Source of the DNA: a virus
Lineage: Duplodnaviria > Caudoviricetes
Direction: 5' to 3' (one strand)
Length of the DNA stretch: 64,000 nucleotides
Virus record (IMG/VR): IMGVR_UViG_3300033073_001493
Span: 4,927 to 68,926 of that record
Within the stretch, counting starts at the first letter, position 1. The number at the start of each line of letters is the position of its first letter. Under the pieces are notes generated by a model. It was not told the DNA's origin. It searched no databases and saw nothing but the letters and a program-made list of their open reading frames with translations. Position numbers and translations under genes: made by a program. Of this stretch, positions 1 to 64,000 are shown in pieces.

Positions 1-15
1 CTGGAGATAGTTCGT

Positions 16-591
16 GTGGCGCCCGGCCTTTCGTCTGCGGACGAAACGGGCCGGCGATACGTCGGCACCGACGTCGGCGTTGACGCCGTGGGGCCCGAAG
101 CGGCCCCACGCTTTGAGCTCGTCGAGCGCGACGGCGATGGTTTCATCGTCAGAGCCGACGCGAACGGCCCCTACACCCGGGGCTGCCCGGGGGGGGTCGA
201 CAGATTCACTCCGCATCCGGTGGCTGGGGCCGGAACCGAGGGAGAGAACGTATACCTAGTCGCCTCGGGGCATCGCGCCTGGGGCGACGCGGGGCGACTT
301 GGGGCGCTTTTTGACCGCATCTATGTGGTCAAGGAGGGCGGCGCCCTGCTCGTCCGCCAAGCTGGCGGGAGCAAGGGCGTCGGCGCCCGGATCATCTGGG
401 CGTTCCGCGGCGCGCTGAAGTGCGGGACCATCGAAGAGTACTGGGGCGACTTGCCGGCCATCTTGGCCGGTAAGAGCCACGAGGAGATGAGGCGGTGGGA
501 AAACTGGTTTGCGATCAGGTCGCAAGCCACCACTGCGGAAGTGATTGCGAGGATCGCGGCGGGCGATCCTGGCCGCAAGGAGGTGTTCTGA
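16..591 (+). CDS. Hypothetical protein (5' end may lie outside the window)
   Basis: 191-aa ORF; its stop overlaps the next ATG at 591 (TGATG); no recognisable motif. Confidence 0.55.
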   Translation: MAPGLSSADETGRRYVGTDVGVDAVGPEAAPRFELVERDGDGFIVRADANGPYTRGCPGGVDRFTPHPVAGAGTEGENVYLVASGHRAWGDAGRLGALFDRIYVVKEGGALLVRQAGGSKGVGARIIWAFRGALKCGTIEEYWGDLPAILAGKSHEEMRRWENWFAIRSQATTAEVIARIAAGDPGRKEVF

Positions 592-995
592 TGAGCACCG
601 TCACCGCCATCGCCATCATCGTCGCGGCCGTCGAGCGCGCGGCCGCCGAGGCCGGCGAGCCGGCGCCGCTCGGCTGGCTCGATCCTCTCTGCGACTACGC
701 CGGGGCCGACGTGCGCAGCGTCAGGCTCGCGGCCCGCAGCAAGCGGCCGACGGTCGAGCAGGTCTACGACGCACACGAGAGCATCGAGCGCGACGTGATG
801 GCCGAGCAGGCCATGCGCGCGATCGCGGGATGCCAAGAATCAATGCGCGCGGCCGAGGCCCGTGGGCTGGCCGGGTGCGCGTGGGCAACGGTGGCGATGC
901 ACGAGTGGCATCGACTGCTGAAGGAGCACCACGCCCGTGGTGCGAAGCCGCGCCGGGCGGTGGGCCTGCGGCTGCTGCAAGGAGGCGCAGCGTGA
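591..995 (+). CDS. Hypothetical protein
   Basis: AGGAGG RBS before ATG 591; stop overlaps GTG 992. Confidence 0.6.
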   Translation: MSTVTAIAIIVAAVERAAAEAGEPAPLGWLDPLCDYAGADVRSVRLAARSKRPTVEQVYDAHESIERDVMAEQAMRAIAGCQESMRAAEARGLAGCAWATVAMHEWHRLLKEHHARGAKPRRAVGLRLLQGGAA

Positions 996-1567
996 AGCCC
1001 CGCCTGAAGCCGATGACGAGGGAAGAGCGCGAGGCAGCGCTTGAAGCTGCCAGCGCGGAGATGGTGGCGGCGATCGAGCTTGTTGGCGCCCAGCCGAATG
1101 AAGACGGCTGGTTTACGATGTGGCAGTTCTGCACGCCAGTCGTCGTCAAGGTCTCTGTGACAGCGATTGGTCACGTCGTGGTTGTCGGCAGCCGCACTGT
1201 TGACGTCAACGAGGTATTCTTGTTCGAGCCACAGGCAGACAGGCTGGCGCTGCTGAGGCGCATGGCGTCAATGCAGCCTGACGTACTGGGGTTTCACTGT
1301 CTGACCTGTGAGGATGACTGGCGGCCAGAAGTCGCCATCAGCGATCTCGACGGGTTTATCGCCGACCACTACTACGCGAAGAAGTCGGCCCGCCTGCTTC
1401 GCATTCGAGACAAGCTCTCTGACGGGTGCATGCGCTCCGATGTGAGCCGCGAACTGGACGCTCTCGAGTTGGACGAGGACGAACCTGGCAAGTGCGTCAA
1501 CGAACGCATCATCACCGCCCGCGCCATCGTGCGCAGGATCGTTGAGTTGCTGGAGGCGGCGCCATGA
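992..1567 (+). CDS. Hypothetical protein
   Basis: GGAGG RBS, GTGA overlap with the upstream gene, ATGA overlap with the next ORF. Confidence 0.6.
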   Translation: MKPRLKPMTREEREAALEAASAEMVAAIELVGAQPNEDGWFTMWQFCTPVVVKVSVTAIGHVVVVGSRTVDVNEVFLFEPQADRLALLRRMASMQPDVLGFHCLTCEDDWRPEVAISDLDGFIADHYYAKKSARLLRIRDKLSDGCMRSDVSRELDALELDEDEPGKCVNERIITARAIVRRIVELLEAAP

Positions 1568-1806
1568 CGGGCCCCCTGGCACAACGTCTCGCGCGCGGGG
1601 GCATCGGCATCACGATGCACCAGCCACGAGGGAGCAGGATGATCGCCGTCGAGCTCTCGCACGGCGGCAGACAGTGGCGAGGCGTGGGCGCTGACCCGGT
1701 GTCGGCTCTCACCGACGCCATCGCACCGGAACGCGAGTGCGCAATCGCTGAGCAGGTGGAGCGCGCGATGGATGACGTTCTCTGTCAGCGCTCAGAGCTG
1801 TCGTGA
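1564..1806 (+). CDS. Small hypothetical protein
   Basis: 80-aa ORF coupled by ATGA overlap. Confidence 0.45.
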   Translation: MTGPLAQRLARGGIGITMHQPRGSRMIAVELSHGGRQWRGVGADPVSALTDAIAPERECAIAEQVERAMDDVLCQRSELS

Positions 1807-1816
1807 AGGAGGATGC

Positions 1817-1996
1817 ATGGCACAACGACTAGGCGGATACATGGCCGACGTACCACTACCAACAGCGCTCGCGGTGCTTGCCCACGTCGCGCCCGAGGCG
1901 ACGCTGGCCGAGGGCCACGCGCTGCTCGAGCAGATGCGTGAAGAGGGTTGGGCGCTGGCCAAGCTGGCGCTCGGATTGAAGGAGACGGACGAATGA
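1817..1996 (+). CDS. Small hypothetical protein
   Basis: AAGGAGG RBS; ATGA overlap with the RecT-like gene. Confidence 0.5.
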   Translation: MAQRLGGYMADVPLPTALAVLAHVAPEATLAEGHALLEQMREEGWALAKLALGLKETDE

Positions 1997-2844
1997 CGAC
2001 AGCGAAGGACAACGTGCGGGCGATGCCCGCTAGCACGGCGCAGACGCAGGCGATGACCGTGGCTGGCGCCGCCATCGAGCCCGCGAACATGAACGAGTTG
2101 CGCGCGATGGCACAGGCGGCGAGCGCGTCGCGATTCTTCGGCGCCGCCACGCCAGAGCAGGCGTTGATGTTGATGATGGCCGGCCGTGACCTCGGCCTCA
2201 GCTACGTGCAATCCCTGCGAGCCTTCCACGTCATCGATGGCAAGCCCTCGCTCAGCGCGCAGGGCATGGTGGCGGTCTGCTTGAAGAGCGGCATCTGCGA
2301 CTACTTCGAGGTTGTCGAGCGCGCTGACCAGCGCGCCACTGTCCGCGCCAAGCGAGCCGGCAGGCCCGAGCATGTGATGACATTCAGCATCGACGACGCC
2401 AAGCGCGCCGGGCTTGTCGGCAAAGGCAACTGGGCCAAGTACCCCGCCGCCATGCTCGTCGCGAGGGCACAGGCCGCCCTCGCCCGCGAGGTGTTCCCCG
2501 ACTTGTTGCTTGGCCTCTACACCGACGACGAGATGTCGCAGGCGCACGGTGGCCACGCGCAGCCGTCGCCTGTCTTCGTCGACACCGATGGCGTCGTGGT
2601 CGAGAGCGGAGCCTCCGCCGTGTCGGCCGCCGACCCGTGGCTGCGCGCCATCGCCGAGGCTCGCACGCTCGACGAGCTGCGTGGCCGCGTGGCCGACAGC
2701 ATCAAAAGCGCCAACCTCGACCGACACGCTCGTGACCGCGCCATCGCCGCCTACCGTGCCCGCGAGGCCGAGCTCAAGGCGGCGCCCGAGCACCCACCAG
2801 CCGAGGCCGAGGTGGTGACGGCCGTGCCCGAGGTGCCCGCGTGA
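1993..2844 (+). CDS. RecT/Red-beta-like single-strand annealing protein
   Basis: Motifs AGRDLGLSYVQSLRAFHVIDGKPSL and NWAKYPAAMLVARA...REVFPDLLLGLYT are typical of phage SSAPs. Confidence 0.8.
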   Translation: MTTAKDNVRAMPASTAQTQAMTVAGAAIEPANMNELRAMAQAASASRFFGAATPEQALMLMMAGRDLGLSYVQSLRAFHVIDGKPSLSAQGMVAVCLKSGICDYFEVVERADQRATVRAKRAGRPEHVMTFSIDDAKRAGLVGKGNWAKYPAAMLVARAQAALAREVFPDLLLGLYTDDEMSQAHGGHAQPSPVFVDTDGVVVESGASAVSAADPWLRAIAEARTLDELRGRVADSIKSANLDRHARDRAIAAYRAREAELKAAPEHPPAEAEVVTAVPEVPA

Positions 2845-3009
2845 GGCGGCGAGCAACGACGCTATCACGCTGTGGGGCAAGGCCCGGCGCGAGGGCTGGA
2901 CGAGCACCTGGCACGGCAGCGGTGACGTGCGGGTCTACTGCCCAGAGCACCGCTACCTGTCTGACCGCTACCTGTCTGCAAGCAAGAACGAAGGTAAGGA
3001 GATAGCGAC

Positions 3010-3561
3010 ATGAGCAAGACGTTGAGAGAGCAGGCAGCGCTTCGCGCGTTCGAGGTGTTCCTTGTCAGCAAGCCAATAGGCGAGGCTGCGCGCAGGGCAG
3101 TGGAGGCCGCCGACGTGTTCGTGGCGGCGTTCGAGGGCAAGCCCGCACCGACGGGCGGCAGCGCCCACGAAGCGCCCGCCAGGCCGCAAGCGGAGGCCGT
3201 AGAGCACGAGGTGGCGAGCGACGCCGACCTCGATGGCAAGTATGGCGACCCCGAGGTCAGGCGCGACCCGAAGTCGTGGGGCGGCCCGAGCTATGTGGGC
3301 TGCAAGTTCAGCCAGTGCCCGCCCGAGTATCTCGACAAGCTGGCCGGGCTGTTCGACTGGCAGGCCAAGCAGGACGAGAGCAAGGGCGACCCGCGCGCGA
3401 AGTGGAAGCGACTCGACGCGGGTCGCGCTCGCGGGTGGGCGAAGCGCAACAACGGCCAGGGCAAGCCCGCAGCGGGCCAGCACCGCACGACGACGGCGGA
3501 CGAGGAGTTTGGCCGGGAGCCACCACCAGACGACGCCGCCATCGACGACATCCCATTCTGA
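3010..3561 (+). CDS. Protein with GKYG...PEYL..W module and SSB-like acidic C-terminal tail (DDIPF)
   Basis: AAGGAG RBS; ends DDAAIDDIPF; lies next to the SSAP gene. Confidence 0.7.
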   Translation: MSKTLREQAALRAFEVFLVSKPIGEAARRAVEAADVFVAAFEGKPAPTGGSAHEAPARPQAEAVEHEVASDADLDGKYGDPEVRRDPKSWGGPSYVGCKFSQCPPEYLDKLAGLFDWQAKQDESKGDPRAKWKRLDAGRARGWAKRNNGQGKPAAGQHRTTTADEEFGREPPPDDAAIDDIPF

Positions 3562-3638
3562 CAGCGTGCGTTCCACACAGCCCCGCTGTCCCCTGGCAAA
3601 CCAGGGGCGCGGGGCTTGGGGGCGTGAGAGGTGACGAG

Positions 3639-3851
3639 ATGAAGGCTTCTGACATCAAGGTCGGCGCAAGGCTGGTGTGGCGACGCGGCGACTGCGTGTG
3701 CGCCGTCGAAGTAGTCGAATCGAACGCAAGGGCCATCCGAGTGAGGCCGGCCGTGAGCGAAAGCGGCCTCTGTTACCACGCGGTGCCGGCTGACCTGTAC
3801 GAGACAGGCGAGGCGGCCATGCGAGACGTGTGCTGGTGGCAGTGCCCATGA
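3639..3851 (+). CDS. Small hypothetical protein
   Basis: GAGG RBS; ATGA overlap with the ASCH gene. Confidence 0.5.
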   Translation: MKASDIKVGARLVWRRGDCVCAVEVVESNARAIRVRPAVSESGLCYHAVPADLYETGEAAMRDVCWWQCP

Positions 3852-4300
3852 GGTGCATATCTCTCATACAGCCGTGGGCGTGGCTGGTGACCGCTGGCCC
3901 GAAGCGGATCGAGAACAGGGAGTGGCCGCTACCGCGCGGGCTCATCGGACAGCGGGTGCTTATCCACGCCAGCAAGACCGACCCGTTCAAGTATGGCGAT
4001 GCGGCGGACTTTGCCGAAAGCGCTGGCATCGATGTCGACATCCCGCAAGAGGCATACGAGCAGCGTGGCGGCATCGTCGGCAGCGTGCGCATCCTGGGGT
4101 CGATCCCAGCGGGCGTGAACGAGCACGTTGCCAGCGTGATCGCCGACGACGTGGCGCGTGGGCTCGACCTGCGCTGGTGGATGCGCGATCAGCACGGCTT
4201 CATCCTGGGCGACCCCAAGGTGCTGCCGTTCACACCACTTCGTGGTCAGCCCGGGTTCTTCGAGGTTGGCGCTCTCGACTTCGGCGGCATCGAGCCGTGA
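3848..4300 (+). CDS. ASCH domain protein
   Basis: N-terminal ISLIQPWAWLVTAGPKRIENREW signature; GGIVGSV; PLRGQPGFF. Confidence 0.85.
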   Translation: MRCISLIQPWAWLVTAGPKRIENREWPLPRGLIGQRVLIHASKTDPFKYGDAADFAESAGIDVDIPQEAYEQRGGIVGSVRILGSIPAGVNEHVASVIADDVARGLDLRWWMRDQHGFILGDPKVLPFTPLRGQPGFFEVGALDFGGIEP

Positions 4301-4611
4301 CCGCAGAGCTGCGCTTGCTGCTGTGGGCGCTCGTCGGGTCGGCCGTGCTGCTCGCGTGGCTGGCCTCGTGCGCTAGCTGACCGGATGACGTGGGATGGGT
4401 GATGGTGCTGCTAATGGCCGACGACACATGCGTGGATAGCCCGTGGCCAAGGCGAAGGCGGGCGCCGCCTCGGCGGGCCTACCGTCGCTGCGAGCGGTCC
4501 ACGAGGTGGTGCATCAACGCGATGCCGGGCAGGCCACCCGGCAATCACGCAGCGCCACCGTGGTGCGCGTGCGGTGTGTGGATGACTGACCGATGCAAGG
4601 AGCGATGAGCG

Positions 4612-5529
4612 ATGGGTGAGAACAGCAACATCTCATGGTGTCACCACACGTTCAACCCGTGGATTGGCTGTGCGAAGGTCTCAGACGGCTGCAAGCATTG
4701 CTACGCCGAGGGAATGCAGCACCGCTTCGGCGGCGGGCTGTGGGGTAGCGACGCGAAGCGTAGGCTCACTGCCGACAGCACATGGCGCCAGCCTCTCTCG
4801 TGGGACCGCAAGGCCAAAGCCGCGGGCGAGCGGCACCGCGTGTTCTGCTCGTCGCTGGCCGACGTGTTCGAGGACCGTGAAGACCTCGCCGAGCCGAGGC
4901 GCAGGCTCTTCCAGCTTATCGAGCAGACGCCGCATCTCGACTGGTTGCTGCTCACGAAGCGACCTCACGACATGGCGCGCCTCGCTCGTGCGGCCGGCTG
5001 GTTCGGGGACTGGCCGAGCAACGTGTGGGCGGGCGCCACGGTCGAGCACCAGAAGGCAGCGGATGCGCGCATCCACGAGCTGCTTCGCGTGCCCGCACGC
5101 ATACACTTCCTATCCTGCGAGCCCATGCTCAGCCCGATCCGGCTCACGTACAGGCTCGGATGCCACGCGGGTAAGGACGGTGAATGCAACTGGCAGCACT
5201 GTCCGCAACTACGCGACAGCGAGCCTGCACGTAGTGGCAGGCACTGCCCGCTAGACTGGTCGTCGCAAGACGATTACGAGAGCCCGCCGCGCATCGACTG
5301 GGTCATCGTGGGTGGCGAGAGCGGGCCGAATGCGCGGCCGTTCGATTTGTTGCACGCGGGGTCGCTCGTGCGCCAGTGCAAGCTGTCCGGCGTGCCCGTG
5401 TTCTTCAAACAGCTCGGCGCCAGCCCGGTGTTTGGCGGCAAGCCGTGGCCCCTCGCACACGACAAGCGAACTGGCGCCGACACGCGCGACTGGCCCGAGT
5501 GGGCCATGGTGCAGGAGGTGCCACGATGA
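4612..5529 (+). CDS. DUF5131 (phage Gp37/Gp68-like) protein
   Basis: ISWCHHTFNPWIGCAKVSDGCKHCYAE (CxxxxxxCxxC), VFCSSLADVF, WLLLTKRP, FLSCEPML, DWVIVGGESG, VFFKQLG. Confidence 0.9.
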   Translation: MGENSNISWCHHTFNPWIGCAKVSDGCKHCYAEGMQHRFGGGLWGSDAKRRLTADSTWRQPLSWDRKAKAAGERHRVFCSSLADVFEDREDLAEPRRRLFQLIEQTPHLDWLLLTKRPHDMARLARAAGWFGDWPSNVWAGATVEHQKAADARIHELLRVPARIHFLSCEPMLSPIRLTYRLGCHAGKDGECNWQHCPQLRDSEPARSGRHCPLDWSSQDDYESPPRIDWVIVGGESGPNARPFDLLHAGSLVRQCKLSGVPVFFKQLGASPVFGGKPWPLAHDKRTGADTRDWPEWAMVQEVPR

Positions 5530-5735
5530 GCACGCAGCGAGCCGTGTGGCTGTCGGTCGACCGTGCCGCAGCCATGCTCGACGTGTCGCCCGAGGCGCTG
5601 GCCAAGCGCCTCGCCAGGGCGGCGCGCAAGGCGCCCGACGGCGTGGTCGAGGCGAGCGTTGACGGTGTGACCGGCCGCAAGTTCGGCCGCGTCTGGCGCG
5701 TCCATCTGAGCGAGCGCTGGGCGGCGCCGAGCTGA
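5526..5735 (+). CDS. xis: Putative excisionase / winged-HTH recombination directionality factor
   Basis: 69-aa ORF with WLSVDRAAAMLDVS...RKFGRVWRV, directly upstream of the integrase. Confidence 0.6.
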   Translation: MSTQRAVWLSVDRAAAMLDVSPEALAKRLARAARKAPDGVVEASVDGVTGRKFGRVWRVHLSERWAAPS

Positions 5736-5776
5736 GGTACGATGTCGACGGCTCTCGCGAGTCGTCAGGAGCAACC

Positions 5777-6859
5777 ATGACGATCCGCAAGGTGACGAGA
5801 CGGGGCAAGCCCGTGCTGGTCATTGACATCGTGTACCGGGACGCACAAGGCGCCAAGCAGCGCTACCGCCGCGACGCGCAGGTGCAGACCATGACGGCAG
5901 CGCGCGCAGAGGAGCGCCGGCTCATCGGCGACCTCGCCGCGGTGGGCAGCATCGAGCACCACAAGGCGCCTGCCCCGGCACCGGCGACCGCGCCGAGCTC
6001 GGCGCCATCGTGGCAGGCGTCGCTCGATCGCTACCTCGCGGTACGTGGCCCGACGCTCAAGCCGTCGACCCGCAGCGGCTACGAAGAGGTGTCGGCGGCC
6101 ATCCTCACCCCGCGCTGGGGCGAGCGGCCGGTCGACTCGATCGACCACGCCGAGCTGCTCGCGCTCGACGCCTCGCTCGCGTCGCGCGGCGCCTCGTCAT
6201 CGAGGCGGCGCAACGCGCAGATCGTGGCGAGGTCGGTGCTGAAGCACGCGCTGCCTCGCGAGGAGTGGCCCACGTTTCCTCCACTGCCACGGGTGGGCAG
6301 CAAGGTGGTGCGGGCACCGTCGGAGGCAGACGTTGCGCGGCTCATCGAGTTCGCGCCGCCCGCACTCACGCTGCCCATTCTGCTCGCGTACTACGCCGGC
6401 CTGCGCGCTGGTGAGGTGCGGGGGCTCAAGTGGTGCGACATCGACCTGCGCGGGCGCGAGCTGCTCGTGCGCCGAGCTGTCTGCCGTGGTGTCGAGGCGG
6501 CACCGAAGAGTGGATCTGAGCGGCGCGTGCCGCTCGCCGAGGCGCTCTTTGCGGCGCTGTCCAGCGCACGCAGGGGCTCGCCTGATTCGCTCGTCTGCCC
6601 GTCGCCGAAGAGCAAGCGGGTCGAGCGGCCGTGGAGCGAGTGCGCGCTGTCGCGAGCGACGACCAAGCTCGCTAGGCGGCTCGGCCTGCGCTTCAGCTTC
6701 CACGGCCTGCGCCACGCGTTCTGCACCGCGCTCTTTCGGCGCACGACGCCGGCCAACGTGGTGCAGGAGCTGCTCGGCCACAGCAACCTCACCGTGACCC
6801 AGCGCTACGCCCACGCCACATCGGCCGACCGGCGAGCAGCGGTGGCGCTGCTCAACTGA
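5777..6859 (+). CDS. int: Tyrosine recombinase (phage integrase)
   Basis: Catalytic set present: YAGLR (R), APKSG (K), FHGLRH (HxxR), LLGH (H), QRY (Y); AGGAG RBS. Confidence 0.95.
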   Translation: MTIRKVTRRGKPVLVIDIVYRDAQGAKQRYRRDAQVQTMTAARAEERRLIGDLAAVGSIEHHKAPAPAPATAPSSAPSWQASLDRYLAVRGPTLKPSTRSGYEEVSAAILTPRWGERPVDSIDHAELLALDASLASRGASSSRRRNAQIVARSVLKHALPREEWPTFPPLPRVGSKVVRAPSEADVARLIEFAPPALTLPILLAYYAGLRAGEVRGLKWCDIDLRGRELLVRRAVCRGVEAAPKSGSERRVPLAEALFAALSSARRGSPDSLVCPSPKSKRVERPWSECALSRATTKLARRLGLRFSFHGLRHAFCTALFRRTTPANVVQELLGHSNLTVTQRYAHATSADRRAAVALLN

Positions 6860-6871
6860 GGCAACGTGGTC

Positions 6872-7170
6872 GTGGAAACAGCGTGGAAACGCCCTTCGGC
6901 AACGTCGCCACGGTGGCAACAGCACCGTTGGCCAGACTGTGATATCGCGGCCATATTCACGCGGTATCAGCTTGGAGCCACCTTCGGGATTTGAACCCGA
7001 GACCTACGGTTTACGAAACCGCTTCGCGTCCGCAGAGCGCGCCCCCTCCGGAGCAGCGAAAACACGCTGTTTTCTCGACTTGCGAGGGCCAACGGAGGGG
7101 AGCGCTCGGCGGACACGGGAGGACACGGAACGCATGGCAACGACACCCATCGTGGTAACGGAGTGGAAAC
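6872..7170 (+). promoter_or_regulatory. Putative integrase arm-type binding sites flanking attP (RTGGNAAC)
   Basis: GTGGAAAC 6872 and 6883, GTGGCAAC 6913, ATGGCAAC 7134, GTGGTAAC 7152, GTGGAAAC 7163; GGACACGG direct repeat at 7111 and 7121. Confidence 0.65.
6973..7022 (-). other. attP: attP core equal to the 3' half of tRNA-Thr(CGT)
   Basis: Minus strand reads GCGGT-TTCGTAA-ACCGT (anticodon arm, CGT), AGGTC, TCGGG-TTCAAAT-CCCGA (T arm), AGGTGGC-T-CCA; no D arm or 5' acceptor strand upstream; about 110 bp after the int stop. Confidence 0.85.
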
Positions 7171-7201
7171 AGCGAGCTCAGCCGGTGGCCGAGGTGCACC
7201 C

Positions 7202-7570
7202 ATGAGCAGGGTCGTCACCAGCACGCCCTTCGGCGACTACGTGCGGGGTGCGAGGCAGCGCGCCGGGCTCTCGCTGCGCGAGCTGGGCAAGGCGCTCGGC
7301 GTCTCGCACGTCTACGTGAGGGAGGTCGAGTGCGGCCACCGCCCGCCGTTCGTGCGTGAGCGCTGGCCAGCCCTCATGGCGGCGCTGCCCGGCATCACCA
7401 AGTCGGGGCTGGTCTACCACCTCGCGCTGACCGAAGGCGTCACGCTGAGCTTGGCCGACGCGTCGCCTGCGTACCGAGAACTGGCAATCGCGCTCGCCGA
7501 CCCCAGGGCCCGGGAGATTCGAGACGACGATGCGCTCGCCATCCTGAACGTGCTGAGGGGGCGCCAGTGA
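7202..7570 (+). CDS. XRE-family HTH regulator
   Basis: FGDYVRGARQRAGLSLRELGKALGVSHVYVREVECGHRPP. Confidence 0.85.
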   Translation: MSRVVTSTPFGDYVRGARQRAGLSLRELGKALGVSHVYVREVECGHRPPFVRERWPALMAALPGITKSGLVYHLALTEGVTLSLADASPAYRELAIALADPRAREIRDDDALAILNVLRGRQ

Positions 7571-7941
7571 GCGCCACGTCATCTGATGACCAGTGGTCTC
7601 TCATCGAGCTGCATCGCAGCGCCGACGGCATCGTGCGGCTGGTGGCGCAGGCGGGCCGCCACGGCCGGGCGCGGCACGCCACGGCGACCTGTCGGGGGCA
7701 GGTTTCCGGTGTCTGGCTCGGCGATCTGTATGGCCAGGTGCTGCGTCGCCACCTGGAGGCAGCGAGCAGACTGCGCGGGCTGCGAGAGCAGTGGCTCTCC
7801 GCGGCACGAAGGCACGAAGTGTGCGGTCGCCGTGTGCGAGCCACGCGCCTGCGTGAGCGCGCCTTCCTGCTCGGCGCCGCGCTGCACGAGTTGAGCGCCC
7901 TTGCCAACGTCACAAGCGAGCTGCCCGCGGGCGTTCCCTAG
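7567..7941 (+). CDS. Hypothetical protein
   Basis: GTGA overlap with the XRE gene; no motif. Confidence 0.4.
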   Translation: MSATSSDDQWSLIELHRSADGIVRLVAQAGRHGRARHATATCRGQVSGVWLGDLYGQVLRRHLEAASRLRGLREQWLSAARRHEVCGRRVRATRLRERAFLLGAALHELSALANVTSELPAGVP

Positions 7942-8011
7942 CACAGCGCCGCTAGTTGTCTGCGCCGCCACCGTGGGCGCACTGTCCCGATAGGCCCGAG
8001 GGCCGCTGACC

Positions 8012-9490
8012 ATGACCCAAGCCGCTGCCACACGAGCGTGTGAGCAGTGCGGGCAGTCGTTTCCCTACGAAGGGACGACGCGCCGCTACTGCTCGGAGAG
8101 ATGCCGCTACCGGCACAAGGACCAAGCGCTGCGCTCCAACCCCGAGCGCCACGCGCGGCAGGCCGCGCAGCAGGCCGCGTGGATGGCGGCCAACGTCGAC
8201 TGGCGCAATGCCCGCAGGCGAGAGCGCACGCTGGCGAGGCGGCTCGACGTGCCCGCGACCGAGTGCCTGCACTGCGCCGCCGCGATGCCCGCGCGCAAGC
8301 TCCGGGTCTACTGCTCCGACGACTGCGTGATGGCCGCATGGCGCAAGGCCAAGGCGGCCGAGACGGAGCCTCGCCCCACGCCTGCCCCACGTCGCCGCAT
8401 CGTGACCGTGGCGGGCGAGCGAGAGGCCACCAGCGAGGCGAGCGAGCAGCCTGCCCGGTCGCCCTACGAACTGCCCGCGCCAGACCTTGGCCGCCACGTT
8501 CCCGGCGTCGTGTGCGAGCTGCTGCTGAGCGGCGTGCCCGGCATCGTCGAGCACCGCCACGCGAGGCTGCTGCACGGGCTGCTCTCCCACGCCATCGGCC
8601 GAGACCACGACGCCATGCGGCCGGCCTTCGCGCTCGTGCCCTACGCGCACTGCCGCTCCCAGTGGGCCGTGTGGTGCGCGAGCCACGACGATGCGAGGCG
8701 CCTGCACACGAGCCCCCACGCAGGCACGCTCTTCGGCCGCGACGTGCGCGTGTCGCTCGGCCTGCCCCACCGCGTCCACCTGCCTCGCTACCAGCCCGGC
8801 CGCTACACGGTGCGCATCGACACGGTGACGCTCGTGCACGTCCGCAGCAACGGCACGCACACGCACACGGTCAAGACGGCGCCGACGGCCGAGAGCCTCG
8901 CGAACACGCTGACGACGACGCTCGCCCGCTTTCGCCTGGGGCTCGAGGTCGCGCCGGCCGACCTTGGCCTTGCGCTGCTCTCGCACGAGACGATGCCCGA
9001 CCGGCTGCACACCGGCAGCGAGTCGCACTGGCGCAACGTCGACGACGGCGCTGCGGTGCCCGGCCTGCTCTCGGGATGGGTCGGCACCGTCGTGGTCGAG
9101 GTGAGCGCCGTCGGTCGCACGCTGCTCGAGTGTGCGCGCTGGATGGGGCTCGGTGGCCGCGTGTCGCTGGGGCTAGGCCGCATCGCCGTGCGCGACGTGA
9201 CCGACAGCGCCGAGCGCTCGCGCGCCGTGGGCAGGTTCTTCGTCACGCCGCACGCCGTCGAGCGCTACCGCGAGCGCATCGAGCCCGTGGCCTACGACGT
9301 GGCACTCGGCCGCCTCATTCGCGCATCGGCCGACGCCCGCCTCGCCAAGCGCTACCCCGACGGGCAAGCGCTCTACCGCACGGGCAAGCCAGACCGCCTC
9401 GCCTTCGTCGTCGCGCCGTGTGCCGAGCCCGGCGAGCGCTCTCACGCCATCGTCACGGTTCTCGGCCCGCCAGCAAGGAGCGCAACATGA
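8012..9490 (+). CDS. cas6: Multidomain protein: two CxxC...CSxxC Zn fingers, Cas6-like RAMP domain, C-terminal putative RelE/DUF4258-like domain
   Basis: CEQCG...YCSERC and CLHCA...YCSDDC; central region with RLLHGLL, GWVGTVVVEV and G-rich loop WMGLGGRVSLGLGRI (GhGx5GhG, Cas6 hallmark); C-terminal VTPHAVERYRERI...IVTVL; heads the csf operon. Confidence 0.75.
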   Translation: MTQAAATRACEQCGQSFPYEGTTRRYCSERCRYRHKDQALRSNPERHARQAAQQAAWMAANVDWRNARRRERTLARRLDVPATECLHCAAAMPARKLRVYCSDDCVMAAWRKAKAAETEPRPTPAPRRRIVTVAGEREATSEASEQPARSPYELPAPDLGRHVPGVVCELLLSGVPGIVEHRHARLLHGLLSHAIGRDHDAMRPAFALVPYAHCRSQWAVWCASHDDARRLHTSPHAGTLFGRDVRVSLGLPHRVHLPRYQPGRYTVRIDTVTLVHVRSNGTHTHTVKTAPTAESLANTLTTTLARFRLGLEVAPADLGLALLSHETMPDRLHTGSESHWRNVDDGAAVPGLLSGWVGTVVVEVSAVGRTLLECARWMGLGGRVSLGLGRIAVRDVTDSAERSRAVGRFFVTPHAVERYRERIEPVAYDVALGRLIRASADARLAKRYPDGQALYRTGKPDRLAFVVAPCAEPGERSHAIVTVLGPPARSAT

Positions 9491-10020
9491 ACACCATCGA
9501 CACCCTTCGCTCTTTCGGCGCCTGTGACGATGCACTCGAATGGGCCGAAGATCGACCCGAACAGTCGCCAAACGGGCTTTGGCTAGAGTGCCATCGAGCC
9601 GATTGGCTGCTTTGGTACATGGGCAAACTCGCCGCGCGCGACGGCCACGGCTCCAAAGTTCACCGCCGCGCGGTTTTGATCGCTTGCCTGTGTGCCCGCA
9701 TCGCATCCATCCACTGGCGCGATCCATCGTGCGAGCGTGCCGTGTCGTTGGCTGAGCGGTGGGCTTGGGGCGACAGATCGGTCACGTGCGGGGAATTGCA
9801 CGCCGCCGCTGCTGCCGTTGAATACGCCAACGCTGCCCACTCCGCCGCCGCCTCCGCCGCCGCCACCGCCGGAGACGCCGCCGCTGCTGCCGTTGAATAC
9901 GCCAACGCCGCCTACTCCGCCGCCGCAGACTGCTCTTCCAGAAACGCCGCCGCCCGAGAGGCGCGCCTCGCCTCTCTCGCCGACTTGATCCGTGCTGCCA
10001 TCCCCGAGGTGCCGCTGTGA
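9487..10020 (+). CDS. Ala-rich repeat hypothetical protein between cas6 and csf1
   Basis: AAGGAG RBS, ATGA and GTGA overlaps on both sides; duplicated AAAAAVEYANAA unit. Confidence 0.75.
   Translation: MNTIDTLRSFGACDDALEWAEDRPEQSPNGLWLECHRADWLLWYMGKLAARDGHGSKVHRRAVLIACLCARIASIHWRDPSCERAVSLAERWAWGDRSVTCGELHAAAAAVEYANAAHSAAASAAATAGDAAAAAVEYANAAYSAAADCSSRNAAAREARLASLADLIRAAIPEVPL
9800..9908 (+). repeat. Two perfect 34-nt direct repeats, period 75 nt, inside a CDS
   Basis: ACGCCGCCGCTGCTGCCGTTGAATACGCCAACGC at 9800-9833 and 9875-9908. Confidence 0.9.
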
Positions 10021-11159
10021 TCGCCCCGCCGCCGTCACCGTCGCGGGCCTACTGGCTCGTGTGCGGCTCACCGCACGTCGAGCTCGAGACCGACGCGCCC
10101 GAGGGCGCACGCTGCGCCATCTGCGCCGACGAACTGCGAGGCCGAGGCGTGCCGCTCGCCAGGTCGCCCGTGTCGTTCTGCAACCAGACCAACACGCGCA
10201 TCCCCGCGTCGCCATGGCTCTGCGTGCCGTGCCTGTTCGCAACGCGCTGGATTGCCCCGCCAGGACGTAGCGGCAAAGCCGACGGCGACGATGGCGGGCG
10301 TGGCCCGAACCCCGCCATGTACGGCCACCGCTGGGAACAGCTCGCCGATGGCACTGTGCGCTACGGCAACCACTCGAAGGGCGACAAGGCCGAGCTTCGC
10401 GCGTGGCTTCGCGCGCCGAAGGCTGGCTGGTGGTGGTGCACCATTGCCGACAGCGGCAAGAAGCACACGATCCCCTGGGCGCCCATCAACCACGGCTCGT
10501 CAGCGCAGGCCGCCGTGCTGTTCGACGAGGTGATGATCACCGTCGGCGACCACGCGATGGTCGACGACATCTCGGCGCTGCTCACCAGCGGCGCCACCAA
10601 GGCCAGCGTCGAGTCGGGCCGCTACACCACGGGCGAATACGAGCGATGCGCCCAACACATTGCAGCGTTTGAAAACAGGTGGGGAGCGCAGCGCGGCGGT
10701 GGCTGGTTCGGCCTCGCGGTGTGGCTCGCCCAGCGAGACGAGGCCGCCGTCGCCGCGAGGCTCGACGAGGAGCGCGCGGCCAAGGCCGCCAAGAAGCAAG
10801 CCGAGAGGGAGCGGGCCAAAGCAGACAAGCCCGCCAAGACGAAGACCACGAAGGCCCCACGGGCCGCAAGGAGCAAGAGCGATGATCGACGAGAAGCAGA
10901 AAGAGACGCTGCGGACGCTGACGGTGGAGCTGATGCTCGACCTGCGCAGCCAGTACCTGCGCACGCCGGGGTGCAACGCGCTGACGCACTGGGAGCAGCT
11001 CACGACGAGGATGCGAGCGTGCGCCCGCATGTCGGAGAGCGTCGACGAGTGGGCGACGATGATGCTGCGCCGCCTTCAGATACCGGCGCCCAGCAAGTAC
11101 AGCTCGGACTCTTTGCTGACGCTGAGCCACGCGGTGCGCGAGCTCGGCGCCGCAAGTGA
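10017..11159 (+). CDS. csf1: Type IV Csf1 (Cas8-like large subunit) with basic C-terminal extension
   Basis: N-terminal CAIC...CVPC Zn site; WWWCTIADSGKKHTIPWAPIN matches the Csf1 SxKKH(L/T)xxxxPVN-type motif; upstream of cas11-csf2-csf3. Confidence 0.8.
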   Translation: MIAPPPSPSRAYWLVCGSPHVELETDAPEGARCAICADELRGRGVPLARSPVSFCNQTNTRIPASPWLCVPCLFATRWIAPPGRSGKADGDDGGRGPNPAMYGHRWEQLADGTVRYGNHSKGDKAELRAWLRAPKAGWWWCTIADSGKKHTIPWAPINHGSSAQAAVLFDEVMITVGDHAMVDDISALLTSGATKASVESGRYTTGEYERCAQHIAAFENRWGAQRGGGWFGLAVWLAQRDEAAVAARLDEERAAKAAKKQAERERAKADKPAKTKTTKAPRAARSKSDDRREAERDAADADGGADARPAQPVPAHAGVQRADALGAAHDEDASVRPHVGERRRVGDDDAAPPSDTGAQQVQLGLFADAEPRGARARRRK

Positions 11160-11280
11160 CTGGCTCGAGCTGATCGAGCGCGAGCACGCGCTCCTCATCG
11201 CCATCGCCCGCAAGACCTCCGAAGAGCGCCGCGACCAGCGCGCGTCGGCCGACGAGACCCTGACCCCACAAGAGGTGTGA
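10882..11280 (+). CDS. cas11: Cas11-like small alpha-helical subunit (type IV-B)
   Basis: AAGGAG RBS at 10868; 132 aa, predicted helical (HWEQLTTRMRACARMSESVDEWATMMLRRL); position between csf1 and csf2 as in IV-B loci. Confidence 0.7.
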   Translation: MIDEKQKETLRTLTVELMLDLRSQYLRTPGCNALTHWEQLTTRMRACARMSESVDEWATMMLRRLQIPAPSKYSSDSLLTLSHAVRELGAASDWLELIEREHALLIAIARKTSEERRDQRASADETLTPQEV

Positions 11281-11283
11281 GCC

Positions 11284-12303
11284 ATGTACGAACAGATCCG
11301 CTACGAGTTCATCATCGAGGCGCAAGAGCCCATCGCCCACCACAGCGAGAGCGACGGCAACCAGGCCGTCGCCTTTCGCAAGAAGGTCGTGGGCCCCGAC
11401 GGTGTGGTGCGCCAGGTGCCCATCGTCACCGCCGACACGATCCGCCACGGGCTGCGCGAGGCAGGCACGTTCGCCTACCTCGATGCGGCCGGCCTGCTCG
11501 ACCAGGCGGCGCTCACCGAGTCGGCGCTGCGTCTGTTGTTCAACGGCGGTATGATCACCGGCAAGGGCGGTGACTCGGGCTCGGTCTCGCTCGACGCATA
11601 CCGCGAGCTGGTCGAGCTGATCCCCCACGTCGGCCTGCTCGGCGGCTGCGCCCGCAACCGCTCGATACCCGGCAAGGTGCAGGTGAGCGACGCGCTGCTC
11701 ATCTGCGAAGAGACGCGCCACCGTCTCCAGCCGTGGCAGCGTGACCTGCTGGGCAAGAGGCAGCTCAACTCGCACCGCAGCTACGTCGAGAACGAGCAGC
11801 GTGTGCGCATGGATGTGATGCTCGACCCATCGAAGCGGCGCCTGCTCACGGCAGGCGATCAGGTGCGCGCCACCGGCAAGCTCGCCGCGAGCGAGCGCGC
11901 CAGCGAGACGGGCGACGCCATCGAGAAGGCCGAGGCAAAGAGCAGCATGATGCCCCGCTCGTTCGAGCGCATCGCGCAGGGCTCGCTGTTCATGCTGTCG
12001 ATCGACGCGGTGGTGCAGACGCCGCTCGAGCGAGACGCGCTCGACCTGATGGTCACGGCGTTCGTGACCCGTGGCCGCGTGGGCGGAAAGAAGGGCACGG
12101 GCCACGGCAAGATCGGCGTCTTCGGCGTGGCGCAGGCAGACGGCACGACCGAGTGGGCGGCGCAGATCGTGCCGCTGCTCTCGCCCTCGGAGCACGCGAC
12201 CTCGATCCAGCTCGGCGACCGCGCGTGCGGGCAGATGATGCGAGCCCACGTCGCCAGCAACAAGGATCGCATCAAGACGCTGCTCGACAGGATCGACGCC
12301 TGA
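11284..12303 (+). CDS. csf2: Type IV Csf2 (Cas7-family backbone RAMP)
   Basis: EAQEPIAHH, VPIVTADTIRHGLRE, LLFNGG, LIPHVGLLGGC...IPGKVQVSD, G-rich loop VGGKKGTGHGKI. Confidence 0.9.
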   Translation: MYEQIRYEFIIEAQEPIAHHSESDGNQAVAFRKKVVGPDGVVRQVPIVTADTIRHGLREAGTFAYLDAAGLLDQAALTESALRLLFNGGMITGKGGDSGSVSLDAYRELVELIPHVGLLGGCARNRSIPGKVQVSDALLICEETRHRLQPWQRDLLGKRQLNSHRSYVENEQRVRMDVMLDPSKRRLLTAGDQVRATGKLAASERASETGDAIEKAEAKSSMMPRSFERIAQGSLFMLSIDAVVQTPLERDALDLMVTAFVTRGRVGGKKGTGHGKIGVFGVAQADGTTEWAAQIVPLLSPSEHATSIQLGDRACGQMMRAHVASNKDRIKTLLDRIDA

Positions 12304-13061
12304 TGGCCTCGCGTCGCAAGGGCCCGCAGGCAGCCCCGGCGCAGCACGCCGATGAGCAGCCGGCAGCGCTCCAGACAGCGCCGCCCGCGTGCATGATGGC
12401 GCCCGTGGGCGAGCCTGCGCGCTGTCCCGAGCCGCTGCACGTCGTCGCCCACATTCGCGACAGCATCGTCACGGCGCCCATGCTCGACGCGCTGCTCGCC
12501 TACCACACAGCGCAGCGTGCGGGGCTGCCCATGTGGGCGCGGCCCGACGAGCAGCCGCGTGTCGAGATCCCCATCGCCAGATCGCCATGCGGCAGGTTCC
12601 ACCTTGCCTCTCGGCCGCAGTTCGCGGTGCAGGAGAGCGAGCAGCGGTTCAAGTCGCGGCGCCCCATCGTCGAGCCTGCGCAGCTACTCGCAGGCCCGAG
12701 CGTGCGGCGGCTCGACATCCAGACAGGCGCCAACAAGGGCTTTCGCATCCCGTACAGCACGCACCTCGTCGCGGGCGGCGTCGTGCACTGGTGGTGCATG
12801 GGCGACCGTGACCGCATCGCCGAGATGCTGCGCGGCTGCCTGCACCTCGGCAACAACCGCCGCGTCGGCCACGGCTGGGTCGAGCGCTGGGACGTGCAGC
12901 AAGCCGAGCCCTGGCCAGGCTTCCCGGTCGTGCAAGACGGCCGCCCCCTGCGCGCGCTGCCGCTCGACTGGCCAGGCGTGACCGCTGGCGGCGTTGGCAT
13001 GTCGGCGCTCACCTATCCGTACTGGGCCCCCGAACGAAAGCAGCCGTGCCGTGTGCCGTGA
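12303..13061 (+). CDS. csf3: Type IV Csf3 (Cas5-family RAMP)
   Basis: MLDALLAY, IPIA, WWCMGDRDRIAEML..CLHLGNNRRVGHGWVERWDV (G-rich loop), RALP, YPYW C-terminus. Confidence 0.85.
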   Translation: MASRRKGPQAAPAQHADEQPAALQTAPPACMMAPVGEPARCPEPLHVVAHIRDSIVTAPMLDALLAYHTAQRAGLPMWARPDEQPRVEIPIARSPCGRFHLASRPQFAVQESEQRFKSRRPIVEPAQLLAGPSVRRLDIQTGANKGFRIPYSTHLVAGGVVHWWCMGDRDRIAEMLRGCLHLGNNRRVGHGWVERWDVQQAEPWPGFPVVQDGRPLRALPLDWPGVTAGGVGMSALTYPYWAPERKQPCRVP

Positions 13062-13647
13062 GCATGGCGCGGTGCTCATTGGTCCCCACCGGCTGCTATG
13101 CAGCGACGTGACCACGGGCGCGGTGGGGCGCCTCATGGGCGACGAACTCGCCGATGTCGTCTACAGCGACCCGCCGTGGGGGCCCGGCCTCCTGCGCTGG
13201 TTCTACACGCACGCCAAGATCGACTGCCAGGCGACGTGGGGCTCGTTCCTGGCCGCGTTCTGCGCCGCCGTGGCGACCCACAGAAAGCCCGCCGCGCCCG
13301 TGTTCGTGGAGATGGGGCACGCGTGGACCGACGATCTTGCCGCAGCCATGCTGGCCGTTGGCATCGCCGAGTCGGCGCGGTGGCGCGTCTCCTATGGTTC
13401 GCCCAAGCGCGAATCGGTGCTCTGGTACAGCGGCGCGCCGTTGGCGGGAGACCCGACAGGGCTGCATGGGCGAGCGGTCCCAACATGGGCCCTGTCACGC
13501 GTCGTGCAGGCTGGCGCCGTGGTGCTCGACCCATGCTGCGGAAAGGGCACCACGGCGGCTGTCACGAAGAGGCTCGGCGGCGTGTTTCGCGGCGCCGAGC
13601 TCAATCCCAAGAGGCTTGCCACCACACAGGATGTTCTGAACAGATGA
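13051..13647 (+). CDS. Short beta-class amino (N4-C/N6-A) DNA methyltransferase-like protein
   Basis: Catalytic motif IV YSDPPW N-terminal; SAM-binding VVLDPCCGKGTT...GAELNP C-terminal; about 198 aa; GTG start inferred. Confidence 0.8.
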   Translation: MCREHGAVLIGPHRLLCSDVTTGAVGRLMGDELADVVYSDPPWGPGLLRWFYTHAKIDCQATWGSFLAAFCAAVATHRKPAAPVFVEMGHAWTDDLAAAMLAVGIAESARWRVSYGSPKRESVLWYSGAPLAGDPTGLHGRAVPTWALSRVVQAGAVVLDPCCGKGTTAAVTKRLGGVFRGAELNPKRLATTQDVLNR

Positions 13648-14732
13648 CCGTCATATCCGCCAGCATCATGCATGCGCCATGGGCAACGGCTCGCAAGGCG
13701 CATGTTGCCGCCGCGCTCGATGCGCTCAGGGACGGCGACGACGTTGTGAGCAACTCCGTCGTTGTCGAAGACGCCGAGCGCAGCGGCGTGTGGCCATGCG
13801 GCAAGCGCGCCATACAGGCAGCGCTGTCGCACCAAGACGCGACCCACATACTCGTGCTGCAAGACGACCTGCTGTTCTGCCGGTCGTTCGCCAAGGCGCT
13901 ACGTCTCGTGGTCGACGCCAAACCGGCTCACGTCATCTCGCTCTTCAGCATGAGCCGCGGCGTCGTTCTCGAAGCCAAGACGCGCGGCTCATCGTGGGCG
14001 TGGGGGCCCGATGCCGCCTACGGACAAGCCATTGTGATGCCCGTCGAGATGGCCGCCGACTTCCTGCGCTGGGAGCCAGGCAACATCAGGGACGACTTCC
14101 CCTCCTACGACAACCGCATCGCGACCTATGCGCGCGCGACCGGGCAGGGTGTGTGGGTGCCATGCCCCAACCTCGTCGACCACGCCATGCCCGCTGACTC
14201 GCTGCTCGGCTACAGCAACCGCGTGCGCGTCGCGCGGTGGTTTCTCGGCGACATGGACCCGTCGCTCATCGACTGGCGCGCAGGCGCAGACGACCCGGTG
14301 CGGTGCAGCGGCACCGTGGACTATGGGCGATCGATGGTCGACGCCGGCAAGCTCTCTGGCGTGCCCTGCGCACCAAGGCCGACAGACCCCCTCGCTGCCA
14401 TGATCGCAGAGGCAAGGCGCGACCCGCACCTACGCCGGTGCATCAAGCCTGGCCAGCGTCACGAGCCGCTGCTCTTGCGCGGGCGCATCGTGGGGTTCGT
14501 CACGCCACACGAGCAACGTGAGGGCTGGCGCGCGGGCCCCATCTACGTCACGCCGTCGGCACGCAAGCAAGGCGTCATGCGTGCGTTCTACGAAGCGCAT
14601 CGCGACAGGACATGGCTTGCGGCCATCAAGTCTGACAACGAGGCCAGCGAGGTCGCTCACGAGCGGTGCGGATTCGCGCGGCTGCGAAGGTGCAAGCTCG
14701 GATGGATCTGGCGCAGGGGGTCAACACGATGA
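13644..14732 (+). CDS. GT-A glycosyltransferase-like domain fused to a C-terminal GNAT acetyltransferase
   Basis: HILVLQDDL (DxD-like), YGQAIVMP, YDNRI, VPCPNLVDH; C-terminal GPIYVTPSARKQGVMRAF...DNEASEVAHERCGF fits GNAT motifs A/B. Confidence 0.7.
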   Translation: MTVISASIMHAPWATARKAHVAAALDALRDGDDVVSNSVVVEDAERSGVWPCGKRAIQAALSHQDATHILVLQDDLLFCRSFAKALRLVVDAKPAHVISLFSMSRGVVLEAKTRGSSWAWGPDAAYGQAIVMPVEMAADFLRWEPGNIRDDFPSYDNRIATYARATGQGVWVPCPNLVDHAMPADSLLGYSNRVRVARWFLGDMDPSLIDWRAGADDPVRCSGTVDYGRSMVDAGKLSGVPCAPRPTDPLAAMIAEARRDPHLRRCIKPGQRHEPLLLRGRIVGFVTPHEQREGWRAGPIYVTPSARKQGVMRAFYEAHRDRTWLAAIKSDNEASEVAHERCGFARLRRCKLGWIWRRGSTR

Positions 14733-15562
14733 GCGACGAGCAGCAGAAGGAGCCCATCCTCTCGGCCGACGACTGTGAGGCGTGGGCCTACTGGCGAATG
14801 GTCGCGCTGGTGCATGCCGACACCAAGGCGTTCGCGCGCAAGGTGAAGAGCGCCAAGGACGTGGCGGCGCGCTGGCTAGATGGCTGCAAGCGACCTGCCG
14901 TGTCGTGGTCTGCGGGCAAGGACAGCACATGCATGACGCACCTCATCTGCTGCGAGATGGGGGCACGAGGCATCGTGACGGCGCTGTCGGAGAAGGACGA
15001 CCTCGACTACCCCGGAGAGGAGCAGTACGTGCGCGAGACGGCGGACGCGTGGGGCCTTCGGCTCGAGCTGGTGCGTCCCGAGCAGTCACCGTGGGGATGG
15101 CTCGTCGAGCACCGCCGCGAGCTCGGCGCTGGCAGCGAGATGCACGCGCGCTCGGCAGGGCTCAGCAAGGCGTGCTTCTACGGCGTGATGGAGCAGGCAG
15201 ACCGCGCCTTCGATGGCGTGGCGCTCGGTCTTCGCAGCGAGGAGTCGGGCATCAGGCGCCGGGTGCGCGAGATGCGAGGGCGCTGCTTTCGCCTCGCCTC
15301 CGGGCAGCTACGATGCCTGCCCGTGGCCGACTGGTCGGGGCTCGACGTGTTCGCCTATGCGCACAGCCGCAACATCGAGCTGTTGCCTGTCTACCGCTGC
15401 ATGGCGCTGATGCACGCGCGCGAGCCGTGGCTCATTCGCAAGAGCTGGTGGCTGCCAGGTAGCCACGCCGCGCAGGGCGGCGTCGTGTGGCTGAGGCGCT
15501 ACTACCCGAGCCTCTACGACAAGATGTGCGCGCTCTTCGGCGACACCTGGCAGTACACATGA
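14729..15562 (+). CDS. cysH: CysH/PAPS-reductase-like PP-loop protein (type IV-B signature gene)
   Basis: VSWSAGKDST PP-loop, LGLRSEESGIR, LPVADWSGLDVFAY....LLPVY. Confidence 0.9.
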   Translation: MSDEQQKEPILSADDCEAWAYWRMVALVHADTKAFARKVKSAKDVAARWLDGCKRPAVSWSAGKDSTCMTHLICCEMGARGIVTALSEKDDLDYPGEEQYVRETADAWGLRLELVRPEQSPWGWLVEHRRELGAGSEMHARSAGLSKACFYGVMEQADRAFDGVALGLRSEESGIRRRVREMRGRCFRLASGQLRCLPVADWSGLDVFAYAHSRNIELLPVYRCMALMHAREPWLIRKSWWLPGSHAAQGGVVWLRRYYPSLYDKMCALFGDTWQYT

Positions 15563-16395
15563 GCCGCCACGCCCTGCTCGTCACTGGCAGCCGGTCGCTC
15601 GCGGAAAGTGAAGCGGCGCGCGCGTGGGCGACCGAGCAACTGCGCGGTGTGGTGGGCTCGCTGCCCGATGGCACCGTCGTGCTCACGGGCGGCGCTGACG
15701 GGCCCGATGCGTGGGCGACGTGGATGGCAGAGCAGCGCGGCCTCGCGTGGGTCGAGTGGCACGCCGACGGCTCGCGCTGCTCGAGCCTCGGTGGCCCGTC
15801 ATCGTGGCTGCCACCGCCGCCGCGCGGCGTGGGCACGCCTGTCGTGTGGACGGCACGCGTCGGCTACCGAGGCAGCGACGGGCTCGACGTGACACGCAAG
15901 AGCGCTAGCGCCGACGGCCTGCCATTCGCCCCGTCGTGGGCCATCCTCTCGCCCGAGCTCGACGCCCGTCGCCGTGGCGAGGACGCTGCGGCGCGCTGGC
16001 CTGCCTACGTCGCAGCCTACGAGCACGAGATGCGTGAGAGCGAGCGGCGCGACCCAGGCGCGTGGCAACGGCTGCTCGGTCGCGAGAGCGTGACGCTGCT
16101 CTGCTACTGCACCGACCCGGCGCACTGCCACCGGTCGGTGCTCGCTCGGATGATCGGCGCGCGCGGCGCCCGCGTCTGTGGCGAGCGCCCGTCGCCGCTC
16201 GCGCGCAACGCAGCCATGGTAGACGCCCTCGTGGCGAAGCGCGCGGCAGGCTGGCACGTTGCAGCGCTCGCCCTCGTGGACCGTCGCTCTCGCACGCAGG
16301 GAGCCATGCACACGGTCGGGCTGCTGCGCCAAGCCGGCATCGAGGTCGACGTGCGCGAACGGGGCGAGCTTGGGCAGGTCAGAGCGAGACGCTGA
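15559..16395 (+). CDS. SLOG (YpsA-like) protein with an internal DUF488-like domain
   Basis: LLVTGSRS, VLTGGADGPDAWA and later PLARNAAMV...SRTQGAMHT (SLOG) bracket FAPSW...YVAAYEHEM...VTLLCYC...CHRSVLA (DUF488-like). Confidence 0.7.
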   Translation: MSRHALLVTGSRSLAESEAARAWATEQLRGVVGSLPDGTVVLTGGADGPDAWATWMAEQRGLAWVEWHADGSRCSSLGGPSSWLPPPPRGVGTPVVWTARVGYRGSDGLDVTRKSASADGLPFAPSWAILSPELDARRRGEDAAARWPAYVAAYEHEMRESERRDPGAWQRLLGRESVTLLCYCTDPAHCHRSVLARMIGARGARVCGERPSPLARNAAMVDALVAKRAAGWHVAALALVDRRSRTQGAMHTVGLLRQAGIEVDVRERGELGQVRARR

Positions 16396-16458
16396 GCCAG
16401 TCGAGCGAGATCGTGTCGCCTGCACGCAACTGGCGCCGCTGGTGGCCGATAGGAGGGC

Positions 16459-16644
16459 ATGACCGACCGAGACGACATGCCCACCCTCGACTGCCCTGCC
16501 CCCACCTGCACCGTGCTCTGGGAGGGCCCAGCGCGCCGCCTGGAGGTCTGGACGACGGGAGCCGAGCGCGTGGCCGTGGTGATCGAGCAGGGCGAGCCGG
16601 CGCTGGTGGCCAGGCTGCCGAGGCGACGGACGCAGGCGAAATAG
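16459..16644 (+). CDS. Small hypothetical protein
   Basis: AGGAGG RBS; 61 aa. Confidence 0.45.
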   Translation: MTDRDDMPTLDCPAPTCTVLWEGPARRLEVWTTGAERVAVVIEQGEPALVARLPRRRTQAK

Positions 16645-16678
16645 GCTGCGAAGCAGGAAAAGTGAGGGGGGCTCACGA

Positions 16679-16713
16679 TTATTCGTTGACGTGGCGAATA
16701 ACGGCGCTAGATT
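16679..16713 (+). promoter_or_regulatory. Putative sigma70 promoter overlapped by a palindromic operator
   Basis: TTGACG (16686) - 16 nt - TAGATT (16708); inverted repeat TTATTCG-N9-CGAATAA at 16679-16701. Confidence 0.55.
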
Positions 16714-16765
16714 GGTTGGTGTGAGGCGCCGGTGACGCGGTGCCCACCGAAAGGCGGATAGGAAG

Positions 16766-17023
16766 ATGATCACGATCACCATCAGCGAGTGCAAAACGAA
16801 CGGGAAGACCTGGACCTCGACCCACCGCACTGAGGATGCGTGGGAGGCAGCCGAGAGGGCGGTCAAAAAGCACTTCGGGAGGTCTGCTCACTTTGAGCGC
16901 GACGCCGGAATCAGCGTCGGCCGCACCCCGGCCGACGGCACCCAGTACGGGCAGGTGGGAGTTCCCGCCCGCGACGGTGGCACCAACCTGATCACCGGGC
17001 GCATCAGCATCCGCGCCGACTGA
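16766..17023 (+). CDS. Small hypothetical protein
   Basis: AGGA RBS; first gene after the predicted promoter. Confidence 0.65.
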   Translation: MITITISECKTNGKTWTSTHRTEDAWEAAERAVKKHFGRSAHFERDAGISVGRTPADGTQYGQVGVPARDGGTNLITGRISIRAD

Positions 17024-17153
17024 TAGCCCAGCAACCCAACGCCCAGCCCGGCCGCCTCGGAAAACCGAGGCCCCGGGCTTGAGGCGTCAGAAGCAAATGC
17101 CCCCGCGCAGGTGACGCTGCCGGGGGCGTGGGCCGCTCGATAGGAGAACGACC

Positions 17154-17435
17154 ATGGCCAGAACTACCACCTACGTGCTCTTCCGCAAAGGCGCGAACGG
17201 CGCCAACCAGTCTCTTTGCGACCGTGCACCGGTCGCCATCGTTGTCGCCGCCTCGAAAGCCGAAGCAGAGCAGTGCGACCACGACGGCTCGACGCGTGCG
17301 GCGAGCCGTCGTGAGGCTGGCGCCACACGTCAGCGTGTGGGCCAACCAGCACATCGAGGCGGTGCCGCTCTCGCGCGCGCGCCACGGTGGGCGGTGCGGG
17401 AGATCCAGGAGAACGAGGCGATCTGTGGGCTTTGA
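17154..17435 (+). pseudogene. Small gene with two apparent compensating frameshifts
   Basis: AGGAG RBS; segment 17314-17379 is coding-like in the shifted frame (21 of 22 codons end in G/C) and not in the annotated frame. Confidence 0.4.
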
Positions 17436-17877
17436 GCTGCGCGACGTGGAGGCGCCGCACGAGCCCGACGACGCCGCCAAGGTGGCGGCACTCGTGGGGG
17501 CATACGGCAATGGCGAGGCTGTCACTCCCGTCGTCGTCATCGACTGGTCGGGCAGCGACTACGATGGCCTGTCGCCGATGGCCATCTCGGGCAGCCACCG
17601 TCTCGCGGCGATGCGTGAGGTCTACAACGACGAAAACGACATCGAGCTGTTCGACGACCAGATCATCGTGGTCGATGGCGACCAGCTCCTGCGCGATCTG
17701 TGCGACGTGGCCGACGGCGACGACGTGCACCAGGCGGCCAACGCTCGGCAGGCGATGGACGAGTTGAACCGGCTCGCACAGCGTCGCAGCGTCGATCTGG
17801 GGACGGTGTGCCACCTGCTCGTCTTGACCGATGTGCTTCAAACGGAGGCGGCGGAGGCGCTCTCAGACCAGTTTTGA
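17425..17877 (+). CDS. ParB/Srx-like domain protein
   Basis: KVAALVGAY...VTPVVV...ISGSHRLAAM resembles the ParB-N GxHR motif; GTG start inferred from the codon pattern. Confidence 0.5.
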   Translation: MGFELRDVEAPHEPDDAAKVAALVGAYGNGEAVTPVVVIDWSGSDYDGLSPMAISGSHRLAAMREVYNDENDIELFDDQIIVVDGDQLLRDLCDVADGDDVHQAANARQAMDELNRLAQRRSVDLGTVCHLLVLTDVLQTEAAEALSDQF

Positions 17878-17950
17878 GTCGCGCGGCTCTCAGCGCCGCA
17901 AGCCCCGACCCTCGGCCCGAGGGCGGGGCTTGGGGCGTTGGAGGACCACG

Positions 17951-18523
17951 ATGGCACGCCCCACGTCAGCGCCACGCATCGCCACGCTCAGCCCCGCAGT
18001 CGTCGCCGCCGAGGTGGACAAGAGGCTGCTCGAGCATCTCGGGCAGCTCGCCTTCGTCGGCGGATTCGGCATCACCGTGCGCGTCGACGTGCGCGGGCCA
18101 AGCGACCTCGCCTGCACGGCGCAGGCCCTCTGCGCTTACGCGCAAGGGGGTCTCCCAGTATGGGACTGGGAGACCGACGAAGAGGCGGCCGACGCATGCC
18201 AGTCTCTCGTGTCGCGCTTCTGGTCGCCGCCCGCAGAGGCGGGCTCGGGGACGTTCGGCCTCGGTCCGTTGGGCGACGGTTACGAAGAGGCCGACATGGG
18301 CGACCCGATCGAGCTCGTGCTCGTCGCCGCGTGGGCTCGGGTCGAGCTCTCGCGCGACGAGCCCGTCACGGCGCGGCAGCTCGCCGCGCTGGCGGGGCTC
18401 GACCCTCAGGCGGTGCGTCTGATGGCGCGCGAGGGCGAGATCAAGCTGCACGGCAAGCCCGCCGTTGCGGCGCCCAGCGAGGCGAGGCGCTGGCTCAAGG
18501 CTCGAGGGGTCAAGGGGCTGTGA
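17951..18523 (+). CDS. Protein with C-terminal HTH
   Basis: GGAGG RBS; VTARQLAALAGLDPQAVRLMAREG. Confidence 0.65.
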   Translation: MARPTSAPRIATLSPAVVAAEVDKRLLEHLGQLAFVGGFGITVRVDVRGPSDLACTAQALCAYAQGGLPVWDWETDEEAADACQSLVSRFWSPPAEAGSGTFGLGPLGDGYEEADMGDPIELVLVAAWARVELSRDEPVTARQLAALAGLDPQAVRLMAREGEIKLHGKPAVAAPSEARRWLKARGVKGL

Positions 18524-19551
18524 GCACGACGCCGGCACAGGGGTGGCGCCCGCTCTCCGAGCTGGTGCGCGACCTGCGCAAGATCGCCGCGATGGCGCCG
18601 CTCGAGCTGGTGGGCGAGCTGTCGCAGCGACCGGCGATGGTCGAGGCGATGATGCCGCCCGCTGGCCACCAGCGTGACCAGCGCACGGCCGCGCTGGTGC
18701 TCGCACTCAGGCACCAGGGCTTGCTCGGCGAGCCGCAGACGGCGCAGCAGTGGGCCGTGCACGACCGCGCGCTGTCGGCGGTGCTCTCGCAGCCCGCGCT
18801 CGTCGACGTGGCCGAGCTGGCGCTTGCGACGGGGCAGCACCTCGTCGTGCACGCGATGCGCCCCGCAGCTACCCGCGTGGTGCACGAGACCGATCTGCAC
18901 ACGCTGCCGGGCGAGTGCCCGAAGCTGCTGCGCCGCGCCTTCGTGGTGGAGGCCGACTGGCAGGCAGGCCGCGTGCTCTGGGGCACGACGGCGTGCGTGG
19001 GCGGATTCCTGCGACCCGACGGAGTGATCGTGCTCGTCGGGCTGCTGGTGCCTGACGGCGTGGCCGTCGCCTACTGGCGGCCCGACTGGGGCGGCACACT
19101 GGGCCAAGTCGAGGGGCAGGAAGACCCCGACCTGTCGAAGCTGCTGGTCGGCACTGACCGCAAGGTGCTGGAGGCGTGGGCGACGCAGGCCGTGCGGTTT
19201 CTGACCGTGCTCTCGCTGCTGCTGGAGGCTGCTGGCACGCCGCTCGAGACCCGCGACGAGAGCGGGCAGGGCAAGCGCCCGTCGTCTGGCAAGGGAGCGG
19301 CGAAGGGCCAGGGGTGGACGCTGCGCTACGTGTCGCTGTCGAAGACGAGCACGCCGGTGGCCACGGGCGGCGGTGGAGGCTCGGGCGCACCCGCTGACAC
19401 GACGCGGTTGCAGGCAGAGACGGTCACGGTGCGAGGCCATCTCAAGCGCCAGCCCTACGGGCCTGGCGGCACGATGCGCCGCACCGTCTACGTCGCCGGC
19501 TACAGCGCGCGGCGGTGGGTGGCGCCCGAGACGACGGTGAGGGTGACGTGA
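18520..19551 (+). CDS. Hypothetical phage protein with C-terminal VRGH..RQPYGPG motif
   Basis: GTGA overlap; VRGHLKRQPYGPGGTMRRTVYVAGY. Confidence 0.65.
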   Translation: MSTTPAQGWRPLSELVRDLRKIAAMAPLELVGELSQRPAMVEAMMPPAGHQRDQRTAALVLALRHQGLLGEPQTAQQWAVHDRALSAVLSQPALVDVAELALATGQHLVVHAMRPAATRVVHETDLHTLPGECPKLLRRAFVVEADWQAGRVLWGTTACVGGFLRPDGVIVLVGLLVPDGVAVAYWRPDWGGTLGQVEGQEDPDLSKLLVGTDRKVLEAWATQAVRFLTVLSLLLEAAGTPLETRDESGQGKRPSSGKGAAKGQGWTLRYVSLSKTSTPVATGGGGGSGAPADTTRLQAETVTVRGHLKRQPYGPGGTMRRTVYVAGYSARRWVAPETTVRVT

Positions 19552-19907
19552 TGGTCGATGTGGATATCCACCAAGCTGCGCCGACAGTCAGGTCAGCACT
19601 GCTGGCTGTGCAGTGCGAGAGGTTGGTAGTTTCTGCTGGGAAACTGCCCGACTTTCTGTGCAGAACGCACACCAACCCGATGGGCGACTGCTTGTCGCTC
19701 ATCATCCCGCTTGAACTGCGCTGGCCATGGCCGCGGCACAGCGACATTCGCCGCAGCTATGAGCTGCACACATGCCTCGAATGGAGGGCCAGAGCCGATG
19801 TGTGGGCTCGTGAGCTCAGCCTCGCGCGCGAGGCGCTCCTGTGGGGAGAGCCTTGCGCTAGCGTGACAGCCATCGACATTGCGCTGCTTGCGCTGGGCGC
19901 GTGGTAG
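19551..19907 (+). CDS. Hypothetical protein
   Basis: Coupled to the upstream stop; last gene of the + strand block. Confidence 0.5.
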   Translation: MVDVDIHQAAPTVRSALLAVQCERLVVSAGKLPDFLCRTHTNPMGDCLSLIIPLELRWPWPRHSDIRRSYELHTCLEWRARADVWARELSLAREALLWGEPCASVTAIDIALLALGAW

Positions 19908-20124
19908 CCCCGTGTGTCACCTAGGCCGCGCCACCAGCCCGGCGAACGTCGCGCCGGGTGCTCTCACCGTCTCGCCAGCGAGCGACCGTCTTGCCTGCTC
20001 GCACGCGCGCTGCGCTGGCGCGCTGCGGCTCGCGGACTGCGCGGCGCGCACCGCCCGGCGCATGATGCGGGAGCGACGGATGGCGCGGCAGGCAGCGAGC
20101 ACGTCGGGGCGGACGATATGTGCG

Positions 20125-20619
20125 CTACGCATCAAGCACCACGTCGATGCATTCCCACGGGTTCTGTTCGTCAGCTCGGTGGAGCGTGGTAGATGCCAAC
20201 CGCCACGGGCGCCCGCACCTGAACGGGTTGGGAAAGAGCGCGTCGCCAGCGAAGGCGCCGAGCACGATCGTCAGGTAGATGCGGTCTGCAACGGCGAGCG
20301 CCTGTTCGTATACCTGCGCACCGCCGATGACCATAGCCTCACCCGCGCCAGTCTCGGCGGCCATCGCACAAGCCTCTTCGAGCGATGATGCTACGTCGCA
20401 GCCTGGCAGCGAGCACAGGCCAGAGCGCGACAGGACGATCGTCTTGCGACCAGGGAGGCTGCTGCCGATGCCTTCGATCGTCTGACGCCCCACGATGACG
20501 GGCTTGCCCATCGTCACCTGCTTGAAGCGCTGGAGGTCACCAGGCAGGTGCCATGGGAGCTTGCCACCATTGCCGATGACCCAGCACAGATCGGTTGCCG
20601 CGATGATGGATAGAATCAT
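20125..20619 (-). CDS. folA: Dihydrofolate reductase
   Basis: MILSIIAA...VIGNGGKLPWHLPGDLQRFK..TMGKPVIVGRQT...LPGRKTIVLSR...VIGGAQVY..AL..ADRIYLT...GDALFP. Confidence 0.93.
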   Translation of the reverse strand: MILSIIAATDLCWVIGNGGKLPWHLPGDLQRFKQVTMGKPVIVGRQTIEGIGSSLPGRKTIVLSRSGLCSLPGCDVASSLEEACAMAAETGAGEAMVIGGAQVYEQALAVADRIYLTIVLGAFAGDALFPNPFRCGRPWRLASTTLHRADEQNPWECIDVVLDA

Positions 20620-20715
20620 GGCCGGTGTGTGGTGAACCCTGAGGCGTGTAGCACAAAACACGAAGGGCCCGGCGCCTCTCGGCAACCGGGCCATCGCGTC
20701 AGCAGCGCTCCGCTG

Positions 20716-21699
20716 TCAGTTGGGCGAGCCCGCCGCTTTGCGACGCGGGGCCAGGTCGTGCTGGTCGAAGAGCGACGGCTGCTCGAAGGTCTCGCCAGTG
20801 AGCGCGTGGGGAGCTGCGGTCAGCATGTCGCACGCATGGCGAAAGGCGTTCACGGCGTCGGGCAGCTTGGCGCGCGGCAAGTTCTCGAAGCGCTGGTTGC
20901 CCATGCCGAGCCGGCGCCGCACGTCTGCGTCGATCTGCACGACGAACCTGCGGGCGAGCGTGCGCTGCGTGGGGACGCTGCCGGGGGCGATGCGACGGGC
21001 GAGCGCCTTGGCCTGAGCGAGCCGGTCGTTGAAGAGGTGGCGGCGCGCATCGACGCGGCCGATGAAGTGCTCGCGTGCGTCGTTGGCCGCGGCGGTCGAC
21101 TGCGCCGCTTCGAGCCGCACCACGCGCGCGGTCAGGTCGGTGACGTTGGCAGCCATCGTGCCCATCCCGACGACGAGCTTCTCGACCGTCGCGGTGAGCC
21201 GCACGATGGCCTGTGTCACATCGGCGTTGTCGTTGGCCGACATGCGCAGCAGCCCACGACGCACCAGCCGCACGACAGCGATCATGTCTTGCAGCAGCGC
21301 CTTGGCTCTGGGCGTCTCGCTCTTGGCGAGGATGAAGAGTGCCTCGGCCTCGGTGAGCCAGTACTCGGCGATGGTCTCCTCGCGCTCGCCGCCACGAGGC
21401 ATCGATGTGCGGGACACCGTGTCCCGCACATGAATGCACGGCAAATCTCCCGCCTTTTCGTAGCGCTTGATGAGCTTGCGGATGGCCCGAGGCTCCTTGA
21501 ATCCCAGCTTCTCGGCCAGGTCGAGGTCACGGATGCGCGGCTCGTTGTCGGAGCACGGCACGTCGAAGGTGAAGGCGTCGCCGACGCGGGCGATGCGGTG
21601 TGCGGCGGCCCCCTCGCCGACGATGGGCGAGAAGGTGATGTCGACCTCGGAGAAGTTGGCCTGATCCGGGCCTGTTTTGCTAGAAACGTCGCTGTCCAT
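20716..21699 (-). CDS. Phage antirepressor-like DNA-binding protein
   Basis: PRIRDLDLAEKLGFKEPRAIRKLIKR...EYWLTEAEALFILAKSETPRA followed by a coiled coil. Confidence 0.65.
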   Translation of the reverse strand: MDSDVSSKTGPDQANFSEVDITFSPIVGEGAAAHRIARVGDAFTFDVPCSDNEPRIRDLDLAEKLGFKEPRAIRKLIKRYEKAGDLPCIHVRDTVSRTSMPRGGEREETIAEYWLTEAEALFILAKSETPRAKALLQDMIAVVRLVRRGLLRMSANDNADVTQAIVRLTATVEKLVVGMGTMAANVTDLTARVVRLEAAQSTAAANDAREHFIGRVDARRHLFNDRLAQAKALARRIAPGSVPTQRTLARRFVVQIDADVRRRLGMGNQRFENLPRAKLPDAVNAFRHACDMLTAAPHALTGETFEQPSLFDQHDLAPRRKAAGSPN

Positions 21700-22164
21700 G
21701 ATGCCTTTCCCCCACGCCGAGTGACGTTCCGAGCCAGCGGTTGGCGGCGGTTTGGTTGGTGCCTAGACGCCGCTCGCCATTGGCTCGTTCGTTCGTGCTC
21801 GGTGTGGGCCGTTTCACACGAACACAGCTTGTTCGTGCACAACAACTTTCCGGCAGGCTGGAAGGAAAAAAGGCTGCGCTGTGGCCCCAGCGCGTCACTC
21901 CGAAGCCATCGCCACAAAGAGCGAAAGCCCCGGCAGCCGTAGCTGTCGGGGCTCATGGTCACGAGGTCGGGGGGAGGCGGTGGGTGGCTACATGGCTTGC
22001 TCGTGCTCGGCTAGCTGCGATCCAGAGTGCCACTCTGGCCCGTCGGGATGTCTACCTACGGGTGCCACGGCCGGCTGCGTGGCTGGCGTCAGATGGGCGT
22101 CGGTCTACAGCGCCACGACGCTTAGTGTATGCGCGCACAGGCCACGGGCAACTAGACGAGCGTG

Positions 22165-22776
22165 TCAGCAGAAGCGCCCGGCGAGGGCGCGCAGCTCGTC
22201 GATGCTGCCGCGGTACACGTTCAGATCGCACAGCCCCTCGACCCCTGGGCAGCGGCCCGTGCCGCTCGTCTGCCAGATGGTCCAGTCCTCCCAGCCACGC
22301 GGCATCATGGGCGAGTCGACGCCATAGCTCGCCACCCACAGCGGCCAGCGCGCGGTGCTGACGTGGCGTGGCATCCACGTATCCCACCAGCTTGCGCAGG
22401 TATAGACGATGGCCGTGCCGCACAGGCGCTCGATCTCTTCGAGGCAGGTGACGACGTGTCGCCACACGAGCTCGCGCGGCTCGCCGCCGTCCGACGACTG
22501 CTCGAGGTCGAGCACCGGCGGCAGCATGCCGGGCATGTGCTGCTGCGACGCGATGAGCCGCGCCTGCTCGAGCGGGTCACGCGAGGCGCGAAAGAAGAGG
22601 TAGGTGCCGACGAGCAGGCCCGCGTCAGCGGCACCTTGCATGTGCTCACCGAGCCTGCCGTCGAGATGCGCCGTGCCGTCGGCGACGCGCACGTAGGCGA
22701 AGCTCTTGCCCGCAGCAGAGACCGCGCGCCAGTCGACCTTGCGCTGCCAGGTCGACACGTCGATGCCGTAGATCAA
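22165..22776 (-). CDS. GH25 muramidase (endolysin)
   Basis: YGIDVSTWQRKVDW, FAYVRVADG, GTYLFF, LPPVLDLE, LWVASY, WTIWQ, CDLN; TTG start inferred. Confidence 0.9.
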   Translation of the reverse strand: MIYGIDVSTWQRKVDWRAVSAAGKSFAYVRVADGTAHLDGRLGEHMQGAADAGLLVGTYLFFRASRDPLEQARLIASQQHMPGMLPPVLDLEQSSDGGEPRELVWRHVVTCLEEIERLCGTAIVYTCASWWDTWMPRHVSTARWPLWVASYGVDSPMMPRGWEDWTIWQTSGTGRCPGVEGLCDLNVYRGSIDELRALAGRFC

Positions 22777-23525
22777 GCCCACTTCTCCGAAAGGTAGGTG
22801 TCGAGGTCCGCAAGCTCGCCATTCGTGATGGCGCGGCTGATGAGCAGCACCTCGGTCATGGTTGCCTGCGCGCGGTACGTGCCAGCGTTGTCGGCGTGGA
22901 CGTGCAGCGTGCACGACTTGGTGCCGGTGCCGGGGTCGAGAGTGATCGAGCCCTGCGACACGCCATCGCGGTAGAACTGCGCATAGGGCGAGGCGGCCCG
23001 CACGATGGTGGCATAGCGGGCGTAGGTGCCCAGGGAGGCCCAGGCGCCGGCCAGGTCGAATGTGCGCGACGTGCCCCGGTGCACACGCAGCGTGTAGCCC
23101 GTGGGCCTGTAGGAATAGTCGTCGTTGGCCCCCGCCTCGAGATGCCAGAGGTAGCCGTTCGCAAAGTCGAACTTGGTGCGCATCACCAGCGAATACTCGC
23201 CTAGCGTCACCGCGCTCGATGCGTATAGCCAATCGTTCGAGCCGTCGAACGATGCGCCGAAGAGCGTGCCGTGGGCGACGAGCGTGGGCCTGTTTCCACT
23301 CGTTGCCTGGATGAGATGGCGCCCATTGCCCGAGCGGTCGACGATGCGCCCCACAGGCTGGCCGGCAGCCGTCACAGGCGTGGTGCCGGCGCTGTCCTGA
23401 TAGAGCCGCGAAAGGTCGGCGGTATCGGCCCAGAGCGCGAGCGATGCTCCGAACACGTCAGCGGGCGAGTAGCCGCTCCTCGCCTGCGTTCCGAGCCCCA
23501 CGCCAATGCCCATCCCGATGTGCAT
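22773..23525 (-). CDS. ConA/LamG-like fibre protein with N-terminal GxGxG peptide
   Basis: MHIGMGIGVGLG; LWADTAD...YQDSAGTTPV...DRSGNGRH...RPT; FDGSND; YLSEKW. Confidence 0.7.
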   Translation of the reverse strand: MHIGMGIGVGLGTQARSGYSPADVFGASLALWADTADLSRLYQDSAGTTPVTAAGQPVGRIVDRSGNGRHLIQATSGNRPTLVAHGTLFGASFDGSNDWLYASSAVTLGEYSLVMRTKFDFANGYLWHLEAGANDDYSYRPTGYTLRVHRGTSRTFDLAGAWASLGTYARYATIVRAASPYAQFYRDGVSQGSITLDPGTGTKSCTLHVHADNAGTYRAQATMTEVLLISRAITNGELADLDTYLSEKWA

Positions 23526-24139
23526 CACCTGCTCCTCAGCCTCGCCGGGTCGAGCCAGAAGAGCACGCGCCTCCCCTGCCCCGTCGCCCCACGGTCACGC
23601 ACGACCCACGCGCCAGTCGCCACGTCGCGCAGCTCGCGGGCACGCTCTCGCACAGCCGTCGAGCCGTGGTCGTCGACCTGCCCGCCCTCGCTCGTGACGA
23701 GAGGCACGTAGCCCCCCGTGGCGAGCCCCACGCTGGTGACCACGATGGCGTGCGGGTTGTGCTCGTCGACCACGATGACGGCGCCGGGCACGACCTCGCC
23801 CGCCTCGCTCGGCAGTCTCGTCGCGCCGTGCGCATCGCCGAGCGCGCGCAGCACTGCGATGGCGCCGCCCGAGATTGACAGCGGAGCGTAGGGCCCGGCC
23901 ACCACGTCTCGCTCGGTGCCCCGCCACACGATGCGCCCGTCGACCCCGCCCTCGCGGTAGCAGGCGAGCGCGTGGACGCCGCACGTCGAATGCCCCGCGC
24001 GGCCAGGCACAAGCCCAGCCCACGCGCGCGCCTCGCTTGCCACGTCGAGCGGGTAGAGGTGCGCTTGCCAGCGGTCGAGGTCGCGCGTCGTGAGCGGCGT
24101 CGACTGGATGGCGGCGGCAACGATCGTGTCAGCGAGCAT
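23525..24139 (-). CDS. Putative CHAP/NlpC-P60-like hydrolase
   Basis: STCG (Cys), NPHAIVV (His), TSEGGQ (Glu) in papain-like order; located in the lysis region. Confidence 0.4.
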   Translation of the reverse strand: MLADTIVAAAIQSTPLTTRDLDRWQAHLYPLDVASEARAWAGLVPGRAGHSTCGVHALACYREGGVDGRIVWRGTERDVVAGPYAPLSISGGAIAVLRALGDAHGATRLPSEAGEVVPGAVIVVDEHNPHAIVVTSVGLATGGYVPLVTSEGGQVDDHGSTAVRERARELRDVATGAWVVRDRGATGQGRRVLFWLDPARLRSR

Positions 24140-24342
24140 GACCATCCTCGATCGGACCTGTGGGCCCGGTGTTCGCAATGCGGATGCGCGCCGCGTAGAC
24201 GCAATCGTGGGGGCCCGCGTGGCCCTTCGGAAGCGTGCACGAGAGCGCGCTCTCGCCAATGCGAAGCAGCCTGCCAGTCGTGTCGTAGATGTGGCCGCAC
24301 GAAGCGGTGACGGTGGTGTTCATCCTGATACCTCTCGGCCGG

Positions 24343-24672
24343 TCACGGCGCCTCCGGTGGCAGCGTGTCGGCATCGCCCAGCGGGTCGGTGGGTCGGTCG
24401 TTCAGCCGTGCCAGCAGCTCGGCGAGCTGCTCGTCGACCGTGGCCATGCCCTCTGGCAGCGGGGCGTGGTGCACGTCGGGCAGCGGCTCGCCCGCCTCGT
24501 GCTTGCAGAGCAGCTCGCCGAGCGCCCGGAGCACGGGCAGTGCAGCGGCGCCGACGAACGTGGCGAGCGGCGCAGGCAGGCCAGCGGCCGTCAGCGCGCC
24601 CGTGACGAGAGCCCGCGCGGTCGCCTCGTCGGCTGCGCTGGCGAACGCCTTGAGAGCTTCGCCCAGGCTCAC
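24343..24672 (-). CDS. Hypothetical protein
   Basis: 109-aa ORF with GTGA overlap. Confidence 0.5.
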   Translation of the reverse strand: MSLGEALKAFASAADEATARALVTGALTAAGLPAPLATFVGAAALPVLRALGELLCKHEAGEPLPDVHHAPLPEGMATVDEQLAELLARLNDRPTDPLGDADTLPPEAP

Positions 24673-24946
24673 GACTCACGCTCCAAGCTGCGCCCCACGC
24701 GCCTGCCCATCGGCCTCGCCTCGGCAGGCGGGTGCAGGATGAGTCGCGCCATCTCGCGCAGCGTGTCGGCCTCGGCACACCTCGCGTGCAGGTCCAGCAC
24801 CGCCGCGCGGTCGCGCAGCGCCTTGGCCGACACCTCACGCTCGGCACGCCTGGCGTCGACACGCTCGTGCACCAGCGCCATGTCGATGCGCCGCACCGCC
24901 TCTGCCGATGGCATCAGGCGGATGTCGTCGTAGAGCTCTCGTGCGT

Positions 24947-25300
24947 TCACGACGAGCTGCCGGAATGACAGGTGATGAGCGGCTGCCACTCCCATGGGCT
25001 GCGCCATGGCGTCGGAGAGATCCGCGACGGGTAGATGGTCGGGTGGATGGGCTGCTGCGGAACGAACTCCCAGGGATCTTGCAGCGGCTGCTGCGGAAGG
25101 CGCTGGGCAATCTCTCGCACTTCGCGCTTGAGCCTCTCGGCGGCCGACTCTTGCTGCGGCTCTGCCTTGCCGAGCCACGCCTCGATGCGCGCCCGCTGCT
25201 CACCCGACAGGCCGCCCACGATGGCGTCGCGCTCGCGCTCTAGCTGCCGGCGCTTCTCCTCGATGACTTCCAACTTGGCGATGATCTCGCTGTCTTTCAT
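24947..25300 (-). CDS. Hypothetical coiled-coil protein
   Basis: ATGA overlap; N-terminal coiled coil. Confidence 0.55.
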   Translation of the reverse strand: MKDSEIIAKLEVIEEKRRQLERERDAIVGGLSGEQRARIEAWLGKAEPQQESAAERLKREVREIAQRLPQQPLQDPWEFVPQQPIHPTIYPSRISPTPWRSPWEWQPLITCHSGSSS

Positions 25301-25611
25301 GGCTCTTCGCTCTCGAATCCTGCAAAGCCCGTGATGCGCACAGCGGGCAGGTCGCTGACGCCAATGCCGTCGTCGATGAGGTTGGCGACCGAGGCGAGCA
25401 CGCGAGCGTGGGCAACGGCCACGCGTAGGTCGACGGGCGGCGCCTCGTGCAACATCAGGTCAACGTCGTTGTCCGTCATCGCAGCACCATTCGCATAGCG
25501 CTCGCAGCCAAGACCACTAGCGCTCGCGCATGTGGGCGGCGAAGGCGAGCACGCTCACCACGAACGCCACCACGCACACGAGCAGCACCAGCGTCGCGTC
25601 ATCGCTTGGCA

Positions 25612-26043
25612 TCACGGCGCCACCCTCGGTACGCCGCCAAGGCGAGCAAGCTCGGTGCGAAGCTCTGCAAGCAGGCGCTCGGCCGTCTCGAGCTGCTCGC
25701 CGAGGCAGGCGTCGTCACGGCAGCCGCGCGCGGTCTCGAGCGCCTCGGCCGCGAGCCGCTGCGCCAGCACCGCTCGGGTCAGCGCATCGCGCTCGTCGCG
25801 CGTCTCGCGGTCGACCGTGTTTCTGGCGTCGATGTAGCACTTCGGCTGCTCGGGAGGCGAAGCCGACATGCACGCGCGCCGTCGCTCTTGCCAGAGCTGC
25901 ACCGTCATGCGGTCGTGGTCCTTCACCAGCGCGGTCAGCGTGTCGGCGAGCGCGTTGTTGGCAAGCGTCGCGACGCGCACCGCGCCATCGCGGCTTATGC
26001 TCGCGCAGCCGACCAGCGCCAGCATGACGAGCGCCCACCTCAC
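25612..26043 (-). CDS. Lipoprotein, possible spanin component
   Basis: Signal peptide with lipobox MRWALVMLALVG-C; helical body; lysis region. Confidence 0.6.
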   Translation of the reverse strand: MRWALVMLALVGCASISRDGAVRVATLANNALADTLTALVKDHDRMTVQLWQERRRACMSASPPEQPKCYIDARNTVDRETRDERDALTRAVLAQRLAAEALETARGCRDDACLGEQLETAERLLAELRTELARLGGVPRVAP

Positions 26044-26336
26044 GACTGCACCTTCGCGAGCCCCGCCACGAGCTGCCGGCCCTTGCCGCTGATCTGCACG
26101 AAGCGCCTGGCGAAGCCGCCGCGCATCACCGTGCTGACCAGCACCAGGCCGTCGCTCTTCGCCTGCTCGATGGCGAGCAGCCGGAAGGCCATCGCAGGCA
26201 CAGGCGTGCCAGGCGTCACTTCGGCAAGTGTGCGCAGCATGTCGATGATGCCCTTGGCCACACGCTGCTTGCGCTGCTCTTCCGCATGGTCGATGTCGAT
26301 GACGTTCTCCATGCCGTTGTCATCACACGCGCTCAT
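26040..26336 (-). CDS. Hypothetical protein
   Basis: ATGA overlaps. Confidence 0.55.
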   Translation of the reverse strand: MSACDDNGMENVIDIDHAEEQRKQRVAKGIIDMLRTLAEVTPGTPVPAMAFRLLAIEQAKSDGLVLVSTVMRGGFARRFVQISGKGRQLVAGLAKVQS

Positions 26337-26599
26337 CGCTCACGACCACTAGCGCCCATCGAGCCCCACGGCGCAGGGCGCCCGGTGATGAGCGTGTAGA
26401 GATTGGCGAGCGCCTTGGGCGAGTCGACCAGCACGGCCTTCGCAAGCTCCCTCGCGGCAAGCCTGCGCGGTGACTCGGCCATGCGCTTTGCCTTCTCGTC
26501 ATCCGACAACGGCGGCAGCAGCGCCGTCGCCAGCGCCGACACGACAGGCAGCAGCGTTGCCCAGAACGCTGGCGACTCGAGCATCTCTCGCCAGGTCAT
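26333..26599 (-). CDS. Small membrane protein, possible holin
   Basis: One hydrophobic segment FWATLLPVVSALATALL; ATGA overlaps. Confidence 0.4.
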   Translation of the reverse strand: MTWREMLESPAFWATLLPVVSALATALLPPLSDDEKAKRMAESPRRLAARELAKAVLVDSPKALANLYTLITGRPAPWGSMGASGRER

Positions 26600-27135
26600 T
26601 GCCCACCCCACAGCCTCGCCACCGCTGCCAGGATCTCGGGCAGGTTGCGCGCCAGCTCGGCCACGACCAGCGTGCCGCCGCCGTACTTGGCGAGGCCCGG
26701 CGCATGGCGCTTCAGCACAGCGAGCGTGCTCTCTTGCTCGGCCACCTTGACCTCGGCCTTGGTCACGCGCTGCGCAGTCTCGTCGATGCGCCCCTCGTGC
26801 TCGCGGTCTGCCCGGTCGAGCCGGGCCAGGATGGCGAGCGCCTGGCCCTGCCCTTCGGCCAGCGCGCCGACGCTCTCCTTGACCACGCCAAGGTCTTTGG
26901 CGAGCACATTCGTCTTGTCGACCACCAGCGCAAGCGCGTGTGTGATCTTGCCCATCCGTGCAGCGTCCTCCTCGCTGTGGCGAATGAGGTCCTGGTGTAC
27001 CTCGGCGAGCCGCTCGTCCACGTAGGCGAGGCGCTCATCGAGCGTCATCGTTCTTGCCGGGCTGTCTGGCGGCTGGTCTTCCTGGGCTGCTGCCTGCCCG
27101 TTGGCGGCCATCGTCATTGCTCCTGCTTCGGTCAT
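26596..27135 (-). CDS. Coiled-coil protein with hydrophobic C-terminus (lysis-associated candidate)
   Basis: Long heptad pattern then GGGTLVVAELARNLPEILAAV. Confidence 0.5.
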   Translation of the reverse strand: MTEAGAMTMAANGQAAAQEDQPPDSPARTMTLDERLAYVDERLAEVHQDLIRHSEEDAARMGKITHALALVVDKTNVLAKDLGVVKESVGALAEGQGQALAILARLDRADREHEGRIDETAQRVTKAEVKVAEQESTLAVLKRHAPGLAKYGGGTLVVAELARNLPEILAAVARLWGGQ

Positions 27136-28466
27136 CACGATTCGAGGAACGTCCGCAGCCGGGCAAGCTGCGAGCTGTCGAACGGCACCGGGGAACGGAA
27201 GAAGCCCTTGATCTTTCCGGTCACGCCGTTCGACCCGCTGCTGCCAAAGAGATAGTGAACAGCATTTCCAGCCCCGACAGGATTGCCGTTGTAGGCAATG
27301 TATGTCGTGAGCCCGACTTCCACGCCGTCGACGTAGAGCTTGTGACCGGCGTGTGTGCCGTCGCACACGATCACGTAGGTGTGCCAGTCATTCGCGAACG
27401 TGCCGGCCGAGGCAGTCTTGACGGAGTGATTCGTGCCGTCGCTCGAATAGAGCGCGAACGTTCCCTCGCCTTGGTCAGTGTAGACGCGCACGTCTGCCCC
27501 TGCGTTGTGCATCGAGAGGAGCCCGCCAGCGGCGCTGAACTTCGCGCGAAAACCGATGGTGTGCCTCGTGTACGTGCCGAACGATGATGCGCTGACCAGC
27601 CTGTCATCGGCAGCCACGTCGAGCGCCGTGTTCGCCGCGTCATACGTCGGCCGGTTGCCAGCGGTCGCCTGCGCATAGGCCCCGGTCGACTCGATGGCGA
27701 GCACGGGCGTCCAAGAGGCGATGGCGTCGCCATTCGATGGTGCCGCGCCGGAACCGTTGAGGAGGCCGGCGTCGCGGGCCAACCACGGGCACGGGTAGGG
27801 CAGAAGGCACGCGCTGTCGTTCACTGCGGGGAGAAGCGCGCGGATCTGGTCAAGCATCAGTGATGCGTACAGGCCCTTGCCCATGTCGGAATAGTGAACA
27901 AGATCCGCATTGTAGTAGAAGTCGTTGGTCGTATCCGCCATCCTGCTGTCGCTGCCGAGTGCGCAGATGGCGTGCACCCTGCCACCAAACGTGGGGTCGC
28001 TGTTCACGGCCGCGATGAAGTCCTGGCGCTCCGACTCGAATCCGGGCGGCGTGCCCGGGTTCGTGCGAGGCGTTGGCGTGGTCAGCACGACGTATGGCCA
28101 CACCCCGGCAAGCTCGTCTATGTAGTCCTTGACGTACTGGACGCACTGAGCTGCCGTGGCGCCGTAGTAGAGGTCGTTGGTGACGCCCTCGAGCGATAGC
28201 ACGCACGCCTTCGACGCGTCGAGCTCGGGGTCCACCTCCGTAGCAACGAGGCCAAACAGCGTGCCTGGACCACCAGCGTGCTTGATGCTGTACGAGCCGT
28301 GCCCGTGGTTGACGACGGTGTTTGTTTTGCCGGCAGCGGTGAGCTGCGAGTTCATTGTCGCTGGCCAACCACCCGCGAGCGACGACCCAACGACGACGAT
28401 CTTTGGTTCGCGCGTGTCGAGCCATCTCCGACCGAACGCCATGCCCATGCCGATACCGAGCCTCAC
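27135..28466 (-). CDS. Fibre protein: GxGxG peptide, SGNH hydrolase domain, ConA/LamG-like domain
   Basis: MRLGIGMGM; IVVVGSS (block I Ser), GHGSY, GVTND, DLVH; C-terminal QATAGNRPT...WHTY. Confidence 0.75.
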   Translation of the reverse strand: MRLGIGMGMAFGRRWLDTREPKIVVVGSSLAGGWPATMNSQLTAAGKTNTVVNHGHGSYSIKHAGGPGTLFGLVATEVDPELDASKACVLSLEGVTNDLYYGATAAQCVQYVKDYIDELAGVWPYVVLTTPTPRTNPGTPPGFESERQDFIAAVNSDPTFGGRVHAICALGSDSRMADTTNDFYYNADLVHYSDMGKGLYASLMLDQIRALLPAVNDSACLLPYPCPWLARDAGLLNGSGAAPSNGDAIASWTPVLAIESTGAYAQATAGNRPTYDAANTALDVAADDRLVSASSFGTYTRHTIGFRAKFSAAGGLLSMHNAGADVRVYTDQGEGTFALYSSDGTNHSVKTASAGTFANDWHTYVIVCDGTHAGHKLYVDGVEVGLTTYIAYNGNPVGAGNAVHYLFGSSGSNGVTGKIKGFFRSPVPFDSSQLARLRTFLES

Positions 28467-29200
28467 GGCGTGCCCCACTTTGCCTTCAGGTAGTTCTCAC
28501 AGGCGTCGCGGTCGGTGTCGCTGAGCGCTGTGCTCGCCACCACCACCTCGTAGAAGTGGCCCTGCGTGTAGAACGCAGCCGTGTGGTAGCTGGCGAGATA
28601 GAGCGTGCCGTTGATGGTGTCGGTGCCGGGGGTGCTCGTGATGGTCACCTGCGACGACTGGTCACGGCGCATCTCGTAGTAGGGCGAAACGCCCTGCGTG
28701 CGGAACGAATAGCAGCACTTGGTGCCCACGCTGTAGGCGCTGGCGTTGTCGGCAGCGCGAGACGATGCGCCGCCACGGTGGATGCCGAGCGTGTTCGACG
28801 ACGGCTTGACCGAGTAGGCAAAGTGCGTCGCGTCCGCATCGAGGTCGAACACCAGCACCGACCCTGCGCTATCGACCTTGGCGACCAGGAATAGCGTGAA
28901 GTCGCCGAGGTTCATCGCCCTCGTCATCGTGTCGTCGGTGCCGTCGAACGACAGGCTGGTGCCGCTCGACGTGTACGTGGGCCTCGAGCCGCTCGTGCCC
29001 TGCGACAGGTGCCGGCTGTTGCCGCTCTTGTCGCCCCACGAGCCCACCGGGTCGCCGTTGGTGGTGACGGCCGTGGTGCGCGCGCTGTCCTGATAGAGCG
29101 TCGAGATGTCGCTCGCGTCAAACCACGCATAGAGGTTCGACCCCAGCGACGTGGGCGACCATGAGCGCTTCACGCGCGGCTGGCAGATGAGGATGCTCAC
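28463..29200 (-). CDS. ConA/LamG-like fibre protein, paralogue of 22773-23525
   Basis: AWFDASD..LYQDSARTT.V...DKSGNSRH...RPT; FDGTDD; YLKAKW. Confidence 0.7.
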   Translation of the reverse strand: MSILICQPRVKRSWSPTSLGSNLYAWFDASDISTLYQDSARTTAVTTNGDPVGSWGDKSGNSRHLSQGTSGSRPTYTSSGTSLSFDGTDDTMTRAMNLGDFTLFLVAKVDSAGSVLVFDLDADATHFAYSVKPSSNTLGIHRGGASSRAADNASAYSVGTKCCYSFRTQGVSPYYEMRRDQSSQVTITSTPGTDTINGTLYLASYHTAAFYTQGHFYEVVVASTALSDTDRDACENYLKAKWGTP

Positions 29201-29203
29201 GGG

Positions 29204-31261
29204 TCAGCCCACGAGGTAGATGCCAAGGATGACGATGCGCACCTCGCCCGTCGTCACGCTGCTGCCAGAGACGGCGTTGCGGAAGGTGATCGTCTTGTCG
29301 GCCGAGTAGATGGCGCTGCCGTTGGTCGAGAAGTCCGCGCCCCAGTGCGACGACGACTCGCCGAGCAGCGCGGCTGCGGCAGGCGCCGCGGTCGCGGTGA
29401 TCAGTTCGTTGACCGAGGCGCCCACGCCGATCGACAGCGTGCTCGTGCCGCCCGAGGTGGAGGTCTTGCCGTAGATGAGCACGCGCGTGATGAGCGCGCC
29501 TGCGGGGATGCGCAGCAGGTCGGTGTCGTTGTTGCCGACAGAGGCAATCAGCGACACGTCCTTTTCGTAGATGAGCGCCTGCTTCTCGGGCGAGTAGATG
29601 GCGCTGCCGTCGGCGTAGATGTGCTTGGTCTGCCCCGGCGCGAGGTAGATGCTGATGCCGCCGCCGGTGATCTTCGTCGTCTTGGTGGCGGTGGTGATGC
29701 TGTTCTTGATGGCGCCAGCCGCCCCCGCCGTCGTCACGTAGGCGAGCGAGAGGTCGCTGCCGAGCGTGCCGGTCAGGTCGATGAGGTGCCCTTCGAGCTC
29801 GCTCGAGCCGAGCGACACGGTGCCGCCGCCAGAGCTGAAGCTCTTGGTCACGCGGTCGCCGTTCCACGCCTGGCCGTCGAGCGCCCGCGTGCGATCGCAG
29901 CGCATGGTGCTCGACACGTAGCTGCTGCCCGACACGTCGAGCGCGTAGGCCGGTGACGAGGTGCCGATGCCGAGACGCTTGGCGTCGCCCGAGGCGCTGC
30001 CGGCAAAGCGAGCCACCTCGATGCCCGAGGTGTCCTTGACGATGAGCTTGCCGCGGTTCGTTGCCGTCGAGCCTGCGCCCACCGTCAGCGTGATGTCGCC
30101 GCCCGTCGACCCAGACGACGCCTGCGCCTCGAACGTCCACCCGCCACCAGCACCGGCGACGCTCGCGGCGTAGCGGTGCGTGACGCTCGTCGTGGTCGAA
30201 GGCGTCTCGACGCGCACCGTGGTCGACGCCGGGCGCGAGTAGGTGAGAAAGTCGCCGTAGCCCGTCGCGTCCGCGCGCAGCGTGATGACGGCGCCGGTCA
30301 CCTTGGTGATCGACCAGGTCTCGCCGCCCAGCATCACCGTCGCGGCTGCGGGGTTGGAGAGCGTAGAGCGCGACGTGAGCCCGCCCGAGTCGTAGATGCT
30401 GACCGAATCGACCTCGGGGTTTGCTGACCACGAGTTGGCGGCGCCGTCGCTGGTGAGCACCGACCGCGTGCCGCCCGTGGCGAGCTTGGTCACGTCGATG
30501 TTGGCGGTCGCGTCGATGTGGTTGTCGGTGATGAGCGCGTACTCGGTGGCGTTGCCCGCGGCGTTCGTCACCAGCGCGTAGTACGCGGTGCCGTAGGCGA
30601 CATTGGCGATAGGCAGGCGGCCCGTCACCGCGTCGCTGTCGGCAAGGTCGAGCGCCCCGTTGACGAAGGCCGAGCCGTTGTACTTGAGCGTCTGCCCTGT
30701 CGCGAGGCCCGAGAGCGTGAACGTGACGCCGCCCACCTTGGCCACGGTGGGGTTCGGATAGGTGCCCGAGAGGTCGCCGCCAGCAGCGCCCGTGGGCGGG
30801 CCGCCACCGCCGCCTGCGCGAAGCAAGTCGTTGATCGCCTTGGTCCAGCCGTACTGCCCGGCCTCCTGCCGCTCGCCCACGGCGATGGTCTGGAAGCCTG
30901 CGCTGTTCAGCACCTTGATGGCGAGCGACTGGTCGAGGTCTGCGTCCTCGTCGCCATTGCCGTCACGGCCGTTGTTGACGAGGCAGCGGAGCAGCCACGC
31001 GCCGCCCTGCTTGGGCACCGTGAACGAGCACGTCTTGTCGGGATTGCTCGTCACCGTGGGCAGCGAGCCCGCGTGGTCATCGTCAGCGGACGTGATCGAC
31101 CACTGCACGGTGTTCACGCCCGAGGTGCTGTCGAGCTGCGCCTTGATCGAGTAGTTGCCGGCGGCGTTGTAGGCGAGCGCCGTCGCGTCGGCGAACGCCA
31201 CGCCGGGCGTGCCGTAGGTCGAGCCGCCGTCGCTCGAGAGCTTGAAGAGGGCGCTTGCCAT
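29204..31261 (-). CDS. Tail fibre-like structural protein
   Basis: 685 aa, Gly/Ser/Thr-rich; PTGAAGGDLSGTYPNPTV; LGIGTSSPAYALDVSG. Confidence 0.7.
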   Translation of the reverse strand: MASALFKLSSDGGSTYGTPGVAFADATALAYNAAGNYSIKAQLDSTSGVNTVQWSITSADDDHAGSLPTVTSNPDKTCSFTVPKQGGAWLLRCLVNNGRDGNGDEDADLDQSLAIKVLNSAGFQTIAVGERQEAGQYGWTKAINDLLRAGGGGGPPTGAAGGDLSGTYPNPTVAKVGGVTFTLSGLATGQTLKYNGSAFVNGALDLADSDAVTGRLPIANVAYGTAYYALVTNAAGNATEYALITDNHIDATANIDVTKLATGGTRSVLTSDGAANSWSANPEVDSVSIYDSGGLTSRSTLSNPAAATVMLGGETWSITKVTGAVITLRADATGYGDFLTYSRPASTTVRVETPSTTTSVTHRYAASVAGAGGGWTFEAQASSGSTGGDITLTVGAGSTATNRGKLIVKDTSGIEVARFAGSASGDAKRLGIGTSSPAYALDVSGSSYVSSTMRCDRTRALDGQAWNGDRVTKSFSSGGGTVSLGSSELEGHLIDLTGTLGSDLSLAYVTTAGAAGAIKNSITTATKTTKITGGGISIYLAPGQTKHIYADGSAIYSPEKQALIYEKDVSLIASVGNNDTDLLRIPAGALITRVLIYGKTSTSGGTSTLSIGVGASVNELITATAAPAAAALLGESSSHWGADFSTNGSAIYSADKTITFRNAVSGSSVTTGEVRIVILGIYLVG

Positions 31262-31375
31262 GCGTGCGTGCTCGTGTGGGTGAGAAGCCAGGGAAGGGCC
31301 GGGGCGTGCCCGGCGTAGGGGCGAGACGTGTGCAGCCGCTTGCCCAGCGGCCTGCGCGCGGGAGACGATGCCGCC

Positions 31376-32434
31376 ATGACCTCTGCCCAAGCGGCCCGCA
31401 CAGCGGGCCTGGCCCTACTGCTCTTCGCCTGCTCGTCGTCCGACGAGGCCGAGACTGCCCAGCCTGCCGCTACGGCCGCGCAGGGCGGCGCCTCGGCGGG
31501 GGCCGGTGCGCCAGCGGCGGGGCAGGCTGGCAAGGCTCAGGCGGGAGCGGCTGGCGCTGCGCAGGGGAGCGCGGGCAAGCCGGCGTCGGCTGGCTCGGGC
31601 GGCTCTGCTGGGCAGGGCAACGCAGGCAGCGACGCAGGAGGCGCTGGCGGCGCCATGGCGGGCTCGCCTGCGTCGGGTGGGGCTGGCGGCCAGGCTGCTG
31701 GTGGCGAGGCTGCCAGCGGGCAGGCAGGCGCCGGGGGCGAACAGGCTGGCGGTGCGGCGGGAGAGAGCGGCGCTGGTGGCGAGGCGGGCAGCGCGGGCGC
31801 CTCACCTACAGGGGGCGCTGGTGGCGCTAGTGGCGCAGGCGGCAGCCCTGCCGAGTGCACCGAGGGGCAGCACCAGGGGTGCGAGTGCCCCATCGCTGGC
31901 GAGGTCGGCTTGCAGGCGTGCCAGGCCGACGGGAGCTGGGGCCCGTGCGAGGGCTGCCCTGACTACCCCGTGCCTGTCGAGGGCGTGGACTACAACCTCT
32001 GCGAAGACTCTGGCAACCCCGTCGGCCAGTGCGCCGGGGTGCCCGGTTACTACGGCTGCATCACCGACTTTGACGACTCATTCTTCGAGGTCTGGGTCAC
32101 CAAGCACTGCAAGCAGCAGGGGGCGCCGTTCCTGTGCTGCGACGTGCCGAGCGCATGTGACCGCGTGGCGGTCAACATGGTCGAGCCCGGCGTCGTGTTG
32201 ACGTGCGACGAGTACGAAGCCGAGACGGGCGTGAAGGTCACGAACTCGAGTTGCAAGAACTCAAGCAAGCCGTGCAGTGTTGTGCGCCCGGCACTCAGTT
32301 CGTGCTGGGCCATGTGCACATCGACGGAGGCCAACGGCAAATGTCCGTCCGAGGGGAACAGCGAGTGCGAGAGCACGTGGGCCTACGAGCAGGCAGGGCC
32401 CGGCGCGTTCATCGGATGCTGCTTCGATCTGTGA
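31376..32434 (+). CDS. Myxobacterial-style lipoprotein (G/A/S-rich linker, Cys-rich C-terminus), moron-like
   Basis: Lipobox LLLFA-C; low-complexity linker; CECP...QACQADGSWGPC; antisense to the structural block. Confidence 0.8.
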   Translation: MTSAQAARTAGLALLLFACSSSDEAETAQPAATAAQGGASAGAGAPAAGQAGKAQAGAAGAAQGSAGKPASAGSGGSAGQGNAGSDAGGAGGAMAGSPASGGAGGQAAGGEAASGQAGAGGEQAGGAAGESGAGGEAGSAGASPTGGAGGASGAGGSPAECTEGQHQGCECPIAGEVGLQACQADGSWGPCEGCPDYPVPVEGVDYNLCEDSGNPVGQCAGVPGYYGCITDFDDSFFEVWVTKHCKQQGAPFLCCDVPSACDRVAVNMVEPGVVLTCDEYEAETGVKVTNSSCKNSSKPCSVVRPALSSCWAMCTSTEANGKCPSEGNSECESTWAYEQAGPGAFIGCCFDL

Positions 32435-32442
32435 CAAAACCA

Positions 32443-33279
32443 TCAGCAAGCGCCGCCGTGATTCGAGCAGCAGCCAGGCCGCATTGTGCCGTAGGTGCAC
32501 GACGGCGACGACGTGCCGTCGCAGCACTTCACCGGAGAGCGGAGGCGCTTCTCCTCTTCGCGCTTGGCGTCGAGCGCCTTGGGCCCTTCGTCTGCGCACA
32601 GCTTGTCGCAGACGGGCCCCTTCTCGGCGATCTTGTCGGCACCAACGTTGGCCACCACGTCGGGCCGGAACTCGCACTTGTATGGCTTCTTGAGTCCGTT
32701 CGTCTCGACAAACCTAGCGACGCATTCTGAGAGCGGGCCGCGCATGTGCGTCGCGTCCGCTTCGGCAGCGGCCTTCTCACAGGCATCTTGCGCCTTGCCC
32801 CTCTCTTGCTCCGTCGCGTCGGCCGGGCCTGGCTGGATTGCCTTCGCATCCCATTTGCGGCGGCACCTGTCCCGTGTCGTGAAGAGCCAGTCGGCCACCA
32901 GGCGCTCTCGATCCGCCTTTGCCTTGGCGTCTTTGCGCTCCTGCTCAGCCGCGTCTCGCTTTTCCTGCCGCTCTCGCTCGGCGGTCTGCCTCTTCTCCTC
33001 TAGCTCCCTGGCTTCCGCCTTGCGCTCGGCGTTCAGGTACTTGTCGACCTCGAGCTGCAAGAAGAGCCGGTCCTGCTCGGCGTCTCCACATCGCACGTAG
33101 CCAACCGTGTTGTCCTTGCAGTTGGCCTTGCGTGCTGTCGCTTCGCGCAGCAGCGCCTCGCACGATTCTTTGTCCTTACAGTGCTTGAGCTTCTGCTTGA
33201 AGCCATCGTCCTGCCCAAGCGCGGCGGCGCATCCGGGCACGAGCAGCATGGCGATGGTGGCAAATCGCATGGCGCGCAT
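32443..33279 (-). CDS. Lipoprotein with C-terminal CCDG..SPSC....GCCSNHGG module (DUF3761-like)
   Basis: Lipobox MLLVPG-C; charged coiled coil; terminal Cys motif. Confidence 0.75.
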   Translation of the reverse strand: MRAMRFATIAMLLVPGCAAALGQDDGFKQKLKHCKDKESCEALLREATARKANCKDNTVGYVRCGDAEQDRLFLQLEVDKYLNAERKAEARELEEKRQTAERERQEKRDAAEQERKDAKAKADRERLVADWLFTTRDRCRRKWDAKAIQPGPADATEQERGKAQDACEKAAAEADATHMRGPLSECVARFVETNGLKKPYKCEFRPDVVANVGADKIAEKGPVCDKLCADEGPKALDAKREEEKRLRSPVKCCDGTSSPSCTYGTMRPGCCSNHGGAC

Positions 33280-33301
33280 GCTCGCCTCGCCGCGGCGCAT
33301 G

Positions 33302-34978
33302 TCAACGGTGCCGTGAGATAATGGGGCCTAAAGTCCAGCCGTAGCGCTTGACCAGCCAGTCATCGCTGAAGTTGAGCGAGCTGTCGTTGGGGTCCGCAAC
33401 CGGGTCGTCGAGCGACTGCTTGACCGCATCTTGCCACGCGCCATGCAGGCGCAGCATCAGCGCCGTGCCCTCGCGTGCGGCGTAGGTGGCGACCGGCGCA
33501 TGCGCACCCAGCACGGGCGACTTGTGCGCGTCGGTGGCCGCATTGCCGTCGAGCATGTGCTGCTCGAGCGCCAGCACGAACAGCTCAAGCACGCGCTGTG
33601 CGTCGGCCATGTTCGCCGCGCGCAGCGGGATCTTGATCTGCGTCGGCGTGCCGCCGCTGCCGTGGTCGTGATAGAGCGTCGTCAGCGTGTTGTTCGCGTC
33701 CAGGTTGGCCGCGTGCCGCTCGAGCGCGTCGGCGAGCTTGTTCACCATGTTGATGAAGCCGCCCGGGGTCGATGGCGCCTTGCCGATGATGGTGTTGTCG
33801 GTGTCGGCGGTGCCGTGCGCAGTCTCTCGCGTCGTCGCCAGGACGTGAGGGCGCATGTCGTCGCGCAGGATGTCGGTGCGCTCGCAGAGCTGGGCGATGT
33901 CGCTCGGCTCTTCGAGCCAGCGGTTCCCGTTGCCGTCGACCATGTTGCCCGAAGAGATGCCGTGCGCGGTGTAGTTCAGGAAGTGCCCGAAGCTCATCTT
34001 CTCGCGCAGGTCTTTCCAGAGCGTGACGGCGCTGTCGAAGTCGGTGGCGGCCGGCGCAGTGAGCGTGTTCGTCCCGTCAGCAAACGCGTGCACGCTGCCC
34101 GCCGTCTTGACGATGTGGGCGTTGTGCTTCGTGCGCATGTCGTTCAGGATCGCGATGGCGTTGGCAAGCGAGTCGGCGGCGGTGCCAACGGGAGCGTTCG
34201 TGCCGTCTGCCGCGCCGTGCAGCGCGTAGGTCGGGCCGGTGTGCGCGCAGTGCGAGCGCCACGCGGCCATGATCGCATCCAGGTCGGTGCGGTCGAATGC
34301 CACCCGCGCGTCGAGCCGGTTGGTCGTGTCCATGTTGCGGATCGCGGTGAGCGCGGTCAGCACGTCGTAGCTCATCGCCGCCGCCTTGGCGGCCGTGGTG
34401 TTCGCAGCAGTCAGCGTGACCGACTCGTTGCCGGTCTCCGTCGGGTACTGGTCGTCCACGCGGTCGGCGTAGCTGCGGATCTTGACCACGGCGGTGTCGG
34501 GTGTCGTGCCGATGGTGCGCGAGCGCTCGGCGGCGACCCAGAAGACGCGCGTGTATTCGGTCGCTGTGCCGGTGACGCCGGTGTCGGCCTGGGCGTAGGT
34601 GCCGAGCGCCGCCTCTTCGTTGTCTTGCTGCGTCGCCTCGGGCTCGATGCTGTGCCCGCCGTAGTGCGCGGCGAAGACCCACTCGCGCACGTCGCGGCAG
34701 GCGATGACGTAGCGCCCGGCCACGTCGGGGACGAAGCTCGCCTGCCCCTTCTGGTCGACCTTGAGCCGGATATCGGACAGCTCCAGGTTGTCGGCCGCGT
34801 AGGTCTCGAGCGTATCGAGCTCGGAGCCGGGCGGCGCGCTGGAGACGTACCAGCGCAGCACGTTGCCTGCGCGCGTGCCGACGAAGCTCCACGTCACGGT
34901 CTCGCCCACCAGACACGTCTCGCGAGACGGCCTGATGTGCGTGCCGGTGTAGGCTGGCGGGTAGGCGGGATAGCTCAT
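33302..34978 (-). CDS. Putative virion protein with His-pair helical repeats
   Basis: 558 aa in the tail cluster; recurring L..L....H.......H...D..N pattern. Confidence 0.6.
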   Translation of the reverse strand: MSYPAYPPAYTGTHIRPSRETCLVGETVTWSFVGTRAGNVLRWYVSSAPPGSELDTLETYAADNLELSDIRLKVDQKGQASFVPDVAGRYVIACRDVREWVFAAHYGGHSIEPEATQQDNEEAALGTYAQADTGVTGTATEYTRVFWVAAERSRTIGTTPDTAVVKIRSYADRVDDQYPTETGNESVTLTAANTTAAKAAAMSYDVLTALTAIRNMDTTNRLDARVAFDRTDLDAIMAAWRSHCAHTGPTYALHGAADGTNAPVGTAADSLANAIAILNDMRTKHNAHIVKTAGSVHAFADGTNTLTAPAATDFDSAVTLWKDLREKMSFGHFLNYTAHGISSGNMVDGNGNRWLEEPSDIAQLCERTDILRDDMRPHVLATTRETAHGTADTDNTIIGKAPSTPGGFINMVNKLADALERHAANLDANNTLTTLYHDHGSGGTPTQIKIPLRAANMADAQRVLELFVLALEQHMLDGNAATDAHKSPVLGAHAPVATYAAREGTALMLRLHGAWQDAVKQSLDDPVADPNDSSLNFSDDWLVKRYGWTLGPIISRHR

Positions 34979-34981
34979 CTG

Positions 34982-35653
34982 TCAGACCCAGCGCACCTGC
35001 GAGCACTCGACGGTGACCATGGGGCGATAGACCTTGAGCCCGTCGCTGGTGCCGGTGCTGTTCGAGTCGCCGATGAAGTAGATGTAGTAGTTGCGACCCG
35101 TCGCGATGGTGTGGTTGATCGATGAGATCGTGATCGCGTGGTAGGTCTCGTAGGCCGCTTCGCTGCCTGATGGGTCAGACGTGCCGCCAGCGCTCAGGTC
35201 CGTCACGGCGCCCGACGACATGGTGACGTAGGCGAGGCCCACCTTGGGCAGCGTCGGGAGGCCGGCGCCAGCGGCGGGCTTCTCGACATAGAGCTTGATG
35301 GTCTGGAGCACCGACGTGGCCGGCAGGTGCAGCCACCACCGCAGCGTCTTGCTCGCGGCGAGCTGCTGGCAGTAAGCGGCATATCCGAAGTCCCAGTCGG
35401 CATCATTGCCGATGGGCGAGCTGACCGGGCCGCACACGTCGGTGACCGTGTGCGAGAAGTAGAAGTCGCCGCCGCCGCTCTTGTCGATGAAGAGCGAGTG
35501 CGTGCTCGTGGCGATCGTGGCGTTGCCCGCGAGTGTGCTCGTGCCCTCGTTGGCGAGTCGAGCGTACTGCTCGTCATCGAGCTGGTTGATCTCGGCCGCG
35601 GTGAGCCGGTCGCCCGTGTTCTTGGGGCTGCTGAAGACCTTGGTGGGTGCCAT
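34982..35653 (-). CDS. Putative tail/baseplate protein
   Basis: GDRLTAAEINQLD N-terminus; follows the baseplate genes. Confidence 0.55.
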   Translation of the reverse strand: MAPTKVFSSPKNTGDRLTAAEINQLDDEQYARLANEGTSTLAGNATIATSTHSLFIDKSGGGDFYFSHTVTDVCGPVSSPIGNDADWDFGYAAYCQQLAASKTLRWWLHLPATSVLQTIKLYVEKPAAGAGLPTLPKVGLAYVTMSSGAVTDLSAGGTSDPSGSEAAYETYHAITISSINHTIATGRNYYIYFIGDSNSTGTSDGLKVYRPMVTVECSQVRWV

Positions 35654-35664
35654 GCGGTGCTCGC

Positions 35665-36456
35665 TCAGAGGGCCGTGAGGCCGATATGGGACACGTCGAG
35701 GTAGAACCCAGGCTCCGTCTGGTCGGGAGCCCACTGCGACACGACGCCGCTCATCCACGCAGGCAGCATGGCGTCGAGCGTGCGGAGTGCCTCGCCCGTC
35801 TTGGCGTCGATCTCCCGCTGCTCGGTGGCGGCGGGCGGGCGCATGTTGATGCACACGATCGCAAGCCCCGTCCGCCACGGCACAGCGGCGTCGTACTGGC
35901 CCGGGTAGTCGGCCGAGAAGGTGAGGCCGCCCGCCGACCAGTAGGCATAGACGCTGCCGGCCGGTGAGCGGCCCGCGTAGTCGATGTCGTCGACGCTGTT
36001 GGTGGTGACCGAGATGAACCAGTCACCGAACACGGCGATCATGGCGTCGGTCACGGCGGCGAGGTTGGCCGACGTGTAGGAGACCATGCGGCTCTTCACC
36101 GCAGCGCGGCGCGAGCGCTCGCTCTGGTCGTGCCGTGGCACGATGCCGAAGATGCGCTCCCAGCGCTCGAGCGCTGACAGCTCTTCGGTCTCTCCGCTGT
36201 CGGGAAACACGACGGGACGCCTGGCGTTCGAGAGCTTCGACGGGTTGCCGCTCGCCACGCGCCGCTCGGTGTCTCGCCAGGCGGCGGCCATGATGCGGGC
36301 GATCGTCTTGTTCTCAATGTCGACGTTGGTGCCCTCGCCACCGCGCAGCATGTCGGGCCGCGAGGCCCTCGCCTGCTGGTAGAAGGTCTGCACCGTCTTG
36401 TGCGCCCCGCCGCCGAAGCGAAACGGGAATGGCGCTCTCCAGTCTCCGAAGCCCAT
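35665..36456 (-). CDS. Baseplate wedge protein (Mu gp48/DUF2313-like)
   Basis: LERWERIFGI......ERSRRAAV motif; downstream of baseplate J. Confidence 0.7.
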   Translation of the reverse strand: MGFGDWRAPFPFRFGGGAHKTVQTFYQQARASRPDMLRGGEGTNVDIENKTIARIMAAAWRDTERRVASGNPSKLSNARRPVVFPDSGETEELSALERWERIFGIVPRHDQSERSRRAAVKSRMVSYTSANLAAVTDAMIAVFGDWFISVTTNSVDDIDYAGRSPAGSVYAYWSAGGLTFSADYPGQYDAAVPWRTGLAIVCINMRPPAATEQREIDAKTGEALRTLDAMLPAWMSGVVSQWAPDQTEPGFYLDVSHIGLTAL

Positions 36457-36457
36457 C

Positions 36458-36958
36458 TCACCACACCGTCAGCGTGAACTCGGCCGGGTCGGTCAGCGCA
36501 TCTGTCTTGTCGTAGAACTTGCAGCGCACGGCGACGGCGCTCACGAGGTCGTAGCTTGCCGAGAGGTTGATGGCCGTCGCCGCCTTGCACGAGAGCTGCG
36601 CTGCGCGTACCTGGACCGCGTGAGACTCGGCCGTCTCGGGGCTCTCGCGCAGGTCGTCGTAGCTCGCGGCCCACGTCACGGTGATGTCGCCAGCGGCGTT
36701 GTCGGTGAGCGTTGGCGCGACGCCCACGGTGTCTCCCCACACGGCGCTGTGGTCGGCAAGCGTCGGCGTGCCACCCGAGATGGTGACGCGCGCCCACGCC
36801 TTGGGCACCGTCTTGCTGATGCCGACGACGTGCGCGATGAGCGCGTTGTAGTGCGTGGCGGCAAGCTCGGTCTCTGCGTCGACCACGCTGCTCGCGTCGC
36901 TGAAGGTGCCGCCAAACGTGTCGAGGCTGGGAAGCTCTGGCGCAATGGGGAGGGCCAT
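36458..36958 (-). CDS. Putative baseplate/tail protein
   Basis: Position between baseplate genes; Thr/Ala-rich beta pattern. Confidence 0.5.
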   Translation of the reverse strand: MALPIAPELPSLDTFGGTFSDASSVVDAETELAATHYNALIAHVVGISKTVPKAWARVTISGGTPTLADHSAVWGDTVGVAPTLTDNAAGDITVTWAASYDDLRESPETAESHAVQVRAAQLSCKAATAINLSASYDLVSAVAVRCKFYDKTDALTDPAEFTLTVW

Positions 36959-36964
36959 GGGTGG

Positions 36965-38500
36965 TCAGCTTTCGGGATAGAAGGCGATGCGATCGACGCG
37001 GAAGATGTTCGGCGCGTCGGTCTGCACGCTGGTGGCAACGTCTGGCTCGTAGGGCAGCGTGAACGAGCTCACCACGTCGTCGATGGCGAAGTAGCTCGCG
37101 TTGACCACCTCGGGGTGCGCCGTCTGCATGGCGGCAAGCTGCATGGTGGTGACGGCTGACGGGTATCCGTCCTCGGTCGCCGGGTGCCGGTAGGCGCGAG
37201 GCAGCGCCTCGGCCTCGTCCGTCCACTCGCCAGGCGACAGGGCGGCAATGCTCGCGGCGTAGGTCTCGGCGTAGCTCTCGGCGTTCTCGCAGGCCGGGAA
37301 CACGTAGTCATTGACCGACACGTCGGACAGCGCGCGGTCGAGCACGATGGGCCAGGCGCCTGCGCTGCCGCTGCCGCTGTGCGAGAGCACGACGGCGCGC
37401 GACAGGGTGCGCGACGACTGGTGATAGACGCAGATGGTCGAGCCGTCGACGGGCTCGTTGTAGGCATTGACCGTGAGCGCCGTCGTGCTGGTCACGGTGG
37501 TGACCTTGACGATGCCGTTGGTGTTGCCGGCGCCGATCTTCGCCTTCGCCCAGCGGTCAGCGGACGGGTCGACCCAGCCGCCGCCCTTGCCGCCGCCCGA
37601 GGGGGGCTCGGGCAAGGTGAGCTTGAACGCCACCGACAGGTCTTGCTCGACGACCGACTTGACGGTCACGTCGGCGAACTCCGGCTGCTCGCCCGTGACA
37701 GCCGCGTCGACGAGCTGGCGCAGCGCCTCGGGCGCCTCGCGGTCGTAGGCGTTGTCGGCGGTGCCCTCGATGGCGATGGCCACGCCCACGGTGCCGGGCC
37801 CCCGGAAGGCGGGGTAAACCCAGACGCCCTGCACGGCGCTGGAGGCGTCTTCTGCCCACTGCTGGTAGTGGGACCAGGAGCCGCCGTTCTGCGGCTGCTG
37901 AAGCCGGCGCAGGAGCCGCTGGCGCAGCCTGCCGTCGGTCTCGCCGTCCTGCCCGTTGGTGAGCCCGCCCGTGCCGACGACGCAGCCCGACGAGCAGCCA
38001 GCGGGCGGCGACACCCACGTCATCTTGGCCGACTCGGCGAGGTTGGTGCTCTTGCCCGTGTCGATGCCGATGATGGGCACGCTGCCGCCAGAGCCCACCG
38101 TGGTGGTCGTGACGACCTTGTAGCGCTTGCCCGTGCTGTCGGCGGTCAGCTCTTGCCCGGCCGCGAAGGTGACGCTGCCCGAGGTGGTGACCGTGACGTT
38201 GCCCTGGGCCCCCGCGCCGCTCGAGCGAGCGAGCCCGTAGATTGCGCACAGCCGGTCGAGGTCATCGCCCGTGGCGGTGTCGGGCATGGTCGCGTCTTCG
38301 AGCGCGCGGTTGTTCGCGAGCACGACGCTGGTGAGTTGCACGGCCATCTGCGCCGTCATCCACCGGTCGCTCCCCTTGGCGACAGCGGCGCGGGCGCTCG
38401 CTGCGCCGATGCCGTTGCGCACGAGGTGAGCGCGGATGAAGTTGAGCGCCGACTCGAGCATCGAGTCAGCGGTGGGCATTGTCGCGGTGGTGGTTGCCAT
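36965..38500 (-). CDS. Baseplate J-like (Mu gp47) protein
   Basis: TATGDDLDRLCAIYGLAR, NGQDGETDGRLRQRLL....NGGS..HYQQWA, RGPGTV. Confidence 0.9.
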   Translation of the reverse strand: MATTTATMPTADSMLESALNFIRAHLVRNGIGAASARAAVAKGSDRWMTAQMAVQLTSVVLANNRALEDATMPDTATGDDLDRLCAIYGLARSSGAGAQGNVTVTTSGSVTFAAGQELTADSTGKRYKVVTTTTVGSGGSVPIIGIDTGKSTNLAESAKMTWVSPPAGCSSGCVVGTGGLTNGQDGETDGRLRQRLLRRLQQPQNGGSWSHYQQWAEDASSAVQGVWVYPAFRGPGTVGVAIAIEGTADNAYDREAPEALRQLVDAAVTGEQPEFADVTVKSVVEQDLSVAFKLTLPEPPSGGGKGGGWVDPSADRWAKAKIGAGNTNGIVKVTTVTSTTALTVNAYNEPVDGSTICVYHQSSRTLSRAVVLSHSGSGSAGAWPIVLDRALSDVSVNDYVFPACENAESYAETYAASIAALSPGEWTDEAEALPRAYRHPATEDGYPSAVTTMQLAAMQTAHPEVVNASYFAIDDVVSSFTLPYEPDVATSVQTDAPNIFRVDRIAFYPES

Positions 38501-38509
38501 GCGGTTGTC

Positions 38510-38992
38510 TCAGAGCGCCGAGCGCGTGCTGCGGAGTTGCCGCCGCTTCTTGTCGATCCACGACACGATGAGGTAAGCCGCGCCGCCGTCCGTCTGGACA
38601 GCAACGCTTTCGACCTCGACCAGCCCTTCGGCGATGGGCTCGGCGAGCGCCTGCGCCACGAACACCGGGCCAAAGCGCCCGATGTCCACGTCGCGCCGGG
38701 TCAGGTTGAAGAAGTCATTGCCCACAGGGCGCGCGAACGGCAGGCGCCCCTTGCGCGTCGAGAGCAGCAGAAACACGCGCTGCGCCAGCGGGTCGAGCGA
38801 GTCGTGCGGCGCCGCTGTCGTCTCGGTGTCGATGCTGTAGTCGAACGTCGCCGTGTCGAAGCCGCGAGCGGCCACCAGGTCAGCAACGCTCTCGTAGGTG
38901 GTGCCAGGCAGCGGCAGCCCGAGCGGCGTGCCGATGCCGCCCGATGTGGTGCCGGCAGGCTGCGTGCCGAATCCGTAGGCAGGCGTGGTCAT
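38510..38992 (-). CDS. Baseplate wedge initiator (gp25/Mu gp46-like)
   Basis: LAQRVFLLLSTRKG...GN...AQALAEPIAEG. Confidence 0.65.
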   Translation of the reverse strand: MTTPAYGFGTQPAGTTSGGIGTPLGLPLPGTTYESVADLVAARGFDTATFDYSIDTETTAAPHDSLDPLAQRVFLLLSTRKGRLPFARPVGNDFFNLTRRDVDIGRFGPVFVAQALAEPIAEGLVEVESVAVQTDGGAAYLIVSWIDKKRRQLRSTRSAL

Positions 38993-38995
38993 GGG

Positions 38996-39316
38996 TCACA
39001 CGAGGTCGAGCGGACAGGGCGGGAGCTTGGGGAATGGGATGCTCGGCAATGGGATGTCGAGCGAGAGGGACGGCAGGCCCGGTATCGGGATGCTGGGGAG
39101 CTTTGCGCCGGGCAGGTCGGGCAGCTTCGGCAGCGGGATGCTGGGCAGCGGCAGGTCGAGCGTGAGCGACGGGATGCCGGGCAGCGGTATCGACGGCAGC
39201 TTGACGCCGGGCAGGTCGGGCAGCTTGGGGATGGGCAGCGACGGCAGCGGCAGGTCGATCGACAGCGAGGGCAACCCCGGCAGCGGGATGCTGGGGAGCT
39301 TGCAGCGCGAGGCCAC
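38996..39316 (-). CDS. Pro/Leu-rich protein of three 33-aa repeats, candidate spike tip
   Basis: KLPSIPLPGLPSLSIDLPLPSLPIPKLPDLPGV-type unit x3, one Cys near each end; directly after the spike gene. Confidence 0.7.
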   Translation of the reverse strand: MASRCKLPSIPLPGLPSLSIDLPLPSLPIPKLPDLPGVKLPSIPLPGIPSLTLDLPLPSIPLPKLPDLPGAKLPSIPIPGLPSLSLDIPLPSIPFPKLPPCPLDLV

Positions 39317-39322
39317 GGCGAC

Positions 39323-39988
39323 TCACACGAAGATGTTGGGCGTCGGCTTGGTGACGGCGAACGCTGGCGACACGGTGCCGGTGGGCACCACGGTCGGCTG
39401 GAGCCCGAGCGGCACGGCGGCGCCCACACCGAGGGCCACGGTCCCGGTCGAGATCGAGCACTTCGGGCCGAGCATCGTGATGTCCTTCGGCGACAGAGAC
39501 AGCGAGACGCCGCCTTCTTTCAGGATGACGGCAAACCCGTCGGCATTGAGCTGGATGATGCCGAACGGCGTGAAGATCGAGAGCGCGCCGTCCTTGTCGA
39601 TGACGATGCCGCTGTCCTCTTCGGCGCCCTGCTTGAGCAGAGCGATGCTGCCGTCTGCGTTGCAGCGCACGGCGTTCTTGCCGATAGACCAAAGCGCCAC
39701 GTCACCTGCGTTGAGGGCGCCGTGGCTTGCCGGGCCGCGCGTGTCGCGGGTGGCGACGACCGCCTTGCGTCCGCCAATCTCTGCGGTGAGCGCCTGGCAC
39801 TTGCCGTCGCCGTCGGGCGCAGCGGGTCGCGAGGTGAATCCGTACTGCTGCCACACCTCGGCGTCGCGCTCGTTCGTGCCCTCGCTCTCGCCCGATGGGC
39901 GAAGGCCGCAGGTGAGCACCTCGAGCTCGCCGCCCGACTCGTCGCTCGCCCACTTCGACTCGAAGATGTCGGCCACGTCGAAGAACAT
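39323..39988 (-). CDS. Baseplate central spike (Mu gp45-like)
   Basis: EVWQQYGFTSRP, LNAGDVALW; beta-helical C-terminal half. Confidence 0.75.
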   Translation of the reverse strand: MFFDVADIFESKWASDESGGELEVLTCGLRPSGESEGTNERDAEVWQQYGFTSRPAAPDGDGKCQALTAEIGGRKAVVATRDTRGPASHGALNAGDVALWSIGKNAVRCNADGSIALLKQGAEEDSGIVIDKDGALSIFTPFGIIQLNADGFAVILKEGGVSLSLSPKDITMLGPKCSISTGTVALGVGAAVPLGLQPTVVPTGTVSPAFAVTKPTPNIFV

Positions 39989-41265
39989 CACACACGCGCT
40001 TTCATGAACGTGACCGTCTGCGGATTGCCGAAGATGAATTCGCCATTGGCGGGCGAGTCCTCGCCGGTCTTCTTGTGTGCAGAGGCGAGGTCGATGACGG
40101 CGGGCACCGGCTCGCCCGGCTGCCAGTCGAGCACCAGCGTGCCGCAGGGGATCATCTTCAGGTCGGTGACCGTGCCGCTCGAGCGGTCCTTGCGGAACGT
40201 GCGCGACTCGATCCACATGATGCCGTCGACGCCGGCCACCTCGTCGACGACCTTGGCCGTGGCGTCCACCTGGTAGATGCCCTTGGTCACGCGGTCGGTG
40301 AAGCCGGCGACGGTGCATTCGTAGGTGGCGAAGTTGCGCTGCTGCCTCGCGAGAAACGACCGCGCGATGCGCTCGGCCTTCTCCTGCGTCGTGGCGTTCT
40401 GGTCCTTGATGAACGCGGGCTTCAGCGGCAGCACGCGGCTGTCCTGTGCGAAGCCCACGACCTTGCCCTTGGCGCCAGCCGACGACGAGACGCCGCGCAC
40501 GTACACGACGCTGGGCACGCTGGTCTGGTCGAGCCTTGCGCGAGAGCGCAGCACGTTGTTTGCCGCACCGGTGCCGCCGTTGCCGCTCGTGTCGTAGCGC
40601 TTCACCAGCTCGTAGCTGGGAGGCTGTTCGTAGTCGGGCCCGGCGACCACGACATACTGACCGTCAACGCTCGCCCACAGCCAATAGCCGTGGTGTGTGA
40701 AGATGCGTGACAGGTAGCTAAAGGCGCCCTCGTTGTCCTTGGGCGTGACCTCTTTGAGCGGGTCTGTGCGCTTGTGCCGGCTGCCCTTCCACTCCTTCGT
40801 CTTCTCACCCGTCTTGGTGCCACGGGCGAGCACCCGGCTATCGTTCTGCGGGATGAAGCCGAAGTCGGTCATGTACTGGCCTTTGATGACCAGTTCGCAG
40901 AGCTGCATGATCGTGACGTTCTTCGGTATCTGGAGGTTCGGGTCGACGTTGCCGTCCACGATGAGCGACAGCGCATCCCTGCCCTCGATCGTCACGCGCG
41001 TGCCGCCCCAGTCGTTCTCGACCTCGCACGCATCCACGTAGCCGGTGATCTGCGGGTAGCCGTTGACGAGGATCTGCACATGCGAGCCCACCGGAAGCTC
41101 GCGCGCCAGGTCGACGCCCGCCGCCTCCGAGCCGCACGACAGGCGGAACGTGTCGCACGGGGTCAGAAACTCGCTCGTGATGGTGAGCGACTCCCATGTG
41201 TCGAACACGCGCTCGCTCTTGTCGAGCCTGCGCACCTCGACCTTATCGAGCTCGGGGAACGTCAT
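39988..41265 (-). CDS. Baseplate hub (Mu gp44/P2 gpD-like)
   Basis: WESLTI...DTFRL, ITGYVD, VTIEGRD...IVD; position after the gp43-like gene. Confidence 0.8.
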   Translation of the reverse strand: MTFPELDKVEVRRLDKSERVFDTWESLTITSEFLTPCDTFRLSCGSEAAGVDLARELPVGSHVQILVNGYPQITGYVDACEVENDWGGTRVTIEGRDALSLIVDGNVDPNLQIPKNVTIMQLCELVIKGQYMTDFGFIPQNDSRVLARGTKTGEKTKEWKGSRHKRTDPLKEVTPKDNEGAFSYLSRIFTHHGYWLWASVDGQYVVVAGPDYEQPPSYELVKRYDTSGNGGTGAANNVLRSRARLDQTSVPSVVYVRGVSSSAGAKGKVVGFAQDSRVLPLKPAFIKDQNATTQEKAERIARSFLARQQRNFATYECTVAGFTDRVTKGIYQVDATAKVVDEVAGVDGIMWIESRTFRKDRSSGTVTDLKMIPCGTLVLDWQPGEPVPAVIDLASAHKKTGEDSPANGEFIFGNPQTVTFMKARV

Positions 41266-42188
41266 TCTGCCAGGTACACGAAGACCTCGGTGCCCGCCTC
41301 GACCTCGGTGCGAGATGCGACACGTGGGTTCAGCGCGAGGAAGTCATCGAGCTTCATGCGGAAGAAGTCGGCGACGGCCGACGGTGACGCCGTGGCAGCG
41401 ACCACAGCGGGCGCCACTGGCTTTGACTTGCGGGTGGCGTCGTCGGCCACCTCGAGCAGCGAGACGAACAGCCGCTCGCACGCCTCGATGGCGGGCCATG
41501 ACGACGGGTCGTCGAGCGAGGCGATCTCTTCTTGGAGCTGCGTCAGCGCCGACAGGTAGCTGTCGATGGTGCCGGCGATGTTGCCAACGCCTGCCTTCAC
41601 CGACGCGATGGCACCGGAGAGCTTGCGGATAGACTCGAGCGCCGATGGGCCAAGCTCCTCGGGCAGCTCGGGCATGTTCGGTATCGAGCCGAGCGCGCTG
41701 TCGAGGTCGAGCGCCGCGCCAGCAGCCGACGCCGTGGGCGACTGCGACTTGAGCACCGAGTCAAGCTCGTCTTCGGTGCTGCTCGCCTCCACGAACTCGA
41801 CGCTGCAATCCACGCCGTCGCGCCTGTTCGGATCGAACGAGGTCTCGAGCCTCACGCACTTGGCCGACACCTCGCCCAGCTCGGGATGCACCAGCGTGGC
41901 CGTCGAGCGGTCGAGGCAGGCGGCGGCGAACAGTCGCCACAGGTCGGGGTAGATGAGCTTGCGGTCCATCAGCCCGGCACGAAAGGTCGCGTTGAACTGG
42001 TAGCGCGCTGGGTTTCGCCCGGTCGCTTCGATGATGCCGGCGTCGCGGTCGGGGAAGAGGTGCTGTGCGTGTGCGTGGTCGAACGAGAACGACCACGACA
42101 CCACGGGAAACTCCGCATCGCGGAACTTCGCCGTGAGCATCAGCGCGCCCATGTCGAGCGGGCGCTCGTCTTTCTTCGCGATGGCCAT
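41262..42188 (-). CDS. Mu gp43 / DNA-circulation-N-domain-like tail protein
   Basis: HLFPDRD..IIEATGR, TLVHPELG; follows the tape measure gene. Confidence 0.7.
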   Translation of the reverse strand: MAIAKKDERPLDMGALMLTAKFRDAEFPVVSWSFSFDHAHAQHLFPDRDAGIIEATGRNPARYQFNATFRAGLMDRKLIYPDLWRLFAAACLDRSTATLVHPELGEVSAKCVRLETSFDPNRRDGVDCSVEFVEASSTEDELDSVLKSQSPTASAAGAALDLDSALGSIPNMPELPEELGPSALESIRKLSGAIASVKAGVGNIAGTIDSYLSALTQLQEEIASLDDPSSWPAIEACERLFVSLLEVADDATRKSKPVAPAVVAATASPSAVADFFRMKLDDFLALNPRVASRTEVEAGTEVFVYLAE

Positions 42189-42191
42189 GCG

Positions 42192-44603
42192 TCACTGCCC
42201 CACGATGGGCTGCGCTGCCGGGTCTCTGCCGCCACCCTTGCCGACAGCCGAGGCGATGTCGCTCACGTTGCCGATGGTGACGGTCATCGTGGCGCCTGGC
42301 GCCAGCGTGACGGGCTTGGGGTTGGCGAGCGCCGCTTGCAGTTCGGCGATGGCCGCGTCTGCGTTCTTGTCGTTGCCAGCCTGCTGCGTCGCAAGCCCGC
42401 CCTCGACAACGCCACGGGCAAGCGCCACGCCCGGCATCAGCGATGCGATGTTGGCGAGCGTCACGTCGCCGTTGGCAAGGCCGCGAGCACCAGCCGTCGC
42501 GCCTTCGATGAAGCGCGTGCCGACGCCCTTGTCCTTCTCGCCCTTCAGGTCGGAGAGGAGCTTCTGAGCGGCCGTCACGTCATCTTGCGTGGCGGTCCCC
42601 ATGCGCAGCCTGCTGGCCAGCGTCGTCGCGTTGGCCTCGCGCGCTGTGGCGCGCGCATCCTGCTTGCGCAGGCCCTTGTCCATGTCACCGACAACCGCCT
42701 GGCCAACCTCCCAGCCAGCAAGCCCAGCGCCAGCAACAGCCATCGCGTTGCCGACCTTGCTTGCCGTGCCCCCCGCGCCGGTGCCAGCGCCAGCGGCGGC
42801 GCCGACGCCAGGGCCACCGGCCACGTTGACGGTGCCAGCGGTCACGGTCATCTGCGGCACGAGCGAAGGGAACATGCGCTCGAGCAGCTTCTGCCCCATC
42901 GCGCCGACGACCTTCGAGATGCCCGCCTCGGCGGCGCCGAGCAGCGTGGTCATCGCGATGAACTTGGCGATCATCGTCTTGGGGCTCGCCGCGAAGTCCT
43001 TCGCCACTTCCGCCGTCACCTGCGCGAGCAACTTGATGGCGGGCGTCGCCTCCTTGATGGCGCCGGTCAGCGACTCGCCGAGCTCGTTCTTGATCTGCTC
43101 CATCGCCACGGCGTTCTGCTTGGACGACGTGCGCATCACGTTGTTGAACGCCTCCATGCTGGCGCCAGCTTCGGGGGCCGCCTCGTTGAACTGCTTGAGC
43201 AGCGCCTCGGCCGCAGCCTTGCCGGTCAGCGTGGGCTTCTGCCCCTCCTGCGCCAGCTCGTAGCGGCCCTCGCGGTTCTTGGTGATTCCTTTCGTCACCG
43301 CATGGATGAGCGGTGCAACGATGGCCACGCTGGTGCCTGTGAAGATGCCGCCCTGGCCGGTGATCTTGCCGGCGTTGCCCGCCTTCACCGCGCGGTCGAT
43401 GATCTCTGGCAGCAGCACGGTCACATCGCGGAGCTGCGCGCGCGTCTCGTCGGTGCCGACCTCGACGCCGCCCTTCAGGATCTTCTGCTTCTCGCCGCCG
43501 ACGACCTTTGAGCCGACCACCTTGGCACCGGTGAGCGCCTGAATGATGTCGGCCTTGCCGCCGAGGTCAGTCGCCAAGTCGTTGACCGACGTAGTGGCCT
43601 CTTCGGCGCTCTTGCGGCCGAACGTGCGCGCCATCTGCGACAGGCCGCCAGCGACGGCGATGCGCTTGCCGGCCTGCATGTTGAACTTGCCGAGCGCGCC
43701 TGACGATGCGTCGAGCAGCGTGGCCAGGTCTTTGAACTCGACCGCACCGTCCTTGCCTTGCTGCACCAGCGCTTCGACGGTGTTCACAAGGTCTTTGCCT
43801 TCGACGCCTCGGTTGACGAGGGTGCCCAGCACGTCGCCGAGGTCGGTGATGTTCACACCGGCGCCGACGGCGATCTTGGACAGCTCCATCATCTCCGACT
43901 TCACGACGTTGACGCCCGCCGTGCCGGCCTTGCCTGCGATCTTCTCGAACGCCCCGAGCGCCTCACCTGCGCCAACGCCGGTGGCGTTGGAGATGTCCTT
44001 GGCCGACCGTACGAAGTCGAACTGCTTGCCCGGTGGCCCGCCTTTCTTCAGGCCGGTCGCGTTCTCGAGCAGCGCCGCGCGCTGTTCGAGATCCATCTGC
44101 GACTTGACGGCATCCTGCACCATGCCGACACCGAGCCCGCCTGTCGCAAGCCCGGCGACGCCGACGACGGCGCCCACGCCCTTCTTGAATCCAGACGCGG
44201 CCCCCTGCCCCACCTGCCCGTAGAAGTCTCGCCGCTGGCTGATGCGAGCGTTGGCCTCGGCAGCGGCCTTGGCCGCCGCGCGCGTCGCCTCTTGCTGCGC
44301 CTTCGCAGTGACCCTGGCGGTGTCGCGGGCCGACTTCTCCGCTTCGCGAGCGGTGCGCTTGATGGCCTCTTCACGGATGCGCGCGTCTTCGAGCGCCAGC
44401 CTTCGGTTGGTGCGCGAGGCTGCCTGCGCGGCACGGTCTGCCTCACGGATCTGCGCATCGGCAGTGGCGCGAGCGGCGCTCTGGGCAGCCTGCGCCTGTG
44501 CGGCGGCTTGCTGCTTGGCCGTCGCCGACACCGAGGCGAGCGCCCGGTCGACGGCGCCTCGGCCACCGATGACAAGATCGATTCTGACGGCTGGGGTGGC
44601 CAT
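42192..44603 (-). CDS. Tape measure protein
   Basis: 803 aa, Ala/Gly/Lys-rich helical; after the tube and chaperone genes. Confidence 0.85.
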   Translation of the reverse strand: MATPAVRIDLVIGGRGAVDRALASVSATAKQQAAAQAQAAQSAARATADAQIREADRAAQAASRTNRRLALEDARIREEAIKRTAREAEKSARDTARVTAKAQQEATRAAAKAAAEANARISQRRDFYGQVGQGAASGFKKGVGAVVGVAGLATGGLGVGMVQDAVKSQMDLEQRAALLENATGLKKGGPPGKQFDFVRSAKDISNATGVGAGEALGAFEKIAGKAGTAGVNVVKSEMMELSKIAVGAGVNITDLGDVLGTLVNRGVEGKDLVNTVEALVQQGKDGAVEFKDLATLLDASSGALGKFNMQAGKRIAVAGGLSQMARTFGRKSAEEATTSVNDLATDLGGKADIIQALTGAKVVGSKVVGGEKQKILKGGVEVGTDETRAQLRDVTVLLPEIIDRAVKAGNAGKITGQGGIFTGTSVAIVAPLIHAVTKGITKNREGRYELAQEGQKPTLTGKAAAEALLKQFNEAAPEAGASMEAFNNVMRTSSKQNAVAMEQIKNELGESLTGAIKEATPAIKLLAQVTAEVAKDFAASPKTMIAKFIAMTTLLGAAEAGISKVVGAMGQKLLERMFPSLVPQMTVTAGTVNVAGGPGVGAAAGAGTGAGGTASKVGNAMAVAGAGLAGWEVGQAVVGDMDKGLRKQDARATAREANATTLASRLRMGTATQDDVTAAQKLLSDLKGEKDKGVGTRFIEGATAGARGLANGDVTLANIASLMPGVALARGVVEGGLATQQAGNDKNADAAIAELQAALANPKPVTLAPGATMTVTIGNVSDIASAVGKGGGRDPAAQPIVGQ

Positions 44604-44608
44604 TCACT

Positions 44609-45250
44609 TCAGTGGGAACTTGCGCCGGGCAGATCGGAGGAGGGCGAAGACGGCGAGGTGCTCGACATCGTGCCAGTCAGCACACGAGCCAGGGAGGCCA
44701 AGGACTTCGCGGCCCACACGCAATAGCCCTCCAGCTTCGCTCGCGAGAGCCTGGAGAAAGGGAACGCGTCGGCGCCCTCCTCGAGCACCTTCGTCCACGC
44801 CCACATCTCGTCTTCGCTCATCGTGCGCAGCGCCGGGTAGTGCTTCTCGCGTAGCCCCGCGTAGACCGCGAGCAGGATGCCCAGCTCGTCGGGCGTGCAG
44901 TGGTCGCGCGCGTCGATGATGCCGTGCTGGAAGAACGGCTTTTCCGGGTCGTCGGCGTTGCGACAGGAGACCGCGAGGATCTCGGCCGCGAGCGCGTTGT
45001 CTTCGAGCTCGTCGGGCTTCCACTTGACCTCGTTGCGGGCGCCCGAGAGCACGTCGGCGACGTACTTGCAGGCGTTGGCGCGGGCGAGGTCTTGCTCTCT
45101 CTGCGTGAGCACGCGCACGTAGACCTGCGCGACGGCCTTGCCCTCGGCGTCGTAGCGCGGAAAGTCGACCGTCGCGTTGGGCAGCCTGCCGCGAGAGATG
45201 ACGCTCGCGAACAGGCCGGCAGCGGGAATGCTCTTGTCGGGTAGAGCCAT
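44609..45250 (-). CDS. Tail assembly chaperone
   Basis: Position between tube and tape measure; VYVRVLTQREQ. Confidence 0.65.
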   Translation of the reverse strand: MALPDKSIPAAGLFASVISRGRLPNATVDFPRYDAEGKAVAQVYVRVLTQREQDLARANACKYVADVLSGARNEVKWKPDELEDNALAAEILAVSCRNADDPEKPFFQHGIIDARDHCTPDELGILLAVYAGLREKHYPALRTMSEDEMWAWTKVLEEGADAFPFSRLSRAKLEGYCVWAAKSLASLARVLTGTMSSTSPSSPSSDLPGASSH

Positions 45251-45258
45251 GGGTCAGC

Positions 45259-45639
45259 TCAGAACGAGGTCTGCTCGATGGGGCTGCCCTTGAACGTGAA
45301 CGACACCTCGCTCGCGCGGTCAGCACCGAACTGCATCTGCATGTTGGTGATGTAGCCCTTGGTCGACGACTTCTTGGCGCCAGCGAACAGCACCATCTCG
45401 ACCACCTTGAGCCCTTGCAGCTTGGCGAGCGACTCGTACTCGACACCGGCGCGCGGGATGGCCGAGGTCACCTCGATCTGCGTCATCTCGCTGCCGGGCG
45501 ACATGCCGGCGAAGCCCTTCTGCATGGTGTTGATCTCTTGCGCCTTCGAGTCGATCGACACCGAGAAGTTGATGACCTCGGCGAGCAGTTGACCGTCGGC
45601 GAACAGGGCGCCCTTCTCATACGTCTGGAGCGAAGCCAT
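45259..45639 (-). CDS. Tail tube protein
   Basis: 126 aa, beta-rich, directly after the sheath gene. Confidence 0.75.
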   Translation of the reverse strand: MASLQTYEKGALFADGQLLAEVINFSVSIDSKAQEINTMQKGFAGMSPGSEMTQIEVTSAIPRAGVEYESLAKLQGLKVVEMVLFAGAKKSSTKGYITNMQMQFGADRASEVSFTFKGSPIEQTSF

Positions 45640-45728
45640 GGCGGAACCTCGGAAAAGCAAAGGCCCGTCACGCGGGGTGCGCGCACGAGCCTTTGGTAAG
45701 CAGTTGTCTGGTAAGCGAAGAGCGTGGG

Positions 45729-47303
45729 TCAGGTGGCGGGGCTTGCCTCTTTGACGAGCAGCCCGAACTGGTGCAGCAGCACGGCCGAGTAGATGGGGAG
45801 CGAGATGTTCATGCGGCTCGGCACCACCGGGTCTTGCCCCACCTGGATCGACGCGATGAGGTCTGCGACCTTGCCCGGGTCGAGCCAGCCCGCGTCGCGG
45901 TAGTCGAACACCAGCGTCTCGACGATCGCCTTCACGCGCTTAGGCGTCGCGAAGTCGGCTGGCGGCTCCTTGCCGCCTTCGGGCGGGTCGGTGGTGACCT
46001 TCGTCCACGGCGCCGCGGCGAGCTTGGCCACGAGGTCGTCGACGAACTTGTCACCGACGGCGACCACGATGCTGTCGCGGGCGCGGTAGTCGTAGTTGCT
46101 GCCGTTCTTGCAGTAGGTCGTGACCGACCGCGCGATGTAGCAGTTGTCCGTCTCGCTCACCGCAACGGGCGTGACGCCGTTGTTGAGCATCGACTTCAGC
46201 TCGGTGCTGGTGGGCACCGCGCTGTCGTTGTAGGCGCGCTTGACCGGGAAGGTCTGCCCGTCCTTCGTGCCGAAGAAGTCGAAGTTGTATGACGGGTCGC
46301 TGAGCTCATACTTCATCAGCACAGCGGCGGCCTTGGCGGCGAGCACGTAGTGCTCCTCGGGCGCCTCTTCCTGGTTGATGACCCGGCAGCGAGCCCGGTT
46401 GCACACGCTCGACGCCAGCGTGTTCGCATTGCTCGGGGTGAGCGCCGCGCCCACGATGACCTTCTGCCGAAAGCCCGTCGACGGCTCGGCCTGCGTGCTC
46501 ACCTGGTCGAGCAGCGCGTCGACCGGCACCGAGGTGCCAGGCGTCGCCGCCCACGGGGTCGAGCCGTCGTGCGCGCACATGTAGTGCGGCACGATGTAGT
46601 GGAACTTCTTGGCGAGGATGGTGGCCAGCGCGGACGTGTAGCTGATGGTGCCGATGCCCGCCGTCGCTCCACCGACACCGGAGGTGCCAAATGGGATATC
46701 CGACGTGGGCGAGATGGTCGTCGTGATGCCGCTCGTGATCTCCGCACGGATGCGCATCGTGTTCAGCTCTTCACCGGCGATGCGCGCGGTGATGGTCACG
46801 ACGCCGAGGGCGGCCGACGCGGTGACCGGCAGCCAGGTCATGTTGTTGATGGCCTGCGCCAGGTTCGTGGCCATCGTCGCGATGGCGTCGCCGTTGGCGA
46901 TGGCGATGCTGATCTTCTCACCGCACAGGTACACCGACGCGACGCCCGCGCCGGTGGCGGCGTTCACGAAGGTGACCTTCTCGACCGCGGCCGTGCCCGT
47001 CGCCGCCGTGGGGCAGATGACGTAGAGCTCGGCGGTCTTGTTGACGGCGAGGAACGCGCGCACCATGCGGTGGGCCGGGGAGCCGGTGCCGCAGTAGGTG
47101 ATGGCGTCGGCCTCGTCGCTGATGGGGCCCACCACCTGCGTGTCGACGGTGATCGACCCGGCCGAGGTCTTCGGCGCGATGATGAGACAGCGCTTCGGGC
47201 TCGTGTCGCCGCCAGCGCTGCCCTGGGCAAAGCGGATCTCTGCGTAGATGCCCGGCAGAGGGTTCGACGAGTCGATGCCCGTCAGCGAAAGTGCAAGCGA
47301 CAT
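45729..47303 (-). CDS. Contractile tail sheath protein (Mu gpL-like)
   Basis: PLPGIYAEIRF, CGTGSPAHRMVRAF, LNNGVTP, RSVTTY...D. Confidence 0.9.
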   Translation of the reverse strand: MSLALSLTGIDSSNPLPGIYAEIRFAQGSAGGDTSPKRCLIIAPKTSAGSITVDTQVVGPISDEADAITYCGTGSPAHRMVRAFLAVNKTAELYVICPTAATGTAAVEKVTFVNAATGAGVASVYLCGEKISIAIANGDAIATMATNLAQAINNMTWLPVTASAALGVVTITARIAGEELNTMRIRAEITSGITTTISPTSDIPFGTSGVGGATAGIGTISYTSALATILAKKFHYIVPHYMCAHDGSTPWAATPGTSVPVDALLDQVSTQAEPSTGFRQKVIVGAALTPSNANTLASSVCNRARCRVINQEEAPEEHYVLAAKAAAVLMKYELSDPSYNFDFFGTKDGQTFPVKRAYNDSAVPTSTELKSMLNNGVTPVAVSETDNCYIARSVTTYCKNGSNYDYRARDSIVVAVGDKFVDDLVAKLAAAPWTKVTTDPPEGGKEPPADFATPKRVKAIVETLVFDYRDAGWLDPGKVADLIASIQVGQDPVVPSRMNISLPIYSAVLLHQFGLLVKEASPAT

Positions 47304-47359
47304 TGCGTGTCTCCTGACAGCAAAGGAAGGAAGCTAAGGGGGTAAGGAAGGCGGAAAGG

Positions 47360-47662
47360 TCAGCCGTCGGCAGGCGACGCGGGCGGCGGCTTGAACGCCA
47401 CGCCGAGCGCGTCTGCGGTCTCGCGGTCTGCGCAGAGCAGCTCGCCCGTGCGCACCGCCTTGGCAAAGAAGCCGCGCACATGCGGCATCAGCCGCCTCGA
47501 CACGACGATGCGTCCTCGCTCTCGATCGATCACGTCGGCTTCCTGCTCGGTGTCGTAGCGCTTGCCGATGACGTAGCGCACGCCCTGCTCGAGCCGGATG
47601 GGGTCGACGACGTTGGTGTTGTCGACAGCGAGGAAGTTCAGAACGAAGTCACGCTGTTTCAT
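47360..47662 (-). CDS. Small hypothetical protein
   Basis: ATGA overlap with the upstream gene. Confidence 0.55.
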   Translation of the reverse strand: MKQRDFVLNFLAVDNTNVVDPIRLEQGVRYVIGKRYDTEQEADVIDRERGRIVVSRRLMPHVRGFFAKAVRTGELLCADRETADALGVAFKPPPASPADG

Positions 47663-48432
47663 GTGGAAGCCTGCACGCGCGCCTCGATGAAGGGATCGAT
47701 CTGCGCGTCGGGGTTGTCGCCGCTGGTCGTGGTGAGGTCGTATCGCCACAGCGGGCGTGCGGTGCTCGCGTCCCAGCGGTCGTGCAGGCGCACGCGCATC
47801 TCTGCCTGCATGGCGAGGTGCGGCTTGAAGCTGTCATCGCCAGCGACCGGGCCAATCTCCCAGCCCTCGAACGACACCTCGGTGGTGTTCGCCTCGTCCC
47901 ACACGCGCCGGCCCGACTGGTAGGTGTCGAGGCCACCCTCCTCGGTGCACAGGTGCAGCAGGTGGGCGACGGCGTGCAGCAGCGGGTAGATGCGCTTGCC
48001 CTGCTCCCACGTCAGCGCGGGCAGCAGGTACACCACGCGGTAGGTGGTGTCGGCGCGCTCTCGCGCCAGCGTCATCTCGGCCGCCTTGCCGCGCACCGGG
48101 AAGATGGCGAGCAACGGCAGCCTGAGCGACTGCGCGCCGAGGTACGGCCCCGGGTCACAGTAGGCCGTCTCGACGCACGCCTTGTTGCTGTCGACGAGCG
48201 CCTGGCCCGCCATCGCTCGCTGGTAGGCGAGGCCGAGGCGTTCGTTGATGGCGTGCGCGAAGAACGGCAGCGCCTCGTTCGCCCACGGGTCGCAGCGCGA
48301 CAGCAGGTTCGCGCCGATCGCGGGGGGCTCGGGGGCGAGCTTGATGCCGCCGTGGATGAGCTTGCGCGTCGGCTCTGGCGTCGCCGGGTCTTGGAGCCCG
48401 AACGTCGCGCTGGCTGATGCGGGGTAGACCAC
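47659..48432 (-). CDS. Putative tail terminator/completion protein
   Basis: Position before the sheath gene; RLPLLAIFP. Confidence 0.5.
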   Translation of the reverse strand: MVYPASASATFGLQDPATPEPTRKLIHGGIKLAPEPPAIGANLLSRCDPWANEALPFFAHAINERLGLAYQRAMAGQALVDSNKACVETAYCDPGPYLGAQSLRLPLLAIFPVRGKAAEMTLARERADTTYRVVYLLPALTWEQGKRIYPLLHAVAHLLHLCTEEGGLDTYQSGRRVWDEANTTEVSFEGWEIGPVAGDDSFKPHLAMQAEMRVRLHDRWDASTARPLWRYDLTTTSGDNPDAQIDPFIEARVQAST

Positions 48433-48435
48433 GGG

Positions 48436-48873
48436 TCAGCCGAGCCAGAAGATGCCGCTGTCGGGCCACGTCACCGCGAGGTTGCCGCCGTCGGTCACGT
48501 AGTCGGGGATGTCGCAATAGGCGACGAGCAAGCTGGTCGCGTCAGAGCCGCCCGTCTCGACGACCAGCACCACGGCAGCGGCGGTGCCGGCGCTGATGCT
48601 GGTCCAGGTGAGGTCGGCAGCGTCGAACACGGCGCGGCTTTCCACGCTGTCGACGGTCACTGTCTTACTCGCCAGCGTCTTTCGGCCGCTGCCGCCGTAA
48701 CCGCCCGCGTAGCCGGTGCCAGACAGCTCGTAGCCAGAGGCAGACGAGACGTAGACGTGGCTCGCGTCGGCCGTGTAGCCGGTGCCGACGAGCATCGCCT
48801 TGATGGTCGACCCCGACGTGATGGTGCCGTCGAGAAACGCCTTCTTTGCGTTGTCGTAGATGAGCGATGCCAT
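48436..48873 (-). CDS. Putative virion protein
   Basis: TIKAMLV...Y, ELSGTGY..G, VFDAADLTW, LLVAY. Confidence 0.6.
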   Translation of the reverse strand: MASLIYDNAKKAFLDGTITSGSTIKAMLVGTGYTADASHVYVSSASGYELSGTGYAGGYGGSGRKTLASKTVTVDSVESRAVFDAADLTWTSISAGTAAAVVLVVETGGSDATSLLVAYCDIPDYVTDGGNLAVTWPDSGIFWLG

Positions 48874-49319
48874 CAGAGGGAGGAGACCGCGCCGGTCACC
48901 TGCTGGGTGAGCGCGGCGTGCAGCTCGGCTGGCAGCAGCCCGGCCTCGGTCTCGGCGATGTTCCGAGCCTTGGTGCCTGGGTGACGCACGCTGCGAGCAA
49001 AGATGGTGCGCCCGTCGATGGTGAAGCGCAGCGCACGCGCGCGCCTCGCCACGATGGGGTGAGGCTTGGTGCCACGGTCCATGAACGCGGCGACGGGGGA
49101 GCGCGACACGATGGCGCCCTGCCACTCGCCAGAGCGCTCGATCGAGAAGCTCTTGGCGGTCTTGCCCGTGCGGTTCTTGAAGTACGCGCCGCCCGAGATG
49201 CGAGACAGCGACGCCTTCGACGCCGCTGCGATGGCGTCCCAGCCGGCGATGCGCAGTGACGAGCGAAGACGCGCGAAGGCGTCATTCACCGCGTCAACAT
49301 CGAGCTCGATGGCGAACAT
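48873..49319 (-). CDS. HK97 gp10-like neck/morphogenesis protein
   Basis: FMDRGTKPHPI.A..ARALRF.....FARSVRHPGTK. Confidence 0.75.
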   Translation of the reverse strand: MFAIELDVDAVNDAFARLRSSLRIAGWDAIAAASKASLSRISGGAYFKNRTGKTAKSFSIERSGEWQGAIVSRSPVAAFMDRGTKPHPIVARRARALRFTIDGRTIFARSVRHPGTKARNIAETEAGLLPAELHAALTQQVTGAVSSL

Positions 49320-49789
49320 CAGAACTGGCCGAAGCCGTCCTTGAAGACGCCCTCGCCGATGGCCGTCTCGTTGTCGTGCGTGCCGGTGTAGGCACCGGCG
49401 CTCTTCACGTTGGCGGGCCGCGCGGGCGCGTCGTCGATGTCGAGCCGGAAGCTGCCACGACCGATGTCTTCGAGCAGCTTGACCGCTCGCTTGTAGCGCG
49501 TCTCCCACGGCGTCTCACCGCGATCGTTCAGGAACGACGGGCGACGCAGGTAGGCGAGCTGGATGGCCACGTCGACAGCGATGCGGCGCACGGTCGCCGG
49601 GGGCGACGCCTGCACCGCAGACACCGTGTAGAGGCGCGTCAGGTAGCCGTTCACCTCAGCGTCAGCGTCGGCCTGGAGAGCGGCCAGCGCCGTCGCGTCG
49701 GCGGTGCCGTCGTTGTCGTCGTCGAGCAGGCGCAGCACGATGTCGGCGCCGACGGCGTTCTCGAGGTCGGTCTGCGTGAAGTAGGCCAT
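49319..49789 (-). CDS. Head-tail adaptor (Mu gp36/DUF1320-like)
   Basis: MAYFTQTDL, ADAEVNGYL..LY, RIAVDVA, RYKRAVKLLEDIGRG. Confidence 0.85.
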   Translation of the reverse strand: MAYFTQTDLENAVGADIVLRLLDDDNDGTADATALAALQADADAEVNGYLTRLYTVSAVQASPPATVRRIAVDVAIQLAYLRRPSFLNDRGETPWETRYKRAVKLLEDIGRGSFRLDIDDAPARPANVKSAGAYTGTHDNETAIGEGVFKDGFGQF

Positions 49790-49794
49790 TGCGG

Positions 49795-50136
49795 TCAGTC
49801 GCCCGCGACGACGCGCACGAGCTTGACGACCCCGTGGGCCACCAGCTCGAGCGCCTCCTCACGAGGCAGCGAGACGATGCTGTCGGTCTCGTACACCTTG
49901 CCGCCACGGCGCAGCACACCGTGCGAGACGATGCACTTGACGGTGCCTGGCAGCCCCGCCATCGGCTCGTCGGCGCGGGCGGGTATCTCGGGCAGGGGCG
50001 CGGGCCCGATGGGCTGCGCGGGCTTCGTGGGCGCCTTGCCCGGCGAGTCCTCGGGCGCGCTCGTGGCGAGCGGCTCGGAGGCGTCGGGCTGGGCGGCGAG
50101 GATGGATGCGGCGGCGGCGTTGTTAGGTTTGGCCAT
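49795..50136 (-). CDS. Small head-associated protein
   Basis: Follows the major capsid gene; GKVYETDSIVSL..EEA..LV. Confidence 0.6.
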   Translation of the reverse strand: MAKPNNAAAASILAAQPDASEPLATSAPEDSPGKAPTKPAQPIGPAPLPEIPARADEPMAGLPGTVKCIVSHGVLRRGGKVYETDSIVSLPREEALELVAHGVVKLVRVVAGD

Positions 50137-50178
50137 GGTGGCTGTATGCCCGGCCGCTGTGCAGCCGGGCCACTAGCG

Positions 50179-51132
50179 TCACGAGATGGGCGAGACGATG
50201 AGGGCGCCCGCGTCGTTGACGCAGACCTTCTCATCGGTCGAGTGCGTGAGCTTCGCGAGGTAGGCGCCCATGAGGCCCGGCGCCTGCTCGATCCACGTCT
50301 GCATGTTCAGCCCGCCAAAGGCGAACGACGACGCGAAGTGCAGCGTGCGGGTCGAGGGCTGCCCCATCGAGACGCGCACGATGCCGAAGTACTTGCCCCA
50401 CACGCGGGTGGACGCCGAGGTCTGCCCGGGGTTCGTCGCGATCTGGCGAGCCTCGCCCACCACGAACTCGTCGACTTCGATCAGCTCGGCGAACTTCTGC
50501 TTGCTGACGATGGCCGCGTCGGAGGTGGTCGCGCCGCCCTTCACGAGGTCGAGGATCTGCGGGTGGCGCTTGAGCTTCAGCCACACGTCGATGCCGCAGA
50601 ACGCCACCAGCTTGGTGCGCGGTCCGGGCCACACGCTGGCGCGCGCCGTGTCGATGACGGCGAGCGGGTCACCGCCACCGGACGAGTCCCACCGGTCAGA
50701 GCCGGTGAGCGTCTGCACGTTGCCCGAGTCGTAGCTGCCCGAGGTGGTGAGCAGCGTCGCGATGCGCACCTCCTGAGCGAGGCGCAGGCGAGCGGCAAGG
50801 TCGGCCGCCATGTCCTGGCGCAGCGAGAGCGGCGGGTCGGCGTTCGCCTCGCTGTCGAGGGCGAGCTTGCCCATGAAGCCGTAGTCCTCGCACACGAACG
50901 AGTCGGTCGAGACCTCTTGCTCGATCTCGGGCGGCACCTGGAGGTGGCCGATCTTGGGGTTCTGGTAGCGGACGCTGTTCTCTTTGGCACGCTTGAAGAA
51001 CTTGTCGCTCTTCTTCTCGACCATCACCTCGGGGCAGAGGGAGAGGCCGATGAGCTCGTGGTTGGAGTACTCGGTCGCGAAGTTGGCAAGCGGCCGGTCG
51101 AAGTGAAGCTGGGAGCCGACGAAGGAAGGCAT
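50179..51132 (-). CDS. Major capsid protein (HK97 fold)
   Basis: 317 aa; DRPLANFATEYSN, RLRLAQEVRIA, DRWD....DP; position after protease and decoration genes. Confidence 0.85.
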   Translation of the reverse strand: MPSFVGSQLHFDRPLANFATEYSNHELIGLSLCPEVMVEKKSDKFFKRAKENSVRYQNPKIGHLQVPPEIEQEVSTDSFVCEDYGFMGKLALDSEANADPPLSLRQDMAADLAARLRLAQEVRIATLLTTSGSYDSGNVQTLTGSDRWDSSGGGDPLAVIDTARASVWPGPRTKLVAFCGIDVWLKLKRHPQILDLVKGGATTSDAAIVSKQKFAELIEVDEFVVGEARQIATNPGQTSASTRVWGKYFGIVRVSMGQPSTRTLHFASSFAFGGLNMQTWIEQAPGLMGAYLAKLTHSTDEKVCVNDAGALIVSPIS

Positions 51133-51215
51133 GGCTGGTCCCCTGTGAGCAGAAGCTAAGGAAGGGTGTTCGGCGTCGCCGCGGCCATTGCTGACAGCGG
51201 CGACGCGAGGCGTTG

Positions 51216-51617
51216 TCAGATGAGCACCGGCACGAGGTCGCCGTCGGTGGCCGACGAGACGAGGAAGCGGCCGATCACGGTGCGCCCGTCTGGCGTCGCG
51301 CCGGTGTCGGTCACCTTGCCGGTGGTGGCGACGGCGACGGCGAGCTTGCCGCGGGTGACGGTGCCGTTGCCGATCATGGGCACCACGGCGTGGCCGAGCA
51401 GACGCACCTTGCAGCGCTTGGTGGCGCCAGCGTCGCCCGAAACGATGTTTTCCATCGCGACGGCGAAGGCGAGGTTCACGTCGGCGGTGCCGGTGATGGT
51501 GTCGTCGTCGGCGCCGAAGCAGACGAGCTGCCCCTTGGTGATGGCGACCGACGAGGTGGTGGCGAAGTCGGCGTAAAGGCCGTTGCCGGACTCGGTGTAG
51601 TTGGGAAGGAAGGCCAT
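51216..51617 (-). CDS. Capsid cement/decoration protein (DUF2190-like)
   Basis: AITKGQLV, GNGTVTRG..AV..TGKV, VIGRFL..SATDGDLVPVL. Confidence 0.7.
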   Translation of the reverse strand: MAFLPNYTESGNGLYADFATTSSVAITKGQLVCFGADDDTITGTADVNLAFAVAMENIVSGDAGATKRCKVRLLGHAVVPMIGNGTVTRGKLAVAVATTGKVTDTGATPDGRTVIGRFLVSSATDGDLVPVLI

Positions 51618-51686
51618 GTGCGAAGGCTCCGGTAAGCGAAGGAAGTGGGGAGGCCGCCGCCATTGCTGACAGCGGCCAAGCGTGGG

Positions 51687-52793
51687 TCAGGCCGGGCAGA
51701 GCTCGGGGTGGGCGAGCATCACATTGCGCATGGCAACGAAGCGGCTCTCGCCGGTCTGCTTGATGCGCTCGTGCACGAGCTGCTTGATCTTCTGGGCGTT
51801 CGCGTCCTCGACCGCATCGGTCGCGCGGACCTCGCCGGCCTTGTCGGGGATCACCTGCACGCCGGGCGCGGTGCCGATGTCGGGCAGCGTCGAGACGATG
51901 GCGTCGAACGAGCGCTCGTTCTCTTGCGCCAGCGAGAGGAAGGTCTCGCGCTGGGCGGGCGTGATCTTCTTGCCCACCAGGTCGTCGACCTTGCGGGCGA
52001 GGCGCTCGCCGTCGAGCTGCTTGATGCGCTGCTCGGCAGCGGCGGCGCGCTCTTCGGCCTTCGCCGCGCGCTCGTCGGCAGCGGCCACGGCGGCCTGCTT
52101 CTGCTCGATGGTCGATTGCAGCGCGCGCACCACGGCGTCGTGCTCGGTGCGGCTCACGCTGTCGACGGTGGTCTGCACGGCGGGCGCAGGGGCGGGGGCA
52201 GCGTCGCGCTTGTCGGTGGTGGCTGCGTCGGCGGCGGCCGGCTCGGTGACCTGCTCGCCCTTCTTGTTTGGATTGGCCATGAGGCTCCTCTTGAGGATCT
52301 CGACTTGCTCTCGTGCGAGCGCGTCGGGGTTTGAAGGTTGCGAGCAGATGCTCACTTCGTAGAGCTCGGGGTTCTCGAGCACGACGACCTCGCGGCCATC
52401 GCGGTCTTCGTAGGCGGCGCGGCCTGGGCGAAAGCCGACGCTCATGCCGCGCAGCACGCCTTGCTTGACGAGCGACCAGCAGCGCTCGGCCATCTCGTCG
52501 CCGGTCGCGAACTTCACGCGGGCGAGCAGCGTGGGGCCGGCCTCGCCGGTCGCGACGTTCACCTCGGCCGTGCCGATGGGGCAGCGCGCGTCGTGGTTGA
52601 AGAGCACGACGGGGTTGGCGCTGAAGCGGTCGAGGCGCCAGTCCTGCTTCACCACCGTGCCGTGGGCGTCGATGGTCTCGGTCGACGCGACGAACTCGCA
52701 GGTGCGAGCCGCCTCGTCGAGCGAGCCTGCGCGCATCGCCTGCGAGCCAAAGATGTCGCGGGTGAAAACGTCGTTCTGTGCGGTCATCGTCAC
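51687..52793 (-). CDS. Prohead protease fused to scaffold
   Basis: FVASTETIDAHG, NPVVLFNHD (His), GMSVGF (Ser), LYEVSICSQPSNPDAL; C-terminal coiled coil. Confidence 0.9.
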   Translation of the reverse strand: MTMTAQNDVFTRDIFGSQAMRAGSLDEAARTCEFVASTETIDAHGTVVKQDWRLDRFSANPVVLFNHDARCPIGTAEVNVATGEAGPTLLARVKFATGDEMAERCWSLVKQGVLRGMSVGFRPGRAAYEDRDGREVVVLENPELYEVSICSQPSNPDALAREQVEILKRSLMANPNKKGEQVTEPAAADAATTDKRDAAPAPAPAVQTTVDSVSRTEHDAVVRALQSTIEQKQAAVAAADERAAKAEERAAAAEQRIKQLDGERLARKVDDLVGKKITPAQRETFLSLAQENERSFDAIVSTLPDIGTAPGVQVIPDKAGEVRATDAVEDANAQKIKQLVHERIKQTGESRFVAMRNVMLAHPELCPA

Positions 52794-53509
52794 ACCGGGA
52801 TCGGTACGGGCCAGTAGCCAGCGATGCAGCGGCAGCGCGGGTGCAGCGGAGGCGACTCGATGCCGCCCGAGAAGGTCATGCCGAGAGGGCGCAGCGCGCC
52901 GTCATGCTGTGCGCATGGGGAGCACGTCCGCTTGTCGAGCCAGGCGTCCCACTCGACGGCGATCACAATCAGCGTGCCGTCTCGCTGGGCGGTGCGCTGC
53001 GTGCGGCCAAAGCCGCCCAGCGCAAGGTCAGTCTCGAGCGCCCGGCGCTGCTGCCCGTAGGCACGCCACGCCTCGGTCTGCACGATGCGTTCGAACTGGT
53101 AGCTCTGCGCAGCAAGGTCGACGTGGGGCTCGTCGGATACGTCGAGCAGCGCGTCGATGCGGTCGGCCATCTCTTCCGACAGCCGCGTGATGGCGCTCTC
53201 GTCGACGGCGATGCGGCGCGCCTTGCGGGCGAGCCTGAGCGCCTCGTCGTCGATGGGCGCAAGCTCTTGCTCTGCGTGCTCGGCGGCGGCTGATGCCATC
53301 TGCCTCGCCGCCGCGAGCGTCACGTCTCTGGTGAGGATGGCGAGCTGCCGCTCGTGCGGCGCCAGCCAGCCGTCCCGCTGCACCGTCTCGACCAGGCGGC
53401 CGAGCTGCCTGCGCGCTTCGTCAAGGTGCAGTTCGTCGACCGCTGCGGCCATGCGCAGGCTGCGCTGGCGGGCGGCCCGCACGCGCTGCTGCACTTCGGA
53501 TAGCCGCAT
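52790..53509 (-). CDS. Head morphogenesis protein (Mu gpF/SPP1 gp7-like)
   Basis: RIVQTE, WDAWLDKRTCSPC..HDG, PPLHPRCRC. Confidence 0.85.
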   Translation of the reverse strand: MRLSEVQQRVRAARQRSLRMAAAVDELHLDEARRQLGRLVETVQRDGWLAPHERQLAILTRDVTLAAARQMASAAAEHAEQELAPIDDEALRLARKARRIAVDESAITRLSEEMADRIDALLDVSDEPHVDLAAQSYQFERIVQTEAWRAYGQQRRALETDLALGGFGRTQRTAQRDGTLIVIAVEWDAWLDKRTCSPCAQHDGALRPLGMTFSGGIESPPLHPRCRCIAGYWPVPIPV

Positions 53510-54930
53510 CAGTCTTCGCCGTCCGCCGGCTCCTCGGTGTCGCCTTCGGGCTCGTCGCCCTCGCCCTCGTCGCCCTCGCCCTCGTCGGGCATGGGCTCCG
53601 ACGCTGGCTCGTCGTCCTCTTCGGGCTCTTCGGCGATGGTGGCGCCGACGCCGCTGCCGAGCACCGGCTCATCGTCGACCGGGCGCGGTATGCCGGTCTG
53701 GTCGTGCACGTAGGCGACGGGCACCTGCACGCCCACCTCGGTCGCGACCTTGATCGTGTCGAGAAAGCCCTTCGTGTCGAGCGCGTCCTCGGTGTTGAAC
53801 GACAGCACCGGCACGGGCGTGCCCATGGGGAAGGGCCCGAGCATCACGATGGTGGCGAGCAGCCGACGAAGCGTCGCGCTCATCGCGCGGTCGTCCGCCT
53901 TCAGCAAGTCGCGGCGCACCCGCTCGCGCGCGTCGCCCTTGCCACCGAGGCCGTTCTGCACGTCGCCCGTCGTGCCGAGCTGCCCCAGCACCGCGAGGCT
54001 CATGTCCTGCCCTGCCGTGCTGATGATCTGCGGCGACGGCGTGGCCTGCGCTCCACCGGCAGCCTCGGGCCACCGGATATCGAGCGTCATCGAGTCGTAG
54101 ATGAGCAGCGCGGTCGACGACGTGGCGTCGTTGACGATCTGCCTCGCGGCCTCTTCGTCCTCGTCCTGCGCCTTCGTGCGGTCGAGCTGCACGATGCGCC
54201 ACGGCTTGCCGTACAGCTCACTGAACAGCATCCAGTCGCGCCAGGCCCAGTTGCGAAAGCAGGCGAGCCAGCACAGGATGCGGCCGAGACCTTCGCGCAC
54301 AGGGCTATCGCCCGTGACCCGGGGCTGATGCACCAGGAACTTGCGCGGATACTCGGTGAGAAAGTCGTCGCCGGGAAAGGGCTTCAGCCCGTCGTCGTAC
54401 CAGCGCAGCCGGCTCTCTTGGTCGAAGGCAAAACGGCGGCCCTGCTTCGGCTCGAGCGCGACGGGCACCACGCACTTGCCACGACGCTCGAAGATGACCT
54501 CGCAGACCGCATAGCCCTTGTAGAGCGCATCGGCGAGGTGAGAGACGGATGGCTCGAAGTTGGCGAGCGCCGCCACCACCTCGCGGCAGTAGGCTGCGGC
54601 CTCTTCGGCCAGCTCGCGCGTCTCCTCTTTGACCTCGGGCGCCTGGATGGTCCAGCCTGCGGCGAGCAGCGCGCTCTCGCGCGTCTGCAAGACGGAATGC
54701 AGGTGGCCGTCCTTCTGCCGAAGCTCGTTCAGCAGGTCGTGGTACTGCGCCGGCTGCCCCTGGTCGCAGAGCGACAGGATGCTGCTGATGCGCCTCGGCG
54801 TCAGCGACGAGCCGATGCGCGCGAGGTAGAGGTCGCGCGGCGGCGACGGGCCCATCATGGGCTCGGTCAGCCGCTTGCGCTCTGCCGCTTTCGGCGTGGC
54901 CCCGTTGGCCTTGTCGGCCTGCGAGGCCAT
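53509..54930 (-). CDS. Portal protein (Mu gp29/DUF935-like)
   Basis: KDGHLHSVLQTR, DALYKGYAVCE, WMLFSELYGKP, SLAVLGQ.GT. Confidence 0.9.
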   Translation of the reverse strand: MASQADKANGATPKAAERKRLTEPMMGPSPPRDLYLARIGSSLTPRRISSILSLCDQGQPAQYHDLLNELRQKDGHLHSVLQTRESALLAAGWTIQAPEVKEETRELAEEAAAYCREVVAALANFEPSVSHLADALYKGYAVCEVIFERRGKCVVPVALEPKQGRRFAFDQESRLRWYDDGLKPFPGDDFLTEYPRKFLVHQPRVTGDSPVREGLGRILCWLACFRNWAWRDWMLFSELYGKPWRIVQLDRTKAQDEDEEAARQIVNDATSSTALLIYDSMTLDIRWPEAAGGAQATPSPQIISTAGQDMSLAVLGQLGTTGDVQNGLGGKGDARERVRRDLLKADDRAMSATLRRLLATIVMLGPFPMGTPVPVLSFNTEDALDTKGFLDTIKVATEVGVQVPVAYVHDQTGIPRPVDDEPVLGSGVGATIAEEPEEDDEPASEPMPDEGEGDEGEGDEPEGDTEEPADGED

Positions 54931-54934
54931 CGTG

Positions 54935-55198
54935 TCAGTAGAGAGCGATGAGGTTGCCGGCCGACACGGTGGTGCCGGTGGACTTCACACGCTTGGCGGC
55001 AATGGGCAGCAGCGTGCCAGCGGGCACGCCGGTGATGGTCACCGACGAGCTGTCGTCGGCCGCGATGATGGCGACGTTGCCGCCGCCCGTGCCGACCCAC
55101 AGCGCCGTGGTCGTCGTGGTGAGGTCGGCGGCGTCGTCAGGCGTGACGACGGCGAGCTTCTTCGCAGAGAGCTTCAGCCGCTCTTGCGCCGCCGACAT
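54935..55198 (-). CDS. Head-spike base protein (RcGTA Rcc01079-like)
   Basis: VVTPDDAADL....ALWVGTGGGNVAI......VTITGVPAGTLLPIAAKRVKSTGTT. Confidence 0.7.
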   Translation of the reverse strand: MSAAQERLKLSAKKLAVVTPDDAADLTTTTTALWVGTGGGNVAIIAADDSSSVTITGVPAGTLLPIAAKRVKSTGTTVSAGNLIALY

Positions 55199-55845
55199 CA
55201 GGCACCCGCGTTCTTCAGGAGGTCGACCACGACGCAGACGTTGCCCGCGCCAGCGGTGAACGCCGAGGTGATGCGGTCGAAGCGCACCGTGTCGGTCGCC
55301 ACAAAGATCTTGCGCAGCTTAGCCAGCGAGTCGGCGCCAGCGCCCACGGTGCCGACGGCGGGGGAGCTCGCGGCGAGCAGTGTCGCGGCCACGTCGCCGG
55401 TGGCGCCACCGAGCAGATCCCCCTTGGTCGTAAAGGCGGTCTTGTTCGATGACACGCCGATGGCGCTCGACGAGCCACCGGTGAAGTTCGTCGACACCTC
55501 CCAATAGAGTTGCCGGATGAACATCTCCTGCCCGGCCTGGAGGGTGAGCAGCGCCGTGGCGTCGGCGGTCGCGTAGGTGATCGGCAGGCGCAGCGTCACC
55601 GTGCCGGGGCAGAGCAGCCACCGGCCAGAGCCCGAGTCGGGCGCGGCGACGAGCGCGTTGTCGTTCGTCAGCGACGACGACGAGTGAAAGCGCCAGAGCG
55701 AGTTGTCGGCCTCGACCAGCTTGACGAGACCTTCGTGGCGCTTCTTGGCGGGGATGGCCTTGAGCGCTGCCAGCGTGGCCACGCTCGAGATGCGGAACGC
55801 GATGTCTTGGGCGAGCGCGTCGCCGGTCTTCGGGGTGTACGCCAT
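55198..55845 (-). CDS. Putative virion decoration protein
   Basis: VATLAALKAIP...DN...APDSGSGRWL N-terminal module; beta-rich C-terminus. Confidence 0.55.
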   Translation of the reverse strand: MAYTPKTGDALAQDIAFRISSVATLAALKAIPAKKRHEGLVKLVEADNSLWRFHSSSSLTNDNALVAAPDSGSGRWLLCPGTVTLRLPITYATADATALLTLQAGQEMFIRQLYWEVSTNFTGGSSSAIGVSSNKTAFTTKGDLLGGATGDVAATLLAASSPAVGTVGAGADSLAKLRKIFVATDTVRFDRITSAFTAGAGNVCVVVDLLKNAGA

Positions 55846-56013
55846 GGCGCGAGGTCTCCGTAGAGAGAGGGCGGACCCCGGGAGGCGCGCCGCGTCTGCG
55901 AAGCGCTGCGCGCGGTCGGCTGAGGGAGGCAGCCGAACCTGGGGCCCTACCCTATGGGTACAGTCGCCACCCGCAGGGGCCGCCACGGCCGCAAAAGAGC
56001 GAATAGACCGCGC

Positions 56014-57876
56014 TTACCAGCCATCCATCGCACGACGCTCGCCGCTCGACACAGCGCGGCTCTTCACCGCCACGGGCATCTGCTCTGCATACGACCAGGC
56101 GTGCGCCAGCGCATCCACCTGGTCATCGTGCGCGTCCTTCACCCCGGTGAAGGCGCCCAGCTCGTGCACGAAGTCGGGTAGCCACGCAGCCGCCACCGGT
56201 GTGCGCACACGGCCCGCCTTCCACGCAGCGGCGACGGGCTGGGCGCGCACGAACTTGTCGGCTGACGGCTTGCACTCGACCACCTTGAGCCGTGGGTTGA
56301 TGCGGCGAAGTGTCTGCGGCACTGCCTTGAATCCGCCCACCGCCTCGACCACCAGCGGTGCGCCCATGTAGCGGCGTTGCAGGCGCTCGAGCTCTTCGCA
56401 CACGGCGGGGATCTCGAGCTGCCAGCGTCGCACCTCCACCACGTCGGCGCGCATCTCCTCTCCCCTGCCCCACACGGCCAGCACCACCGCCACCGAGTAG
56501 TCGGCCTTGGTGTCCTCCGTCGCTGCCGGGTCCACGCCGATGACCAGCCGGCAGCCATCGAGCACCAGGCTCTCGTAGCAGGTGGGGTCGGAGAAGAGCC
56601 GGTCTCCCTTCGGCCTCGGGCGCCCTTGGTAGAGCGAGGCCCAGGTGTATTCGCCCACCGTGGCGCGTATCTTGGCGAGCTTCTCTACCCCGAACTTTCG
56701 TGGCCACAGCGCCGTGCCGGGCTCCCTGCGCAGGTCGCCCTCCTCCGCTATCGCCTGGAGATTGACGACCTCCCACCTCGGGTCATCGTACTGCTCGACC
56801 CGACCTATCAGGTCATCCTCGTGCCACCGCGTCGCCACGATGATGCACGCGGCGTCGCCTTCGAGGCGGGTATATGCAACGTCCCGAAACCACTCCTCCT
56901 GCTGCTCTCGCTTGAGCGATGACTCGGCGTCTGCGCGGTTCTTGATCGGGTCGTCGATGATGAGGCAGTTGTGGACGAGAACGCCGTCAGCAAAGAAGTT
57001 GTGGCAGCCCTCCACTTGCAGGTCGTAGACGGGCACTCCGCGCCCCGGCAGGCGCCTTGCCTCGATCACCCTCACGTAGCCATGCGGCGTGAGCAGCCAG
57101 TCGCCGCGCGCCAGTGAGTCAGCCCGCTTGTAGCCCTCGCCGATGACGAAGAACGGATGCTCGGGCGTGCACTTCGTCGAGCCGCGCTCGGTCACCACCT
57201 CCACCAGCTCGTCTGCGACAAGCCGCCTGCCGGCCTCGATGACGCAGTAACGGAGCGTGCCCCGCTCGTGGTCGAAGGCCAGCACCATGGGGGCGTGGCG
57301 GTCCTCGGCCAGCGTGGCGATGTCGATGGGGCCGTGCTTCGTCTCGACCATCGTGCCGGCCACGAAGCACCCGTCCACGCCCTGCCCAGTGAGCGGGCCG
57401 CCGATGCCGGTCGACAGCAGCCCGCCGCCTGCGGTCGTGCGCCACTCGGCGAGGTTGGCCATGTCGTCGGCCAGCTCGATGCCCACCTCCTGGGCGAGGC
57501 GGCGGATCTTGCGGCTCTTGCTGTTGGCCTGCCGCTGGCCGTAGCTCACGTAGGCGCTCGTGCGCTGGGGCTGCTGCTCGAGCAGCCAGGCGATGCCGGC
57601 TATCAGCGTCTCGGTCTTGGCATGACGGGGCGGCGTGCTGACGAGGGCGCGCACGGGCTCGCCGGCTGCCACGCGGGCAAACAGCTCGACCACGGGCGCA
57701 AGGTGCTCGGGGCTCTCGTAGCCTCTGATGCGCGCTGGAATCCAGCGCATCAGGTCAAGAGGTTCGGGCTGGTGCTGGTAGCTGTCTGACGACGGCGACG
57801 CCTGCGCCGCCGGCATGGGCAGCATTCGGTCGAGCGCCCGCATCCGGGCCTCGACGGAGCTGAGCAATGCGTTCAT
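56014..57876 (-). CDS. terL: Terminase large subunit containing a mini-intein (true start may be downstream)
   Basis: Walker A STPPRHAKT, Walker B LIIDDP, IIVATRWHEDD, GVDPA, HDDQVDA nuclease motifs. Confidence 0.95.
   Translation of the reverse strand: MNALLSSVEARMRALDRMLPMPAAQASPSSDSYQHQPEPLDLMRWIPARIRGYESPEHLAPVVELFARVAAGEPVRALVSTPPRHAKTETLIAGIAWLLEQQPQRTSAYVSYGQRQANSKSRKIRRLAQEVGIELADDMANLAEWRTTAGGGLLSTGIGGPLTGQGVDGCFVAGTMVETKHGPIDIATLAEDRHAPMVLAFDHERGTLRYCVIEAGRRLVADELVEVVTERGSTKCTPEHPFFVIGEGYKRADSLARGDWLLTPHGYVRVIEARRLPGRGVPVYDLQVEGCHNFFADGVLVHNCLIIDDPIKNRADAESSLKREQQEEWFRDVAYTRLEGDAACIIVATRWHEDDLIGRVEQYDDPRWEVVNLQAIAEEGDLRREPGTALWPRKFGVEKLAKIRATVGEYTWASLYQGRPRPKGDRLFSDPTCYESLVLDGCRLVIGVDPAATEDTKADYSVAVVLAVWGRGEEMRADVVEVRRWQLEIPAVCEELERLQRRYMGAPLVVEAVGGFKAVPQTLRRINPRLKVVECKPSADKFVRAQPVAAAWKAGRVRTPVAAAWLPDFVHELGAFTGVKDAHDDQVDALAHAWSYAEQMPVAVKSRAVSSGERRAMDGW
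56968..57369 (-). mobile_element. 134-aa mini-intein (Hint domain, no homing endonuclease)
   Basis: GVDG|CFVAGT...CTPEHPF...VYDLQVEGCHNFFADGVLVHN|CLIIDD: Cys1, block B TxxH, terminal HN, Cys+1. Confidence 0.93.
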
Positions 57877-58219
57877 CGAGCATCTCCCTCGCCATCTGCA
57901 CCTCGCCCAGCATCTTGAGGGCGCCCGCGATGGCGTGGATGGCTTCCGGGTCTTGTGGGTCGGCCGCCTTCGCAGCGCGGTCGAGGAAGTCGACGGCCGA
58001 CACGATGGCGCTCGCTATCTTGTCGGCCCACCGCACATCTTGGATCTGCTTTTTCTCGGCCACCATTTCCCGCAGTCGCGCGTCCTTCTCAAACCGGATG
58101 CGGTAGCGCCTGATGGTCTCCTCACACACACCATGCTTCTTTGCGGCATCACTATCCCGCATCATGGTGGAGTCAGCGAGGATTCTGGCGGCCTTGTCGT
58201 AGTTGAAGCGGTAGGCCAT
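57755..58219 (-). CDS. terS: Terminase small subunit (HTH)
   Basis: DAAKKHGVCEETIRRYR HTH; directly upstream of and overlapping terL. Confidence 0.7.
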   Translation of the reverse strand: MAYRFNYDKAARILADSTMMRDSDAAKKHGVCEETIRRYRIRFEKDARLREMVAEKKQIQDVRWADKIASAIVSAVDFLDRAAKAADPQDPEAIHAIAGALKMLGEVQMAREMLDERIAQLRRGPDAGARPNAAHAGGAGVAVVRQLPAPARTS

Positions 58220-58281
58220 CGCTCAGCCTGCGGCCCTTTTCGGCTCTGCCGCCGCTTCCCACAACATGCCCGGTGTGCCCC

Positions 58282-58506
58282 TCACCATCCGTCGATCTCC
58301 ACCGCTCTGCCACCGGAGATGAGGGCTGCGAACTTGCCATCGTCCCTGGCGAGCAAGGCGTTCAGGTCGATGCGCCACGACTTGCCGATCTTGTGCGCTG
58401 GGATGTGGCCCCCGCCGCACCACGTCCTCACCGTCCTCGGCGCTATCCGCAGCCTCTCTGCGACCTCGGCGACGGTCAGCAGGCCCGGCAAGCTAGTCTG
58501 TTCCAT
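58282..58506 (-). CDS. Excisionase-like HTH (HTH_17) DNA-binding protein
   Basis: LLTVAEVAERLRIAPRTVRTWC..GHIPAHKIGKSWRI. Confidence 0.85.
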   Translation of the reverse strand: MEQTSLPGLLTVAEVAERLRIAPRTVRTWCGGGHIPAHKIGKSWRIDLNALLARDDGKFAALISGGRAVEIDGW

Positions 58507-58653
58507 GCGGCACCTCTCTTTTCGGCATTGTGGGCCAATCCGGCATGCGCGCAACTTCCCGGCCGGCTAATCACGCGTGCTAGCGGCGTTGCGGATAACA
58601 AACAGCAACCGCGTCTAGTTGTCTTGAACTGCGCAGAGTGAGATTGTGGCGCC

Positions 58654-58866
58654 ATGAAGCGACAGCAAGACCCGCGCGCCATCCGCCTCGCCCTCGGCCG
58701 CTCTCTCGTCAAGGTCGCGGCCTTGGCCGACACCTCGCCGCAGACCGTTCGCCTCTTCGAGATCGACCCTGTGACAGGTGTAGCCAACGAACATCGCCGC
58801 AAACGCATCGCGGCTGTCTACGAATCCATGGATCAAGAGCTGTCCGCCAACGAGGGTAAGAAGTGA
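58654..58866 (+). CDS. Cro/XRE-like HTH protein
   Basis: RAIRLALGRSLVKVAALADTSPQTVRLFE; divergent from the HTH_17 gene. Confidence 0.7.
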   Translation: MKRQQDPRAIRLALGRSLVKVAALADTSPQTVRLFEIDPVTGVANEHRRKRIAAVYESMDQELSANEGKK

Positions 58867-59201
58867 GCGCTCCCGACGTGTTTGAGCTCCCGCCCGAGAC
58901 CCGCAGGCAGCTCAAGGCAGAGGCGCATCGCCTTGGCCCGCTCGCTCGCGACCTTGGCTTCACTGCCGAGATCACCGCGCGATTGATTGCCGGCCTGCCC
59001 GTGCAGCGCGGCACCCTCGCTCTCGCTCGTGAACGGCTTGCGCTGCGAGCGACCTCCGATATTGGAGACGCGTTATCACCGGATCTTGTTCCCCATTTGT
59101 CCGCCGCTGGTGCGTTCTGCATCGCCAGTCCTGACAATGGCGAACGCATCGGTGTTGCCGATGGCAGAAACGGGTGGTATGGTCTTCATGGTTGGTGTTG
59201 A
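58863..59201 (+). CDS. HTH-like protein, paralogue of 58972-59484
   Basis: GTGA overlap; GPLARDLGFTAEITARLIAGLPVQRGTLALARERLA. Confidence 0.6.
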   Translation: MSAPDVFELPPETRRQLKAEAHRLGPLARDLGFTAEITARLIAGLPVQRGTLALARERLALRATSDIGDALSPDLVPHLSAAGAFCIASPDNGERIGVADGRNGWYGLHGWC

Positions 59202-59484
59202 TCGGGCCCCGGTCTTTGGCAAGAGGCGGGGCCCGATTGTTTTGGTGGCCTCGGAAGTCTGATAACGCGGCGCTGGGCGGCGCTGCCTGCTGGGCGCGCT
59301 GCGCAAGCCGCTCACGGGCAAGGGCGGCTGTGCCACGTTGCACAGGCATGCCGCTGGCGAGCTTCACGACGATCTCGCGCGACAGCCCGAGCTCGCGGGA
59401 GACGGGGCCGACGCCTCGCACGCGAATCTCGCGGTCGAGGGCGGCGCGTTGTTCTGGTGAGAGGTCGGCGACCGCGTGTTGCAT
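58972..59484 (-). CDS. HTH-like protein, paralogue of 58863-59201
   Basis: GPVSRELGLSREIVVKLASGMPVQRGTAALARERLA. Confidence 0.6.
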   Translation of the reverse strand: MQHAVADLSPEQRAALDREIRVRGVGPVSRELGLSREIVVKLASGMPVQRGTAALARERLAQRAQQAAPPSAALSDFRGHQNNRAPPLAKDRGPINTNHEDHTTRFCHRQHRCVRHCQDWRCRTHQRRTNGEQDPVITRLQYRRSLAAQAVHERERGCRAARAGRQSIAR

Positions 59485-59600
59485 GGTGTGACCGTAAGTC
59501 GCTCACCGGGTTTCGTATCCCAGAAGCGTCCGGTGTCGACGCTTCGGGGGAACGCCACAACGACTGGTCCGCAGCCGATGGCGACGGGCTCGAGTAGCCC

Positions 59601-60170
59601 TCAGCGGCGGCGCTTGCGGTAGGCGACAGCGAGATATCCCACGGCGGCGACGTACTGCCGCACGGCCTCGGCCGCCTGCTCGCTCGGACCTTGCCAGCGC
59701 ATGCCCAGCATCACCCCGCTGAAGTGCCACCCGACAGCCTTGGCAACGGCGTCGACCACGCGGCTCGCGTCGAACTGGTCGAACCCGTAGGCGAACACCA
59801 GTTCGCAGCGCGTCGCGCCGCCATCGCTCAGGTGGATGCGGCCAGCCTCGCCGCTGACACGCAGGGCCACCTGCCTGCCGCTCGGCCAGTACCAGCCGAG
59901 GGCGATGCCTCGCTCGCCCGCGACCATTGCGTTCGCCAGTTCGTCGGCAATGTCTGCCGCGAGCTCGTCGTCAGCGACAGCAGCGTGGTCGTCATCCCCG
60001 CCATACTCGGGTGTGAGCGTGCCATCTGGGTTGTGGACGCCAGCGGCAACCGACAGCGCAAGCCACTCGGCAAGCGTCATCTCGCGGATGCGCTCCAGCA
60101 CGAGCTTCTCGACCTCGGCCCCAGTGAGTTCGGTGCGCGTTGCGCCCGGCCCTTGCTTTCGTTGCGTCAC
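59601..60170 (-). CDS. Hypothetical protein (C-terminus weakly DUF1828-like)
   Basis: IHLSDGGATRCEL; GTG start. Confidence 0.5.
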   Translation of the reverse strand: MTQRKQGPGATRTELTGAEVEKLVLERIREMTLAEWLALSVAAGVHNPDGTLTPEYGGDDDHAAVADDELAADIADELANAMVAGERGIALGWYWPSGRQVALRVSGEAGRIHLSDGGATRCELVFAYGFDQFDASRVVDAVAKAVGWHFSGVMLGMRWQGPSEQAAEAVRQYVAAVGYLAVAYRKRRR

Positions 60171-60213
60171 GGGTTATCGTCTTTCTGTCTGTGGTGGTCG
60201 TTGACGGGTTTTC

Positions 60214-60245
60214 AGCCCCGGCTGCTCTGGAAAACAGCCGGGGCT
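60214..60245. terminator. Strong hairpin, possible bidirectional terminator
   Basis: AGCCCCGGCTG-N10-CAGCCGGGGCT flanked by TTTTC and TTCCTATTT. Confidence 0.55.
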
Positions 60246-60436
60246 TTCCTATTTGCGCCTCGGGTCGTCACCAGCGCAGCGCTCTGGCCAGCGCAGCACG
60301 CACCGCAGTGGGTCGTCGACGCAGCAGCCGTCGTCGCTCAGCATGAGCAGCCACGACTCGATCGCCATTCGACACCTGTCACCACAGCCGTCGGACGCAG
60401 GCAGCGAGCAAGCGGTGCAGAGCAGCCACCTCGGCG

Positions 60437-60691
60437 TCATCGCTCCTCCTTGTCCACCGACCACGCCATCGGCAGCGGCGCGGTGGTCTCGACCACGCGG
60501 GCGAGGAAAGCCCGCCGCTGCACCATGCCAGGCCACGGCTGCCACAGCCTGAGCAGGTGGCCCCACGCCTCCGCTGCTGCCGCCGCTGTCGAGGCGAGCA
60601 GCACACGTTGCATGGCGCTCACCATCAGGTCGCTGTGCGCCGCGATGCGGGCCAGCTCTTCGCGCACGTCGTCGCGTGTGAGAGGCGCCAT
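60437..60691 (-). CDS. Small hypothetical protein
   Basis: GAGG RBS; part of a tightly packed minus-strand run. Confidence 0.5.
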   Translation of the reverse strand: MAPLTRDDVREELARIAAHSDLMVSAMQRVLLASTAAAAAEAWGHLLRLWQPWPGMVQRRAFLARVVETTAPLPMAWSVDKEER

Positions 60692-60693
60692 GG

Positions 60694-61029
60694 TCACCTC
60701 GTGCCTGCGTAGTGGCTCAGGATGTCGGCCGCTGTCGCGAAGCTCACCATGGCCGCCTCGGCGTTCGCCCACAGGCGCCGCTCGAGCAGGCCGTCGCGCC
60801 TCTTCTTGGCGTCGATGGTCGCCTTGATGAGCTGCATGAACGTCTTGGCGGCATCGGCTGCGTCGTGCAGCGCGATGCGGTGCTCGGCCGACTTGATGCG
60901 GTAGGCCGACGACCGATCGCCGGCCAGCGCAGCCACCGTGGCGAGCAGCCGCCTCGTCGTCTCGTCAAGGTCGTCGCGAGACGCCAGCGCTTCGAGCTCG
61001 CCCTCGGTCATCGGGTAGACGGCGCTCAT
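60694..61029 (-). CDS. Hypothetical protein
   Basis: ATGA overlap. Confidence 0.55.
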   Translation of the reverse strand: MSAVYPMTEGELEALASRDDLDETTRRLLATVAALAGDRSSAYRIKSAEHRIALHDAADAAKTFMQLIKATIDAKKRRDGLLERRLWANAEAAMVSFATAADILSHYAGTR

Positions 61030-61430
61030 CGTCGCCCCCTCACGATGACCAGCCCGCCTGCGGTGACGCGCCGAGGCCGGATGCCGGACGAGAGGCTTCG
61101 GTCTTTGCGCCACGCTAGCCAGGCGTGGCAGTGCATGAGCCCAAGCGCCTCGCTCGCAATCGCGTCACAGCCATGATCGTCTACGAACAGGTGCAGGTTG
61201 TCGCGCAGCCCGGGCGAAACATGCCGCGCGTAGTTCGGGACGTGCCTGCCCTTGTCGTGCGTCAGCATTCGTGGGCGACAGCGGTCGCTCGCGGTGTGCC
61301 ATGTGCGGTAAGCGCCAGCGGTGAGGATCGCGCTCGTGACGGCGCTTTGCACGCGAGCGGTCGCCCTCTCGATATCGCCCAGCGCCGCCACGTCTTCTCG
61401 TGTCAGCGTGGGGAAAACGCAGCCGGTCAT
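61026..61430 (-). CDS. Hypothetical protein
   Basis: ATGA overlap. Confidence 0.55.
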   Translation of the reverse strand: MTGCVFPTLTREDVAALGDIERATARVQSAVTSAILTAGAYRTWHTASDRCRPRMLTHDKGRHVPNYARHVSPGLRDNLHLFVDDHGCDAIASEALGLMHCHAWLAWRKDRSLSSGIRPRRVTAGGLVIVRGRR

Positions 61431-61777
61431 CGCTTCTTCCCCTTCGCCTTCGGCTTGCTCTCGGCCGCCGCCAGCTCGGCTTTGCGTGCGGCTGGCATCG
61501 TCCAGCCGGCAGCGAGCGCCTTGCGCTCCCACTGGGCTAGTCCCGCGATCGGCTTCGGCATGACGCCGCCCCAACCGCAGTGGTAGCAGGCGGCGTGCTT
61601 GCACGGGTTGCTGTGCGATATCCCGTGGTCGGGGTCGTCGGAACCCTCGCCCGCGCCATACTCGAAGCATTCGCACAGCAAGCCCTCGCACTCGCCTTGC
61701 GACTTGCAAGCGTCTTCCCCACCAGCGCCGTGCCGGTGTGCCCCCGCGCCACACCTCGGGCACTTCCACGCGCTCAT
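61427..61777 (-). CDS. Cys-rich (Zn-binding) hypothetical protein
   Basis: CPRCG, C..LLCEC, PCKHAACYHCGW. Confidence 0.6.
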   Translation of the reverse strand: MSAWKCPRCGAGAHRHGAGGEDACKSQGECEGLLCECFEYGAGEGSDDPDHGISHSNPCKHAACYHCGWGGVMPKPIAGLAQWERKALAAGWTMPAARKAELAAAESKPKAKGKKR

Positions 61778-62091
61778 CGCTGCCCCCTGGCGCACCGCTC
61801 TGCGGCCTCTACGGCCTCCTGGTAGCTCCCCCGCTGCCCACAACCAAGCAACGCCTCGCCTTGTCGGGAAACGGTAAACGACCAGTATCGAAAACCGCGC
61901 CAGGCGTAGCAGCGCGCGTCGCCGACCCGCCAGCGCCTCGAGGTCGTCTCAACCCTCGTCAGCGTTACGGCGTGGCCCCGGAGCCTCGCGAGCTTGGCTG
62001 CTGCGACGGCTCGACGCCTCTCGCTGTAGGTGTCCGGCTCGCAGCCGGCGATGGTCACCCGCCAGCGGACCGGCCCGGTCGCTTCGCTCAC
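61774..62091 (-). CDS. Hypothetical protein
   Basis: GTGA and ATGA overlaps. Confidence 0.5.
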   Translation of the reverse strand: MSEATGPVRWRVTIAGCEPDTYSERRRAVAAAKLARLRGHAVTLTRVETTSRRWRVGDARCYAWRGFRYWSFTVSRQGEALLGCGQRGSYQEAVEAAERCARGQR

Positions 62092-62402
62092 GGCTTCACC
62101 TCATCGCCCACAGCAGGCTCCACGTCGTCGGGGTCGTCGGGGCCGCAGATGCGGCTTGTTTCCCGCGCATAGGCCCGCAGAAGCTCGTCGCGCAACTCGT
62201 CGACCCTGTTGGTCAGCCGCTCGTTCTCGGCAATGAGCGCCTCGATGGCTTCGGCCTTGCGCATCTCGATGCACGCCTGGTCGTTCGCCACCGTGTGAGC
62301 GCTGCCGGGCGCCAGCATCTTCGCCTCGTCGAGCCACCGTGCCGCCCTGTCGCGATGGTCCTTGGCCATGCGCCTCAGCACGTCCGCTTGCGTGTTGCCC
62401 AT
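62088..62402 (-). CDS. Hypothetical coiled-coil protein
   Basis: 104-aa ORF coupled to the next gene. Confidence 0.55.
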   Translation of the reverse strand: MGNTQADVLRRMAKDHRDRAARWLDEAKMLAPGSAHTVANDQACIEMRKAEAIEALIAENERLTNRVDELRDELLRAYARETSRICGPDDPDDVEPAVGDEVKP

Positions 62403-62438
62403 GCCGACACCATGCGCCCGCGCGGTAAGCGCAGACCA

Positions 62439-62981
62439 CTAGCGCGCGTAGTGAAACGGATGCCGGCCAAGTGCGTCGTAGGCAGCGGCGAAGCGCTCCT
62501 CGGCTGCGCGCAGCAGCGCCTTCGCCTCTTGCGTCACCAGCCCTATGCGCGCCTCGGCGTCGGGCCCCTTGCTCTTGCCCGAGGTCATCGCCTGCCACCA
62601 GCGCACAGCGGCGACGCCCACGACCTCGGCCTGGTGCTTGGCCCACTCGGCAGCGAACTCCTTGGCCGCTGGCGTGTAAGGCGCAACGGCTCGCCATCGC
62701 AGGTGCGGGTGCAGGTCGTTCGTGGTCACCGCGTCGCCCATGTCGCCATAGGCCGTCTCGATGAGCTGCCGGTCGCTCGCGTCGAGCTGGTAGAGCGCGC
62801 GCGAGACGTGGCCGAATGCGATCCACGCGCCCTCGTTCGGAGGCGTCGCCGTCTGCACGCTGTTGCCCGTGCCCACGCACCCGGTCTCGGGTATGTGCAG
62901 CGCCGACGGCGTGATGGCCCCTCCGCTCTGTCGCCATGCCCTGATGGCGAAGCGGTGCTTGTCGGTGAAGAGACGGCTCAC
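62439..62981 (-). CDS. Hypothetical protein, possible transcriptional regulator
   Basis: GGAGG RBS; GTGA overlap; LYQLDASDRQLIETAYG is reminiscent of helical regulator domains. Confidence 0.5.
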   Translation of the reverse strand: MSRLFTDKHRFAIRAWRQSGGAITPSALHIPETGCVGTGNSVQTATPPNEGAWIAFGHVSRALYQLDASDRQLIETAYGDMGDAVTTNDLHPHLRWRAVAPYTPAAKEFAAEWAKHQAEVVGVAAVRWWQAMTSGKSKGPDAEARIGLVTQEAKALLRAAEERFAAAYDALGRHPFHYAR

Positions 62982-63256
62982 GTTGACCTCCCAGGCGGCG
63001 CGCTGTCGCCCGACACCTTGCGCAAGATGAGGCTCGCCAGTTCAATCGCCGCAGCGACGCACGCGGGGCACCGCTGCGCGTGCGGCACTGTGTCGAGGTA
63101 CCACACGGCTGGCTCTTCCTCCTCGGACGGCACCCCGCCGATGTGCGCCGGCCCGAGTGAGGGAACACTCGTAACCCACTCGCCGCAGCCGTTCATGTAG
63201 GCATTCAGCCCGCAGTACGTACCGGGGCTCTCACCAGAATCGAGCAGGTGCGTCAC
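62978..63256 (-). CDS. Small Cys/His-containing hypothetical protein
   Basis: GGAGG RBS, GTGA overlap; TYCG and RCPAC. Confidence 0.5.
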   Translation of the reverse strand: MTHLLDSGESPGTYCGLNAYMNGCGEWVTSVPSLGPAHIGGVPSEEEEPAVWYLDTVPHAQRCPACVAAAIELASLILRKVSGDSAPPGRST

Positions 63257-64000
63257 GTTGACCTCCACAGCTTGCCCAGCAGCCACTTCGCCAGCGCCTC
63301 GGCCAGCGACGCAGCCCCCATCACGGCGAACAGCAGCACGAACACGACAGGCATCACCGCACCTCGCAGGTCGCATGTGCGTCGTCGCACACGCTTTCGA
63401 CGCGCACGCACGCCTCGCACGGGCATGTGCCGTCGTGGCTCTCGTGCGGGCACCACACGTCGTCAAACGAGAGGGCGTTGCCCCATGTCGTGAAGAGCCG
63501 ATACCACCTCCCCAGCCCCGCCGAACCGTAGCGTCGAAACGCCCACGCTGGCATCGTCTGCCGCTCCCGTCGCCGCTCGGCGCAGTCCTCGCTCGTGGTG
63601 CAGGTCACGGTCCCTCCTGGCACCAGCCCGGCACCGCGTGACAGCAACGGCCCATCGTGCCGCACCGTCTCCTGCGGTATTCGGTACGGCACAGGTAGTA
63701 AAAGAACGATGCGCCCTCGGCGCACTGTGACCAGAGAGCGCAGGTCACGTCGTCACCCCGCACTGCGCCGCATCCTCCCTGCACAGCGTCGCCCACTTCT
63801 GGAGGCTGGCAGACGCCTTCAGCACCGCGTTGAGACACGCCTTGCATCGGTCCTCTCGCGGCGTCGATGCCCAATCCAGCCGCAGCAACTCGCCGCGCTC
63901 TGGCCCGCGACCAGTGCACGATGCAAGTCTCTCGTCGACCATCGCAGCCAGATGCACGGGCCCCCGTCCGCTGGCTTCACCTCGCGTCACGCACCTCTCC

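Follow-up and report, generated by a model that had tools for sequence, protein, structure and literature searches.

A diverged, phage-borne type IV-B-like operon whose Csf1 protein ends in a predicted sliding-clamp-binding motif

A csf1, cas11, csf2 and csf3 set and the gene for a CysH-like enzyme form one translationally coupled operon beside an integrase gene in a viral record of 68.9 kb. By sequence comparison, this core reads as a diverged type IV-B set, and its Csf1 protein extends, out of frame with cas11, into a tail with a putative binding motif for the beta sliding clamp. The best explanation of the whole, to which we give a probability of about 0.55, is that of a phage-borne, derived IV-B module, i.e., a clamp-tethered ribonucleoprotein (RNP) that would deliver a modification.

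Results

Organization of the operon

The window analyzed here, 64,000 nucleotides in length, is part of a linear IMG/VR contig of 68,926 bp. CheckV estimates its completeness at 79%; that is, 21% of the genome is absent, so that the absence of an array or a helicase cannot be absolute. All coordinates are in window numbering, on the + strand. A tyrosine integrase gene (5777..6859; PF00589, E 9.2e-27, 94.3 bits) indicates that the phage is temperate and integrating, as the initial annotation had stated, and a gene for an XRE-type HTH regulator (7163..7570; PF13560 HTH_31, E 6.4e-9) lies directly 5′ of the operon. A short distance downstream of the integrase gene, the GC3 frame plot and a reading of the junctions delimit ten co-oriented, tightly coupled genes (8012-16395). 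ATGA junctions join g1 to g2, the methyltransferase gene to the GT-GNAT gene, the latter to cysH, and cysH to g10; the g2/csf1 junction is GTGA, the csf2/csf3 junction is TGATG, and cas11 and csf2 are separated by 3 nt.

The core subunits are of IV-B type

The earlier reading of this region as a type IV-B-like effector operon is borne out by profile matches of Csf2, Csf3, Csf1 and CysH, and by synteny. Csf2, the Cas7 backbone subunit (11284-12303; 339 aa), matches TIGR03115 (E 4.7e-10), and the best PDB match of its family profile is the IV-B Csf2 of 7JHY (E 2.7e-16), followed by IV-C Cas7c (E 2.2e-12) and IV-A Csf2 (E 0.031). Csf3, or Cas5 (12303-13061; 252 aa), matches TIGR03116 (E 1.1e-10), and PF27782 Csf3 is assigned to its homologs in related loci. 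Csf1 matches TIGR03114 with E 0.013, and its N-terminal Zn-finger domain aligns with canonical IV-B Csf1 (hhalign 94.9%, E 4.2e-8). Bit scores for the Csf proteins, at 39-41, are far under the NCBIfam curated cut-offs of 130-140. Cas11 matches the Cas11 of 7JHY weakly (E 0.15); it is kept in all loci of the clade alignment, and csf1-cas11-csf2-csf3 synteny is seen in every related locus. That the four Csf proteins constitute a IV-B-type RNP is, in our view, very probable.

The operon, put forward earlier as a candidate for an undescribed system, is no one-off: it is a member of a large clade on phage contigs that is for the most part unannotated, with >700 Csf2 homologs, 35 IMG/VR loci and 10 MAG loci. 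Our comparison set consists of 34 distinct loci.

Csf1 has an out-of-frame tail with a clamp motif

The initial annotation placed csf1 (10017-11159; 380 aa) and cas11 (10882-11280; 132 aa) end to end; instead, the csf1 frame continues for 278 nt inside cas11, in a different frame, and stays open to 11159. The ATG of cas11 and its own AAGGAG Shine-Dalgarno sequence both lie within csf1, and its frame is +1 relative to csf1; GC3 tracks the csf1 frame up to ~10860 and amounts to 0.92-0.95 in the cas11 frame from 10920 onward. Csf1 consists of a Zn-finger large-subunit core (~aa 1-250), a K/R/A/E-rich linker and a C-terminal tail, which is basic, linker-like and of low complexity, with QLGLF near its end. 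This motif (aa 362-366; codons at 11100..11114) equals the published beta sliding-clamp binding consensus QL[SD]LF/QLxLF, usually found in C-terminal tails (PMC11139829), and is thus a predicted clamp-binding motif. We regard the out-of-frame tail with this motif as the most informative feature of the operon.

The csf1 frame extends 224-368 nt beyond the cas11 start in 29 of the 34 distinct loci, in a constant relative frame, and the overlap is also present in loci with 56-60% GC. A synonymous-shuffle test of the overlap gives P<0.5 in 29/34 loci, with a Fisher's combined P of 4e-4 if the loci are taken as independent. The strict motif Q[LIM]x[LIM][FL] occurs 0-23 aa before the Csf1 stop in 17 loci, looser forms occur in 12, and the other 5 lack the motif. 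In the second Leu codon of the motif the third base is free (CTC, CTA, CTG) while the Cas11 residue changes (S, Y, C), which indicates that selection works on the csf1 frame.

Docking of DnaN from a related phage (L001) with aa 341-380 of the window's Csf1 scored 0.77 in 3/3 runs, against 0.01 for the best of three controls; because clamp-peptide complexes have already been solved, this pass may reflect memorized structures, and it speaks for likeness rather than binding. The mark of 0.77 is met by 58/80 solved complexes and by 2/110 mismatched pairs. The runs share at least 80% of contacts, with a partner pLDDT of 51. Csf1 residues 359-366 contact DnaN residues 173-178, 241-246, 319, 343-345 and 360-366, which, by E. 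coli DnaN numbering, we take to be the canonical peptide cleft. In several related phages, a phage-encoded DnaN lies no more than 10 kb from the locus. Taken together, these data lead us to consider it likely that the Csf1 tail is a functional clamp tether.

A tail of this kind might also act as a clamp poison or replication hijacker, filling the clamp cleft so that replication and repair in the host stall or clamps are directed to phage DNA, with the RNP as a multivalent scaffold only. A consensus-strength motif on a long flexible tail is what such an agent would carry, the docking contrast (0.77 against 0.01, possibly from memorized structures) is in line with it, and clamp-using phage proteins are known, e.g., MuC of phage Mu (bioRxiv 10.1101/2025.01.04.631326). 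However, one short peptide would suffice for this purpose, which leaves a conserved five-to-seven-gene RNP and its enzyme partner unexplained, and poisoning would be costly in a temperate phage whose operon stands beside an integrase and an XRE regulator. We therefore consider this reading improbable.

A Cas6 domain fused to a RelE/colicin-D-like fold

In the protein encoded by g1 (8012-9490), a Zn-ribbon Cas6 and a small RelE/colicin-D-fold protein are fused. The translated N-terminal region (8012..8389) contains an Arg-rich stretch together with two zinc-ribbon-like motifs of the form CxxC...C...C; an N-terminal Zn-ribbon is common to most aligned Cas6 homologs of the clade. The middle domain (8390..9220), a RAMP, is predicted to have a real Cas6 fold, in agreement with the Cas6-like processor proposed earlier: in the AF2 model (pLDDT 85.6, pTM 0.84) its top Foldseek matches in the PDB are Cas6 only (E 1.4e-9, TM 0.55-0.62), and the type IV Cas6 6njy is among its matches. 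Two histidines, located in helix 1 or close to it, are invariant, and the C-terminal loop GLGGR...GLGR is G-rich; the match to Pfam CRISPR_Cas6 (E 1.2e-3) is under the cut-off, and identity to solved Cas6 proteins is 8-19%. The C-terminal 88 aa (9224..9487) are modeled as a RelE/colicin-D/BrnT-fold (BECR) domain (AF2 pLDDT 86), with Foldseek matches to RelE/HigB/BrnT at E 0.05-0.3 and VIA-align Z of 5-8 to colicin D tRNase, ParE, BrnT, RelE and Cami1; no sequence match was found in Pfam or the PDB. The alignment reveals conserved His, Arg and Tyr residues in this domain, which has a gene of its own in 11 other loci. The Zn-ribbon Cas6 is found in 19/34 loci, and in 12/34 the small RelE/colicin-D-fold protein replaces it.

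Cas6 in IV-B is not without precedent: it is a rare exception with 12 recorded instances (Pinilla-Redondo et al. 2020, PMC7038947), from which the present Cas6 differs by its Zn-ribbons and RelE-like domain. A virus-borne IV-B system is known from Fuxivirus (PMC10848311), with a mini-array that the present record lacks. All of these have a IV-B core plus cysH in a viral or prophage setting, with an occasional Cas6.

With a Cas6 on a phage, the Csf complex might be a counter-defense sponge that traps and inactivates host crRNAs or other guides, shielding the phage from CRISPR- or Argonaute-type immunity. For IV-B this idea has a long history (PMC8175902, PMC7038947), and it is consistent with the heterogeneous RNA that the JS623 complex is reported to bind (PMC7937560). 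However, Pinilla-Redondo et al. called an anti-CRISPR of such complexity unlikely (PMC7038947), the Cas6 is distant from any host-type Cas6, and the hypothesis accounts neither for the methyltransferase nor for the conserved clamp motif or the partner enzyme (CysH or radical SAM); we hold out little expectation for it.

Arrays and helicases

The earlier finding of no array and no DinG holds over the 68,926-bp, 79%-complete record: it contains no repeat-spacer array, solitary repeat or Rfam CRISPR-DR, zero matches to Rfam families, no Cas1 and no DinG-type DEAD_2 domain. Nor was a conserved hairpin or solitary repeat found as a candidate RNA component. Two relatives do have CRISPR arrays 4-9 kb from their csf genes (L024, 6 hairpin repeats; L009, 14 repeats), and thus the clade may still depend on guides in the usual way. 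In some relatives a helicase adjoins csf1 (SNF2 in L033 and L040, DinG-like in L046).

These arrays and helicases speak for ordinary crRNA-guided inter-element interference, in which the Csf complex would silence or block a competing phage or plasmid, as in IV-A. The Cas6/BECR RNase would then process the transcript of an array in the missing 21% or in the host chromosome, and the clamp tail would merely aid access to replicating targets; the confirmed Cas6 fold, which implies an RNA substrate, and the incomplete record also count in its favor. However, no array lies within 10 kb of any of the 19 loci with Cas6, both array-bearing relatives lack Cas6, array, repeat, Cas1 and DinG-type helicase are missing from the record, and a near-constant enzyme partner (cysH or radical SAM) is left unexplained. 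The operon resembles IV-A (Csf1-Csf2-Csf3-Csf5/Cas6 with DinG and array) in its Cas6-family nuclease, type IV Cas7/Cas5 backbone, mobile element and lack of an effector nuclease, but it has Cas11, lacks DinG and array, and its Csf2 is far closer to IV-B. We judge ordinary interference to be rather unlikely.

Enzyme genes

The methyltransferase, GT-GNAT and PP-loop CysH assignments are supported. The first (13051..13647) is a small beta-class N6/N4 DNA methyltransferase-like protein of ~190 aa, in whose sequence motif IV (DPPW) precedes motif I; it scores 25.3 bits against PF01555 (E 1.7e-5; cut-off 26.7). Small methyltransferases recur at this position in related loci, including a homolog with 49% identity (L048) and a distant one (L001). 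The GT-GNAT protein (13644..14732) joins a GT-A-like domain (~aa 1-235) to a GNAT-like acetyltransferase domain. The former belongs to a ~230-aa phage family in the ESM Atlas (structural TM 0.8-0.9) with a weak GT25 link, and it has no counterpart in any other distinct locus; the latter matches three GNAT Pfam families, all under cut-off (E 1e-3 to 1e-2), and has homologs in L019, L027 and L048. The CysH-like PP-loop protein (14729..15562) matches PF01507 over the cut-off (E 8.3e-11, 42.6 bits), with the PP-loop motif SAGKDST and no ECGLH-type C-terminal cysteine motif in its sequence. Its gene is present in 21/34 distinct loci, and a radical SAM enzyme takes its place in L009 and L049. A thymidylate-synthase-like gene that could supply a hypermodification precursor was looked for and not found. 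Neighbors of related loci include replication and modification genes (e.g., SSB, PD-(D/E)xK, helicases, ParB-MTase), a signal that may partly reflect position rather than function, because such genes are common in these regions of phage genomes. That the RNP delivers a modifying activity is a tentative proposal whose odds we put below even.

Two genes are probably separate cargo

The second gene (g2, 9487..10020), annotated initially as an Ala-repeat gene, encodes an Imm5-like phage protein: its ESM Atlas neighbors carry PF21805 Imm5_like (structural TM 0.62-0.78), and the Ala-rich repeat is internal (a 52-nt direct repeat at 9800 and 9875). No related locus has a homolog, and one DNA-run contig connects 9480 to 10018 without g2. 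The last gene (g10, 15559..16395) combines SLOG (YpsA-like) with DUF488 (rhodanese-phosphatase superfamily), matching PF22751 DUF488-N3a (E 8.7e-15, 55.5 bits) and YAcAr (E 0.06); in phages this architecture is predicted to process ADP-ribose derivatives (PMC9503650). It is likewise absent from every related locus, and metagenome contigs join across the site of g10. Both therefore look like separate phage cargo, the Imm5-like protein probably unrelated and the SLOG-DUF488 protein probably anti-defense cargo. Thus, the ten genes are co-oriented and coupled, as described initially, but they are not a single system: Cas6, the small methyltransferase, GNAT and cysH recur among relatives, whereas the Imm5-like gene, SLOG-DUF488 and the GT half are unique here.

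Discussion

The IV-B system of Mycobacterium sp. JS623 plasmid pMYCSM02 (Csf RNP, PDB 7JHY; PMC7937560) has the same four effector genes in identical order, a PAPS-reductase-family (cysH-like) partner, and no array, adaptation genes or helicase, as does the phage within its 79%-complete record, where the profile search for adaptation genes covered Cas1. Its Csf2 is the best PDB match, and the Zn-finger of Csf1 is homologous. The present operon differs in residing on a phage, in adding Cas6 and the BECR-fold domain, and in a co-oriented cysH preceded by the methyltransferase and GT-GNAT genes. Neither JS623 nor any of 120 canonical Csf1 proteins of mycobacteria has the csf1/cas11 overlap, the linker or the clamp motif, and full-text literature searches found no mention of the motif or the overlap in IV-B.

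Tn7 TnsE is a clamp-targeted mobile-element protein, and the idea of a mobile element that locates replicating DNA via the processivity clamp would be common to both. Clamp-binding-motif tails are also carried by Pol II and Pol IV (PMC11139829). Csf1 resembles these proteins in that its flexible C-terminal tail bears a QLxLF-type motif; it differs in that the motif lies on a CRISPR large subunit, in an overlapping frame, and that binding is predicted.

In the mechanism that we favor, Csf1, Cas11, Csf2 and Csf3 would assemble as a Cas7-filament RNP on an RNA that the Cas6/BECR nuclease may excise, either from CRISPR transcripts of the host or from a transcript of non-CRISPR origin. Through its tail, Csf1 would tether this RNP to beta sliding clamps loaded on DNA, whether at replication forks or on newly replicated DNA, and since single-stranded DNA is exposed at such sites, we propose that a helicase would be unnecessary. 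The RNP would carry the CysH-like adenylating enzyme to DNA, or to RNA on DNA, marking instead of cutting; in the present phage, the complex would also take along the GT-GNAT protein and the small methyltransferase, which is TRD-less. Its role might be to shield the phage's own DNA or to hinder a competitor. As independent cargo, the Imm5-like and SLOG-DUF488 genes would stand outside this mechanism. The suggestion of the initial annotation, an RNP for nucleic acid modification or for the capture of host crRNAs, is still an inference. For type IV-B, the clamp-motif tail of Csf1 offers a testable clue to its role.

Genomic setting and relatives of the operon

The source record, of which the window covers bases 4927-68926, is a single linear IMG/VR virus contig of 68,926 bp, with ~69% G+C and a CheckV completeness of 79%. 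A GC3 frame plot, together with a reading of each gene junction, resolves window positions 8012-16395 into ten co-oriented, translationally coupled genes, so that the gene list and coupling pattern of the initial annotation proved correct. A tyrosine integrase gene (5777-6859; PF00589, E 9e-27) lies directly upstream of the operon, with the gene for an XRE-type regulator (7163-7570) between them. Upstream of the integrase are an ASCH-domain gene (3830-4300) and a DUF5131 gene (4612-5529; phage Gp37/Gp68 family, E 8e-68), and from ~27 to 58 kb the minus strand is filled by tail and head genes. Near-identical sequence was found in the runs of seven studies, comprising wastewater, freshwater, river and estuary metagenomes. 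Among these runs are three metatranscriptome runs of a single study; their sequences that contain the operon are contigs and cannot show transcription. Megablast found no match to the operon among 50,697 phage records.

The window operon is not isolated but belongs to a clade. More than 700 homologues of Csf2, nearly all unnamed, occur in metagenome protein sets, and related loci were found both in IMG/VR (35, using an alignment query, after a single-protein scan had returned none) and in MAGs (10, placed in ten different lineages). When the window proteins were compared with these loci using tblastn, the core recurred: csf1-cas11-csf2-csf3 is present wherever the contig reaches, and cysH is present in most. 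On plasmids, the only tblastn match to Csf2 was that of Mycobacterium sp. JS623, with 30% identity across 42% of the query sequence. Some relatives carry additional genes next to the core. In the three loci closest to the window operon (L001-L003), cas11 and csf2 are separated by an inserted HNH_3 endonuclease gene (L001:9463-9990), which may encode a homing endonuclease or an additional effector. In three loci without Cas6, the gene directly upstream of csf1 encodes a SNF2-family helicase (L033:6979-8694 and L040:6713-8878) or a DinG-like Helicase_C_2 protein (L046:6906-8654).

A diverged type IV-B effector set

The candidates for csf1, csf2 and csf3 named in the initial annotation all match type IV profiles, each of them distantly. 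The match of csf2 to TIGR03115 has an E-value of 4.7e-10 (39.2 bits, where the curated cut-off is 130), that of csf3 to TIGR03116 an E-value of 1.1e-10 (41.5 bits, against 140), and that of csf1 to TIGR03114 is weak (E 0.013). Because all three fall far under the NCBIfam curated cut-offs, we regard them as distant relatives. csf3 adjoins csf2, and its homologues in related loci are annotated as Csf3 (PF27782). A profile built from 22 Csf2 homologues matched, among PDB entries, the IV-B Csf2 of 7JHY (the JS623 complex) with E 2.7e-16, the IV-C Cas7 with E 2.2e-12 and the IV-A Csf2 with E 0.031. Likewise, the profile of the clade Csf1 core aligned with that of canonical mycobacterial IV-B Csf1 (hhalign 94.9%, E 4.2e-8) over 70 N-terminal columns, i.e., the Zn-finger domain, with the C-terminal half left unaligned. 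The putative cas11 gene agrees with a small-subunit gene in its size (132 aa) and in its place between csf1 and csf2, and it is conserved in all loci; its match to the Cas11 of 7JHY is weak (E 0.15).

The cysH-like gene, found in 21 of 34 distinct loci, matches PF01507 above the cut-off (42.6 bits). Its translation contains the PP-loop SAGKDST and, by inspection, has no C-terminal redox cysteine motif of the ECGLH type found in PAPS reductase (CysH). In this it agrees with CasCysH, which has been described as lacking the ECGLH-type motif (PMC8175902). The window thus shares with subtype IV-B the proteins Csf2 and Csf3, a Csf1 large subunit with a Zn finger and a cysH-like neighbor, and, like IV-B, it has no array, Cas1 or helicase that we could find. 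It differs from canonical IV-B in possessing a Cas6-fold domain, and because of that domain we class it as a variant rather than a canonical member. We conclude that the effector genes of the operon are a diverged form of the IV-B set, accompanied by a Cas6 fold fused to a probable RelE fold and by a CysH-like enzyme.

The C-terminal tail of Csf1 is encoded within cas11

From ~10860 onward GC3 no longer follows the csf1 frame, yet this frame is free of stops until 11159, well inside cas11; the latter begins at 10882, where it has an AAGGAG and an ATG of its own. The same arrangement recurs in 29 of 34 distinct loci, in which csf1 extends 224-368 nt into cas11, with cas11 invariably in the +1 frame relative to csf1, including in loci of 56-60% G+C. 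When cas11 codons were shuffled synonymously, the probability that the other frame would stay open as far was below 0.5 in 29 of the 34 loci, with a Fisher's combined P of 4e-4 for loci that are not fully independent.

Read in the csf1 frame, the tail consists of a linker rich in K, R, A and E, followed by QLGLF, QLSLF, QLDLF, QLALF or QLTLF, 0-23 residues from the csf1 stop. In the window the motif is QLGLF, at Csf1 residues 362-366, preceded by such a linker. Among the 34 loci, 17 have the motif in strict form, 12 in a looser form and five have none. QL[SD]LF/QLxLF is the consensus for binding to the bacterial sliding clamp, and is usually located in C-terminal tails (PMC11139829). Translated in the Cas11 frame, the bases of the motif encode a Ser-rich stretch that is variable. 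The second Leu codon varies among CTC, CTA and CTG, shifting the Cas11 residue between S, Y and C; as these synonymous changes alter Cas11, they imply that the constraint is on the csf1 frame. From these comparisons we conclude that the Csf1 tail is conserved and dual-coded, and that it carries a consensus, putative clamp-binding motif.

We considered whether the overlap might instead reflect a programmed frameshift that fuses Csf1 to Cas11. This is less likely, since the zero frame of csf1 is open and conserved up to the motif, and it is also disfavored by the Shine-Dalgarno sequence and ATG that cas11 has of its own. Canonical IV-B Csf1 lacks the tail. The csf1 and cas11 genes of JS623, unlike those in the window, do not overlap, and the tail is present neither in JS623 nor in 120 mycobacterial homologues. 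A clamp motif in canonical IV-B was therefore rejected (0 of 120 mycobacterial Csf1 with a tail; a few end in DDQSLL, and were not counted). A full-text search of the literature found no link between Csf1, or type IV systems, and the clamp. At related loci, public gene calls omit either csf1 or cas11; the tail may have gone unreported because gene callers omit one of two overlapping genes.

Docking in silico of the Csf1 tail to the sliding clamp

We modeled the complex of Csf1 residues 341-380 from the window with the DnaN (four-row alignment) that L001, the closest related phage, encodes. Each of the three docking runs scored 0.77, and the best of three controls 0.01; of 80 solved complexes, 58 reach the mark applied to this score, as do two of 110 mismatched pairs. 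At least 80% of contacts agreed between runs, and the pLDDT of the partner was 51. In the models, Csf1 residues 359-366 contact DnaN residues 173-178, 241-246, 319, 343-345 and 360-366, which by E. coli DnaN numbering would be the canonical cleft. Because clamp-peptide complexes have already been solved, the docking pass may reflect these look-alikes. The result is one of likeness rather than of binding, and the predicted binding to the clamp is supported in silico. Several related phages encode a DnaN of their own within 10 kb of the csf genes; none is encoded in the source record. A rival explanation of the operon is that it acts as a clamp poison.

The first gene combines a Cas6 fold with a RelE-like domain

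The product of the first gene, g1, has three parts, namely an N-terminal Zn-ribbon region, a Cas6-fold middle and an 88-residue C-terminal part. For the middle part (8390-9220), an AF2 model based on a 15-sequence alignment has a pLDDT of 85.6, and the top Foldseek matches to this model are Cas6 proteins only, type IV Cas6 included (best E 1.4e-9). The sequence profile reaches E 0.09 at best against the PDB, so that the identity is settled by the fold. The middle part has the two ferredoxin/RRM-like halves and the C-terminal G-rich loop that characterize Cas6 endoribonucleases. In the alignment of Cas6 homologues, this loop, GLGGRxxxGxGR, is invariant, the Zn-ribbon region is common to most members, and two invariant His residues in or near helix 1 are candidate catalytic residues.

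In eleven other loci, the counterpart of the C-terminal 88 residues (9224-9487, plus strand) is a gene by itself, located between csf3 and cysH. This domain has no match among Pfam and PDB sequences. Its model (pLDDT 86) resembles RelE, HigB, BrnT, ParE, the colicin D tRNase and Cami1 (Foldseek E 0.05-0.3; VIA-align Z 5-8), nearly all matches being in the BECR superfamily (RelE/ParE/colicin D/BrnT fold), and its alignment has conserved H, R and Y residues. Cas6 is present in 19 of 34 distinct loci and the small RelE-fold protein in 12; at the same threshold, only the window has both, and there they are fused. This either-or pattern suggests two alternative RNA-processing modules, with the RelE-fold protein as a second, previously unrecognized one.

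Arrays, repeats and hairpins

No CRISPR array was found in the 68,926-bp record by TRF, by a repeat search or by two k-mer screens, and neither Cas1 nor a DEAD_2 helicase is encoded there. The view that no array or DinG accompanies the operon therefore stands for the whole record, which is 79% complete. In the 64-kb window, no Rfam family reached its gathering threshold. Two relatives do have arrays: six 37-nt hairpin repeats at L024:14587-14999, 3.6 kb downstream of csf2, and fourteen 36-nt repeats at L009:1411-2400, ~7.6 kb upstream. No copy of either repeat occurs in any other locus or in the window genome. In each of these two loci the small RelE-fold gene is present and Cas6 is absent, which hints that the RelE-fold protein could process crRNA; no array lies within 10 kb of a Cas6-bearing locus. 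Rival readings of the operon as a whole are ordinary guide-dependent interference, in which the array is simply unseen, and a guide-RNA sponge.

Other repeats were assessed individually. A 52-nt repeat at 9800 and 9875 was rejected as a mini-array, as its period is 75 with ~20 nt between copies, and it lies in frame inside the Imm5-like ORF, which is found in no other locus. Intergenic hairpins with the outer stem AGCCCCG...CGGGGCT occur at window positions 3579, 17045, 17901, 21926 and 60214, and at genome position 3181; three of them are followed by a TGGGGGCGT-like sequence and a new gene. We found no link between these hairpins and Cas6, and thus no evidence that they are its substrates. 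Elsewhere, two hairpin-forming 36-nt copies of the form GTCGCCGC...GCGGCGAC (51175-51210 and 51650-51685) flank a minus-strand gene of the structural module (51216-51617). Three tandem 99-nt units, 69-75% alike, at 39021-39317 nearly fill a minus-strand tail-region gene of 106 aa, and a 25-nt direct repeat (25044-25068 and 25080-25104, 36 nt apart) is operator- or iteron-like.

Enzymes encoded with the effector set

The methyltransferase gene encodes ~190 aa resembling beta-class N6/N4 DNA methyltransferases, with the motif IV sequence SDPPW followed by the motif I sequence LDPCCGKGTT. Its match to PF01555, at 25.3 bits, is under the cut-off of 26.7, and no target-recognition domain is evident in the ~190 aa. 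Of the genes that accompany the core, the small methyltransferase and the GNAT recur in related loci: the former in L019, L021, L027, L028 and L048, with a distant homologue at the equivalent position in L001-L003, and the latter in three loci. By tblastn, none of the related loci has the Imm5-like gene, the gene for the SLOG-DUF488 protein or the GT-like half of g8 (the GT-GNAT gene). The Imm5-like assignment of g2 derives from ESM Atlas neighbors; for the GT-like half of g8, the match is to a phage family linked weakly to GT25. The SLOG-DUF488 product matches PF22751 above the cut-off (55.5 bits) and YAcAr with E 0.06; fusions of DUF488 to a YpsA-like SLOG domain have been described from phages, where they are predicted to process derivatives of ADP-ribose (PMC9503650). 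Contigs from a wastewater DNA run join position 9480 to 10018, and 15569 or 15616 to 16422 or 16563, so that exactly the Imm5-like and SLOG-DUF488 genes are missing from them, a hint only, with flanks of 30-58 nt. Strain variants without one or the other gene seem to exist.

In two relatives, the position of cysH after csf3 is taken by a radical SAM enzyme (PF19864 and PF04055; L009:12316-13791 and L049:11652-13073). This swap and the repeated occurrence of the small methyltransferase suggest that the output is modification rather than cutting. A pathway of hmU/hmC hypermodification is unsupported, as no thymidylate-synthase homologue was found in the window phage.

Possible function and implications

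The Csf ribonucleoprotein may be tethered, through the Csf1 tail, to clamps loaded on DNA. Tethered in this way, it would bring a swappable modifying enzyme, i.e., the CysH-like protein, a radical SAM enzyme, the small methyltransferase or the GNAT, to replicating DNA or to RNA on it. In the fullest version of this reading, to which we assign a probability of only about one in eight, the operon would encode an RNA-guided writer of nucleic-acid modifications that is coupled to the replisome: the clamp-riding complex would scan single-stranded lagging-strand or nascent DNA with RNA cut by the Cas6/BECR protein, and pairing would allow the CysH-like adenylating enzyme, the methyltransferase without a target-recognition domain and GT-GNAT to mark the target chemically. 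If true, this RNA-guided writer would be the first CRISPR-derived system to mark its target rather than to cut or silence it.

The 2025 update of the CRISPR-Cas classification gives no function for subtype IV-B (PMC12669027), which is among the last subtypes without a known one. A conserved peptide on the large subunit that is predicted, from its motif and from docking, to bind the clamp would place the complex at replicating DNA, and would reduce the question of function to a few inexpensive tests.

Follow-up and report, generated by a model that had tools for sequence, protein, structure and literature searches.

A very divergent Cas6 with Zn ribbons and a probable DUF4258 relative opens an array-less type IV-B operon in a phage

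[quoted passage not shown] The absence of Cas6 is said to hold "with rare exceptions" (Pinilla-Redondo et al.), and as late as September 2026 the function of IV-B was described as unclear (PMC13676074). The canonical locus of Mycobacterium sp. JS623 (PMC7937560) consists of csf1, cas11, csf2 and csf3 with a cysH-like gene, has neither array nor adaptation genes and is carried by a mobile element. The Cas6/Csf5 proteins known from type IV (Mahella Cas6, 6NJY; Csf5, 6H9H; the Cas6 of the IV-A1 complex, 8RC3) belong to IV-A, which has DinG and an array. [quoted passage not shown] Cas6 is also found joined to other proteins, as in the Cas6-RT-Cas1 of Marinomonas mediterranea (6DD5, 7KFT), where the partners are a reverse transcriptase and an integrase and the role is in adaptation.

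Here we describe a type IV-B operon of which a Cas6 gene is the first member, so that the absence of Cas6 demanded by the published definitions does not hold. The window, by which we mean the whole stretch of 64,000 nucleotides analysed, makes up positions 4,927-68,926 of a single virus contig of 68,926 bp. The gene, cas6x, encodes a protein (P0001) that has the two-RRM fold and G-rich loop of the type I and III enzymes in common with them, together with a conserved histidine that is a candidate counterpart of theirs, but is only 9-20% identical to them, scores below the Pfam cut-off, carries additional N-terminal Zn ribbons and a C-terminal domain, and lies in a locus without a CRISPR array to process. 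It differs from the IV-A proteins in that its operon is of type IV-B, with cas11 and cysH and without array or DinG. The JS623 locus shares the csf genes and the cysH-like gene, but its Csf2 is only 30% identical to that found here over 42% of the length, and neither Cas6x nor the tail domain is encoded within 9 kb. In the operon described here csf1 and cas11 overlap, a clamp-like motif stands at the end of csf1, and a phage instead of a plasmid carries the genes. The sequence-only reading of this DNA did not recognise the architecture from described systems, and in the literature searched we likewise found no description of a Zn-ribbon-Cas6 or a Cas6-DUF4258-like fusion. The features of the gene and its operon are as follows.

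8012..9490, + strand: cas6x (P0001), a 492-aa Zn-ribbon / Cas6 / DUF4258-like fusion protein
8039..8104, + strand: Zn ribbon 1 (C10, C13, C27, C31); three helices come after it and reach about aa 78 (sequence, AF2 model, phrog_1271)
8264..8326, + strand: Zn ribbon 2 (C85, C88, C101, C105), a duplicate (sequence; low-confidence model)
8447..9205, + strand: predicted Cas6 core, two RRM/ferredoxin-like halves, aa ~146-398 (fold search)
8573..8608, + strand: RRM1 histidine pair, H188 and H199 (column counts)
9146..9178, + strand: G-rich loop GLGGRVSLGLG, aa 379-389 (column counts; aligned to the 6fjw and 3pkm G-loops)
9221..9475, + strand: tail domain "Cdom", aa ~404-488, beta-alpha-alpha-beta4, motif GRFFVTPHAVERYRER (AF2 model, hhalign, ESM Atlas)
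9487..10020, + strand: orf177, for an Ala-rich repeat protein, located after cas6x and before csf1 (overlap ATGA with the stop of cas6x)
10017..11159, + strand: csf1, Cas8-like large subunit (PADLOC typeIV_Cas8 4.3e-12; homologues in related loci)
10882..11280, + strand: cas11, small subunit, in another frame and overlapping the csf1 tail (phmmer matches, at least 17 related loci with the same overlap)
11284..12303, + strand: csf2, Cas7 (PADLOC typeIV_Cas7 5.7e-45; TIGR03115 4.7e-10)
12303..13061, + strand: csf3, Cas5 (PADLOC typeIV_Cas5 1.2e-28; TIGR03116 6.2e-11)
14666..15562, + strand: cysH-like gene of the PAPS-reductase fold, a IV-B signature accessory (Pfam PAPS_reduct 8.3e-11)

The three-part fusion had been proposed from its motifs, all of which are present in the sequence: two CxxC-x12/13-CSxxC motifs, the GLGGRVSLGLG loop and a tail that starts with FFVTPHAVERYRERI (aa 409-423, nt 9236-9280). 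The ORF list and translation give an uninterrupted frame of 492 aa with an ATG start; its GC3 is 0.90 and the surrounding sequence has 69% GC. A mis-assembled or mis-called ORF could join unrelated genes in this way, and the linker at aa 119-145, disordered in the AF2 model, and the poorly modelled second Zn ribbon would suit such an origin. However, the same unbroken ORF, free of indels, is found in contigs from at least three independent studies. Contigs of a wastewater DNA run (X2) span 7900-9524 with 0 gaps, those of a metatranscriptome run (X7) span 8033-9846 with gaps confined to positions beyond 9700, and those of an estuary run (X9) span 7900-9483. Third codon positions account for 21 of the 28 differences listed within the ORF, and 22 are synonymous against 6 non-synonymous. 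The order of Zn ribbon, core and tail also recurs in relatives at 36% identity. Because it is intact in independent assemblies and its variants are mostly synonymous, cas6x is a real gene under purifying selection. The fusion is genuine and no assembly artefact; the artefact explanation, which would have undone the original proposal, can be called already refuted and retains next to no probability.

The central part of the protein had been read as a Cas6-like RAMP, a claim that depended on its fold. A single-sequence AF2 prediction of P0001 was not usable (pLDDT 34.6) and a model based on a family alignment of 107 relatives was taken instead, with a mean pLDDT of 85.6 and values above 90 at aa 150-400. 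Foldseek against the PDB returned 46 matches to this model at E<=1e-3, all of them Cas6 or close RAMPs, and RAMPs of the Cas5/Cmr3 type attain only about 9 in the fold comparison with the core. The core is modelled as the tandem double RRM/ferredoxin-like fold of the Cas6 family, in agreement with the earlier claim. Among the fold matches are the Cas6-RT-Cas1 structures 6dd5 and 7kft, a reminder that Cas6 fusions are not unprecedented. At the sequence level P0001 scores 20.0 bits against PF10040, below the cut-off of 25, and is matched by the PADLOC Cas6 model at 2.7e-5. PF10040 matches 75 of the 107 relatives at E<0.01, and curated Cas6 cut-offs are passed by P0020 (27.9), P0036 (26.0), P0059 (25.0) and, with PF01881, P0010 (23.1 against 23). 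Judged by its model, P0001 is a true, very divergent Cas6-fold protein.

Several residues of the core are conserved throughout the family. GLGGRVSLGLG has the GhGxxxxxGhG form of the Cas6 C-terminal loop, and its glycines are nearly invariant among the relatives (G379 106/107, G381 107/107, G387 106/107, G389 107/107), with a basic residue at position 383 (R or K) in 97/107. In RRM1, H188 is kept in 107/107 and H199 in 103/107 of these proteins, which are about 30-40% identical. H199 is a candidate general base, as it appears to take the position of the catalytic histidine of Cas6 enzymes; the placement comes from a weak alignment (-1.8 bits) to H39 of 6fjw and from the offsets of structural alignments. 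When a profile of RRM1 alone was searched against PDB sequences it found no Cas6, just chance capsid matches at E of about 1.

Tandem Zn fingers had also been proposed for the N-terminus, and for one of them the model gives good grounds. Zn motif 1 (C10-x2-C13-x13-C27-S-x2-C31) is modelled with its two Cys pairs on a beta-hairpin knuckle (strands 7-9 and 16-18) at a pLDDT of 88-95, and aa 10-80 as a whole reach about 90. The Zn region of phrog_1271 matches the N-terminus of P0001 at E 5.9e-9, and the likeness of the ribbon leads to phage NinG, DUF2116 and HNH-associated ribbons, so that at least one phage-type ribbon is confidently predicted. The second ribbon fares less well: its motif is present (C85-x2-C88-x12-C101-S-x2-C105) but is modelled poorly, at a pLDDT of 48-66, and in the architecture count it is confined to P0001 and its 99% identical twin. 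A CxxC N-terminal to the Cas6 core occurs in 90 of the 149 family members over which architectures were counted.

The C-terminal domain had been labelled RelE-like. Its model has a pLDDT of about 90, H414 and A415 are invariant and several arginines are conserved. No Pfam family, PF14076 and other RelE/ParE models included, matched the tail or four stand-alone homologues of it up to E 10. With hhalign, a tail profile built from 23 copies aligned to a DUF4258 profile at a probability of 67.7% (P 4.9e-5, 74 columns; controls 0.1-1.7%) over the whole length of the tail, with the "HA..R..R" motifs of both superposed; for the DUF4258 profile 201 genomes were scanned and the loci of G042 and G144 were left out. 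The ESM Atlas gives TM values of 0.62/0.63 to a DUF4258 cluster. A fold search of P0001 against BFVD returned nothing at E<=1e-3, only weak matches to small proteins of phages that spanned about 90 columns, and a DUF4258 match came no lower than E 0.22. The RelE/ParE superfamily includes DUF4258 (PF14076), a family of BECR fold for which no activity is known (PMC11980606). DUF4258 resembles the tail in size, in the order beta-alpha-alpha-beta4 and in the "HA..R..R" motif. The tail is probably a distant relative of this family. "RelE-like" is thus a fair, though unproven, label, partly upheld by the profile match and the TM value and lacking any Pfam counterpart.

The tail differs from DUF4258 in its surroundings, since it lies within csf operons or forms part of Cas6x and has no MqsA-like antitoxin partner; no MqsA/YgiT-type gene was found beside the IV-B tail domains. 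Downstream of most canonical DUF4258 genes (L069-L097) comes a gene for a Zn-finger antitoxin of the MqsA/YgiT type with a C.NCGE motif. Within the Cas6x family the tail is present in 17 of 149 members (about 11%), in 12 after the core and in 5 before it. Genes for the tail domain alone flank csf operons in L039-L043, and in L012 Cas6x and the tail domain are adjacent yet separate genes. As stand-alone copies adjoin csf operons without Cas6x, the tail is a IV-B module in its own right, and its fusion to Cas6x in either order implies a functional link between the two. The domain would count as a new accessory of type IV-B.

The operon is co-oriented and runs in the order cas6x, orf177, csf1, cas11, csf2, csf3, a DNA methyltransferase gene, an ORF at 13644-14732, the cysH-like gene and a gene for a DUF488 protein. 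Among the ORFs scanned there were no adaptation genes and no helicase match that could represent DinG, and the gene set is that of type IV-B. Upstream lie genes for an integrase, an XRE repressor-type protein and DUF5131, and phage structural genes fill the remaining window. A 16-nt sequence, GTGCCATCTAGCACGT, occurs twice upstream of the window (positions 1381-1396 and 2833-2848 of the full contig, G000:C1) near divergent repressor-like genes, and the pair may be an operator. The gene orf177 is a variable insert without homologue among the related loci, and an estuary variant contig joins 9483 to 10018 without it; its repeat region at 9824-9897 shows a contig depth hundreds-fold higher that comes from unrelated GC-rich DNA. 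The same DNA is found in wastewater, river, freshwater and estuary metagenomes, with some part of it in 20 runs from seven studies. At least half of the sampled operon words are present in 18 runs, including three wastewater metatranscriptome libraries, in which contigs attest presence, not transcription.

In a different frame, cas11 begins some 278 nt ahead of the stop codon of csf1, and this overlap recurs in nearly all related loci. In one of these (L027:1442-2800) the Csf1 and Cas11 matches fall in a single ORF, an in-frame fusion of what are elsewhere two overlapping frames. The csf1 tail ends in QLGLF (11100-11114), which resembles a beta-clamp-binding motif. Of 35 distinct Csf1 tails, 21 have a clamp-like motif, compared with 4 among 700 control windows. 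Despite the overlap with cas11, the end of csf1 is genuinely coding.

An exhaustive HMMER search identified a family of at least 312 cluster representatives at E<=1e-3, most of them metagenomic, and 156 when the threshold was E<=1e-10; what they have in common is aa ~150-396. When loci were fetched with the Cas6 core as seed, 31 of 38 had csf1, cas11, csf2, csf3, cysH or methyltransferase genes adjoining, and the other 7 lie on contigs of 2.8 kb or less or on contigs that end at the gene. In all family loci with enough flanking sequence csf or cysH genes adjoin Cas6x. As an unbiased sample, 23 IMG/VR loci were collected with Csf2 as the seed. Cas6x stands directly before csf1 or after csf3 in 12 of these (10 distinct), 6 have the stand-alone tail domain only, and 5 near-identical loci have neither. 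In the latter (L046, L047, L048, L049 and L055) Csf1 is short and lacks the clamp-like motif, and csf1 and cas11 hardly overlap. Cas6x is a large, very divergent Cas6 lineage found almost only beside csf1-cas11-csf2-csf3-cysH, and this close linkage holds on dozens of contigs that are unrelated to one another. In tblastn (E<=1e-3) neither the GenBank phages nor the PLSDB plasmids gave a match to P0001, and a pattern scan of IMG/VR turned up nothing closely related to it; Csf2 had no GenBank phage match and one weak match to a PLSDB plasmid. The lineage has perhaps been overlooked so far because these two collections contain no relative of P0001.

The question then is what RNA such a protein would act on. 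In scans for tandem and direct repeats, neither the 68.9-kb record nor 14 long related loci yielded a CRISPR array, a mini-array or a repeated hairpin. The sole array-like feature among these 14 is in L012, a pair of 27-nt direct repeats (925-951 and 1031-1057, 93% identical, 106 nt apart) about 5 kb upstream of the csf operon. Rfam and tRNA scans, as well as a promoter and terminator scan, gave no RNA partner, and no 9-mer motif is shared by the flanks and gaps of some 50 loci. Cas6x-type operons have almost no intergenic space. With no array, repeated hairpin or shared flank or gap motif, no substrate is in sight. In this the protein departs from the classical definition of Cas6, which includes the link to an array. 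Host CRISPR repeats are only one candidate, as P0001 is the Cas6 of an array-less IV-B operon.

On balance we favour the view that the ORF encodes a Cas6-family subunit of a phage-borne, array-less type IV-B (Csf) module, which would bind and probably cut a specific hairpin RNA, stay bound to it and nucleate the Csf2-Cas11 filament. Cas6x would recognise the hairpin as Cas6/Csf5 does in type IV-A and type I, would probably cut it using H199 with H188 assisting, and would stay on the cut product in the manner of Cas6 in type I and IV-A complexes. The filament would so be given a defined RNA, compared with the random RNA in the solved IV-B complex that lacks Cas6. The source of this RNA would be a non-CRISPR transcript of phage or host, and the Zn ribbon(s) and the DUF4258-like tail could be accessory nucleic-acid-binding or RNase modules, possibly making a second cut. 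IV-B complexes can assemble without Cas6x, because the canonical JS623 locus has neither Cas6x nor the tail.

A module without an array of its own might instead exploit the host. Cas6x would then bind or cut host repeat transcripts, either loading Csf with host guides or starving host effectors in the manner of an anti-CRISPR. The carrier would suit this role, since it is a temperate phage whose genes include an integrase and an HTH protein of repressor type, and crRNA scavenging or sponging has been proposed for IV-B, which is negatively correlated with other CRISPR types (PMC8175902; Pinilla-Redondo et al.). However, a protein only 9-20% identical to solved or curated Cas6, below the Pfam cut-off in the case of P0001, and belonging to a separate lineage tied to IV-B on very different contigs looks like a dedicated partner of long standing, less like a host enzyme adapted to host repeats and captured recently, and we consider the use of host crRNA unlikely. 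The failure of repeat and motif searches to find a substrate could also mean that Cas6x cuts no RNA and that its fold merely caps the Csf complex or adapts it to other partners, for instance as a tether to DNA or protein through the Zn ribbons. Several Cas6-fold proteins serve mainly as bound subunits, the RRM1-only profile left the catalytic residues unmatched at residue level, and the clamp-binding-like tail of Csf1 in the same operon suggests action on DNA. Set against this is the retention of the two RRM1 histidines in 103-107 of 107 relatives and of R/K383 in 97/107, a pattern of an active site or of specific RNA contacts, which makes a purely structural role improbable in our view.

The tail invites a further explanation, in which it would be a RelE/ParE-type RNase toxin acting in abortive infection or addiction, with the Cas6 part targeting or regulating it. 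Its invariant histidine and several conserved arginines would fit, as would its distant similarity to DUF4258, a family of toxins with the BECR fold that generally come with MqsA-like antitoxins. But that similarity is modest and without a Pfam match, no antitoxin-like gene lies beside the tail either in the window or at its stand-alone copies, the tail is always inside csf operons, and so few Cas6x proteins (about 11%) carry it that we give a toxin module very little credence.

What is new here is the size of the divergent Cas6x lineage and its dedication to IV-B, the independent link of the tail to IV-B, and the either/or pattern of the two (10 distinct loci with Cas6x, 6 with the tail alone). 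The presence of Cas6x in 12 of 23 loci, and of a RelE/ParE-like domain in most of the rest, argues that these complexes use a specific RNA. More tentatively, and as a possibility that we would not call likely, this phage branch of IV-B may make guide RNA without an array: Cas6x and/or a small BECR-fold RNase-like protein able to take its place or be joined to it would cut a defined phage or host transcript, and the cut RNA would programme the Csf complex. By way of its Csf1 tail the complex would dock on the replication clamp, and it would bring CysH-like and other modification enzymes to the chosen nucleic acid. Cas6x offers a practical handle on the RNA of IV-B, since RNA held by it could be pulled down and sequenced. 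If the reading of array-free guide production is true, Cas6x would reveal the long-sought IV-B RNA and its target.

Follow-up and report, generated by a model that had tools for sequence, protein, structure and literature searches.

Two genes for putative modification enzymes, a minimal beta-class methyltransferase (MT) and a glycosyltransferase (GT) fused to a GNAT acyltransferase (GT::GNAT), lie between csf3 and cysH in a phage-borne type IV-B operon. The operon is carried by the window, that is, the whole stretch of 64,000 nucleotides of viral DNA that was analysed. The two products are probably accessory modification enzymes, remnants of a variable phage modification island that merged into the IV-B operon, and a mechanistic dependence of either on the Csf RNP is not indicated. 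Both genes, proposed at positions 13051-14732 by a first-pass annotation, proved to be real: they are open reading frames (ORFs) on the + strand with coding signal and homologues, and are flanked by csf3 and cysH as claimed.

The operon and its two putative modification genes

The gene directly upstream of the MT is csf3 (Cas5-like; 12393-13061, + strand), recognized by TIGR03116 (1e-10, below the curated cut-off), phrog_34599 and a family HMM. Its start lies within 12300-12393 and is not fixed, and its stop is the TGA at 13059-13061. Farther upstream, the same operon contains on the + strand a Cas6-fusion gene (8012-9490), csf1 (from 10017), cas11 (about 10882-11280) and csf2 (11284-12303), the last matching TIGR03115 at 5e-10, below the curated cut-off. 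Downstream of the fusion gene, a cysH-like gene (14729-15562, + strand) encodes a PP-loop enzyme of 277 aa that matches PAPS_reduct at 8e-11 and has an SxGKDS motif, of which GKDS is invariant in the alignment. The family HMM built here for this gene also matches the cysH genes of plasmid IV-B loci, and the gene is assigned by sequence to the type IV-B CasCysH kind, with predicted translational coupling to the fusion gene. The last gene of the cluster (15559-16395, + strand) contains DUF488-N3a (PF22751 at 9e-15) and has a weak match to DUF4326, a domain that leads to a clade within the rhodanese-phosphatase superfamily proposed to act on ADP-ribose-derived phosphates (PMC9503650). The coupling of the fusion gene to cysH noted earlier was confirmed in an ATGA shared by stop and start at 14729-14732, and the MT stop and fusion start likewise share ATGA at 13644-13647. 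Because stop and start codons overlap, the MT and the fusion protein are expected to be co-expressed with Csf.

The MT gene (13051-13647, + strand) encodes 198 aa from the GTG at 13051, which gives an 11-nt overlap with the csf3 stop, or 191 aa from the GTG at 13072. The latter is more likely to be the true start, since the N-termini of MT homologues match there. Third-position GC in the MT frame is 0.81-0.90 over 13000-13600, and the gene is not a chance ORF, because it has 84 homologues of about 200 aa each. As first described, DPPW (residues 40-43) is followed by DPCCGxG, here DPCCGKG (160-166), with 116 residues separating the two. Motif IV thus lies N-terminal to motif I, the order of beta-class enzymes. 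DPPW and motif I (D-P-C-x-G-x-G) are invariant across 29 aligned MT relatives, and E183 is likewise invariant among the aligned homologues. PF01555 (N6_N4_Mtase) matches the window MT at 1.7e-5 over the C-terminal 41 residues only, with a score of 25.3 bits that is under the Pfam gathering threshold of 26.7, and a precomputed match to PF01555 is present in many MT homologues. The MT also matches PHROG DNA-methyltransferase families. A megablast search of 12000-16500 against phages and plasmids gave no match, nor did tblastn of the MT against isolated phages at 1e-5. The closest MT homologue (P0004) is encoded on the same 64-kb contig as a stand-alone GT (P0088).

The AF2 model of the MT (pLDDT 96) shows a complete predicted seven-strand SAM-methyltransferase core. 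In beta-class enzymes with a target-recognition domain (TRD), this domain lies between the catalytic strands and motifs X/I; in the model of the MT the position is occupied by a loop of about 14 residues (128-141) between the strand 120-127 and the helix 142-149. The reduced TRD for which a structure model had been advised as a check is therefore supported, and it is not unique, the TRD of M1.HpyAVI being also short. M1.HpyAVI was the top Foldseek match (E 6e-11), with CcrM, M.BceJIV, MboIIA, PvuII and RsrI among the further matches in a range of 6e-11 to 1e-6, and RNA m6A enzymes were among the weaker ones. The MT family profile matches chains of the same solved beta-class enzymes.

The fusion gene (13644-14732) encodes 362 aa; LQDD occupies residues 72-75 and the GNAT part about 250-362, in agreement with the GT-A-like motif and C-terminal GNAT reported at first. 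Third-position GC in its frame is 0.75-0.90 over 13600-14650. The GT-A-fold domain (residues 1-250; 13644-14393, + strand) matches PHROG 854 'glucosyltransferase' at 1.5e-12, and the gene is not a chance ORF, because the GT domain family has 1503 cluster representatives at E<=1e-3. The AF2 model has pLDDT >90 over residues 1-180, and Foldseek of the domain returned GT-A enzymes at E 2e-8 to 1e-4, including Mimivirus R655, GnT-I and LH3/COLGALT1. A DxD-type motif, QDD at residues 73-75, agrees with the family consensus VLQDD, and the model, the Foldseek matches and this consensus together identify a GT-A fold with a DxD-type motif. In Pfam, the window GT domain is without a family, and Glyco_tranf_2_3 was matched weakly by 2 of 34 relatives. 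Most of the top-ranked GT relatives stand alone, with lengths of about 215-280 aa. A length-limited search for the fusion found it on this contig only, and the one other relative was a stand-alone GT of 244 aa.

The mini-GNAT domain (residues 251-362; 14394-14732, + strand) was recognized through Pfam GNAT families, an orthologue alignment and HMM matches. Its own matches to Pfam GNAT families (6e-4 to 6e-3) are below the cut-off (19.9 vs 22.7 bits), and the GNAT orthologue from locus L008 exceeds that of Acetyltransf_1 (23.7 vs 20.7 bits). Acetyltransf_1 was matched by all five GNAT-bearing rows of the alignment, namely the window fusion and four stand-alone orthologues. Motif A reads RKQGVM in the window and R-G-R-G-L in the orthologues, and pLDDT of the GNAT part is about 70-83. 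The alignment identifies the domain as the predicted orthologue of the GNAT, about 110 aa long, that related loci encode as a stand-alone gene after the MT.

Neighbours of the methyltransferase and of type IV-B loci

Genes in related loci were identified with family HMMs on stop-to-stop ORFs. Relatives are present on contigs of Myxococcota MAGs, a hint as to where a host might be sought. An IbrA-like (PAPS-reductase/DUF3440) and/or an IbrB-like (ParB) gene was found beside the MT in 56 of the 60 loci with at least 3 kb of downstream sequence. csf genes occur in 12 of the 49 MT loci that include 3 kb or more of upstream sequence, and 37 have none. In many MT loci the MT stop has a 4-nt overlap with the start of the next gene. 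The MT tree contains a 39-row IbrAB-only clade (support 98/93), apart from the clade holding all csf-linked rows. Variable companions in related loci, between the MT and the IbrA-like gene or just beside the MT, include a GNAT, a class-I methyltransferase, a GT, a radical-SAM enzyme and a further MT paralogue whose motif IV is degenerate.

Close relatives of the window have the order MT-(GNAT)-X-IbrA-IbrB beside the same csf genes, and an Atlas search for protein X of these loci gave sub-threshold leads only. Locus L006 has the same MT-GNAT-cysH order as the window at about 50% protein identity, and in such loci CysH occupies the slot of the IbrA-like gene of MT-GNAT-IbrA-IbrB loci. The window, L006 and L007 have an intact MT beside csf and no IbrA/IbrB. 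For the window, no match to IbrA-like, IbrB-like or protein X was found in the 68.9-kb record, which is about 79% complete, and IbrA/IbrB could sit in the missing part. The csf-cysH genes abut or interleave with MT, GNAT and IbrAB genes in at least eight gene orders, and this adjacency recurs over a GC range of 52-75% and in two Csf2 clades that diverge from each other, more than one accident of ancestry would account for.

The first-pass annotation had also advised a check of co-occurrence in other IV-B loci. Among 33 phage IV-B loci found through Csf2, with Csf2 alignments of narrow range, the MT is present in 9, IbrA/IbrB-like genes only in 4 and neither in 20, so that 13 adjoin one or both kinds of gene and 24 are without the MT. 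The IV-B loci of the JS623 and Gordonia plasmids and of Skermania phage SPI1 contain csf2-csf3-cysH and no MT. Unlike cysH, the MT is thus not present in most IV-B loci.

Explanations for the gene arrangement

These observations are best explained, with somewhat better than even confidence, by a variable phage modification island whose usual core would combine this minimal MT with a PP-loop enzyme resembling IbrA (PAPS_reduct+DUF3440) and a ParB/HTH protein resembling IbrB. In a single phage lineage this island would have come to border, or be interspersed with, the csf-cysH operon of a type IV-B system. In the present phage, whose 68.9-kb record has no IbrA/IbrB part, the MT and the GNAT would have stayed behind between csf3 and cysH, and a GT-A glycosyltransferase of a common stand-alone kind would have entered and become joined to the GNAT in frame. 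The MT may be an adenine-N6 methylase, most likely of DNA, that works as a homodimer in the way of other beta-class enzymes, with an intrinsic sequence specificity that is low or a specificity supplied by partner proteins. The GNAT and GT may attach acyl and sugar groups to this substrate or a related one, or process such groups there, and the PP-loop enzyme, here CysH, may provide an ATP-dependent activation step. A Mom-like role in DNA acylation is a conceivable candidate function of the GNAT. The earlier proposal of a base-modification pathway with CysH gains indirect support to this extent: a PP-loop enzyme of the PAPS-reductase family accompanies the MT family in nearly all cases, and by synteny CysH appears to take the position of the IbrA-like gene in MT-GNAT loci. 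Retention of the MT without IbrA/IbrB in the window, L006 and L007 counts against the island explanation as it stands; the MT is therefore not strictly dependent on those partners, and its role could be linked to Csf or CysH. The adjacency to csf-cysH that recurs through the many gene orders counts against it as well.

Such a link would be closest in a modification system in which the IV-B RNP and CysH employ the MT, GNAT and GT as effectors, the RNP replacing IbrB and CysH replacing IbrA, with scaffolding or guidance by Csf-bound RNA. This is unlikely, although several observations agree with it. In both the window and L006, MT-GNAT lies between csf3 and cysH and the stop and start codons overlap, the MT island lies beside or inside csf-cysH in the gene orders described above, and three loci pair the MT with csf and not with IbrA/IbrB. 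MT and/or IbrA/IbrB-like genes adjoin 13 of 33 phage IV-B loci, as compared with IbrA-like genes in 213 of 50,697 isolated phage records. The position of CysH and the TRD missing from the MT model are also consistent with it. However, csf is absent from most MT loci, the 20 phage IV-B loci with neither gene kind and the plasmid IV-B loci are without any of these genes, and minimal-TRD beta-class methylases such as M1.HpyAVI act without any RNP. Moreover, accessory genes of phages are kept in common hot spots that adjoin the integrase and repressor, and these loci share ancestry, so their counts are not independent. The first-pass annotation had suggested that specificity comes from the Csf RNP (RNA-guided methylation), and had named as contrary evidence homologues independent of csf genes together with a fixed recognition motif. 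The first half was found, in 37 of the 49 loci that extend 3 kb or more upstream, and with 24 of 33 phage IV-B loci free of the MT the suggestion is not supported.

It is also improbable that the substrate is something other than a DNA base, the PP-loop enzyme activating an RNA, a protein or a small molecule derived from a nucleotide that the MT, GNAT and GT then decorate. Microbacterium phage Hendrix groups the same four activities but with a methyltransferase of another class, which suggests that the chemistry counts for more than a methylase that recognises DNA. The solved folds nearest to the GT-A domain are protein- and glycan-modifying transferases, beta-class folds include the RNA m6A enzymes seen among the weaker Foldseek matches, and the terminal DUF488-N3a gene, through its weak DUF4326 match, points to the clade proposed to act on ADP-ribose-derived phosphates (PMC9503650). 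Against this, by sequence and by fold the MT finds its best matches exclusively among DNA amino-methyltransferases, it is usually partnered by a DNA-binding ParB/HTH protein, and ParB-methyltransferase fusions are common in phages (bioRxiv 10.1101/2025.10.10.680097). That the MT and GT::GNAT are decaying, functionless leftovers hitch-hiking from a lost IbrAB island is very improbable: the incomplete record contains none of IbrA, IbrB and protein X and the fusion is unique to this contig in the length-limited search, but the catalytic motifs are all intact, the reading frames are uninterrupted and show a strong coding signal, tight translational coupling is preserved, and L006 retains the MT-GNAT-cysH order.

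For type IV-B, the CRISPR-Cas subtype without a known function, published debate focuses on the unexplained CysH, with mention of possible links to DNA modification (PMC8175902, PMC7038947). In the window and some twelve related loci, csf-cysH directly adjoins another system of the PAPS-reductase family, IbrA/IbrB, with its methyltransferase, acyltransferase and other enzymes, and the two sets are sometimes interleaved within one operon. Together they offer a concrete gene set for co-expression and assay. Within the searches made, this is the first synteny-based lead linking IV-B and CysH to a specific modification-enzyme family. A bolder and doubtful proposal is that phage IV-B is tied functionally to IbrA/IbrB-type islands, with CasCysH as a Csf-dedicated IbrA counterpart and the Csf RNP in place of IbrB; Csf, CysH, the TRD-less MT and GT::GNAT of the window would then form an RNA-scaffolded nucleic-acid modification machine, and type IV-B would gain its long-missing effector activity. 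A missing TRD alone does not amount to RNA guidance, and the original claim is tempered to that degree.

Comparison with known systems

The best fold match of the MT is M1.HpyAVI of Helicobacter pylori (PDB 5HEK/5HFJ; TM 0.68-0.70), a small beta-class DNA N6-adenine methyltransferase. It methylates DNA adenine as an active dimer, and its TRD is short and disordered (PMC5173035); beta-class enzymes generally function as dimers (PMC7544214). Both proteins have motif IV before motif I, a D-P-P-aromatic catalytic motif, a short TRD and no separate DNA-binding domain. Sequence identity is only about 16%, and the window MT is smaller (191-198 aa, as compared with 232-240 residues in the solved M1.HpyAVI chains), with about 14 residues at the TRD position rather than a disordered TRD of about 31 and a motif IV-I spacing of about 116 rather than roughly 150-160 residues, the latter estimated from alignment. 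The M1.HpyAVI gene, unlike the MT family, is without an adjoining PP-loop/ParB pair.

Phage IbrA/IbrB cassettes (PHROGs 2302 and 2159), named for E. coli IbrA/IbrB, consist of a PAPS_reduct+DUF3440 protein and a ParB-like partner. The MT family is accompanied by such cassettes in the 56 of 60 loci given above and the window is not; its sole PP-loop enzyme is the shorter IV-B-type CysH, which, unlike IbrA, is without DUF3440. The published accounts of type IV-B that were consulted name no methyltransferase, GNAT or glycosyltransferase as accessory, and no CRISPR array has been described for the type (PMC8175902, PMC7038947). Plasmid pMYCSM02 of Mycobacterium sp. JS623 (IV-B) has the same csf1-cas11-csf2-csf3 set and cysH accessory as the window, and Csf2 of the window is about 30% identical to the plasmid Csf2 proteins over its own N-terminal half. 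The plasmid IV-B loci examined are without MT, GNAT and GT, whereas the window locus is phage-borne and has an added Cas6-like fusion gene.

In Hendrix, gp155-gp158 encode a glucosyltransferase, a methyltransferase, an N-acyltransferase and a PAPS reductase in one co-directional cluster, the four activities of the window. No match to csf was found within the 4.7-kb region examined. The Hendrix methyltransferase (331 aa) is of a different class from the window MT, and the PAPS reductase is of the IbrA type with DUF3440, unlike the window CysH. The acyltransferase has GNAT motif A in common with the window GNAT, and homology links the glucosyltransferase to the GT of the window (24% identity, E 8e-8). 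GT and GNAT are encoded by separate genes in Hendrix and fused in the window.

Gene order of the operon and the GT::GNAT fusion

The locus is best read as a type IV-B operon into which part of an IbrAB-type modification island has been taken up, and it carries a one-off fusion of a glycosyltransferase (GT) and a GNAT acyltransferase (GT::GNAT), which makes it a new variant. The window covers positions 4927-68926 of its source record, a 68.9-kb IMG/VR virus estimated to be 79% complete, and no near-identical DNA was found in isolated-phage or plasmid collections. Because long spurious ORFs are frequent at the GC content of the window (~69%), reading frames were fixed by a third-position GC plot. 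On the plus strand, an integrase (5777-6859) and an HTH repressor-like gene (7163-7570) are followed by a Cas6-like fusion (8012-9490; weak CRISPR_Cas6 match), csf1 (from 10017), cas11 (about 10882-11280), csf2 (11284-12303; TIGR03115, 5e-10), csf3 (ending at 13061; TIGR03116, 1e-10), the minimal beta-class methyltransferase (MT), the 362-aa GT::GNAT fusion, cysH (14729-15562; PAPS_reduct, 8e-11) and a DUF488-N3a gene ending at 16395. The first-pass annotation had placed a compact MT and a GT::GNAT fusion between csf3 and cysH, and this was confirmed in coordinates, motifs and overlaps. The MT gene starts at GTG 13051, so that its first 11 nt overlap the end of csf3, and ends at 13647; an alternative start, GTG 13072, better fits the homologue N-termini. 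The sequence ATGA at 13644-13647 is common to the MT stop and the fusion start, and ATGA at 14729-14732 to the fusion stop and the cysH start.

Several other features were observed upstream. The open frame of csf1 (that of 10017) extends to 11159. Its coding signal and homology give out near 10750-10880, where coding passes to the cas11 frame, so that the two ORFs overlap by ~280 nt in different frames. Comparable overlaps of 250-300 nt occur in two related csf-linked loci, L006 and L007. The overlap may reflect a frame left open by chance at high GC, genuinely overlapping genes or a site of frameshifting. An ORF of ~178 aa (9484-10020) lies after the Cas6 fusion and before csf1; its coding signal is moderate, it matched no Pfam family, and no relatives were detected among related loci. 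A DUF5131 protein (8e-68; phrog_2045) is encoded near the integrase in the window (4612-5529) and in L008, a distant csf/MT-bearing relative (5323-6228).

The fusion carries LQDD at residues 72-75, and its last ~110 residues give weak GNAT-family matches. A length-limited search with the full fusion returned only itself and a stand-alone 244-aa GT (51% identical), and the GT domain by itself matched 1503 cluster representatives, of which the top-ranked were mostly stand-alone proteins of about 215-280 aa. The GT part was modelled confidently; its best folds are GT-A (Mimivirus R655, GnT-I, LH3/COLGALT1, ppGalNAc-T2), matches that do not point to a particular acceptor. The C-terminal part aligns from the first residues with stand-alone mini-GNATs encoded downstream of the MT in L002, L006, L008, L009 and L011, and the coding signal is unbroken over the GT/GNAT junction. 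The simplest history is that of a GT gene which entered between MT and GNAT and whose stop codon was lost.

The minimal methyltransferase

The MT carries DPPW at residues 40-43 and DPCCGKG at residues 160-166. Its 84 homologues, nearly all of 190-225 aa, have invariant DPPW, D-P-C-x-G-x-G and E183. An AlphaFold model built from the homologue alignment (pLDDT 96) has the full beta-class strand set. The first reading had seen little room for a target-recognition domain (TRD), and the model bears this out: the TRD site holds only a ~14-residue loop (128-141) connecting a strand hairpin with the helix that precedes motif I. Foldseek ranked M1.HpyAVI first (E 6e-11), then CcrM, M.BceJIV, MboIIA, TTHA0409, PvuII and RsrI, with MT-A70-type RNA and DNA enzymes lower, and a profile search of solved structures with the MT family gave the same enzymes. 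M1.HpyAVI, the smallest solved relative, methylates DNA adenine as an active dimer, and its TRD is short and disordered (~31 residues; PMC5173035). The TRD of the MT is more reduced still, and on the model the reduction is genuine. By itself it is no evidence for an external guide, since M1.HpyAVI is active with a short TRD and beta-class enzymes are generally dimers in which recognition and catalysis are split between subunits (PMC7544214).

Company of the MT and its association with type IV-B

Viral contigs scanned with the MT alignment yielded 67 loci and a genome collection 8 more, and family HMMs built from orthologous genes were run on all stop-to-stop ORFs of every locus. An IbrA-like gene (PAPS_reduct+DUF3440; phrog_2302, 1.5e-77) and/or an IbrB-like gene (ParB-like with a C-terminal HTH; phrog_2159, 3e-43) was present in 56 of the 60 MT loci whose downstream flank was 3 kb or longer. 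Across MT loci, the MT stop frequently shares 4 nt with the start that follows. In a maximum-likelihood tree of 60 MT sequences, a clade of 39 rows (support 98/93) has IbrA/IbrB context only; the other group, of 21 rows, contains the window and all 14 csf-linked rows. Phage fusions of ParB with a methyltransferase are reportedly common (bioRxiv 10.1101/2025.10.10.680097).

The enzymes beside the MT, mostly placed between it and the IbrA-like gene, differ by locus, which makes the MT part of a variable, multi-enzyme phage island. They include a GNAT of about 125 aa (Acetyltransf_1, 8e-9), a class-I methyltransferase, a GT of the window's family, a second MT paralogue and, in L007 (10567-12060), a 497-aa radical-SAM enzyme (Radical_SAM_N2 + Radical_SAM) directly after the MT, where other loci have GNAT or cysH; no cysH was found there within 10 kb. 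The second paralogue (~195 aa; L004:10573-11199, L016:4538-5122, L018:4305-4892 and about 15 further loci) keeps motif I (GDFxCGYG), and its motif IV is variable or degraded (EPPY, EPSW, ELSW or EMAW); by analogy with other beta-class dimers, this suggests a pair of catalytic and non-catalytic subunits. Short stand-alone ORFs adjoining the island (L004:9708-9968, L005:3192-3317, L007:12066-12296, L076:6612-6863, L106:14122-14358) correspond only to the C-terminal domain (residues ~390-485) of the window's Cas6 fusion.

The first-pass annotation had proposed that the Csf ribonucleoprotein supplies MT specificity, as RNA-guided methylation. This is unsupported: csf2 or csf3 occurs in only 12 of the 49 MT loci whose upstream flank was 3 kb or longer, and the MT in 9 of 33 phage IV-B loci from two scans with Csf2 alignments. 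Four of the 33 have IbrA/IbrB-like genes and no MT, and 20 have (Cas6 fusion)-csf1-cas11-csf2-csf3-cysH only. The csf2-csf3-cysH set without the MT was found in Skermania phage SPI1 and in plasmid IV-B loci, among them the JS623 system known from structural work. As most MT loci lack csf and most IV-B loci lack the MT, the association is facultative both ways.

The association is also recurrent and rearranged. The order is csf3-MT-GT::GNAT-cysH in the window, csf3-MT-GNAT-cysH in L006, csf3-MT-radical SAM in L007, csf3-cysH-MT-(GNAT)-X-IbrA-IbrB (X, protein X of related loci) in L009-L011 and, within their short contigs, L073 and L074, csf3-Cas6 fusion-MT-(GNAT)-X-IbrA-IbrB-cysH in L002 and L003, csf3-MT-X-IbrA-IbrB-cysH in L021, csf3-MT-IbrB-IbrA-GNAT-cysH in L111, and scrambled in L008. 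These loci range from 52 to 75% GC and fall in two Csf2 clades with mutual identity of only about 20-25%. Because these phages are related, the counts do not represent independent events, and part of the pattern could stem from accessory-gene hot spots that the loci share next to the integrase. In four phage IV-B loci without the minimal MT (L081, L083, L106, L107), the pair downstream of csf3-cysH is reversed, the IbrB-like gene coming before the IbrA-like one; L106 and L107 have a GNAT as well. Among cellular genome assemblies, the nearest relatives of the MT come from Myxococcota/Deltaproteobacteria MAGs, on short contigs (L072-L074) bearing csf2-csf3-(cysH)-MT-X, which hints at such hosts for this phage group; the best plasmid matches of the window Csf2, in contrast, are from Mycobacteriales.

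CysH and the parallel in phage Hendrix

The gene cysH has been described as the nearly invariant accessory gene of IV-B, and epigenetic or restriction-modification-related roles have been raised as speculation (PMC8175902; PMC7038947). Neither paper mentions a link of IV-B to a methyltransferase, GNAT or IbrA/IbrB, and an archaeal-virus paper mentions IV-B and stand-alone methyltransferases separately. The locus is chiefly valuable as a testable lead to the function of CysH and IV-B. The window CysH keeps the PP-loop SxGKDS (G-K-D-S invariant) and GLRxxES, and in MT-GNAT-cysH loci cysH takes the place of the IbrA-like gene of MT-GNAT-IbrA-IbrB loci. A modification pathway that includes a PAPS-reductase-family enzyme, in line with the base-modification pathway with CysH proposed earlier, has indirect support from this position, from the IbrA/IbrB-like company of the MT and from Microbacterium phage Hendrix.

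Hendrix (L103, NC_047977) was found by a search of isolated phages with the IbrA-like protein. At its right genome end (94205-97753), gp155-gp158 are annotated as glucosyltransferase, methyltransferase, N-acyltransferase and PAPS reductase. Of these, the glucosyltransferase and the window GT are homologues (24% identity, E 8e-8), the acyltransferase shares GNAT motif A, and the reductase is IbrA-type (family HMM, 3e-86); the methyltransferase is of another class than the window MT. Since the four activities recur with no csf HMM match within the 4.7-kb region examined, the parallel speaks for a modification pathway centred on a PP-loop enzyme rather than for an RNA-guided methylase.
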